Shown here one piece after another: positions 1-64,000 of a stretch of 64,000 nucleotides of DNA. The number at the start of each line of letters is the position of its first letter. Position 1 is the first letter of the stretch. The notes beneath the pieces were generated by a model. It searched no databases. It was not told where the DNA came from and saw nothing but the letters and a program-made list of their open reading frames with translations. Location of the stretch: the NCBI RefSeq assembly GCF_003704095.1, contig NW_020845558.1:744001-808000 (forward strand). The letters run 5' to 3'. A program made the translations under genes and the position numbers. The DNA comes from Pocillopora damicornis. Taxonomy: Eukaryota.

Positions 1-2379
1 CAGCGATCTAGTTTCAATACCTCATTGTTATTGGAGCTCTAAAAGGGATGTCGACCGTTATGAAAGACTCCACGACAAAAGTTGCATTATTTAGCGACAA
101 GAAACCTGAACCAACAAGAGGTATCTCTTCAATTAACAGGTGGCAAGTTACACTAAGTTTTTCAACAATTACCCTCGCTATTTTCAGTTGGGTGTCCAGA
201 TTCTTTTGAAAGATAACCTGATCTTCGTACATCAGTGGTCGAGTTACTACAAGAGATGATCTCAGTATAAAAGCGGGCTTTCGTTCTACGAGCTTTATTC
301 TGCTGTTGATAATACAGTGCTGGTATCTGGATCAATAGTAGTGTTCGCAAGATACGTATAAACAATGCAAATTGAATCTTAAAGGCAAGAATAACTTGGT
401 GAGTAGGGACATCACTACACATCTTAATCTGGGATGGGGTATAAGTACGAAGTGTGATACAGATCGGTTAAATGTAAGGGTGCAGGACATACAAAGAAAC
501 ACCGTCAAGGTATTAAGAAACTCAGATTAAAATGGATGTTAGGGTTCAGTCGATGATTGTTAATAGAAAACAATGGTAACTGTATCTCTGAAGAACATGG
601 AGTTGGGACTGTGGGAATCGAGAGCCTGGAAGTCCTAGCCACCATCCAGATACATGTATGGACTCTAAGGGTCACAAACCTCCAGCGCCAGCCACACATT
701 CACAGACACCCAATCATAAAGAAGGCAACCTTACTTCCTTACTCCGCTGTGAGGTTGTGTTGTAGTGGTGTTGAAGTTTTTACCCTTCTTCTTGGCCAGA
801 TCAAGTGGAGGGATAGGTGCTGCTGAAAAAGGGAAAGGTGAGGACTCAAGGTCTTAGTGAAAGTCACTTCTTCTTCAGTAACAAGAGAGAGCAAACGATT
901 CTTACAAGTTGAACTTTCGTTGTACTCTAAACAAACTCTGGGATAATTTGTTTCCTTGGGTAAAATTTCCACACAGCACTATGCTATTGTAAAACAGATC
1001 TGCTTTCCCAATGGCACTGTATTGTTTTTGTCATTGTTTTCTCAATCCAAGAACTGAATGCAAAATGTAGTATGGGGCTGTGCATAAATTTTACTATTCC
1101 TTGTACTGTTTGGTTATGGCAGGTGTTTTTCTCTCCACTTGGAGCTCTTGGGGTCACATGCATGGAACACACATTGGCTCTTAGATTTGGGTTGTAGCTA
1201 CGGAAATGCTCACTGATAGTTTCTTCACATAATAATAAGAGGAATTTAATAAGAAGAAGCAGGCAGCTGTTTAGTCAATACATATCTTGACAAACACTAC
1301 ATGTGAGTACTATTTACAACCTTACATAATTTATTCTTCACCCTTCTACCAAGAGACATGAAAAGGACTTGGTGGAACCTTTAGCTGCCCAATTTCAATC
1401 TCTACATGTCTATAAGGTCACATAATTACATTTTGATTTTTCAAATCAATAGCTCTCATTAAGATCAAATTAGTGTAGCACTGAATGATAAAGCACACAT
1501 TAATAGTGTATATACATGTTTATGACCTGCATCTGAGTGTATAAAATGTGTCTCTGCATCATAACACAGACAAAACAATGACAAAGGGTCCTCTTAGCTC
1601 TGTAGTACCTTCCATTAGACACTGTCTACATGCAATATTTAGCAAACAAACCATTAAGTTACAATTTATACAATTCATACCCTAGAATACACTGAATCCT
1701 AGTTACTACCATGTAAAATTCAGGAGGATATTCAAATTTATGTATTTAATTATATATTCATAATAATATATTATGATGCCTAACAAAAGACATAGAAAGA
1801 GAGTAACAAAACATTCAGCTTACTAATTCAAGTCTCTGAGTGTCCTCATAGTCTTGGTCTCATTATTAAATTTTGAATTGACAACTCCACTGCTTCCTTT
1901 GACTTTATAATAGTGTAAACCAGCCAGTTGCTAGCAATACATGATGAACTAGACTTTGACTGGCCTACATGACACAGATATTGGCTCTATAAGTGGACAA
2001 TAGAGTTAAAATAAAATGTGGCATTTTGTCCTTAAAAGAACCTCCTTTAAATAATGATAACCAGAATTTTCTGGTGCCATGAAGGAGACTGAAACTCACA
2101 GCTAACTAGTCCAAACTGACTTGCAATGTATAATTGTATATGCTTCAACTACTTCCCTGGATTGTTAGTTCAAGCCTGTCTTGCTCTGTAATCCTTAAGG
2201 GAAGGATGATGTGACTTTGTTTTCCATTAAATGGTTCTACTGGAAAAGGAAAAATTTGCTGATACAATTAGAAAATAATCAGCTTCAGTGAATCTAAAGT
2301 CATATCACTGCACCTCAATACACAGCTTAATATGTTACAGTTGAGCAAAGATACATGTATTTCAAAATTCCTCAATTAA

Positions 2380-2580
2380 CCTTTTAACTCCCAGATCAAA
2401 TTTGTAATTCTTCTTAATGAAAACAATACAACACTTATGTTGGTGTAGAGAATTTATTATTGGATCAACTACTTATCCCCAAATTGATATTTTTCTTTAT
2501 TCTCATCACTTATCTGGTTGATATTGTACTGAAATTGTATCAGAGAAATTCTGTCTTAGTCACTCACGGGAGTTAAAGGG
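2380..2580. mobile_element. piggyBac-like MITE (TTAA target-site duplication)
   Basis: TTAA|CCTTTTAACTCCC ... GGGAGTTAAAGGG|TTAA; a related copy in opposite orientation lies at 42940-43142. Confidence 0.8.
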
Positions 2581-2602
2581 TTAAATCAAATAACCAACCT
2601 GT

Positions 2603-5470
2603 CTACTCAACAGTGTTCGATAGTTCTTGATTTGTACAAGCATTAACTGACAAATGTTCATGATTCATGTTTGAAGGATCTGAATCCTGTGGTTTAGACT
2701 GATGCTGCTTCTGTCTTGACTCATCCTTGGGATTCTGCCCACCAGTCATGCCTGTGAGGCTGCCACAGAGTTGTGGTGAAAAGGGAAAACCAGGGAAATA
2801 AGGGAAATGAGGATACCCCATTCTCATTTGGTTGAATGCACCAAGATATCCATTTGGTACTGGGTTCAAACGTCCATTTGTATCAGGAAATGGAGGCAAA
2901 GGAATGCTCACATGAAGAACTACAGGGATGAAGTGGGTGCCAGATGGATGTAGAGCATAGGTAGGTAGAGTGTAGGGGTTAGGTATGTAAGGGGTCCTAG
3001 GTGAAATGGGAGTGGCTTGAATCAGGCCATCAAGACCATGACTTGGCCATTTCCAGTTCAAACCTACACCACAAGGTACATAACCACCAGCATCACAGTT
3101 TGCCTTGTCATAATTGTTCCCACTTTCACTTTTGAAATTGTTTGGGATTGATTCTTTTTCTTTTGATGAAACACTGCTGTTGCCTCTGTAGTTAGCTGAA
3201 TTGCTTCCATTTTCATCCCAAGTACAGTTTGCATCCATGGTAACTTTCCTTTTCTCTTTGTTTGAGCTGCTACTCACTGTGCCTAATGAAAATCTGCTTC
3301 CACGACCATCACTACATGAATTCTTATCGGAATCTCGATGTGTCCGTTTAGAAGCAGGCTCTCCACTGGAGGATTTGTCTTGGCTGCTAGGATTTTCACT
3401 GTTCTCATGGGTTCTTTTGCACTGCCACAAATCAAGAACTGCCTTTGAATACTTGTCTTTATGGTTATCATCAGAGCCAACCAAGTCTACTTGCTTACAC
3501 AAAACCTGCAGTTCAATCTGCAAGTGGCGCATAAGTCTTTGAAAACAAGGCTGCTCAATGTCCATAGCTTCCACATTGGTAAGACAATGAAACACCTCCT
3601 TGACACAATCGCTGAAACCATTGAAGTACTTGGAATTTATGTCTACCTGTGCGGTAGATTGTTGGCTCTCTTGTGGTTCAGTGGCATTTTGGTTTTCTAA
3701 AAGAAATATTTATATACCAATTGATAGGTTTAGAGCTGTTAATATCATTGGTATAATACTTGAACAAAGTTGACAAGTATTTCTTTTCATCAAAAAAAAC
3801 AAATATAATGCTATATTTAGAGAAAAACCATTTACATTTGCCATTATTTCTCCTATCCAACAAGATATCATTTATATAAAAAACATTTAGATGGACCCAA
3901 GAGTGTCTAAGTATAAATGCATCATGGAGCTAATCAGGAGAATCATCGTCAGAATTCAAAGTTTTTGTCTTGTACTGACCATTTATGGCTGCAAAAGTTA
4001 ACAGACTCACCTTTTGCCTCTAAACTCTCAGTCTCACAGTCTGCCTTTACATCTTCAGTAAGGCCTTGAAGTGTTTTTATGTAACTTATGGTCTTTTCCA
4101 GAATTTCAGCTTTCTCCAGCTTGAAAGTAATGTGCATAAGGAATAAAAATCACACAAGAATCAAAGCTGTGTGTTGTTTACACATCATCTGATCGATGTA
4201 TTTCAATAACTTTAAAATGCATTCATGAAAAATTACTTTGGCATGGCCTTTATGATGGTGCTAGTGTCATACTTTACTGGTATCATGCTTAAAAATCAAC
4301 AGAATGGCCTGACCATCTAATATTGGAGTATTGAAAGACCATAGTCCAATGTAGTTCCAACCCTATTACAGGGTTAAAAATTTCGGACTAAATCCACTTA
4401 GGAAATGTACAATATCAAAATGGTGATTAAAGCGCAGCAGTGACTGTCCTGATGTATCAATTTGAGTGTAACCCGTTGACCTGTCCCTTAGGATCAGCAC
4501 CAGAGTGCGATAAACAGCTTACTGTAGTAGTATGATCAGAAGTCGTTCGCAAGGTACCTGGTACACAGATCGCCACTGATGGCTACTTCACAAATAGTGA
4601 TATTTAAAACTAAAGCTAAGACGACTGAATTAAAAATATTTTGATACATGGATAGCTGATTAGCACCATAAACTTAGCGGTACATGCATATTAGTATAAA
4701 TAAACAAGAATGAATAAATTCAGTTTAAAATGGCAACTAAAAAAGTTAAAATACCTGTTTTGAGACGGACGAGGATGGCAACAACTGCGCAATTTCTGAA
4801 ATACTGATATTCATTCGGTCCCTTCGTCTTTTTTCAGCAAGTCTATGAGAATATTCCATCTGAGGGACAACAAAAACAGAACATTTTGCTCTCAATTTTC
4901 TTTTTCAATGGGGAATGTTTTAATTCGAAAGTACGAATTGTTTCAAAGGATAGAAGGACTAGTTCCAGAAGGATCACCAACATTTAAATAAAATAAATCA
5001 TAAGCTCAGTATCCGAGGATATTACATTGAACATGTTTTGACAAGATGTTGATGATGAAATATTTCGATACGTCTACAAAAATAACACAACCGTTATATT
5101 AAAGAAAAAATTTACCTGTCTTATGTAGAACACACAAAAGCTTCATTCAGTTTGGTGCCAATAATTTAATGAAGTGTCCACCGTTTGCGGTACATGTATA
5201 GGAAACTACTCTAGCGCCGTGGTTACGCGTAAAGTGTGCGACAAACCGAACATGTAGTGGGTCGTAAGCACAATATAAAGGCATAATTCTGATACAATCT
5301 CGAGAATTTGACACAAACACCTTTACTAATTCTTATAATATAGAAAATCCACTCGAAAGAAAAAAATAAATACCTACTTTTTGTCCCTTTAATTTGGTTG
5401 TGCATGGAGACACGGATGAAGTTCGACATATTCTTTCGCCCTCGATCTCTGTAGTCGTTGATTCCGCCAT
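2603..5470 (-). CDS. cwo: bHLH-Orange transcriptional repressor, clockwork orange/DEC-like, 466 aa, 4 exons
   Basis: Exons 5470-5378, 4859-4755, 4119-4011, 3696-2603, all GT-AG and phase-compatible. bHLH: SHRLAEKRRRDRMNISISEIAQLLP...LEKAEILEKTISYIKTLQ. Orange domain: YFNGFSDCVKEVFHCLTNVE...RLMRHL. No C-terminal WRPW/YRPW. The motif YALHPSGTHFIPV resembles the conserved C-terminal FALH...YIP motif I recall from Cwo proteins. Confidence 0.85.
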
Positions 5471-5623
5471 AATGTTCACATGCCGCTCACAATAAAAGTG
5501 TTCTATCAGGAACTCTTACCGTTAAATTCTTTTAGCTACCTATTGCAAGATGGAAAAATTACCAGAGAGAACACAAGGCAAAGGCGCCTACCTCCAACTA
5601 TGGATTTCACTGACGAATATTTC

Positions 5624-5687
5624 CGCGTGAAGAAGTTTGAGAGCGGCACGTGCCAACCAGTATTATATAACACAAAGCATGCACGTG
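5624..5687 (-). promoter_or_regulatory. E-box cluster and TATA-like element upstream of the cwo-like gene
   Basis: GGCACGTGCC at 5645-5654, CACGTG at 5682-5687, CACGCG (minus strand) at 5624-5629 and a TATATAA-like element at 5661-5670, all 150-220 bp upstream of the ATG. Confidence 0.6.
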
Positions 5688-6155
5688 CAGGTGTGACATA
5701 ACCGAAAAAATTTCTCTGAGAGCCTAGTTCCAAACATTTACACAAAAATAGCTCGCTTGCAGTTCCACGACATGTCTTAGGCATCTTAAAACTTTACTAG
5801 TAGAAAAATAATACTTGCTCTGATGTAAAGTGAAAATTTGGAGGGCGATAGTCAACATCCGTTTCCGGTTAGCGTGACTGAGGAGGGTGACTGAGAACGC
5901 TCCGTTGCATAACGACCAGAATAATACTAAGCTTTACCGCTGTCTTTTCTACGGCTTGTTCTCTCTGAAGGACGAACATCTTCAAGAGTTAAGACACTGA
6001 AAAAATCTCCAATAGAGAAAGAAAGAAGAGCAGCCACTATTTCATTTATATTTGGAAGATTTTCTTGCATATTTCTCTTTTTCCGAAGCACGCTCCGAAT
6101 GCGACCTTTGATGGTTGACCCGATTTATTTTATCCCGTTGCATCACAAGCAGCCC

Positions 6156-6476
6156 AAGTTCACGTCTCGAGAAAAAGCAAATGATTAATTCATGAAAGCG
6201 TCACGCGTTGTGTGACTCGGTATTCTGCCGTGTTAAGCTTGTTTTATCATCGCCGTTATTCCTTCGTCCTATGACAGGAATAACAGTGTGCGTAAGTTCT
6301 ATTGATTTTACGTGTATAATGTTCATATTTCGAAATATTTATCGTTGTAAAGCGACCATATTTCGTTCCCCATACTATTCCTTACAGCGTGTTTGATTTT
6401 GTAACTTTACAAAGAGTCACACAACGCGTGACGCTTTCATGAATTAATCGTTTGCTATTTCTCGAGAAGTGAGCTT
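6156..6476. mobile_element. foldback/MITE-like element with 63-bp terminal inverted repeats
   Basis: 6156-6218 is the reverse complement of 6414-6476 with 4 mismatches. Confidence 0.75.
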
Positions 6477-6627
6477 ATGTCGCTGGGGAAGACGGACGTG
6501 ATACTACTTGTCATGGTCTTCTACAGGAATGTGCCGTCCGACTGGGGATACTTTTTTTCTGGATTTGACTCTAGACTAGTATATGAAAGGGAAAAGGTTA
6601 GGGATCATGTTTACTTTAGGTAATCGC

Positions 6628-6703
6628 GACCGATATAGCGGTCGATATATCGGTCGAGGGTCAGTCGATACTCGACCGATATATCGGTCGACAGTCGGTT
6701 GAC
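6628..6703. repeat. short palindromic (CGACCGATATATCGGTCGA)-type repeat cluster
   Basis: Tandem degenerate copies of a self-complementary GACCGATATATCGGTC motif. Confidence 0.55.
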
Positions 6704-8263
6704 AGATTAGCTTAATTAAAAGAGTTGAGTTGTTTTAAAAGAGCAGAACAACCGGATTATGACTTTCATTCAGAACTGCAAGCAGAACATCCCTGTGTAC
6801 CGTGAATTTTGCCGAGTATCCACCGACCACAGCGGTTTTTAATCGCAGACATTTTCCACAAATCGAAGCAGCTACTGGTTGAGCTCCATAAAAGATAAAT
6901 GGGGACGTCATTTCAGACGAAAAGGGGGGGGGGTTAACAATGGCGGTTCCAGACCTTGAGCTGAATAGGGAGGGGCGGGTCCGGTTTTTTGTCACTTGCC
7001 CTGCCGGCTTTTCTTCCTTCTGCGACTCTATTGCCAAAAGGTCTGGATAGAAGCAGATGTGGAACGAATTAATAAAATGAACGATGCTTTTTAAAAACAT
7101 GTTTCGACAGTTCTTCTGTCATCTTCAGTTCTGAATAATACAAAGTACAAAGTTGTATTTTAAGTGTGTAACAAAATACTGATTGGGCAAAACAAACAAT
7201 CGCAACAGAACAATGCATGCATTTACAAGGAAAGTTTTGAATTAATATAATAAAGTTGATGATTAAGTGTAGGTTACTCCCACTGAATGTGATTTCAAGT
7301 TGAAAAGTTGTGGAAGCTTGATCTAAGATGTTAAAACACTCGTCAGAACAAAGAGTGCGACATTGTGGAGAATTATCTAGATGTCTGAAAATGTGAGAGG
7401 TCCTATCACTGACCAAGTGCGTACATGAGCACCTGAGTTAACGCACTGACTTCTTACAATTTGACATTTATGGGTGCATAACGTTCAGAGCACGTGGCAG
7501 ATAAAGTTCAAGGTGCTTTTTGGCACGCATTGTTTATGTTGCGGAATGTCGGACCATTCGTGCTCCGATCGTTTCCTGATGGTGTCAATAAATTTCAAGG
7601 CTTTTTAAAGATAAAAATCTCGAAGAAAACACCAAATACAGTCTAAAGCAAGAAAAAAATCAAATCAAATCAAATCAAAGCTAACTCTCAGCCGCGTCAA
7701 AGCAAAAAAAACATAACAGCTCCCAAGGGAGGATAACTTCATTCTTGATGATCCTAACGGAACTGTGCCTAAGATGGATCAATATTAGTTGCCTTTAAAA
7801 TAACTACAGAAACGGAAAAGGAAAAAAAAAACGGTCTGGACCAAAAGTCCTGTTGACCACTAGCCATTTTTTGACTAATCTTTTGGACCCTTTTTCAGAC
7901 CATTCTCTAAATCTAATTTTATCGATTATAAGTGCTTGGAAGGGGTGGTTAAGAACATTTTTCAAATAAAGTTGGAGTAGGTGGAAACGAATACTTTTGT
8001 ATCAGTGCAATAAATGCTCCTGTTTGATGGAAATTGTACTGGTGCCTACACAATCTTAAGAGCTTTTTTTTTTCGACCCTTTTTTGTTTTGAAAGGACGT
8101 TTGCATCTATATTTAGCATGCAAATTGCAAAACAGGCCTCGTAACGTTGATAAGATTGCTAGTGGAAGATATCGAACATTATCAGATAAGATAAGACTCT
8201 TTTAATAGCGGTTTTCTTTTTTAATTCATTGAATAATCACTTAATGTCTCGGGCATTGCATTT

Positions 8264-11200
8264 TTAACATTTTTCTTGTGGATGATCTTTGTAAGCATCA
8301 TTGAACGTAGCACTCTTGAAACACTGGACAGCCTCACTGTCACACTCGCACAAAGCGTTCCGACACTTGCCGTAAAACCAGTAGTAACTAGCAGGCTCTG
8401 ATGAGAGAGAGCAGCATAGTTCAACGATCAGTAATGTCTTATCCCTTCACCTCGACAACCAAATTTTCGCATCAAACCACGAGTCGTGTACGAGTAAATC
8501 TGATTTATGTTGTTATTACACAACAATATGAACAAATAATGATTTTCAAGGGGGCAGTGACGGTGTCCGTAATATTTCTGTGAACTGGTGATTCGCCACT
8601 TACAGTTCAAGTTTTGAATTATCTTCGCTTGTTTTTCCCAAAAATAGTGACGTTAGCATGACGCGAAACCAATTTGATTGATTAGGTTTTGTACATCTAG
8701 CTGTGAATCTATCAATTACAACCCATTTATTTTGCTTTACTAGTTTTGCTAAGCACAGGTTGCTAAAGAAAAATCTTAGCAAACCGTGCTTTCGAGAGAC
8801 CGGTTTTGAGCTGCAGTAAGGTAATAACTAAGTTGACGCAGAATGAAGACGATTCATTACCAGTCATTGATGAAAGGAGTTTGTTCCCTTTTCGTGTTCT
8901 TAGCCTAGTCGGTTCTTCGAGGTACGACCGGGGCTAAAACCCTAGCCCAGCCTATCAGCTGCGTTTAAGGTAATAGGAACTGAAGTGTTTCGTAGGGTTA
9001 AATGTCCTAATAGTCCAGCAACACGTTATCTTCTGTCCAGGTACACCCCTGAACTGGACAAACTAATCTTGAGGCTTCCCTCTGTTTGGTTTAAAGAGGA
9101 AGTCGTCTTAAAATCTAAATTACTTCTGCACATGGTGCTATCTTCAACCATACCAACTTGTATTGAACTTTTTGCTGTACAGTTAAAAACGTAACATCTT
9201 ACCGCATCCAAGACAACCTCTCCTACTGTAGGGCATGACATAAATTGCCACATCGAACGGGCAACTGCCCGAGTTCTGCACTGCATTGTAGCAGGCATCG
9301 TGTATTTGGCAACACCTGGCGACAAAGCAAGACTGTTAACCATAGGATATTAGGAACCGAATATTCAAAGCAAGGACAAGCTGTCCCATTTCATAGGCAA
9401 ACGTCAGCCATGTAGCCGAGATATAGAATTATTCAAGAAATATGGCAAGTTTTACTTCAGTTACTGAGTTAAGCGTACATCTTGGAAAATTTCTTGCCTG
9501 TTTAACGGAGTTCACGGTCGCAAACCTGGTGCAGGCTGCCTTCTCATTAAACAGAATCGGAAATAATACTTACAAAGGAAAGTTTGCTTCCCTGGTGTTA
9601 TCAAAGCTTCAAACATTTGCCAAAATAGTTTTTGATACCCAGGCCCGCTTTGAAATAATTTGATTACTTTGACTTTGTCTTTAGTTTGATCATGATGGTC
9701 TCTTCTTTCTGATCCTGTCTTAGAGTTTTAGCCCGCAAATGCAGCATCGTATGATCGACCAGGCAGCGACAAGAGGCATAATTTGCAAATTACGTTGTGT
9801 GTTAAGGCAATCGATTTTTTCATTTTACCACTTACCTGTCTACATCATCAACTGGTGTTCCCTCTCCGCCGAGTCCGCAGTAGCATCCGTAACCATTGTA
9901 GTCGAGGGGGTTTCTATTGACTCCGCACAATATCATCAGACCGAATCCCAAAATACTTCTAGAGTTGGGGGATGTTATGGGGGAATCAGCACTTTCTACT
10001 CAAAAAAGAAAGAGATTGCCCTTTAACAAGTAATCATGATCTAGCAGGAAATAGAGAAAGACCTTACCTTCTCGGGTCGGAAATCGAAGCTACCATTTCT
10101 TTTAAGTACTGTCTACATAAATCTTGCTACATGAAATCAAGGCATATCTTTCCTCATCCTCTGCTGTCGTTAAAACGAGAAGTTGAACCTTACTAAGGAC
10201 GCATTTAAGATTTGTGGAAAGCCATGTGATTCAAAGGTTTAGTGCAATTGCTCATCTAAATGCTTTTAGCTGATGGCACAGTTAGTGACTAGGACATATT
10301 TTATTGCTCTAGATTTAACAGGGGGAAGAAAGAAGAAATATGTTGTTGCGACTGTATCTTGGAAAAGTTGGTCGGCAATGTCTACACATGACAAATTACA
10401 ACGATATTATATTTATGATAGGTATAAAACCTTTAAGTGCCAAGATCTCTTCTTTGTCCTGTTGAAAATAAAGAAGTCAGTACATCAGTAGGGGAATAAT
10501 TACCGTTAGTTACTCTTCAAGCTCAGTGAAATGCTGTTTAAATGGTTATCTTACCCTTTACTCCGTCTAAAGCAGGAGAGTCTTTTCACTCTCATGTGCA
10601 AATAGTGTTGGGGTAGGAGCCGAAGTAGTTTCATTCTGAATAACAGCTCCATTAGTAAAGCCGGAGACACGAACTCTGGCTGATTACGCACCCATCTAGT
10701 CTTGAAATACACGTTACAAACCGTGCACAAGGACCGTTTGATACAGCTTCAAATTACAAATACTATTGAACTAGTCTCAAGACCCTGATTAAAAAACAAA
10801 CGTAGCTTTTTGATAGGCATTGCTCCTAACACCATTTAGTTTTCCAGTCTCAGTTTCTTAGCGCTCAGTGTTCAGTTTCACCTAAACGCCTCTTATTCCT
10901 TGAGGAATCAAATATCGATATCGATGTAGGAAGAATACTAATCAAAACCTTTCACTTCCTATAGTAAGTAAGTAAGTAAAGACTTTATTTTATGAGGGTT
11001 AGCACGAAATAACCGGAGCTAATAAACGTGTGGCCCTCCTATAATTATGGTGCTTTAATACTTATGTAAAGGTTCCCTACGAAGTAAGAACGCTTTTTCA
11101 AGAAAATACTTCATTCAATGTTTTTTTTCATACTTAGACATAAGTTCTTTGACTTGCAAAAAATCTTTTTTTACCATTAAAGTGTGTCGTACCTGAACGA

Positions 11201-11267
11201 GAGGACTTGCAGCCATTGTCATTTGAAAAATGGCGAAACAGTGAAGAAAGGAAACTAATCGCTTCAT
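8264..11267 (-). CDS. secreted phospholipase A2 (group I/II-like fold), gene A, 169 aa, 5 exons
   Basis: Exons 11267-11193 (signal [20 protein letters not shown]), 10458-10431, 9995-9836 (Ca loop [11 protein letters not shown]), 9315-9203 (CCQIHDACY catalytic His-Asp), 8397-8264 ([12 protein letters not shown]...QEKC*). 14 Cys in the mature part. Not represented in the ORF track. Confidence 0.9.
10961..11040 (-). mobile_element. 3' tail fragment of a non-LTR retroelement
   Basis: The minus strand ends in AATAAA followed by a (TTAC)n tail, inside intron 1 of PLA2 gene A. Confidence 0.35.
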
Positions 11268-12962
11268 TTTCTAACTCTTTTTCTGTGGAATCGCGAGAAC
11301 GCTTGTTTGATTTTTAAAAATCTAGGACACTTTTTTCACTAAATTCGCGTTACTTTTATATGTTATTCTTTTTACGAATGCGTGATCTGGGATGGAAATT
11401 CAAATTTTCAGGTGGTTGATTTCTATGGAAAAACAAATAAGAAACACCGCGCCTTTACTTGAGGAGGCCGTATTTTAGAGGGGACTTTCCACCAAAATTA
11501 AATACTTTAGAAGTTTAAGTGGCCTGAAAATTGTTTGCTACCTTTTAGATTAAATTTTTCGTCTTCTCAACGAGAACGCGCACACAGCTCTCTTCGTTTC
11601 CTCACATAGTCCCATATGAAAACAACATAAAGTTCCTTCTTAACCTTACTACAAAAGTGAATCAAACATCTTAACGTGGTAATAACAGTTTCAAACCCAT
11701 AACACATTTTTTAAATGAAATTACGAAGCAGATTAAAGATGTTTTAGCGTAAGACACATAAAAGAAAGCACAGAGGGTGAAAAACAGTAGATTTGGTTCA
11801 GTTAACTTTGAAAAACGTTACATGTTCTGTTTGTAATGTTATGATTTATTCACTTTTTTAATGGCAATAATAATGGTGCTCTTTTACAGCAAACATAATC
11901 ATATTTTTGTTGATAAGGAACTCAAGTGTCTTTTACTTTCAGCCACGTATTTCCACTGATGACTTCTCATTGGCACTTTGTAATGAGTATTTGATGAGTA
12001 AAATATACTGAAACACAAATGTTTCCTTTAAGTTCTTACAATTTTGCCATCCATTATTTGGGACCCTCGAGGTGTTCGCACGGAATTATCACGAATATTC
12101 ATGACTGCTAGTCGTATACTTAAATGAAATCTACTTCTCGTTGGTGGTTCACATTATTCAGATCCTTATTGATTAAAGGCTGGCCGGTCAGCTACGATTT
12201 TCAACTGTTTCTTCTATCAAGCTACTGAATATAACCCTCTCAATAAAATTTTCCAATCCTATCAGTTGAAAATGCGCCCTTTGGGGTAAAGAGACCGGTC
12301 CTAGCCTCGCCACAAATGAAGCCGAAGCATCATTTTTAAAAATTTGTTTTTTTATCATTACAAATATCTCTATTGAGATTTGCTTCATGGTTTACCGCTT
12401 CATTAAGGTAAAGCAGATCGATAAACTTTCCTTGAAACATTTCAAGGCTATTTTCGATGGAAAAAGAGGCTGAAAGAGTGAGTCCTCACCTTTTTTCTCC
12501 TTATAATACTATACTAGAGTTATGCAAACGACAAGAAATCCGATTATCACGAACGTCACGGGTTATCGACAATTTTTGCACGAAATTTGAATTCTCCAGC
12601 TGTCATTTCGCTCGCGTTATGGACGATGAAGGGTATAAGTTATCTGCTCTCTTAAGGTCACTTAGATTTGTACTCTTCAAACTCTTGTAGAGTTTATCAA
12701 TCTACGCAGTGATAGTTTCATTATTTGTTATTTCAATATCACGTCAATGAATCAGCTGGAGCAGATGATCGTTTCACACCCCAGATATTTTGCTAACCCT
12801 TAAGGCTGTGACAGTGTTAGGTGATTAAAACACGCAATACACATTACTAAATCAAATAAGATATTGTAGAGATAAACAGAGATGCTCAACTCAGCCATAT
12901 TTTACTAAAAGAAACTCTGGTTCAAAAATATCAAAAAGGAGAAGGTGGGAACAGCCAACACA

Positions 12963-25761: not shown

Positions 25762-26430
25762 CTTTTTCTTTCAATACTTAATGAGCGGAAAACAGGTATC
25801 GCTATTATAAATACATTTTTAACTTCCAGTGTTTCTCTCTCCTTATTTTTTATACAGTGATCTTCATCTGCTCCACAACAAACAAAGAAAATCTCGGCCT
25901 TCTGTAGAAAAATATAAAATTCAGATCGCTTCGATTTGGATCCGAGAGAGTATGGCCAAGACTTCTGCATTTTTTAAACATTGCCGAAAAATGCATGTTA
26001 CACCACAAGGCGTTTGTGATGCCTGCAAACCCACGCCTCGTTTTCGTGCTGTGAGAAATTCGTGGAAACACTTTTTATTATATGATTTTACAGCTGCTCA
26101 TTTGTTGTAAAAAAACTCTCTCTTATTCATATTCTTGTCATATATAAAAGTTGACCTAAATTATTGCTCACATTAGGCTATTTCTTCGCAGCTTGAGCAA
26201 GGAGTACACCCAAAAGACGATTCAATTCTTATCCTGACCAAATATCGTCCACAGTTGTTTGTAAACGTTTTTGATTGGCTAACAATGAAAGCTGTTCATA
26301 AAATATCGTTTAAATAGCCGATTCATTCAGTGACAGAGTTATTTCACTCTAGAATACCAAACAATAGCTTTAAGCGGCTCGAGCAGTGTTTACTGACAAT
26401 ATCGGCCCTTTCTTCAGTGACAGGACAAAA

Positions 26431-26487
26431 ATGAGGTCACTTCTTGCGATAACGACCTTCGTTACTGTCGTGTCACTCTCGATTCAG
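26431..26487 (+). pseudogene. PLA2 relic (promoter, exon 1 and part of intron 1 only)
   Basis: MRSLLAITTFVTVVSLSIQ|GT is paralogous to exon 1 of gene C. Upstream and intron-1 homology is visible, then the sequence jumps to the 3' flank homologue (27205 matches 24385) without exons 2-5. Confidence 0.8.
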
Positions 26488-29400
26488 GTAGATGTCAACG
26501 CAACTTTAAAACAAACGAAAGCTACCAATATTCTAAGTATTTTTAAGCGGGGATTATGGAAATTTTCCATTGAATAGGAGGAAAACCTCGAAATATTAGT
26601 TGGATAAGCTTAAGAGGTTCCATCAAGGTAAAATTATTCGGTCAAGAATGACGGATATTACCTCATATTGCGAAGGGCAAACTTACAAAACCTAAGCCGA
26701 TATTGGATTCACAAACCTGAAAGAAGCTCCTTTTCTTTTCCGGTAAACTGGTAAATTCTCTACCGATCTTTTCCGAAAATCTACGAGGGACAATTGGCAT
26801 AAATGCCATCTTAAGAGCAAATTTGTGTTAGTGATGGTGCCATTTCCAGCAATGATAAAAAAAAAACAATATTTCATTTTCTACAAGCAATACAAGAATG
26901 AAGAAAAGTTTGAAGCAGTTCGTTGTTGAAACACTATCATGAAGGCAGTAAGACAGATAACATTAATATTGATTCGAGAATTATCCTTATTAGGACTCCC
27001 TCACTTTTACTCGATGCAGCCGTCATGTGAGTCTGATTTTCATGAAAACAGAACTCCCTCTCTATGAAACTGTCCATGAAATTATCCACAAAGCAAGTGC
27101 AACTATGAAAGAAATATAAACTCCCCAAGAGTGTATCAGGTTAAGAAATGAATCTACCATAGAGGCCTCATTCCTTAGCACATACCATTACCATTTTTTT
27201 ATAACCCCAGTTTTCGGCGATCTAAGGACAATTCGGAAATTAAGCACTGAATTACTCTCTTTTAATTTTTTTCGACAAGGGTGACCTTCAATACACGTCT
27301 GTTCATTCAGTACCAAAACACTAACTTTATTGAAGGTCTGTGTAACATTTATTGTTACATTTCAAACGAGAGATATATTGTAGGGGCCAAATGATTATGA
27401 TTGTCCTCGCTCACAAAGGGATAGTCAAACTGATTGCGTTTTGTAAGAAAAAGTAACCTCAAAACTTCGATTACGAAAGCTTCTAGCTTGAATATCCCTT
27501 AGGAACCTAGCCAAAGCTTACCTGTGACGTAACAGAATTGGGCTCACAACATGGCTGTTTTGTAGTAGTTTGCTTTCTGGTGTTTTCTGTTTTGTAATTC
27601 TATTTGAGAAGTCATGCGTGCACTGCAAGGTTTCTGATTTGTTCTCAAAGTGACGGCAACCGAAGGAAATGATGAGGGAATAATACCTACTTGGTGGATT
27701 CAGTTTCTTAACTTGCTGCTCACGATGTTGGTAGAGATGATTTTTGTCGTCGCTTGTTATCACTTCAGTAGGATAAAGAATGCTATTAATTGTTAGTTGT
27801 ATTACTTCACGAAACTGAATACAAGGGGATCTGAAATACATCTCAGTTACTTTACCCTACAAAATAACTATGTTTGGAGCGCATGTTTCCTGGTGCCTTC
27901 TTGTTAATGAAGCTCTTGTTCTTCTCACTGGTTCTTCATTCTGCCTCAGCACTGTTGTTCATTTTAAGTGGGTGCTTTCACTAGTTTCTCACGACCTCTC
28001 GAGACTTTCGTGACTCGGTAATAATTATGAAATTAGGAGAACATCTATTGTCTTCCTGCAACAAACGTTTTTTTCTGTCAAGTCATAAATGCAATAGACC
28101 AGCTTTCACGGGTTTTATGTCGTCCTTCACCCACTTGGGGTATTGAAAGAACAATCTCAAATACTTGTAAATCAAGAGTCGTGTGGCGAGTGACCACTTT
28201 TTTAAAATATTATTATTTTCTCCAAAATTCCGGGTGAGTTTATGGCGCTCAAAAACTGCAAGATTGTGGTATATTTACCTAGAAAAAGTACTTTATCACC
28301 AATACCCAGACTTACAATGGCAGGTGATCACCTGAGTGCGGAACTCCGAGTCAAAACAAACACTCTTGGTGTTCAAGTTGCAATTCATTTTGTGATGAAT
28401 TATTGAGTCTATAAAAAGTAAAATTTCCTTTTTGGTGATGATTATTGAAAATTTTTGCCCCTTCCAGAATTAGATTTATTGTGATCCAAAAAATCGCATT
28501 TTAATGGAAGAATAATCACATTATGGTTAAATTTAGACTATCCCAACAATATCGTATTCATTTACTCCTCCTGCGTGGCGTCACTTGAACAGATGCTGAA
28601 AATCTCCTTATTGAGGCTTTTAGCTGTTTGCTTAGCAAATGTTTGAAGTCTAAAACTGTTAGTTTACGACGCTTTCTCAGATAAAAGTGAAGTGAACTCA
28701 CCGACCATTGGTTGACAGGGATTATAACAAAACACAGCAATCATTACTATAAAAAAAACTCACAATTTAAATTCTTCTGGAAATGTGTTTGGCTCTCTTC
28801 CAGCGGTCTTCTATCTCAGAAATTATGATGAGGATGGGATAAAAATAGAACCAAAATGCTTTTCATCAAAATGAAGCCAATGAAAGCTTCATTCGGCTCT
28901 TTCTGGCGACCGAAGACGACTCGAGAACCAGAAAGAGGGACATAAAGTCATTTTTCTTTGATAGCACCGACGACTGGTGACAGGGCCCTCAGGAGATTTG
29001 GATAAAAAAAGAACAGATTCAGTCAATAAGCCAATTTTGAAGCATTTCTTAAAAATACAGAGTTCTTCAATTAATTTCATTCTACCGTAGACGAACGACC
29101 TTGAAATTCCCCTTCTTTCTGAGCTACTTAATTCAATTGACTAACTTCCGACAGAACGTAATCAAAAAAAGAAAGTTATGTTTGCTTGGAGGCAACCCCT
29201 TTTGTAATCATTTGGTGCACTTAAAAGACAGTGCCAACACCTTTGAGGCATTGGAACACTATCATGCAGGGATTAGATGAGAGTAGTTTGGGAAGTCAGC
29301 ACATTTTTAACGAAAACAAAGATTTATGCTTTACCATTCGGTTCCAAGCCACAAACCGCCCTCGTCCACCGGTCTGGAAGACATTGAAATTTATTACATT

Positions 29401-30307
29401 TCGAAGTGCATGCATTTTATAGCTCACTTAATGGAAGTAATTATGTTATTGCATCAGCAAATCTACGAAACAGGAGAAAATATAACTCTTCATTGTCTTG
29501 AACGCGACATAAATACATGGGCATGAAACCAACGTGACTTGGCTCTTTTATTTTCTCCTGAAAAGGTAAGCTGTTTGCACTAACCAAATGAACAAAAACA
29601 CAGCTGCAAAATGCTCTGCAATAGTGATTCATATCTCTCGACCGTGTCCTTGACTTTGAGAATTCCTCTTCGAATAAAACGGAAAAAAGTTGTCGAGATT
29701 TAAAGGTTCCAAAAACCTCAATGTAGATAACAAGTCCTGTTTTCTTCCCTCAACCAGCTGCAGATAACATTATTCTTAAATCTTTTGAGCAACGCGATTT
29801 ACATATTCAATTTTTTTAAACAAATTTAGAAATTCCATTTGCTTCTTTGGGACAATCAAAATCTTATATTAGAAAAAAAGAATAAACGAGGCAACTGTTA
29901 ACTCTAACTTTCCATCACAGTAAATCCTGCCTAAAGCCCGTGCATATATTTCCAAGAAAAATCGTGTTTCATTGGTTACTGTAAGGCTTACGTGCGCAGC
30001 GCGCTAAGAGAAACTTATCCACAATATTGGATAATGCTCTTTCAAAATAACTCCGTTTTTGCCGCTGGTGGTAGTGAAAAGATGAAAACTTAATACAACT
30101 CTGCCGGTGAGTCTGGCCGGTGAGCCGGTTGAATACTATTTCCTCGCCTTCCTTGTTCGCTAAGGTTTTTTGCTTTCATGTGCGGAGCCCAGCTGATGTA
30201 AATTTTATATCCTTTTCAGGTGATAAATCTTTGCATGAAACAAGTTGTTGATTAACGTGTTAGAAGTAATCAAGACTTGAGTTTGAGAAGGTCTTCGTGG
30301 GTAGCAT

Positions 30308-31291
30308 ATGAAAATGGTCTCTGCAGAGGTAAAGATACCTTTAAGCATTTTGGCAGTCCTTGTTATGTTCACTAATGGCGTAGTTTGCTTTCTGGTGTGT
30401 ATCAACAAAAATTTAAGGACATACACCAATGGATTTATCGTTTCATTGGCGGTGTCTGATATCTTGGTAGGGGTCACACTATTTCTTCAGTACGCCCTAT
30501 CAGTAAAAGAAGCAGTGACCCTAAATATCTTGTACACCACAGCTTTGGTTGGAAGTGTGGCAAATTTGAGCGCTGTAACTTTCGACCGATACGTCGCTTG
30601 TATGAGGCCCTTCAATTACGCGAACACTATCGTCAAGTCTTTTTTCCCAATCGTGGCATTTTGTTGGATCATGGCTGTAGTCTGCGCAGTTCTTCCACTC
30701 TCTTGGACTGACAGCGATGTAGCAGGCTTGGCTCTGAGAATTTATCAGATTTGTATTCTCCTTCTGGGTATTGCGATACCTTATGTCTGCATCTTTATCA
30801 GCTACGTGCGAATTTCCCGCCAAGTTCGTAAAATTGTAACGAGAGAGAGAAAACTGGTCAATTCCGTAAAGGCATGTCCCAGAGCAGATTTAAGAGCAAG
30901 GAGGGTGTCCTCGGAGGCAAAGGTTACTAAAGTGTTCGTTGTAATAGCCGTAATGTTTGTTTTGAGCTGGTTGCCAATTATATGGACTACTTTGGTCTAC
31001 GCACTCGGGAAGCCGCAGCTATTGCCCAAGCACGTTGCCCTACTCTCGCCATTCACGCTAGCCTTTGGCTCTATTGTAAATCCTTTACTGTATTCATTCA
31101 TGAAGCCAGACTTTAAGTCTGTATTTAGGAAACTTTTTCATTTGAACAAAGTGCCGCAGCGGTCGCGGAGGGAACAGCATCTTTCACGGAATAACACGAG
31201 TGAATTTCCTGCCCCAAGCGCTGTAACAACTCCTTCCACATTAAACTTGCAGTCAGTGGCGCTAATAAATATTTCACAGATCTCTAGTTAA
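30308..31291 (+). CDS. intronless class A (rhodopsin-like) GPCR, orphan, 327 aa
   Basis: Seven hydrophobic segments; TM1 Asn (TNG), LAVSD, DRY, TM4 Trp, TM5 Pro, SWLP, NPLLY, helix 8 FKSVF. Confidence 0.95.
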   Translation: MKMVSAEVKIPLSILAVLVMFTNGVVCFLVCINKNLRTYTNGFIVSLAVSDILVGVTLFLQYALSVKEAVTLNILYTTALVGSVANLSAVTFDRYVACMRPFNYANTIVKSFFPIVAFCWIMAVVCAVLPLSWTDSDVAGLALRIYQICILLLGIAIPYVCIFISYVRISRQVRKIVTRERKLVNSVKACPRADLRARRVSSEAKVTKVFVVIAVMFVLSWLPIIWTTLVYALGKPQLLPKHVALLSPFTLAFGSIVNPLLYSFMKPDFKSVFRKLFHLNKVPQRSRREQHLSRNNTSEFPAPSAVTTPSTLNLQSVALINISQISS

Positions 31292-32618
31292 TGCATGGGA
31301 AAAGCCTCACAAGATCTCAACAAAATAAAAGATAATGCAAGGGTGTCTCGTTTATTGACCGAATTGTAAAACAAAGAACAGCTGGTAAGGTTAATAGGAC
31401 GAAGTCTCGAATTTTGAATTAGCACTGAAAAAATGATTTAAAAAAAAAGAAAAAAAGAAAAAAAAAAAAGAAATTCAGTTCCTCTTACACTAATATCAAA
31501 ACGAATAAAGATTAAGTTTTACTTAATAGAATTTACTGACCTTTATCTCAAATATAGAAAGGCAGATGCCTGGTTGATGTATTTAATTATCAGCGAGATA
31601 TTAAAATACAGCTTAAGTGCGCTTTTAAAGTAAGGTTTTGAAATGTGGTGGGTGTTTTATCAAGGTAGCTGTCTTTCACCATAATGAATGTACACTCAAC
31701 GAGATCTGCATAAAAACGAGAATGTAATTTTTCGATGAACGGGTTAATACCTGTCTTTCAAAATATCCTTTTCAGTTGCTACTGTATGCACAAGATAGAA
31801 AGCTTATCACGTAATTCAGATTTTAATTATGCTGACCGTATAAACAAGAGGAAATAAAATCATATATTGTTAAAAATGCGTCATAATTTCGAATCATTGC
31901 TTAGAAATGACAAATGCCAACATGACGAAGTAGAATCTGTTTAGAAAGTGCAGCTGTATACATTTGGATTGCACCGAAAAAGCAAACACAACATTGTCAA
32001 AAGCTGTCAAGAACTTTACGATCCTGAAATAAAAAAATCAATTACTTGAATTGAAAAATATGACAATCTTGAAACCTACGCACGGTGGAAAAGACGTTGT
32101 GAATTGTGTTACGACACGTTACATGAGGCAAACACGAAAAGTGATAAAGATGTTCAAACAAAACGATTAAAAATAGAAAAATCAATAAAGAGATATTTAC
32201 ATCGATCTACGTCCAAATTTAACATGACTTATGTCGCTTAAGGCGTTTTCTTTAGGTAAACAGAACTAAAATTGTATTTCGTCTTGGCGAGGAAGAAAGC
32301 TTTAAATTATAAAGCCTGTAATGGCCTTAAATTCATTAAGCAAGATGATTTATTATCTATGAGTTGCCCTCAAAAGCAATTCCTTCTCATATCTATAACA
32401 CTTGATAACGAATAAGGCGCGATCGTCTTCCGCTCTGTCCCAGATCGCTTTCAATTTTGTGGCGTTTAAAAACTTGTCGTCAAATCGGTGTAGAAAAAAC
32501 TGCAATAGAGTTCGCCTTTCCACATCGTACAAGTTTCCTGCCATGGCGTATGTCTTGAAGGCTTGAATATCTTCTGCGCGGGTTCAGTTCATCCACGTTC
32601 GGTATAGAATTTGAAACA

Positions 32619-35600
32619 TCAGTGGAATCGATATTTCCGTGCCGGTTTGATGTTCACATATGTCTTCTTCATTTCCTCAGACTCCTCTTGCTTCACCAAA
32701 GAAAATCGTTCACCCTTTGTGCTAACGACTTGATTGTCTCGATATCGAACCAGTTTCTTTTCATCCTGTCACAATACCGACAAAAAAAAGGCTGAAAAAG
32801 CTATCTATGTGATTCAATGGCCCTTTGTTACTTAGACACGTCAACATCGCTACAAAAAATGAAAGGTTATCCGTTTAATCTTCCCAGAGATATCAGATTT
32901 TCTAACTCATTGACGACTAGTCTACACTAATGCCCCCATGTCCTGGCTCGCTAACGAGGTTTCTGTGAATCGTAGATTACTATTTTTATTTGTCTTAACC
33001 TCGTGACGGAAGTTTAAACCTTTCTTTAATCGAAAATCGAGGTTTTCATTAACCTAAACGATTTCTTTTGGACAGAAAAAAAACATAATAAGTGTATATT
33101 CACTCACTCAAGAGTCCCGTTTTGTTTTCACCCGTCGAAATTCGTTGAATTTAAAAAACAAAAGCGATTGATTAGTTTTGACCTGTAATTAAGACAGACT
33201 GAAACTAGAGAGAAAAAAAGGGCAACATTCTTCTCACCCGTTTTCACGAAATATTAATTTTACCCCTAATGACGTGTACATGTCTGTCTTAATTATTATA
33301 TACATCTGGCTCTGAATCTATCTGAGTACCTTAGATGTGTTTTCATTTCGTGATTGATCTTTTATCTAGGCACGGTTTTTCTTGGTTATTTATAAGACAC
33401 AAACGAAGCTTAACAGGCTTGGCGATAGGAAAGTCTACTGGGAGAATCTTTCACTCGAAATGTCATTTTTTATTTTCATTTTCATTTCTTCCAAATGCGA
33501 TTTATGCACCACCATATCAAGGAGAATACTGACGTATGATTGGATAATTTGGTTTTATCAATTGTATTGTGTATTGTATTGTGTAGTCATTCGTCATTCG
33601 CTCTCAGCACCACAATTTCTCGTGAAACTCAGAGACCGCTCATTCATTATGAACAGGGGGAAAGGAAAAGAANNNNNNNNNNNNNNNNNNNNNNNNNNNN
33701 NNNNNNNNNNNNNNNNNNNNNNNNNNNNNNNNNNNNNNNNNNNNNNNNNNNNNNNNNNNNNNNNNNNNNNNNGCAGTTGGAAGATGTGTCTACAAAAGGT
33801 AAACTGCATCAAATTTTTCATCTGTTCATGGTATATTCATTTGGTTCTTTTGCGTAAGGAAGACTATGGTTCATCACACCACAAGAGTATGTTGCATGTG
33901 AACCTTATTTATAAATGACTGGACACTTTAACAGTTGGCCAATTCCATAGCCACATGAGTTTTACATGTTTATGATATATACTGTACGTGTATGTGGAAT
34001 GTTTTCAACATTCTTGTATTTGTAAAAGTACAACGCTAGGCAACACAGTAGTTTACTAGTTTGGTATTTTAAAAAGTGACATTCACTTTTAATCAAAAGA
34101 GTGAGGAGCATTGTGTGACATCCTTGAGCAAAAAAAGAAATGTTACTCAGCAGTAATGACAAGCTATCAGGCCGTCCCAGCAAAATGCTGTGAGGAGATC
34201 TTGGATGGACTAGCATTTCATAGATGGGGTAGCAGTACCCCTGTTTACTGTGCACCGGCTGGAATGAGGTTTGGCATGTAGGGTTTTCTATTGTACAGAG
34301 CTTACATTTACTAGTTACATGTATCTCAGCAAAAAGAAGAGATATTCTTTGCTACTCTAGTAAAGCAAAATTGGTTTGTCAGATTTCATCTCAGTACATT
34401 TACAAGTATGTTGCACAGTCACCTAACGATGAAATTCTCATAAAGATCAAGATTGAATCTATCTACCTGTAACTGATAAATTTGCTGAACCACTGGAGTA
34501 AGAAGTAACGAACTAGAGAGAATCAAAACTATAAACTACTTTCTTTGGGAGCCATTTCCATTGCAATGCATATAAAATATTCATATTCTGTATTGAGTGC
34601 TGACTCATTTGTGACCTGTAAAATCAAATTAGAGAAACCGACAAACAAAAAGGTCACCTTTGGAGAAACATGGTCTACAGTTTGATGAACATTCTCCTTC
34701 CATTCTTCATCAATGTTTTCTTTCTTTACTAGCATCAGTTGGACAGCAGACTCAACATCACCATTTGCCACCATCAGACAGTTTTGTATTTCTAAAGAGC
34801 ACGCCTCTGGAAAAACCTCTGTTAGCATCAAAATTTCTTCCCTGAAGCTGTTAATCAGAGTAAGATTTACCTTTGTGATAAAGGCTGATTATATACCCTG
34901 AAAGCTTACCCTCATCTAGAACTCAAGTACAGAAATATGAAAATGACTGTTATTTTAAATCCAATTTTGCAACAGTATGAGTCCTGCAAGTCTCTGAGTT
35001 CTGAATTTTTTTAGCAACCATTAAGCAACAAAGAATGTAACCAAGGACTCCTTTTAAATTTTAATCCAGTTCTGCCTTTTAGCCTGTACAGTAACATCTC
35101 AGATACATTCTCCTTTGGGTTTTTCAAATAAGATGAAATTAAGTGAGTTACTTGACTGTATCAAGTTATTTTCTACATGAAAACAACTAGAAAGCATTGT
35201 ATGTAAAATTTCATCAAGAGAATTTAACCTGTGTCATAGTAATTAGGTCACAATACATGTATTTGCTACATGGTGTAAAATTACAGGAATCTAATAAAAC
35301 AATTTTATCAGAAAATTTTATTTACCTTGCATTGCCTACACTTTCTTTGAGTTTGATATAGTGCTCAGCTTTGGTGTCCTGATTGCAATTACTCTTTGAC
35401 AAGGGTGAGAGCTTGCCTGTCTCAAGTGCAAAACTGTTCGTACCCTGTTCACAGGAACTAAACTGTCTAAGTGAAGTTATTATTTGATGATCTTTAGCAA
35501 TATCACCACTTTGAACACTCTTTGGCTCTAAACTGGCCACTGATCTGCTGCATTTGTCTTCTCTCATCACAGTGTAAGCATCTTAAAGAAGGTTGAAAAG

Positions 35601-37354
35601 AGTTTGTCACACAACAACCAAAGCTGTGCTTAGTTGACCTTCAGGGACTAACCTTTTTTGTATAAATTCACTCTTACCATGTTCAAACATTAGCAAGGCA
35701 CAGTGTGGGTTTCAAGTCAGCCTTTGCAATCACACATAAATATCAACAAAAGCAGTTGCTTTCAGCAAAATCAAACCATGTATTACCCATGCCCTAACCC
35801 GTATCACCAAAAGTTGAATGCTAAGTATTTAGTGGTCAGAGGCCTTGACTCAAAACACAGGTACACAGTCAATCAAGTATTAAAAGACCTTGATTTACCT
35901 GAGAAACTACATGTATTCCTTGCAGTTCTACTCTTGACTAGCTTGTCTGCTAAGTCAAGCATCCAACTTTGAACAGCATCCCTACATGCATAGGATTAAA
36001 AGCTTATCAATAAATCATCTACCAGCATGTTTTCTGTTTTCAATTTGCTGACAACCGACAGAAAGTTAAAGTCCATTGTCTTAGAGAATCCTACACTTAA
36101 TTTCCTATTAGTTGTCATCCTAATTCTCAATAAAACCTTCTTTTAGGTTAAATGGATATATTTGACAAAAGGATGTCTCAAGTCATAATGAAATGAACAT
36201 GTATCCAGTCACAACCACCATAAAGGTCTGCTGATCCTGTATCTAGCACTAAATTTAATCTGAGAGATAACCAACCTAACAAACTGCTAGATGAGCAAGG
36301 TTATTTCATCTGTTACTGAGATTTGTAACTAATTCAAAGAGTAACATTTAAAATTAACTAGAAAAAATTGGTCAATCAGGTTCTAATTTCAGTACTTGTG
36401 AGTCAAGATAACAACTAGGCACCTATTGACTTCATCAAACTCTGGGATATAAGCAGTCATTATTTCAGAGAAGTCATCCACATCAAACTCATCATCTTCA
36501 CCAAGTTGTTCCAAGACATTAACAATATAACCAAGAACAATTTCATCTACAGAACTAGTAAAAACAAAAAGAAAATTTAGAAAAGACAACAAACAAGAGG
36601 CATACTGAGAGAGAGAAAATCACACATGCATACATAAACAAATTCAATTCCCCAAGCATACTTCATATTCCCATTGTGCATTTTGATAACATGTGCATAT
36701 AAATTTACTGGGCCTGTAGAGCAAATTTTTGGATGGGGAAGGGGAGGGCTGGAGACCAATATCTTAGCTTCAACCAACAAGGGGAGGGGGCATACTTAGC
36801 AGAGCAAAACAGTGGGAAAGGAGGATAAAGCCGTCCCCCACCTCTCCCTTTGCATGGTCCCTAGAGGGAATTTTGCTTTGCATGTCATTTAAAATACTGT
36901 GATAATAATGTTCTTAAGCAGTTGGTTCATGCATCAGCTCTGCATTGATTAAGATGTGAGGCACTTGGAAAGTTTTTGAAGCACTCATGAAGGTAAAATT
37001 ATCGCTCTTGCTTGGGTCTAAAATTTTCCAGAATGCTTCATATCTTGATCAGCAAAAATTGTTGCACGAACCAATTCATAATATTGACAGAATTCAGAAT
37101 AAAGTGGCTTCTTAGATAGGCGAGGAAACTGAAACTTTTGAAGCTTATGCATATCTGCACCACAACTTCAAGTCTGCCTTAAGATTTGGGATTCAGGTCA
37201 TGTCAAACAGTGAAGAGTTCATTTACTTAAGACTTATCTGGCATAAATATTAAATCGCATGTATACCACAACTCACTGTATTATACCTTAAGGTTTCAGC
37301 TGGTACTTTCTGCTTTAAAAACTGAATCAGTTCTTCTCTGATAGTTTCCTCCAT
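32619..37354 (-). CDS. CUEDC2: CUE domain-containing protein 2
   Basis: Exons 37354-37287, 36554-36423 ([17 protein letters not shown]...MTAYIPEF), 35981-35899, 35581-35326, 34841-34658 (CUE domain: [32 protein letters not shown]), a possible 34512-34467, one exon probably in gap 33673-33772, and last exon 32765-32619 [19 protein letters not shown]...[19 protein letters not shown], the characteristic CUEDC2 C-terminus. Confidence 0.93.
33673..33772. other. assembly gap (100 N)
   Basis: Run of N. Confidence 1.
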
Positions 37355-40300
37355 GATTCTTTAGATAAAAGTGCGGCGTAATATTGAAGAGAATAAAATT
37401 ATTATATTCATTAGACTGAAGACAAAAACACAAAAACAACTATCACAAAAGTGCAAATGATCTGCAAACTTTGATAAAAATAAACTTACTGTATGTTGTT
37501 TGTTTTTGTGTTCAGTTACACTAATGGGCCGCTAGGTGAGAAATGTATCGCACCCAAAATTTGGCAAGAATATTGCTGATTTACAGGGAGATTTCTGTGT
37601 CACAGCACCAAGAAACGACGTTGACGGTTCAAAACAACAGATCCCGCCAAGGCAAACTTGTTTGTATTTTGTTGTATATGCTACATGTAGTGTCCTATCG
37701 CATCACAGCAGATGGTAATAGGTCTCGGTCTGTTCTTTAGACAGAAAAAGTATGCATACATGACATATTCTTTGGGAATTGAATCCGCTGACTAGAAAAT
37801 TCACGCACTATTGTGCACGTAAACCTTCCTCCAAGTCTTTTTGGGAGGCGACGAGCCGAGAAAGGAAAATAGTCCGAAATGTGAGTGATCAGCGGTGAAA
37901 CAACTATAATGGTTCAAATAAAGATAGATCATTTGTAGTTGCAAATCGTTTTGTAACGCCGAAGTGTTGCCAAGTTATACTTCGCTGATTAAAAAGTTAA
38001 GACATTTTCCAAAAGTTTTGACTGTAACAATTTTTTACTGTTATATTAACCAACGAAGGCATCGGGAAAGGCATCGGTGACACCGGGAAAAGCATCAAGA
38101 AGAACGTTATTTACGTTTTGTAACTTTTTGTGTGACGGAAATGAAGTACCTTGACTTCCAGTTGTTCAAGGCGTTAATCACAATTGGTTCCCTATTCTCT
38201 TGAATTTTGCAATTTCGACAGTTTTTGCTGGAAAAATGAAAAGCTAAGCAACTCTATCGAACTCTACAAAAATGCAATTCTCGACACGGTCGGGACATGA
38301 ACCTTCTGCTTTCGGACTCAAGTGGGACAAGAGGAGTAGGAACGTTGCTAGGTACGTAAGGCGTACAAAGTGAAAGAGTTTTGAGTAAATGTACATTTAT
38401 GATAATGTAAGCATATATCTATTCTGTTCAATTTCCTGCCCCGTCCCCACCCCGCCAATTGACCATTGTGCAATCTCTGCTCTAACCAAGTCCTCCTTTT
38501 GTCACAATTTTGGCATCGAACATCGACAAGAGCTTTTCACTAACCCTCTTCATTTTACACCTTATTGCTTTTCACTGCAATACTCTTTACAACAGTAGGC
38601 ACATGCAGTCACAAACTGCCTTTTACAGCCACAAAACATCATTCTCCGTCACTAAACCTCATTAACCATGCTGAACTGACACATCTTTAATCGTTACTAG
38701 ACAACGCTCACTGTCATTGCACATCAGTAAGCGACTTTATACTCCACTCATCGTCGCCTGGAATAAGATTTACATCATTCTCCGTCACGACAGATCATTC
38801 ATTGCCCTTGGACGTCTTCTCAGTCTTTCACGGTCCTTAACGTGCGGATCACAAACAGCTCCGCACTGCTTATATCTTTTGAATAAAGAATGCCTTTTTG
38901 TAGCTCTTAGTTACTTAAACATATTGATAAGAATTTAAGAGGAGATGGACTGTTACTTCCTGAGTAAGCTGCCAGACTTAAAACCAAGATTCCTAAAGAC
39001 ATCTTCCCCACCCAAACTAGGATTGGGCACTCCTTGGAGTCTTCAAATATGGTAATGGCACATAGATTCCTCAATTTTCTAATAGAGAAGAAACAAATCT
39101 ATCGTTTCTGAGGCGCATTTCTTCATTTGCAGTTCAGAATTGCTGAGGCGTGGACCACTGGTTATGGCGAGTTACTGTCGTCGACGAAAGTTGGGACTTG
39201 ATACATGATAGTGAGTGATAAATCAGTCTTTGCTTGCTTTGTCAGAATATTCATGTCTTAGTACATATAAGTATGTGGCTCAAACAACTGACGTAACAAG
39301 CAGATGTCACTCGGGTTAGATTCTATATAGGATTAACTGAGGAATACAAATATTCTTCATTATGATCCATTATGTCCACTACAATGAATCTTCGTTTCAA
39401 ATTTAATTCAAGATGAAAGAGGGGTTAGTGGTTGTTACAGAAGAAAGGATTTCTTTTTTCGTTCATTAAGTCGTATCAGGGAACACCCCAAAGAAAACAT
39501 TCCACGCTGCACACAGTTAGCTATTGGTTAAAAATTTTTCACGCGCATTGCAAAATTTTTGAGATATTTTTTTGAGATATTTTTTTAAAGTTATGCTTGC
39601 AACGTTCATTTTTATTTTGTCCGTGCCCCCAGCCCAGCTTTGGTAACTTATCAATGTCGTCAATGTCAAAGATGTTTCACAGAGCATAAAATCTCTTTAT
39701 CTCTGAGGAAGAGAGAGGCCACCGTATGCTGATCACACTCCCGTTCCTCACAAGTAATATAGAATAAAAAAGGCATTCTGGATGTTCTTTGATAGTGCAA
39801 GCTTTGAATCAAAGAATTGATTTTAAATATGATCTGTCCAAATTTCCCAAAGTACATCGCGCCAATATTATGGAGGTGGTGTTTATCCAAGGTCACGCAA
39901 TATGGCTCATTGCGAATTCAACGTCGTCAAATAAGTAATCGCGGATGAAGCCAACGCCACGTTTTTTTAGGGCAAATAACAATTTCTTTTTTGAGCTACA
40001 AAAAAGCATTGGTCGACGAATCACACAACAGAATCTATCAGCCTCAAATCGGAAGTCTACTGCAAAATCTGTCTCGCTTTCAATAGAAGTTTGTTTGTTT
40101 ATCCAGACGTTTAGGCGCGGTTGTGAGGGCTATTGAGTAGTTGAGGTCATATTACCACTACTTTCGCTTTCCAAGAACTCAGCGCATCTCGAGGAAGTTT
40201 GCGAACAGTGAGACTTCACCGAAAGGTTGGTTTCATGAATTCCCTTTTTTCAATAGGCTCTAATAGGCTAATTTTTGGTCAGTTGTTGCTGTGAGGGGAT

Positions 40301-40695
40301 TTTCATTCCTCATTTAAGTTGAGCATTGGTGTAATTTTAAAATAGCTAGTTAGCCAACTCTTGTGTTCCTTACAGTTGGAACTTCAATCGGCAATGTTAA
40401 GCGGTTAGGGTATGTTTACATGTGTGTATAGTCTGAGGCTCTAAATCAGCCACGACACGCCTGTATATGGTAGGAGTCTTTTAAAACTCAGATTATCTTC
40501 AGTTTGCAATCACATTTTCTATCACGATCGGCTCTTTTAATTATTCATAACTGTTCTTCTCGAGGCTTTAAAATTCACAGCGCTGAAAATAATTCTGTTT
40601 CTCTTAGATTAGGGTGCTGCATCTTTATGTTTATCACAGTGTCGCTACGCGGTTACCGGTAGCAAATTATCACCTTTGGAGGTTTTCATCATAAA

Positions 40696-40773
40696 AATGC
40701 TGAATTTTTTCAGGCCTTACTATCACTACTGCTCAAGTAGTGTTCATTACTGCGAAGATCGTTTTCATTTTCA
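40696..40773 (+). mobile_element. probable SINE 3' fragment
   Basis: CTGAATTTTTTCAGGC...ACTGCGAAGATCG resembles an abundant coral SINE body (from recall, unverified). Confidence 0.4.
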
Positions 40774-40965
40774 AATAATAACAGTGTTGCATGAACCGAT
40801 GAAAGTAGAGTTATTACCTAGGTTTGTTATGCTTTTCATCAACATAGACAGGCACAGTTGTGCCTCGAGATGTAACGTAACCCTACCCTTTCCCCTTTCA
40901 CAGCTAGCATGCTCTTAATTTCATTTATTCTCTTCATAGAATTTTCTCCATCAGACTAGGTAGCC

Positions 40966-43900
40966 ATGGCAGAAAACATGGTTTCCATGATTGTGCTTGT
41001 TTTCGTGGTCAGTTGTTCCGTGTGTTTGCTGAATGGTAAGAACCTTGTATTTATGATCATCTTGTCTTGTAATGACATTCTAGCTGCTGAGTGGGAAATT
41101 CCTGATCTGCTTGTATGTAATTCTAAGGGATTTATAGTCATTTACTTCTCACTATTCCAGGAGAAGGAATACGCCACGAGGATGCAGTACCTATCAACAG
41201 GTTTGTCGTGTGTATTTTAACATCTTAAAAATGCTTGCGGTGTACGTTGTGCGTTTTAGAATGCTAAGATGTTTTACACACAACTGTATGCGATCACAGT
41301 GATCACTAAGGGTCCTGTGACTTTCGGTCATGCTAAATTGCAGGCTGCAGAGCGTGCAGACCGCGCTTTGTTCGCTGGAGAATTTGGACTGCTATAGCTC
41401 GCGAGACACTGACAAACTGATTTCGATAAGTATTATGCGGTTTTTTTCAGCCTGAGAAAAAAAAATTATGTTTTCTCGCTTATAAAATTTTATTTTACAC
41501 CTAGGTGGACGTTAAATGAAAGTTAAAAAACTTTTTCTGGGAACTGGTTTTTAACCGAATGATAATTGGTAATACACAATAAACGAGCGCCATTTGGAAT
41601 GCCGCTTGCGTGCCTTGTTTCTTCTGACCTGTAATCCAACTAGTACAGCTCAAGTCTGGGCCAGATTAAAGCACTTCTACTGTGTAAAACAAACCTAAAC
41701 GCTTCCGTTGCAGCTCGAAAGAGAAGAAAAAACCTTCGATCACTTTCTGGAGAAACATTCTGCAAGTGTGGGAGAGCCACTGATGTGTGTCAGATGCAAA
41801 CTTCAAATACTGTTTGTTTCTTGATTAAATAATACACTTACGAACTAAAGAAAAGCTGAAGAGGAGTGAAATTAGAATTTGTTGTTTATTTTCCATCTGA
41901 TGGGAACTTATCGCAGCCGACGTCGACCTTTCAACCGTACCAAATTACTCCGTCTGACTCCAAGCTCTAAACAGCGATAAATGCAAACCAACAGTGACAC
42001 ATTTCGTTCTATGTTTTCGATTTTTGGTAAAATGAAAAACATACCAATGAAACCCCAGTGCAGTCTGCCGGGTACCTGCGTATCACAAGTAATTAGTAGG
42101 ACAGTGTGCAAGTGAGGCCAAATCCAGGTTTCGATTTTCTATTTATGTTTATAACGACACTGTCGAAAGTATAAGCCTGCGCTGCATGACCCCCTGCAGT
42201 ATTTCTCTACAAACATGAAAGCGAGGCAACCGAGAAAACAAACCGACAAATTGGTTTGCCCTTCGTAGGTCTCTGCTTTCTACTTCTTGTGGTGCAAAGC
42301 TTGGTTGAAAATAGTGAAGAATTGCTTTCCTTCTGGAACGCTCAAAGTACTTACGAAAACACACGCTATTCGTGGTAGGCCCACACTAAAAGATGTCGAA
42401 CGTTAGTTTCCAAACGGGTCGTTCTGCGAACCAAAAAAATGCCATAACACTGCCAAAATTACTTTAAGCAATGCTAAACAAACTTAAAGCAATGCCAAAG
42501 ACAATGTCAAAAACAACGCCAAAGATACTCAAATGAACTCAAAACTACTCGAGCACGCTCGAACAAAGGAACAAATACCGACTGTTTAATGAGAAGGGAC
42601 TTCACTGTGGATTACTCTGAGGAGACAGTCAGACAAAGGTCTTCGTTTTCGTAACTACCAAAATATTCCGGGCAACATGGACGCCATATTGGAATCTTTC
42701 AAGGTGACATTGAATGCGTTAGCAGAATTAAGACGCCTTGGACTTATATCAGTGACAGTAAGGATTAGTTTCTTACTAATTGTATGGTTATTTGCCAATT
42801 TTTGTATATATCGTAAAGACCTGTGTATAAACACCACCTTTTAGCTTAAGTTTTGGGCCTAAAATTGTGGGTGCAGCTTGTACATGAGACCTTTGCTTTC
42901 ACAGAGAGTAAACTGGCTTGTCTAGACTTCTCTTGTTAACCCTTTAACTCCCATGTGTGACCAAGACAGAATTTCTCCTTACAATATCATTACAATATCA
43001 ACCATATAAGTGATGAGAATAAAGAAAAATATCAATTTGGGGATAATTAGTTGATCCAATACTAAATTCTCTGAATTAACATTATACGAATTGTATGATT
43101 GATAGTAAGGAGGATTACAAATTTGATCTGGTAGTCAAAAGGTTAAATGACTGCATGGTTACCATGCAAATGTTTTGCATTGTTCTCCTGCACTTTATTT
43201 TTGTTCAAATTCCATCGTTTTCATTGGGCTGTGGGCTTTAACAATGAAGACAACTGTTGTCAGTCAAAGGGAATGGGGAAATCAATTAAAGGAAGCTTTT
43301 AAAAGGTATTTCCAGAGTTGATTAACTTCTTAATGTCTCTTCAAATACAAAACATTAGATTTTGTCAAGTTTATTGTGAATGTCTGCGAACAAACAACCA
43401 ACTTTTTTTACAAGAGTGCCTTTTTGGTGTCTTCTATTTTTTTTTTCCAAAATCATGCTTGAAAGTTGGAGGGGTAGCTTATACACAAGTTTTTACAGCA
43501 GTTTTGCAGATAGATAATATGTTTCAAACTTTCCATTTCTATCTGATAACAAAGGCCACATTTGCATCCTGCAAGCTTGAATTCTGGGAAATATGCTAAT
43601 GCACACTGCTCAAAGCTCTTGCCAAATGGAGTCTCTTGGACTTCTTTATTGTTGTTTAAGTAATTGTTTGCATTTCAAAGGTCCCTATGCAAAGTTACTC
43701 TAAGTTATCCTGAGTAAATGCTTGTAGGCATCTAGTTTTCATTTCACACACACTGTGCATGCATTGAGATTAGGTTACTCAAAATAACAATAAAAAATTT
43801 TGTCATGTGTTGTCCAAAAATTGGAAACAGTTCTAATATTATCTAAAGAGTAATCATGTAAAATCACAGTTTTAAAAAAAGGAAAACAAAACTGCACAGT

Positions 43901-46900
43901 CTGCATCATCTGCAGTCTGCATTTTATCATGACTGTGTAACTTTCACCTTCTCCTCAAACTGTCACCCTGATGCAAAATTGAGTTAATGCTACTGTGTCC
44001 AGCTTTGTGATTTTGGAGTGGGAAACTTCAGAGAAACAAAGACATACTTTTCTTATTTGAATTGGATATTTGTGTGTTGTGTGTGTTTGACCATTAACTG
44101 AAGCATACTGCCGAGCCAGCTTGTACTTGCTTTTTCATCCTATTAGTCGTGTTACTATCTAAACTGAATTCACTTTGTCATGGTCATATTTGCTTCAGGG
44201 CTAGGCGTTCTGTACCAATCAAGTATGACATCTACACTCTGGACTACTTTATCGAGCTTGTGGAGAAGATTGAAAGACACACCATTACAAGTGGAGATTC
44301 TATAAACAAGGTTGTTAACTATGTTCGTCTCCTCGGTTACAACACTGATCTGTGGAACATAGTGTGTGGCAAAGCAGATCCACTACCAGACCCTATTTTG
44401 AACTCAGAAGAGAGACGTGTCCTGAATAACATGGTTGTAAACAGTTACAGCGATCAATCCAGCAGGCGAGAGGGTGTGGTGTTAACATCAGACCGGGAAA
44501 CCATTTCCATGGGTCGAGTCTTACTAGGCATTTGTGCAGGGCTGAATCGCGATAAAAGCCTCTCACTCAGAGCATGGACCTCAGGAGCTCCACTGCGTGT
44601 TGATAATTTGTTTACAGCAACAATTGCATACAGCCTTGGACGAAGTGCACTGTATAAAGCAAATGGTGACACTTCAGATTTATTTGGTCCATCTGGATCG
44701 TGGAGCCCAAAAACTGAATGCCCTGCTTCATACTCCTTAACTAACACAGCTTCTAAGGCTACTGATGCTGAATTACTGGGAGATGTTGATGGGTTCCTCC
44801 TAGGGCATGGAATCCCCCAATGGAAGAAGAAAGGTGTTAGGCTTGGTCAGTTGCTGAGAATGTACTACGGATCAGGTATCTGGAAATTAGAGTTAACAGT
44901 GCTAAGAGCAGAATGGGTATACATGCAAAATCTGCTTGCTGTTACTAGTTATTTGCTGCTGGCTGCAAAGAGAAATCATTTGAGAGAACTTATTTGATAG
45001 CTGAGTCCACTGATCCATATTCTGGTTCTTGTAAGTTTATAGATGGTATTGCTTCTGAATGGCAGAAGACTAGACTTAGTGCTCGACTGATGTTGAGTGT
45101 CCAGTTTTTTCCACTCCATGATACCCTCTGTTCTTATTATGTTTGTTTGATGACATATCTCCAGTTCCTTAGTGCTATAAAGCTTAGACAGAAAGATTCT
45201 TGTAGAGGAATGATGATTAAAAATTGGACAGGCAGGCACATACAAATAATAGATAGCCAGACAAATTCACACTAGTAGTCTGAGGAAATCACACAGACTC
45301 AAAAATGTTTTGCAGAACTTATCTTCACACGATACAATTTTTATTGCATTATTTCTGTAGCGACAAATTTGAGTTGCCAAGGCAAGAATGGGGACAGGAG
45401 TCTACAGACCTTACCCTTAATTATGTCCAGGAGTTAAACAATGAATCTGCCAGACTTGTGGCTTTGAACAGGAGTCACCATATGCTAATCTTACAGTCTT
45501 GTTAACTTGATACATTCTCTGCACATGGTGTACCAATTTGCAGTTATTGAATTCTTCCAATTAATTTCTTCTGAAAACAGGCATCCTTTATGATACTTCG
45601 TATGCAAGGTGCCGGAGAAACTCTAAATTTTCAAGTATCGTCAATAAAGATAATCTTCTGAGTGAGATAAACGGATTTGCCTCCGCCTACTATGACAGAA
45701 ACTCAGCTCAGCTTACAAGGGTAAATCAAGGCAGAATCCTCTCTCTGTCCAAGGACATAAATGAAAAATTCTTCCCCCACCTGGGTGAGTATCTGTCTTT
45801 GTATTTGTTACCAGCTTCATTGGAAACGCATTGAAAAGACTACTTTTGTGTGATTTTTTTTTCCAATTTTTTATTTCTGATTGCTTTGGTAATTCTGCTC
45901 CCTAAAGAGTAACTACGTGTTTTTAGCTGTATTATAGGCCATACAGTGCTGAAAGTCAAAAAACAAAGAGGTTGCTAATAATGAATTTGTCTGCTCTGCA
46001 GGTAATATTGCAGGAAATTCCAAGTGCAGTATTGACAAAGACAGCGCAGGTCAGAACTTACAAGTTTGTTTATGAGTGTATTCTCATTGCTTTCGCATAA
46101 ACTCGTATTACATGCGTCAACTCTTCTGTATTTTTTTACTTCCAGATTGTGAAATTCCAGCTAATGTTGTTTTTGTCATGGACGAGTCAGGAAGTGTTGG
46201 TTTTGACAACCATTTGAAGGAGAAGGAATTCATCGGGTTAGTGGTAATAATAACACCGCTTATGTAATGCTGCTTTATGGCGCTACTGCGGTATAACAAC
46301 AAAGCAAAAAGAAACCTCCAAACTTTGTGCGCGTGGATGGGTATATTAACATGAATCTTCTTTCTTGCTTGCTAAATGAAATGCATTCATGAATTTGGTA
46401 GATATAGTGAGGCAAATTTGTTTGAGCATTCAATTATTTTTTTATGCCTTGTACGTCGTTTTCTCAGAGTAATACTCCAAGACCACTCCCACATGGTGTC
46501 ACGAGTTGAATGCATATTGTCAGTAAAAGCAAAACAAGCGAATCGTTTTGTTTGTATTACCATTATTTAATCATCTAAGTGCTATCATTAGAATCATTAT
46601 TATCATCACCTTCAACCTACAATCACTGTTAGTCATTTTCAGTTCACAATGATGATATTTTGAAATCTTTTTAAGTATCTACTGTGCTAAAATCTAAGAC
46701 TGTTCGTCGGTATTAGGTAGTTTTTAGCAATGGAAAGGAATTGAAAGGCATGACTGGTATTGTGATTTTTGTGAAAACCTTCCACTGTAGAAAGCTTATT
46801 ATTTTTCAGAGAGATCATTAAAACATTTGACATTTCTCCGCGTCAAACTCGCGTGGCTATTGTTGAGTATTCCAGTACAGCCAGTGTAGCAGTAGCTTTA

Positions 46901-49900
46901 GACAACTATGGCTCCAAAACGCGACTGATGTGCGCAGTAGATGACATCTCGTATTCTGGTATGTTTTTCTTTGATTTTAAATCTAACTTCATTTGCATCA
47001 ACATACATCACTTAAAATTCTCTTATGATACTTAACTTACAAAATATTATTTACCAAAAATTAATAAAACATGATGTGAAGTGAATTCTTGTAATTTCGT
47101 GGAAAAGGTTGTGGTTATTCATCGTGGTGAATAACAATAAAAAGCTAAGTTTTTCGTTTGTCTCACAATGTAGTCACGTGTGATCTACATCACACGTGAC
47201 TACATCGTGAGACAAACGAAAAACTTAGCTTTTTATTGAATTCTTGTAATTTTGTTGATACATACAGTTTCACAAGGTCTTAGAGTTCCAAAAGGCTCGA
47301 GTTCTTGAAAACAGCTTGTTCACGGTTTAAATATTGTAGAGTGTCATAAAAAAAGTGTCATTTTGAATGAGTGTGAGTTGTGTCCCATCCTCCTAAGCCA
47401 TTATAAATCTTAATTTGGGTTTATCAACTGATATTATCAGGTAAATCAGCCTTCGTAAAGAGTTTCTTAAGCTGACGTTTCGAACGTCAGCACTTCGTTA
47501 TTTGCTGTGATTAAGGGCTAACGCTCGAAAAGTCAGCTTTAAAAACTTTTTACGGTGGCTGGTTCACTTTATCAGCTCAGTTTGTTGAACCAAATTATAT
47601 TGTAATACCCCATACAGACGCAGCACCATAGAAAGAGGTTACCCAGCAACGCTACGTCTTCTTGACCCTTGATTTAGCTATATCTTTGTGCCTGTAACTT
47701 ACCAAAGAGTTGAGTAATCCCCAATAGCGAATTGTTCGATTGCAATTAGCATATCAAGATTGTTCTTCACCCTTGAACATTTTTGTTTCTAACCAAACGA
47801 ATTTTGATTTACACAAGTATAACGTAGTTTTTTCGGTCTGAATAGCTGCGAGTTTCAAGTAAATCAACCCCGGAGAACTTGAACTATGTTTTGGAAATCA
47901 TGCACAAAGCATCTCGAAAATCCTATGAATCTATTACATAATGTGCTGACCATCTAAAGGGATCTTAAATGGAAAAAATAAAATTTCCTTGTTTTCAAAG
48001 CAATAGCTTATCACATCATTAAACCTGTTGATTGCATTGTATTCTCTTGTCCATTCCACAGATTAGGTTTAAAATAAGCTAAATTTTACGAAGACATAAG
48101 AGGGCTCTGAAGTAAAAAACAAATTTTTCTTCCATAGGCGGCTCCACGCAGACTGCAGTGGCTCTAGAGACTGTTCACTACTATGTATTACGACCCGCTT
48201 TGGACAATCCAGTGAGCGACACAGAAACAGTACAGGTACGACCTTAGTACCTATTACGAATGGATTATTCAACATACAACTTTGCAGAGATCAAATAATC
48301 TATGAATGGTGGTGAAGATGGGGGGGGGGGGGGGGGGGGGGGGAAGGCGCATAGCTAGGATTGAGGGGGCCTATCATCAGTCACCATATATCAATCTATA
48401 AGCTAAGCCAACTTTTCTGTGTGACATAGATCGTCATTGTACTCACAGACGGCTATTCTGACGATCGCTACGCCTTGGAGAACGCGGCGAAGGATTTGAA
48501 GAAAGACATAAAGGGTAATGTTCACTTATATTTAGCAGACAGATAAAACATTTTTGGCGCCCTCGAGAACCGAACGAAGTTCACTCATCATTTGATTTTA
48601 TCTGTAATCTATGAGCAGAAGGAATTGTGCTGCTTAATAGGCAGACAGTTATGTTGAGGCCTAGGGGATATAAAGCTTTGTTCTAGAATGCCAAGCGTTG
48701 CAACGGAAACGAGTAAAGATGCGCAAGAACAAAGTTTCTTCACTCCCAGGGACTGAAAATGGTCGCCGCCCTACTCTCCTATCAGCCAACAGAACTAACA
48801 ACTCGTACCTCTAAAGCTAAGTATGTGTGGTGTATCATTGACGGAGATTAAACAACTTCCTTCCGCCCAATTAAATGGCATAGTTCTGTACACAAATTTT
48901 CTTGCATGGCTGTATGTAGAAATACAGTGATACAACCTTATTTGGTAAATCATAGACTTCAGGTGTAGCCCATGCCTTGTCTGTGTATAATGAATTTCAC
49001 TCTGAAACTTAAACATTTCAGACCTGACAATGATTTCTGTTGGGGTCGCAAATTACGATCTTTTCGAGCTGCGTTTGATTGCTACTGACGAGAAGCACCA
49101 TGTTTTCACTGCTGAAAACTTCGACAAACTTCCTGAGTTGGTCACGTCGCTGAGAACAAGGGCTTGTAATGGTGAGTTTCGAATTCTGTGATTGACATGT
49201 AACTTTACCCTATAATACCCATACATTATCCACCTAACCGGTAACGAGAATTCTCAAACTTATTAGGTAGAGATTGTTATCTTGTTCCAACACTAAATTC
49301 TCGTTACAGGGAAATGTGTAGCAGATAGAAGGGAGAATTAACAATCAGTTCATTGATGTTAAAGGGTTAACTTAACCCGTTGCCAGCTTCCTGATAATTT
49401 AATTTCGTAGAGTATGTAGCCTTAGAATTATGGATTTAACATGACATTTAATTAAAAAATAGTTTGGGCTTTTCCTTCTCGCGAGCAGGGAGTTTCTAAT
49501 TTGACCTTTGTGAAGATATGCTGCCGAATCATCAGGCCTCAAATATATCTTTGACCCAAGCATGAAGAAGAGTCCTTGATAGTGCAATTGAAAGTGTCCT
49601 TATATCATCCGCTATAGACTCCTCACAAAGTTGAAATTTGCTCTTTAAGCGTGAAGATCATATTCGGTAATTAATATTGACATGGTAACTCCTGAACGAG
49701 CGAAAGGAGCTTTTTCACGTTTACAAATCTTAAACATTTTCTAAAGTAATTAAAAGGCTGATCATTTCCACTCCGAGTTGATTTTCTCTAACCCAACTAA
49801 TCCTCCTTCATTTCTCCATTTTGGGATTTATGTCACATTTCTGTATCACTTAACCAATGTTCTGTGGTTTTCCGTCACACTGAGCAACTATCCTGTCCTG

Positions 49901-52900
49901 AATTGCTTTGTGGACATATCAATATCTTCTCTTTGCAGCACCTATTAACATGGGCTTGAACTTCACTGAGTCAAAAGACTCTACAGAAGTCGTAGCGTTC
50001 GTTTCTCCAAATAAGGCACGATTCTTTACTTTGCCTGCGGAGCTTTTTTTCGGGGTCGAAGAAATTTTTATTGACGTAAGTATGTTTCTAGTTTTTTCGT
50101 TTTCTGACAATACGTCGCTGAGTCATAATAATCCATTTTTTTAAACCTGAGTTCTTACTACTAGAGGAGATGTCGAGCGTATGCGTCGATCATTTCGAAG
50201 CATCCACTTCCCCCCTTCCCCTCTTCCCCGGGCAACTCTCCATGGATGTAAACTTTTGAAGATTAGTTCGTTCAATCCCTCACCCTCTCCCCTGGGGCTA
50301 AACCTGTGTTCCAGTGCTCCACCTAAGTTATGGACTTGATCGTCAATTTTTTCGGAAAAATGACCGTGACATTATTTTAGAACTTTTGTTGTGAGCCATC
50401 TGCTCGCGAAAGTAAACTGTTTACCCGTAAACACCTCTATATTAAAAAATAAACCACTTGTATTCCGCTCGAAAGACTTGAAAGTTCCAATTCAAATCCC
50501 CCACCCCACCTCACCCCACCCAGGCAAGGTTCCGTACCGACACCAGGGCTCAGACGACAAAATCAAATGCCCGTGGGCTGCCCAGTGGGGAAATGTGGAA
50601 CCTTCAAATTGATCGACACGTTACAAGACTTTGGTATTTGCTGCAGGTTGTACCACAGTATGGCACTGTGACTGTGTATGCATCAAGGATAACAGATACT
50701 CCGGGTCCAGACAATTACACTCTCAAAATTGGACCGGCAGGTAACCTTTTTAATCTCACATTACAGGGTGTGAAAGACGCCAATGCGACTAAATTTTTCA
50801 CTTTGGCACACCAAATCCTGAAAATTAGTTGCCAAATTGGCTAATAGAATGTTTCATCATAACCTTACCAAGAGATAAAGTGAATTTAAAAGATTTGCAA
50901 AGATAAATCCGCGGCAAACTTCCTCGTTCAGTTTGTTTCCAAAACGAAGCATGTGCATCTCGATCGATAACTAGACGCCATCATAGATTTAGGTGAGCTT
51001 GAACGTTGTATATCATCCATCCTAGTGTCCACTTTGTAGCACATTAAAGATCTTTACCCTAACTTAATTTTGGAGAGTCTATTTAGAACGCTGAGTACCG
51101 CTTTCATACATTTTTATCTTTGATTCTGAGTGCCTTTTCCAAAGAAATATCATTTTGGATCAATAATGAGCAAGCATGGTGACTTGAGTTGAATCTGATC
51201 TTCATGTTGATGACGCTCACTTCAAAAGCTTTTCGCCACGAAACGCCTATCTAGAAATAGTTTTGCATTTAGCTATGTTTTGCATTTTTAAGGAGAAGGA
51301 GAAGAGATGCAGCTGCAGTTTACAAACCTTTGTGCCGGTAGGAACATTCACCGATCGGTTACTTGTAACTGTTAATGACGATCAAATTCATGATCTTTAA
51401 CTTGGCCAGGAACCCTTTCAAATACAAAAATGTTACTTTAAGAAGCCAATTTACGTAGAGTACCGTTTACTATTCTAGAAACATGTCTGTCCCGATGACT
51501 TTGTTGAAACAAAACCTCCTGTTTTGCAGAGTGATAAACCAGGAAAATCTAATCAGCAAAACAACGGCCACTGCCCTCCAACCTTATACTTTTCTGAGCA
51601 AGCCACGGGCTTATGTGCTGAATTTCCGATGTGTTGGGGGAAACCAATACCTCCACTAATATGATGATTAACCGTGTACATGAACTTAAAGTTCATTTGC
51701 GTTTACCTCGAATTTCAGGTTACAATTCCTCTGAAACTTGTCCTCCAATCAACATCGGAATATACGGAGAATCGTCTTCACTTTCCTGCTCAGGTTTTCA
51801 AAATTTTCAAATGAGTTTTGCATTTGCTTAATCCGCAAGTTACAGCAAGGGCGTAACAAGGGAAGGAGGGTCTAGGGTTGCTCGTGACCCCACTTTGTAA
51901 ACCTTTTTCGTCACATTGAGAAAAACTCAGCGTGGAGGTCGACAAGACAGCCTGTTGAGTACCCTCTGTTTGACATAGTGTAAGACCCCTCCCCAACCCT
52001 AACCCTAACACTCCCTTGAAAGATCCTGGCTACGCCCCTGTACAGTGGCATTCGTCGAGTAGTTAGCGATCTAAACCGAGGCAAGTGAGAAAAAATCCAG
52101 TGAGTAACAGGGTGGAGCGCTTGAACCGGAGGGGGGGGGACAACTGGAGACCAGGCTAGGTCGTTGGTCAAGACTTATTTGAATGGTTTCGCCCGGGAGA
52201 AATTGCAATTCCGCTAGTAGTTTTTTGTTCCAGATGCTAGAATAAGCCTCAACATCAATGGAACATTATTTTGACCGCCTAAACCTTTGAGTAGGACCTG
52301 TGTTGTTGCCTTTTTTGCGAGATCAATCGTCTCCTTTACATTTTTTACCTAGAGCGAGACTGCAATCTCCCAAATCAAATCAAATTCAAGATAAGAAGAG
52401 GTAAGTTCTTGTGTTTTTTTTGGGGGGGGGGAGGGGGGAGGTACTGTTTTAGCCACCCAAGATTGTAAAATTCTGGGGAAATGTTGCAGCTCAAGTTGGT
52501 TCTCTAAATATCGTGAGACATGCCAACAAACATGCTTGAATAGGGCACTGAAATACCAGGGGGTCCTAGCTACCCCTAATCCCTCAGCCCCCAATGTTGG
52601 AGTGTTCTATCCAGTAAATTCGGTGTGCATACAAGTCGACGGTTTTTTCTTTTTCTATTGAAAACTATCAAAGAAGTATGAAATACCCACAATTGTCCCT
52701 CTTGCAGTTATAAGAGCAAACTTTACCATTGCCATAAACTGTAATCTTAGGTCAGACAATGAATGATGAGTTTGCCATTTTCGTTTTTTTTTTTTGACAA
52801 GTAACGGAATTTTTTATTTGCAACAGGAACACCTAAAAAAAACAGAGGAGGCATCACGACTACAGACCTGTTTTTCCGTCATTTTCTTCTCACAGCTTCG

Positions 52901-52924
52901 ATCTTGGTTTTGAATCTTTTGTAA
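40966..52924 (+). CDS. secreted, probably GPI-anchored protein: PGLYRP2-N-terminal-like domain + VWA domain + C-terminal beta-rich domain, 702 aa, 16 exons
   Basis: Exons 40966-41035, 41161-41200, 44199-44875, 45581-45784, 46002-46049, 46146-46236, 46810-46958, 48138-48235, 48430-48514, 49022-49171, 49939-50075, 50647-50740, 51293-51337, 51719-51793, 52353-52400, 52827-52924 splice into one open frame (2109 nt). Signal peptide, furin site RARR, MIDAS VFVMDESGS...GGSTQT...IVLTDG, hydrophobic tail FLLTASILVLNLL*. The last three exons are the least certain. Confidence 0.85.
42811..43498. mobile_element. Tc1/mariner-like MITE nested in the Mutator-like element
   Basis: TA|TCGTAAAGACCTGTGTATAA ... 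TTATACACAAGTTTTTACAG degenerate TIRs. Confidence 0.6.
42940..43142. mobile_element. piggyBac-like MITE, nested (third level)
   Basis: TTAA|CCCTTTAACTCCC ... AGTCAAAAGG|TTAA; same family as 2380-2580. Confidence 0.8.
47135..47238. repeat. near-perfect hairpin (50-bp arms, 4-nt loop)
   Basis: 47135-47184 pairs with 47189-47238 at 49 of 50 positions; loop CTAC. Confidence 0.95.
47411..47632. mobile_element. Penelope-like element terminal repeats in inverted arrangement, with degenerate hammerhead cores
   Basis: Forward copy GTGATTAAGGGCTAACGCTCGAAAAGTCAGC...TTTACGGTGG...GACGCAGCACCA and an opposing copy TAACGAAGTGCTGACGTTCGAAACGTCAGC on the minus strand. Confidence 0.6.
49203..49366. mobile_element. 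degenerate TTAA-flanked MITE
   Basis: Right end GTTAAAGGG|TTAA; degenerate left end after TTAA. Confidence 0.45.
51846..52040. mobile_element. hAT-like MITE
   Basis: CAAGGGCGTAACAAGG ... CCTGGCTACGCCCCTG imperfect TIRs. Confidence 0.55.
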
Positions 52925-53261
52925 CTGATCGTTCGATCACGATTGCTGGCTAAAAAATCCTTCTCTCACAAGTGATATGATAAATCAATAGTTAGTAGGC
53001 TGGATAGTCTGAAAAAGCTTCAGGTCATCTTGGCTGGAGAGTACGTAGAATGGTGCTAAGATCTGCTATTCCTTGTCGAATGAAACACGTAGTTGTGAAA
53101 CTTAGGCTACGTTTGACGAGCTTATTTCAAACCAATAGTTTAAGTAGTTTTTAACTTTTACACTTAGTTCACGCCCCTACTGGAAACCAGCATGTTTAAA
53201 TAAAGTTGATCTTGATCACTTGATCCAATGTTTTTGTGTCTATTTTAGCATAGGTGTATGA

Positions 53262-53361
53262 NNNNNNNNNNNNNNNNNNNNNNNNNNNNNNNNNNNNNNN
53301 NNNNNNNNNNNNNNNNNNNNNNNNNNNNNNNNNNNNNNNNNNNNNNNNNNNNNNNNNNNNN
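53262..53361. other. assembly gap (100 N)
   Basis: Run of N. Confidence 1.
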
Positions 53362-53370
53362 TCCGAATGG

Positions 53371-55850
53371 GACCTCCAACATCAAGAAAAGCCTTTCAGA
53401 GCCAAAACACTGCCATTCACGACAACAATTTTGGGCATAGAAAAACCGATGAAAAAATATGAAAATTACCTCTTTTAATCTTCCTTTTCATTTCCAACGG
53501 GTCGTACTTCTTCCTCAAACACAAGACTTTGCATGAATAGTACCATGCTGGCTTTAGAAAAATTGTTTGTGATTGTGACACACCCTCTTTTTGACGTGTG
53601 AAAGGCTGACCTCATCTCCGCTTTGCAAGACAAGGACTCGATGCGACAATCATATTGTGTTATGAAGCTGTGAGCTCATCGCCTCTGGAGGCTAAGGATA
53701 ACCATGGGCATCAGCTATAAAGTTTTGATATTACTCGAAAAAAAGATATTATTTGGTTAAAATAGTCTTCTAACTACTATACTTTCGAGTTATATTCTTA
53801 CACTTTTGAAAACTAAAAGAGAGAGGCTGTAAATCGAGTACCGAAAGTTAGCTCGAAGTTAGGCGAAGAGATGCCAGATCTATTAGCAATAATAACATTA
53901 GGACCATCACCTTCTAGCAATCCTTCCAATCTATACCCAAGTTATGGAAGGTCTCTGAAGCCATAATCAATACTAAGATTTAGACCATCAGCTGAAAACT
54001 ATTTCATCACGCCAAGGGCAAGATTCAGCAGAACTTTGAGTCCACAGTCAATGACAAGATTTGGACGACGCTGAAAAAGGCTTCTCTCACAAACAGTTTA
54101 ATAAAATAATACCTAAAAGAGGCAGTTTATATTCTCTTGTACCTAGTAACAATGTCTGATCATAAATAGATAGCTTGATTACGCTATTTTACTGTGCCTC
54201 CTATGCTTTACCTTCAGGTTAGTTTACATGTTTAAACCACAAGAGGTTATAAGCTGATTGTAATCTCTTGCAGTACCCGCAGCTTAAATGTTTTAAAGAC
54301 TTATATTGCGCAATTATCAATATAAGAATTTTCAATTGCGAATATACAGATGTTAAAAATGTAAAAAATCTATTTTAAGTCTTCTTTATTTAGCCTCATT
54401 TAATCTATTTTGAACACTACAGCTTTATCTCCACGTTTGCTGTCTGTTATTACTAACTTACACCTGGGACGTGTAATTATATCGAAACAATGTCACCTAC
54501 TTCACGACCGACAGTAAGGTTTTCGCCTGTTGGGGGAAACTTGAAGGAAAATATTAATATAATCCACAACTTTGATCAGTATCGCAAAAGAACAAAGCTA
54601 TCCAAAGAAAATTCCTGAAGCTTGGCAAAACCAATAAAAAAACCACCCAACGAACAGGATTCTTGTGCTTATTCAGTATTCAGCTAATACTTCAGTTGAA
54701 TATATTTTTAAAATGAAAAAGCACTGAAAGAGAAAGAGAAGCAGTCATCAAGATTCACAACCGACATCACTCCCTCTTCCATGGGAAGGCCTCTCAGCCT
54801 TCCCCAAAGAGATCTCCAACATCAAGAAAACCCATTCAGATCTAGAAGACTGCCATCAGGGAGACAAAAACTACGATCATGAAAAAACTGATGAGTAAAT
54901 CAGCTCTTTCATTGTTCCTGCCCCTCTCAAACGGCTTTGCATGTATAAGACCATGCTGATTTGAGAAAAGTTGTCTTCTATTGAGACAAATCCTTAGCTC
55001 TTGTTGACGTATAGAGGGCTGTCCTTATCACCCGCTTTTTTTGAAAAGTAAAGGATAGGCTTTAAGCTGACAACCGAAATTTCGTTCTTTAAGAGACTTT
55101 GTTCTATATATCCTTTTATTTGTTTAAATATGTAACTGTACTGTGTTTGCCCCTCTTACCAAATTCTATTAGCATGTTTTCTTGTGTCTTGTAACCGCCA
55201 ACAAGGACAAAATCGAAAACTGATCTAAGAGACTCAAAGAAAATTCTTGAAGTTTGCCTAAAACAAAAAAACCGACCCGATCAAAAGAGTCCTTGTGGCT
55301 ATTACTCAGCTAATACTTTAGTTAAATAAATCTGGATAAAAAAAACGCACTGAGCATGAAAGAGAAGCAGTCATCAAGATTCACCTCCGATATCATTCCT
55401 TTTTCCTTGGGAAGGCCTCTCAGCCTTTCCGGAAGAGACCTCCAACATCGAGAGAAGCCTTTCGGACTCAGAAGACTGCCATTATGGAGACAGAAATAAT
55501 AATGATAAATAAACTGACGAGTTATATGAGACTCAAACACAAGGCTTTGCATGAATAGAACCATGCTGATTTGAGAAAAGTACTTTTCGAAGAAGACAGC
55601 ACCTTCTTTTTGACACGTATTTAGGTTGTCATTATCTCAGGACTCGTTAATAATATTGTGTTGAGAAATTGGAAACTTATCACTTCTGCAGTTTACATGT
55701 AAATATGTGCATTAGCTAAAAAGTTTGATATTTACATGAAAAAGGAGTCATTTGGTTGAAACAGTATTCGTTTTTAAAGAATCTTTCGGCTTATATGCTT
55801 GAGCTTTTAAATACCTATGGAGAGGCTGCAAACTAGGAACCGAAATTTCG
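53371..55850 (+). repeat. three diverged copies of the region upstream of the neuropeptide gene
   Basis: The block GACCTCCAACATC...ACTGCCAT...CTTTGCATG...ACCATGCTG recurs near 53371, 54811 and 55437. Confidence 0.8.
53871..54074 (+). pseudogene. pseudogenic paralogue of the QSITRFamide precursor
   Basis: MPDLLAIITLGPSPSSNPSNLYPSYGRSLKP*SILRFRPSAEN...RTLSPQSMTRFGRR*; in-frame TAA at 53964-53966 where Gln is expected; no convincing signal peptide. Confidence 0.75.
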
Positions 55851-56363
55851 CCCTCTAAAAACCTGGTGAACCAAAGGAATCCGTTTTTTATCGTATTTGC
55901 TTATCTATTTTCATCTGCGATGTTTTCGTCGCGCAGATGTTCAATCTTTAGTATAGGGATCGTCCTCGCCTTCACGCTTACTAATGTTTATTAATAGTTC
56001 TCCGTCGTTAGTGTATTGCCCTTTTCACGATTTTATCCCTGATAATAACCAAACTTTCGGCTTACGTTCTCAAGCTTTTAAAAACTAAACAAAAGGCTGC
56101 AAACTGAGAACCGAAATTTTGCTCTTTTACGAAGCTGTGCCAACCATGGTGAATTCTTTTATCATTTGTGATGTTTTCGTTGCACAGATGGATGCTCATG
56201 GTTGTTCCTTTGCACTGACAGTTCCAACCTGGTCATCTCTTTTCACAGTTGTAGAGTTTTCTATGAAAGATATAAATAAGGCTCTCTAATAGTCCTACAA
56301 TTAGTCTGACCCTCGCCATTTGGGTAAAACAAATCATCATAAATCAGCTACTCAAACCATTCT

Positions 56364-56369
56364 TATAAA
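56364..56369 (+). promoter_or_regulatory. TATA box of the neuropeptide gene
   Basis: TATAAA 75 bp upstream of the ATG at 56439. Confidence 0.45.
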
Positions 56370-56438
56370 GTACAGCTCAAGAGGCTTGCAACCACATAAA
56401 TCCTTCCAAGAATTTTTTGCTTCATCCGAAAAATCACT

Positions 56439-57776
56439 ATGAAAATAGTTGTTGTGCCTATTTACCAACTAATACTTTTGTGGAAATTATCACTAACGAT
56501 ACATGGACTGAAAAAGGACGAGCCGAAGATATCACATGGAATATCTCAAGAGAGTAAACGTTCTCTCCAGCCACAGTCAATGACTAGATGTGGACGATCA
56601 ACTGATAGCAACCCCCCCACAACTCCATGGACAAGACATGGGAAGTCTTTAAGACCACAGTCAGTAACAAGATTTAGACGATCAGCTGACACCAAACCAA
56701 TTCGTGGAGGTAACAATTATATCAGTTCAATAATACCACAGTCAATAGCAAGATTTGGGGGGTTCGCAGATAAAAATCCTATCAGTCAATGGAAAAGACA
56801 TGGAAGGTCTATAAGACCACAGTCAGTAACAAAATTTGGACGATCAGCTGACACCAAACCTATTCATGGAGGTGACAGTTATACCAGGTCAATAATACCT
56901 CAGTCAATAACAAGATTTGGAAGGTCCGCAGATAAAAATCCTATCAGTCAATGGACAAGAGATGGAAGGTCTATCAGATCACAATCAACAAAAAGATTTG
57001 GACTATCAGCTGGCACCAAAACTATTCATGGAGAAACCAAATATATCAGGTCTATAAGACCACAGTCAATAACGAGATTTGGACGATCAGCNNNNNNNNN
57101 NNNNNNNNNNNNNNNNNNNNNNNNNNNNNNNNNNNNNNNNNNNNNNNNNNNNNNNNNNNNNNNNNNNNNNNNNNNNNNNNNNNNNNNNNNNGGAGGGAAC
57201 AAATATATCAGGTCTATAAGACCACAGTCAATAACAAGATTTGGAGAATGTGCTGGCACCAAACCTATTGATGGAGGGAACAAATATATCAGGTCTATAA
57301 CACCACAGTCAACGACAAGACTTGGACGATCAGCTGACACCAAACCTATTGATGGAGGGAACAAATATATCAGGTCTCTAAGATCACAGTCAATAACAAG
57401 ATTTGGAAGGTTCGCAGATAAAAATCCCATCAGTCAATGGACAAGAGATGGAGGGTCTATCAGATCACAGTCAACAGAAAGATTTGGACTATCAACTGGC
57501 ACTAAACCTATTCATGGAGGGAACAAGTATATCAGGTCTATAAGACCACAGTCAATAACGAGATTTGGACGATCAGCTGGCACCAAACCTATTCCTGGAG
57601 GGAACAAATATATCAGGTCTATAAGACCACAGTCAATAACGAGATTTGGACTATCAAACGTATTTATGGAGGGAGCAAATATATTAGGTCTAAAAGACAA
57701 AAATCAGTGGAAAGATTTGGACTATCAGCTGGCACCAAACCTACACATGGAGGGAACAAATATATCAGGTCTATAA
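56439..57776 (+). CDS. neuropeptide preprohormone, QSITRFamide (QITRFamide family) type; spans gap 57092-57191
   Basis: Signal MKIVVVPIYQLILLWKLSLTIHG; 27-aa (81-nt) tandem units ending in PQSITRF-G-R (Gly amide donor plus basic cleavage site). 13 units are visible in frame; four more lie beyond a frameshift, up to about 57965. Confidence 0.88.
   Translation: MKIVVVPIYQLILLWKLSLTIHGLKKDEPKISHGISQESKRSLQPQSMTRCGRSTDSNPPTTPWTRHGKSLRPQSVTRFRRSADTKPIRGGNNYISSIIPQSIARFGGFADKNPISQWKRHGRSIRPQSVTKFGRSADTKPIHGGDSYTRSIIPQSITRFGRSADKNPISQWTRDGRSIRSQSTKRFGLSAGTKTIHGETKYIRSIRPQSITRFGRSXXXXXXXXXXXXXXXXXXXXXXXXXXXXXXXXXXGGNKYIRSIRPQSITRFGECAGTKPIDGGNKYIRSITPQSTTRLGRSADTKPIDGGNKYIRSLRSQSITRFGRFADKNPISQWTRDGGSIRSQSTERFGLSTGTKPIHGGNKYIRSIRPQSITRFGRSAGTKPIPGGNKYIRSIRPQSITRFGLSNVFMEGANILGLKDKNQWKDLDYQLAPNLHMEGTNISGL
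57092..57191. other. assembly gap (100 N) inside the tandem peptide repeat
   Basis: Run of N. Confidence 1.
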
Positions 57777-58689
57777 GACCACAGTCAATACCAAGATTTG
57801 GACGATCAGCTGGCACCAAACCTATTCATGGAGGGAGCAAATATATCAGGTCTATAACACCACAGTCAATAATAAGATTTGGGCGATCAGCTGACACCAA
57901 ACCTATTCATGGAGGGAACAAATATTAGGTATATAAGACCACAGTCAATAACAAGGTTTGGAAGATCAGCTAACTTAATTAAATTATTAAATCAAGTGGA
58001 GAAACATTTTAGGAATTGTATATATTTTAACATTTTAATATTTTTTTTGTAGCCATTTATGGTCATTATTAGTTAAATGCAAGACCCTACCAGCTATGCT
58101 GAATATTTTATCGTAGTTAAATAAAGTTATTCGTTCATTCAAGTGATCAGGAGCGTATAATGCTAGTTTCTCTTGAAGACACTCTCCTACTTTAGGTGTT
58201 AATTTGAAAAAAGAAACAATCAAATAGGCACACGAAAAAAGAAAGGTTATGTTCGGGTCATCAAGCCACGCTGAGAAATAATTTGACAGGTGTAAACTGG
58301 GTGTACAAAATGAAATAGTTGCGTGATAATCGCGTGATGTTTGAAAGCTAGAGAATAAAAAAATCCAACTGCGCCCTACATCTTCACCCATTCTTAATAA
58401 AATGAAAGGGCAAAAGTCGTGAATTGATAAAGTAACAACAACTTTGCGTATACTTTTAAGAAATTTTCAGTTGTTTTTCTCCAAAGATTTGTGAAGAATG
58501 TCAATGATTCTTTTCTTTTCTTTTCTTTTTTTTGATAAACAAGTTGCTGGAGAACCCAAAATCCCAGAGGAGGATTGCGCCATAAATCAATCACTTTAAT
58601 CTCAGTAACCTCCTTCTTAATTCACCGCTCATTTTTCCTTGGATTGATGAACGAAATAGATGAAAGAATAGGTTTTTGTTATGCATATA

Positions 58690-59600
58690 TTCTGACCACA
58701 ATAGCTAGGAAGGTCAAGGCAACTGCGCAGTTCCTCAGCATTAGTACACTTCAGTACATTTTCTGACCACAATAGCTGTCAGAAGGAAAATGCGATTGCG
58801 CAATTACTCGGCATTATTAATGACTTTGGCTAAATGCTGGAATTCCATACGCTTCCTGATGACTCACTTAGAGTCATTTTAGATCAGGCTAGACTAGAGA
58901 GTGTGGTAAGGGCTCACCTCACGCGGGAGCAGTGGAACTAACAGGCGGTAACACGACCATGTGCACGTGAGTTCCTGACTTCCGAACTTCCGACGTATAT
59001 GCACTGCACGCAGTTTAAAATACTTTTGTACACACATGGTCTGATCGAACTCTTCCATCTTTGAAGAATGAAGGAACGGTGAAACCTAAAACAGAGCGGA
59101 AATTCAATTTGAGAAACAAATCGATTTTTCACACTTTAATCTTATTCGAACATTAGAAGATTGCTTGAAGTGATGATAAAATACAGTTCCAAGCCAAATG
59201 ATCACCTAAGCCAGTAATTGAATCAGCTTGTCTGTCGTCGCGTCCTAAGCAAAGCTCTGTTTTGATCGAATACTTCATAAGTAAACTATCGGCCTTTTTC
59301 CATTACTCGACCGAATCACGTACATCTAGAAAGACTACTCTGTAAACTCATTAAACACACTTCATACTGATTTTGATGCAAATTACCACAAGTCAACAAC
59401 TTCCTTATTCTTTCGTTCTGTTATTTTGCGTTTTTTTTTTTGCGAGATTTTCTCAAGAGGTCCTAACATACTCGGATTTCAATAAATATTTGATCAATTA
59501 TAATTCTATAAATAATTTATTCATTATCATACCATAGATATAGCCTAAAAAAGGTCGAGTATGAAATGGCCTTTTGAGCTTATTCAAACTGGTAAGGAAA
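58690..59600 (+). repeat. copy 1 of a roughly 0.9-kb diverged direct duplication (non-coding)
   Basis: Colinear with 61610-62525. Confidence 0.85.
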
Positions 59601-61609
59601 CTACGCAACCTGAAAACACATTCATGACTATGATATCCCCTGAGCCATTAATCAATGGAAAAACAAAAACATTACTACCTATTGTACCCATCATGTCATT
59701 TCTACCTACCCCTGTCCCGAACTGGGGGAGGGGGGGGGGAATTCCTCTTACGGGAGGGAAGTAGCCCCGAATTTTAAACATTACCACTTGGTGAAAGACT
59801 ACTTACTACATACTAAATACTAAATACAACATCAACAGAAGACTGTCGAGTGCTGAAAGACTGCTTGAAAAACTACATTGATAAAGATAACGATAAAATG
59901 ACAAAAATAATCTATCAAAGTGAGTTTCGTATTACATTGAAAGGAATCAAACTCATCGTGACCTTAGTACAGCTCTCTCAATAAATGGGACCCTTTTCGT
60001 TAAAGAGAAGTTGTTTTTCGATTGAGACGACACTCTCTTGCTGATTGCTTCCACGACTGAAAAATTCAACATTACACTAATGTTTTCTGATATCTAAGAA
60101 CGAATGGCAGATTCACTGTTCACCCTCAGTAAACTCAAGAAAAATACGAAGTTCATCGCATGTTATCCTGCACCAGGAGAATGCCAATGAATAGCCTGTT
60201 TTCTTGAAAGTTTTTTTTCTTGAAAGAAAAGCGCTATAATATATCGTGTTTGCCTGAATTCGTTAGTCTGCTCTTATCACCTCTCTGCTAGGTAATAACG
60301 CGAAAAGGTATTGACACTGTGAGGGAAACTTGTGTGCTTATTGCCTTTGCGGGCTAAAGGGTTGACATGCAAATCAGTTGCAATTATGTGTTTTCTACAA
60401 GAAAAAAGCGTTCTTTGCTTGAAAAAATTCCTGATATGTGAACCTTCGTTTCTCAGTCTTCAGCCGTTCGAAACTAAGCTTTCGCTATCTTTTTTAGCGC
60501 TGAACGATAGCCTCAAAACTGGGAACTCACATTTTGCTAATGTTAACGAATATACGTGTATTTAAATGAATGTGTCTAAACCTTGTTTCCTCCTCCATTT
60601 TCAATTATAATGTTTAATATAGTTGCACAGATTTTCAAGCTTTTTGACGCTGAGAGAGATCGTTTTTGCCTTCACACTAGACAAAATTCACCAAGAGTTC
60701 TTCGACTGCGTCATCATGTGTAATGCCTTTTATTGCGTATACATTTATAAATTAATCGACTTGACACGGAAGCAGAAAATTGACATCAATTTGTGCATCA
60801 TTAAAAAAGAATGTAAACCAGGTTCTTTACTAACTTTCCAACAATTAGTGAGGTCTTCGTTATTTGGGTAAATACATCGAATGGAATACTTCACCAATGC
60901 AGCCACAGTTAGAAAAAAAGTCAATTGACAAAACATAGAAGGTTTATCTGACCACAGTAAATACCAAAGTATGGACGATCAGACGAAAATTTAAAAATCC
61001 AACTGGTAGGAGAAGCGTAGTTTATTCCCGCATCTACTTTTCATAACAGAGGTTGTAAACAGAGCGCTGATAGAAGCTCCTCATATCCCAGTGACGACCA
61101 ATACAAAAGCCGTGTATTAATTAATATAAGCCACTACACGTTACGTATCCTTTCAAAAAATATTCTAAGATGTTTTCTCCAAAAAAGAAAAAAATAAATA
61201 GGTAAATAACGACAATAAGTGATATCTATAGCCTCCATATGCGCGAAAATATGCACGGATAATTGACCGTACCGGAATTGAAGAAGTAGACGTAAAGTTT
61301 GAAATTTGAGAATATCAATTGCGGGCTTGCATCGCTGGGGCGTATTCGAACTCGTGATGTGTTTAGACCAAGCGTGCGCGAGCGCAAATATTTGATGGGT
61401 TCTAACGTGTGATTTCTTTGGTTTCATTTCCTCTTTAAGTTTTTTTTTTCTGATAAAAAAAAAAACAAAAAAAACAAAAAAACAATAAGTAGCCTGAGAG
61501 GTCAAATTCCTTGAGTCGGATTGTATTACTAATCAGTCACTTCCTTCGCAGTTTATGACTCGATTTCCGTTTGTTTTAGAATGTGGATGAAAGAAAACAC
61601 TGAAACGGC

Positions 61610-62525
61610 GACCACAATAGCTGTGAAGGTCAATGCAATAACGCAATTCTCTGGGATTAAGATATTTCAGTATATATTATCTGACCACAATAACTGCAAA
61701 CGTCCGTGCGATTACGCAATTACTCGCCCTAGTAATTGACTTTGGCTAAATTTTGGCATAACTATGTTTCTAATGACTCAACCGGGGTCATTTCAGGTCA
61801 GGGTAGTCTACAAAGTATATAGGAAGTGTGCGTACAATTTTTTTCAATATTTCTATTCTGGAAGGCTCATTTCAAGGGGGATCAGTGAGACTAACAGGCC
61901 GCAGTATTGCAACCGTGCACGTGTGAGCCTCTTTCATATTGCATACACGCACTGCACTCTGATAGAAAAACGCTTCTACACACAAGCTCTGGCATCTTTG
62001 CAGACTGAAAGCCGAGTGAAACTTTACACAGAGCGGAAATTTAATTGCATACATAAAATAGAGTTTACGCACTCTATTTTTATCCGAACACGGGAAGCTT
62101 AGTTAAGTGATATCATAAATACCGTCTAGTGCCAACTGATTACCTAAGCCAATAATTGGATCAGCTGTCTGTCGTCGCGACCAGAGCTAAGTTATGCTCG
62201 ATCCGAAACTTCACCAGTAAACAATCAGCCTTTTACCCATAACGCGACCAACTTACTTACATCTGCGAAGTACACGCTGTACACTCATTAAGAATTTTTT
62301 TATACAGGTATTCAAAATTACATTGGTCAACAAATTCCTTATTATCCAGTTATTTTCTTTTCCCTCTTGCGAGTTATGAACGACCTTCTAACGTACTAGG
62401 ATTTGATTACGTATTCGACAAACCAATTAAATATGCTTTACACATTAATATCTTTTAAACGATAAAAAAAGCCACGTGAACAATTTCAAAAATTGCTTTT
62501 TGAGCCTTTTTAAACTAGCAAGGAC
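61610..62525 (+). repeat. copy 2 of the roughly 0.9-kb diverged direct duplication
   Basis: Colinear with 58690-59600. Confidence 0.85.
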
Positions 62526-64000
62526 AATAGATAACTTTTAGAGACTTCATAGTCTTGGCTAACCAGAAAACGTTCCCCACCCCCTCCCCACCAAGGTTCA
62601 TTAGACCTACTTTGGAAAAAATGCACATCATTTCTATTCAATAGAAATTTTACATTCTTTTGAAAAAATTCATTGTTTACATTCTTGAATCTTGACCTTA
62701 TTTAGGGAGAGCACGGCAAAAGAGGAAATGCAAAACGAGTCGAAAAGTAAATTGCAATTTTAGATTTGCATCTCACGGAGGAATATGATCGTTCATATTT
62801 TGCATACATAGAATAATTCGCCAGTTCAGCTGATCTGCTGTTATCAGCTTAGAGTATTTGAAACATCTAATTATAGCTGCATATTTTATTCGAACTGAGA
62901 GATTTCCGTTTGCGATCAATGCTGTCTTTGGTGAGTTTTCTTTCCAAATACAGATGCGTTAAACTGTGTTATTTCAAAGCGTTTATTGCTCGAGGCTACG
63001 ACACGCTATATTTGGATGATTTCACCTTGTGCTCAACCCATACTTAACATCAGAAAGGGCTGCCAGTGAACATTCTAGAGGGATATGCAACTCTAGCCCA
63101 AAAATTTTTCATCATAACAATAAATAAAGCAGCCTCTTCGCTAAATTCTTCGAAACTGCCGCAAAAATTTGCTGAACCAACTTTAAAAATCCTAAAAAGT
63201 AGAAATATGAACTAAAAACATTTTACACTCGGCAGAAATCCATTAAAAATAACAGGGACTGGGAGATTCTAAGAGTAAAGTCCAGTGAAAAACTACAGCT
63301 ATACAAATTGACCTTAAGGTTTGTGATAACTTATCCAGCCGCTCGATCTTCCGTTTATAAATTTATCCTGGGTTCGTCATTAGCATTTCCCACTTCTTTG
63401 TTTGCTTTTTTGTTTGAATTTTTATCTCGTTTGTTGGTGTATATCGTTTGAGGAAATGGTATTTATAATTCTGTTTATTTTCCTTTTTGCGGCTTATTAG
63501 TATGATTAGAAACCTTAAATGAAAAAGATAGCGTGACTATTGCCATTTCACTGCATTTCATTGGATTTTGCGTAGGTAACTCAAAATATTAATGAAAACT
63601 ATTTTTATTTTTTTATTGAAATAAAAGCTAAACGGCGGAGGGTTGACATTTAATTTTACCTCATCGTCTGATGTTGTTTCAAAACTGCAACCTCATTACG
63701 TAACCAAATACTTCTGAACTACAACATACAAATCATGTCTGGTATGCCATTTCTTAAACATGTAGCGGCAATCAACTGGAATAAAAGAATGACGTCCCTT
63801 TCATTTCTTCCTGAACATCACAATAAATAGTGATTTTCACGTACGATTTTTCCTTTTACGAACACTCAATTATGGCGCAGAATGAATGAATGAATGAAGA
63901 CCTCTTTTAAGGAACAACTAAGGCTTGTTCAGTTTGGAAATTAAGTTTTTCCCGAATATTCCGGAATCACAAATCCCACGAAGTGAAATCAGATCTATGA

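Follow-up and report, generated by a model that had tools for sequence, protein, structure and literature searches.

Does a single coral surface protein join a relative of the N-terminal region of vertebrate PGLYRP2 to a VWA domain, and what would such a protein do? The question is raised by a gene of Pocillopora damicornis on the + strand at positions 40966-52924 of the analysed window, a stretch of DNA of 64,000 nucleotides. To our knowledge, no function has been demonstrated for the N-terminal half of human PGLYRP2.

The PGLYRP2-type N-domain was named Met-TelC and placed in the Lipocone superfamily, with a bacterial toxin origin, by Burroughs et al. (eLife 2025, PMC12419801). The same work describes the architecture seen in cnidarians and arthropods, Met-TelC + vWA + Ig + TM. 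The original prediction had treated the domain as an orphan without a name, and this part of it does not stand: the coral gene belongs, as a well-documented member, to a known family, whose architecture was published in 2025. The published cnidarian/arthropod form is a secreted protein with a reconfigured active site, in which an N-terminal Met-TelC domain is followed by vWA, by a further domain of beta type and by a hydrophobic segment at the C-terminus. The coral protein is the same in kind and agrees in the active site as well.

Gene model and transcript evidence

Joining of the 16 exons (Table 1) gave an open frame of 702 codons ending, as had been predicted, at 52924, with GT-AG at each intron. 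The encoded protein of 702 aa comprises, in order, a putative signal peptide, RARR, a domain of ~290 aa (exons 3-4), VWA, a C-terminal domain of ~135 aa and a GPI-signal-like tail. For exon 1, an in-frame stop was found 9 nt upstream, and the N-terminus is hydrophobic. The peptide strings cited in the original prediction were all present on the + strand, each where it had been reported. The segment encoded by exon 4 is contiguous with that of exon 3 in homologs. No Rfam families were found within 40-54 kb.

Expression was evident from RNA contigs, which contained the GT..AG joints from 41035/41161 to 46049/46146 in 3-4 runs belonging to 3 studies. One spliced mRNA therefore carries exons 1-6 and with them the first VWA exon; separate genes for the domain and VWA exons, an outcome that had been named as fatal to the prediction, were not what the contigs revealed over this stretch of the gene. 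For exons 7-16, placement relied on splice phase and on colinearity with the uninterrupted transcript-derived ORFs P0211 and P0212 of relatives. The full-length model was 68% identical to P0211. In the full-length relatives P0044 and P0211, VWA was present and Amidase_2 absent. A wrong fusion of a neighbouring Met-TelC gene and a VWA gene into one model could appeal to the span of the RNA check (exons 1-6 only), but is highly improbable, since single RNA contigs from 4 runs hold exons 1-6 with GT..AG joints, which refutes it for these exons, in relatives both domains occur together, either in an uninterrupted transcript ORF or in an annotated protein (P0044, P0211-P0214), and 16/16 exons are in phase.

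Table 1. Exons of the coral gene with encoded features and the evidence used for placement.
Exon	Coordinates	Strand	Features and evidence
1	40966..41035	+	Start codon, signal peptide (MAENMVSMIVLVFVVSCSVCLLNG); joint 41035/41161 in RNA contigs of 4 runs
2	41161..41200	+	Short propeptide (EGIRHEDAVPIN) and first two bases of the Arg opening RARR; both joints (41035/41161, 41200/44199) in 4 runs
3	44199..44875	+	RARR, then main part of Met-TelC domain, aa 37-263; full RNA contig coverage
4	45581..45784	+	Met-TelC C-terminal helical extension, aa 263-331; conserved Arg in RCRRNSKF; RNA joint 44875/45581
5	46002..46049	+	16-residue linker (NIAGNSKCSIDKDSA); RNA joints 45784/46002, 46049/46146
6	46146..46236	+	VWA start, MIDAS DxSxS (DESGS, aa 359-363); Pfam VWA profile 1-28; 5' RNA joint; donor by phase
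7	46810..46958	+	VWA; Pfam VWA profile 23-75, E 5.8e-09; tblastn of P0211; phase
8	48138..48235	+	VWA, MIDAS Thr motif GGSTQT; tblastn of P0211, P0212; phase
9	48430..48514	+	VWA, MIDAS Asp (IVIVLTDG); Pfam VWA profile 106-130; tblastn; phase
10	49022..49171	+	VWA end; Pfam VWA profile 131-172; tblastn; phase
11	49939..50075	+	Start of ~135-aa C-terminal domain; N-glycosylation sequon; tblastn 77% identity to P0211; phase
12	50647..50740	+	C-terminal domain; tblastn; phase
13	51293..51337	+	C-terminal domain; acceptor 51296 equally in frame; tblastn; phase
14	51719..51793	+	C-terminal domain; tblastn; phase
15	52353..52400	+	Conserved C..CNLPNQIKF motif, common to arthropod proteins; tblastn; phase
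16	52827..52924	+	Small residues NRGG, spacer, terminal hydrophobic stretch (LFFRHFLLTASILVLNLL), stop codon; GPI-signal-like tail; phase

Relatives of the Met-TelC domain in animals and bacteria

For comparison with PGLYRP2, a cnidarian-only HMM was searched against 1.8 billion proteins and matched PGLYRP2 of vertebrates with E values of 1e-16 to 1e-40. By animal, the E values were 2.9e-17 (bird), 2.2e-22 (lizard), 1.3e-16 (dog) and 4.8e-40 (sturgeon). The vertebrate matches were annotated as PGLYRP2 or N-acetylmuramoyl-L-alanine amidase, covered nearly the whole cnidarian profile and had Amidase_2 C-terminal to the match. Alignment of the cnidarian and vertebrate profiles with hhalign gave a probability of 100% and E 1.8e-41 over 276 columns, and BLASTP was likewise significant (exon 3 against lizard PGLYRP2, E 1e-19; further BLASTP, E 8e-10). 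Homology to the PGLYRP2 N-terminal region over the entire domain length is thus strongly supported by profile and pairwise comparison. The predicted pairing of such a domain with VWA is confirmed, the VWA exons lying in one gene with exons 3-4. Database searches were run with single exons of the gene or with database homologs. Searches of exon 3 against Pfam, NCBIfam and PDB sequences gave no match, and against the ESM Atlas sub-threshold unrelated rows only.

Amidase_2 (PF01510) was not matched in exon-level translations of the coral gene, which is therefore not a PGRP; its kinship is with the PGLYRP2 N-terminal domain only. Both proteins are secreted, and ~290 N-terminal residues of vertebrate PGLYRP2 are homologous to the coral domain throughout. 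PGLYRP2 differs by its C-terminal Amidase_2 and by lacking VWA, the coral-type C-terminal domain and the membrane tail; mammalian PGLYRP2 contains an insert of ~30 residues. Arthropod proteins of domain + VWA type, which had been mentioned in the original prediction, were found in Artemia ('VWFA domain-containing protein'), flies, bees and ticks. Owing to its occurrence in cnidarians and bilaterians, the domain is older than the split between them, in line with the age proposed for it.

For fold comparison, the AF2 model used was that of P0045 (pLDDT 92.3; not the coral's own protein), a contiguous homolog that shares 42% identity with exon 3. Among 48,161 chains, TelC (5ukh_A) was the only one above Z 5, with Z 8.3, 206 residues aligned and rmsd 5.7; the next-best chain reached Z 4.2. 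Foldseek with the same model placed 5ukh at rank 1 with E 0.38, which is not significant. When exon 3 was modelled by itself from a shallow cnidarian alignment, AF2 gave a poor result (pLDDT 66; Foldseek 5ukh rank 11, E 6.2), and two sequence profiles searched against the PDB did not reach TelC. From the homolog model, the Met-TelC domain is predicted to have a TelC-like fold, consisting of a helical Lipocone core, cap and C-terminal helical extension.

TelC of Streptococcus intermedius (PDB 5ukh), whose fold the homolog model shares, is an Esx/T7SS-delivered lipid II phosphatase toxin. An invariant Asp after H4 and the C-terminal helical extension are common to TelC and the coral domain (described in PMC12419801). 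TelC, however, is a catalytically active toxin domain ending an LXG protein, whereas the coral protein is a eukaryotic surface protein without the His position. Bacterial relatives were also found linked to DUF4157/eCIS_core, as in P0082 of Longimicrobium (HEU0300080.1), which combines this partner with a Met-TelC-type domain (HMM E 2.5e-23; 30% identity, BLASTP E 2e-18). These toxins share GVV..G..A.G.V..G..AG..R, DNLYA.T, ATDAE..GD.DG and YY with the coral domain. They differ in their polymorphic-toxin architectures, in keeping the His and the full acidic set, and in that their H3 and H4 are not separated by the GPxGxW..CP insert. The coral domain descends from bacterial TelC-type toxin domains.

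In animals, Met-TelC is joined to three partners in separate lineages: VWA, Amidase_2 (vertebrates) and Tae4 (annelid). The annelid architecture, 2x Met-TelC + Tae4 amidase, was found in the annotated model P0236 only and is unmentioned in PMC12419801. Tae4 as a single prokaryote-style ORF was absent among the protein matches scanned with phmmer/hmmsearch. The bacterial descent of the domain had been missed in the original prediction.

Surface features and pocket residues

PF00092 was matched colinearly by the VWA pieces (Table 1). The MIDAS is complete, as had been claimed, with DESGS at 359, GGSTQT at 427 and LTDG at 464; metal binding is predicted from these motifs. The expected furin-type RARR site before the Met-TelC domain was located at aa 37-40, formed across the exon 2/3 junction, and a site of this type is kept in cnidarian and annelid relatives (NRVKR/S, SRSKR/S, SRYRR/Q, SRQRR/S). 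The C-terminal domain from exon 11 onward, named Ig in PMC12419801, lies in a region homologous to arthropod proteins.

The coral C-terminus consists of a hydrophobic stretch preceded by small residues and followed by zero residues. In 14/14 cnidarian and arthropod proteins examined, 0-8 residues lie beyond the terminal hydrophobic stretch. The coral tail is moderately hydrophobic (best 19-residue KD 1.54) with Arg and His within. By its pattern of small residues, polar spacer and hydrophobic end with no cytoplasmic tail, which recurs in the 14 relatives, it looks more like a GPI signal than a TM helix; a GPI-signal-like tail had been proposed.

For analysis of the pocket, nine reference positions were used, defined as those that 16-18 of the 18 bacterial-like relatives have in common. 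His occupies the putative catalytic position in 17/18 of these relatives. In the coral, this His is replaced by Arg143, the H3-end Asp by Ser182 and the near-universal ExG Glu by Arg127; R154, D172, N173, E228, D232 and D234 are kept (6/9 positions), including the H4 acidic residues. D234, six residues after E228, was invariant in 61/61 aligned sequences, and Arg275 (RxxxF) of the C-terminal extension, the putative partner of this Asp, is conserved across groups. R, D, N and D234 are retained in 100% of cnidarian sequences, and all nine bacterial positions in 3/23 cnidarian ORFs. Cnidarians thereby stand much closer to the bacterial constellation than vertebrates or arthropods do. The PGLYRP2 pocket is more degraded, with His changed to Pro, E228 to Phe/Leu and D232 to Ala/Gly. 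Judged by its residues, the coral active site appears reconfigured or inactive relative to prokaryotic relatives. The Arg in place of His might support catalysis of another kind.

Possible function of the coral protein and of the family

The coral protein is probably a secreted, surface-tethered Met-TelC/vWA member that senses a bacterial envelope lipid; an immune or receptor role is what we infer from its parts. The signal peptide would direct it into the secretory pathway, and a proprotein convertase cut at RARR/S would free the Met-TelC domain at its N-terminus. The mature protein would be held on the outer cell face by the C-terminal GPI-type signal. There, the Met-TelC domain, a soluble Lipocone domain, would most likely bind, not cleave, a bacterial polyprenyl-pyrophosphate-linked cell-wall intermediate or related envelope lipid. 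Binding is preferred to cleavage because the putative catalytic His, the acidic residue at Ser182 and the Glu at Arg127 are lost and the rest of the pocket is kept. A proposed PAMP receptor function of Met-TelC for polyisoprenoid-pyrophosphate intermediates has been published (PMC12419801). The MIDAS-bearing VWA domain may mediate a metal-dependent protein contact that serves adhesion, clustering or hand-over to an effector.

It is quite unlikely that the domain is still enzymatic and that the protein acts as a surface-bound antibacterial effector, cleaving lipid II or a related polyprenyl-pyrophosphate intermediate like TelC and merely positioned by its VWA domain. The high retention of bacterial residues in cnidarians, the 3/23 complete sets and the coral's own 6/9 with its H4 acidic residues speak for such an enzyme. 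The three coral replacements (His to Arg, H3-end Asp to Ser, ExG Glu to Arg) and the published prediction that most Met-TelC members are inactive (PMC12419801) argue against it.

A matrix or cell-adhesion protein that senses no microbes, in which VWA is the working part and Met-TelC a degenerate scaffold or a binder of endogenous lipid, is likewise unlikely. It would suit the complete MIDAS motifs and the retention of the whole architecture from cnidarians to insects, with a full-length identity of 23%, as for a housekeeping adhesion molecule; the gene is also single-copy in the coral's own genome, without immune-type expansion. However, independent fusions join Met-TelC to peptidoglycan amidases of two unrelated families (vertebrate Amidase_2, annelid Tae4), and its bacterial relatives lie within toxin proteins, so that bacterial envelope chemistry is indicated.

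For the reef coral, the results amount to confirmation and detail, not discovery: a transcript-supported gene model (RNA for exons 1-6 of the 16) and a list of surviving pocket residues were gained. Together with the furin-type site of cnidarians and the GPI-signal form of the tail, these go beyond PMC12419801, the one paper found to mention the family; no experiments on invertebrate Met-TelC proteins are known. The coral, arthropod and annelid relatives are simple systems in which the published idea of lipid-linked cell-wall-intermediate recognition can be probed. Tentatively, Met-TelC may serve as a targeting module for lipid II/polyprenyl-PP intermediates that was repeatedly coupled to cell-wall hydrolases (Amidase_2; annelid Tae4/Dae4), perhaps still catalytic in some cnidarians, given the 3/23 that keep all nine positions. 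If so, an ancient antibacterial enzyme would survive in the coral VWA form as a tethered sensor, and in PGLYRP2, as its unexplained N-terminal half, as a substrate-guiding relic.

Gene model and transcript evidence

A single multi-exon gene was found on the + strand at 40966-52924 of the window. The open frame 44149-44997 encloses exon 3, which is present in public RNA runs of several studies, and all peptide strings quoted in the original prediction were located in exons 3-4. RNA contigs from 4 runs of 3 studies were compared with window positions 40900-46300 and gave GT..AG joints at 41035/41161, 41200/44199, 44875/45581, 45784/46002 and 46049/46146. Individual contigs of 1.1-1.3 kb span the exon 1-6 joints, and exons 1-6 therefore form one spliced mRNA. 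The VWA exons begin with exon 6, so an origin of exon 3 and the VWA exons from different genes fails for this checked part.

Later exons were placed by tblastn colinearity with P0211 and P0212 (uninterrupted 704-707-aa ORFs on transcript-size contigs of related cnidarians) and with Actinia LOC116287609, and splice sites were picked to preserve phase. The predicted 16-exon structure was thereby confirmed by contig joints from 4 runs for exons 1-6 and derived from homolog colinearity and phase for exons 7-16. The 16 exons comprise 2109 nt (702 codons), all introns are GT-AG, and no internal stops occur in the joined frame. Database and fold queries were single exons or database homologs; the joined protein was compared by script. 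Its identity to P0211 is 68% across aa 8-692; against the Actinia protein, full-length identity is 46%. The 234-Mb assembly contains a single copy of the gene.

Contigs from two RNA runs (X5, X14) join an alternative 5' exon (window 42274-42757) to 44199 by GT..AG. Because no in-frame start leading into a signal peptide could be identified for this exon, it may represent a non-productive isoform or the product of an alternative promoter. Intron 2 carries an interspersed repeat of ~165 bp (window 42936-43100; at least 2,778 candidate genomic copies, 93-96% identity) that is very abundant in RNA contigs; it probably represents a young element of SINE- or MITE-like type. At a distance of 10 kb upstream, the same strand carries an intronless ORF for a rhodopsin-family GPCR (window 30308-31288, +; Pfam 7tm_1, E 4.8e-30). 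In the Actinostola gene model P0049, 7tm_1 is merged with part of Met-TelC, a hint that the neighbourhood is conserved. The repetitive ORF at window 56439-57773 (+) is long (445 aa); its Pfam rows were spurious and sub-threshold only.

Homology to the PGLYRP2 N-terminal region and fold comparison

Exon 3 gave no match in family libraries, PDB sequences or ESM Atlas, and a word search, owing to its length window, matched only exon-size ORFs of corals and sea anemones. For a cnidarian-only profile, 23 of these ORFs were aligned (alignment A1). When 1.84 billion proteins were searched exhaustively with this profile as an HMM, 460 reached E <= 1e-3, including vertebrate amidases and arthropod proteins (see table); fly, bee and tick proteins were also matched. 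By pairwise BLASTP, exon 3 matched the lizard protein with E 1e-19 (29% over 177 residues) and the dog protein with E 8e-10, the latter alignment containing a 30-residue mammalian insert. Using hhalign, the cnidarian profile and a 15-sequence vertebrate profile were aligned with a probability of 100% (E 1.8e-41) over 276 columns, from directly after the vertebrate signal peptide to shortly before the amidase. At the level of sequence comparison, the HMM, BLASTP and hhalign results establish the predicted homology of the coral domain to the PGLYRP2 N-terminal region.

Features of the coral gene and protein, profile matches and annelid loci (E values from the cnidarian profile search)
Feature	Position	Strand	Details
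Exon 3	window 44199-44875	+	AG acceptor before 44199, GT donor after 44875
Exon 4	window 45581-45784	+	
Met-TelC domain	aa 41-331		
Linker exon	after Met-TelC		16 residues
VWA domain			exon pieces colinear with Pfam PF00092 profile 1-28, 23-75, 106-130, 131-172
P0044, Nematostella LOC5510794	VWA 338-516		E 2.9e-84
P0061, sturgeon protein	Amidase_2 297-425		E 4.8e-40
P0076, Artemia 'VWFA domain-containing protein'			E 5e-25
P0085, lizard N-acetylmuramoyl-L-alanine amidase			E 2.2e-22
P0131, bird PGRP2 amidase	profile 13-223 on aa 26-227; Amidase_2 326-453		E 2.9e-17
P0143, dog peptidoglycan recognition protein 2			E 1.3e-16
P0236, tubeworm protein	Met-TelC 42-258, Met-TelC 350-567, Tae4 679-784		signal peptide, RQRR
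Tandem Met-TelC and Tae4, adjacent ORFs	L002:4001-6911	same	
Tandem Met-TelC and Tae4, adjacent ORFs	L003:5001-8356	same	
Tandem Met-TelC and Tae4, adjacent ORFs	L004:5001-8359	same	
Tandem Met-TelC and Tae4, adjacent ORFs	L005:5001-7463	same	

The domain had been taken for an unnamed orphan, which does not hold: it is named and described by Burroughs et al. (eLife 2025, PMC12419801; bioRxiv January 2025), who define the Lipocone superfamily. The discovery is thus already published, with a fuller evolutionary explanation in which transfer from bacteria ahead of the cnidarian divergence is inferred. A full-text search found no further paper on the Met-TelC family. The cnidarian profile directly matched bacterial proteins, among them one from Longimicrobium in which a Met-TelC-type domain comes after an eCIS_core/DUF4157 domain (HMM E 2.5e-23; BLASTP E 2e-18, 30% identity). 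DUF4157 is among the delivery modules given for prok-TelC (PMC12419801).

For structure prediction, exon 3 alone was modelled poorly from a shallow alignment (pLDDT 66). The surrogate P0045, a 300-aa ORF in which the counterparts of exons 3 and 4 are contiguous (42% and 35% identical to these exons, respectively), was modelled with an alignment of 62 cnidarian, vertebrate, arthropod-like and bacterial-like sequences (pLDDT 92.3, pTM 0.92). Foldseek placed the bacterial toxin TelC (5ukh) at rank 1 of 350,542 chains with a non-significant E of 0.38. In an alignment against all of 48,161 chains, no chain except 5ukh_A exceeded Z 5 (Z 8.3 over 206 residues, rmsd 5.7), with model residues 1-291 on 5ukh_A residues 243-550; the second-best chain reached Z 4.2, and human PSS1, another Lipocone member, Z 3.1. 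TelC in PDB sequences was out of reach for sequence profiles of the domain, in agreement with the weak profile-profile link (probability 77) in the data of PMC12419801.

Protein anatomy and annelid relatives

The N-terminus consists of MAENMVSMIVLVFVVSCSVCLLNG, EGIRHEDAVPIN and RARR-SVPIK, in the order hydrophobic signal-like start, 12-residue propeptide and furin-type R-x-R-R site, the last being created across the exon 2/3 junction. Furin-type sites directly precede Met-TelC also in related cnidarians (NRVKR-S, SRSKR-S, SRYRR-Q) and in an annelid relative (SRQRR-S); none was present at this position in the arthropod and vertebrate proteins compared. All three MIDAS elements of the VWA domain were found: DESGS (359), GGSTQT (427) and LTDG (464). 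The VWA is followed by a region of ~135 residues that has paired cysteines and contains three N-glycosylation sequons, and the protein ends in ...RRGTPKKNRGGITTTDLFFRHFLLTASILVLNLL. The terminal hydrophobic segment was compared in 14 cnidarian and arthropod proteins; in all 14 it is preceded by small residues and followed by 0-8 residues. As a sequence pattern, this tail has the form of a GPI-attachment signal, unlike a type I anchor, which would extend into the cytoplasm, and a putative GPI signal would fit slightly better than the 'TM helix' of PMC12419801. The furin-type site, the full MIDAS and the GPI-signal-like tail had all been predicted.

The arthropod proteins with this domain and a VWA that the original prediction mentions were likewise recovered, e.g. 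in Artemia. A cnidarian VWA-to-C-terminus profile matched arthropod proteins nearly end to end (e.g. positions 2-350, E 1e-13 to 1e-18), and the joined model aligned with one arthropod protein over aa 40-699. Thus, the whole protein, beyond its first domain, is conserved between cnidarians and arthropods.

Several strong matches (P0046-P0055) contain two tandem Met-TelC domains. A Tae4-family ORF (PF14113) lies 0.2-1 kb downstream of tandem Met-TelC on the same strand in four of four assemblies; for two of these, no ATG precedes the conserved Tae4 domain start, so that it behaves like an internal exon. PF14113 is the T6SS amidase effector or Dae4-type domain. In Lamellibrachia satsuma, P0236 is annotated as a single protein of 1029 aa. 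The catalytic Cys is missing in the majority of these Tae4 domains. In cnidarians, Dae4 is known to act as an antibacterial enzyme (PMC8713801). The putative annelid fusion is a third Met-TelC architecture; with it, Met-TelC would have been coupled to a cell-wall amidase for a second time, independently. None of the terms Tae4, Dae, Annelida and Lamellibrachia appears in PMC12419801 or its accessible supplements.

Pocket residues and proposed function

Nine positions were compared: Glu of ExG, His of GHV, Arg of AG..R, Asp and Asn of DNL, Asp of GDLG, Glu of TDAE and both Asp of GDxDG. This set is kept in 16-18 of 18 bacterial-like relatives. The second Asp of GDxDG (D234 in coral) is invariant in 61 of 61 aligned sequences and, six residues after E228, fits the TelC-specific Asp of PMC12419801. 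Vertebrate and arthropod proteins have lost the His and most of them the first Asp; vertebrates additionally lost the Glu. Cnidarian sequences retain most positions, and 3 of 23 retain all nine (P0036, P0039, P0041; alignments A1 and A2), so some cnidarian members may still be enzymes, unlike vertebrate and arthropod ones.

A PAMP-receptor role for polyisoprenoid-pyrophosphate intermediates has been proposed for the family, most members of which are predicted to be inactive (PMC12419801). For the coral protein, the reading judged reasonably probable is that it would undergo furin processing and be tethered through GPI or some other tail, that its Met-TelC pocket would bind a bacterial lipid-linked envelope intermediate without cleavage, and that the MIDAS VWA domain would make a metal-dependent protein contact. 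That it serves adhesion only, with no microbial role, appears unlikely. Retained catalysis is slightly less likely again: the coral state is R-R-R-D-N-S-E-D-D, with the ExG Glu, the His and the H3-end Asp replaced. A model merged from separate genes is very improbable and is refuted for exons 1-6. The biology of the family is putative, and the value of the finding lies in this and in small additions of confirmation and detail.
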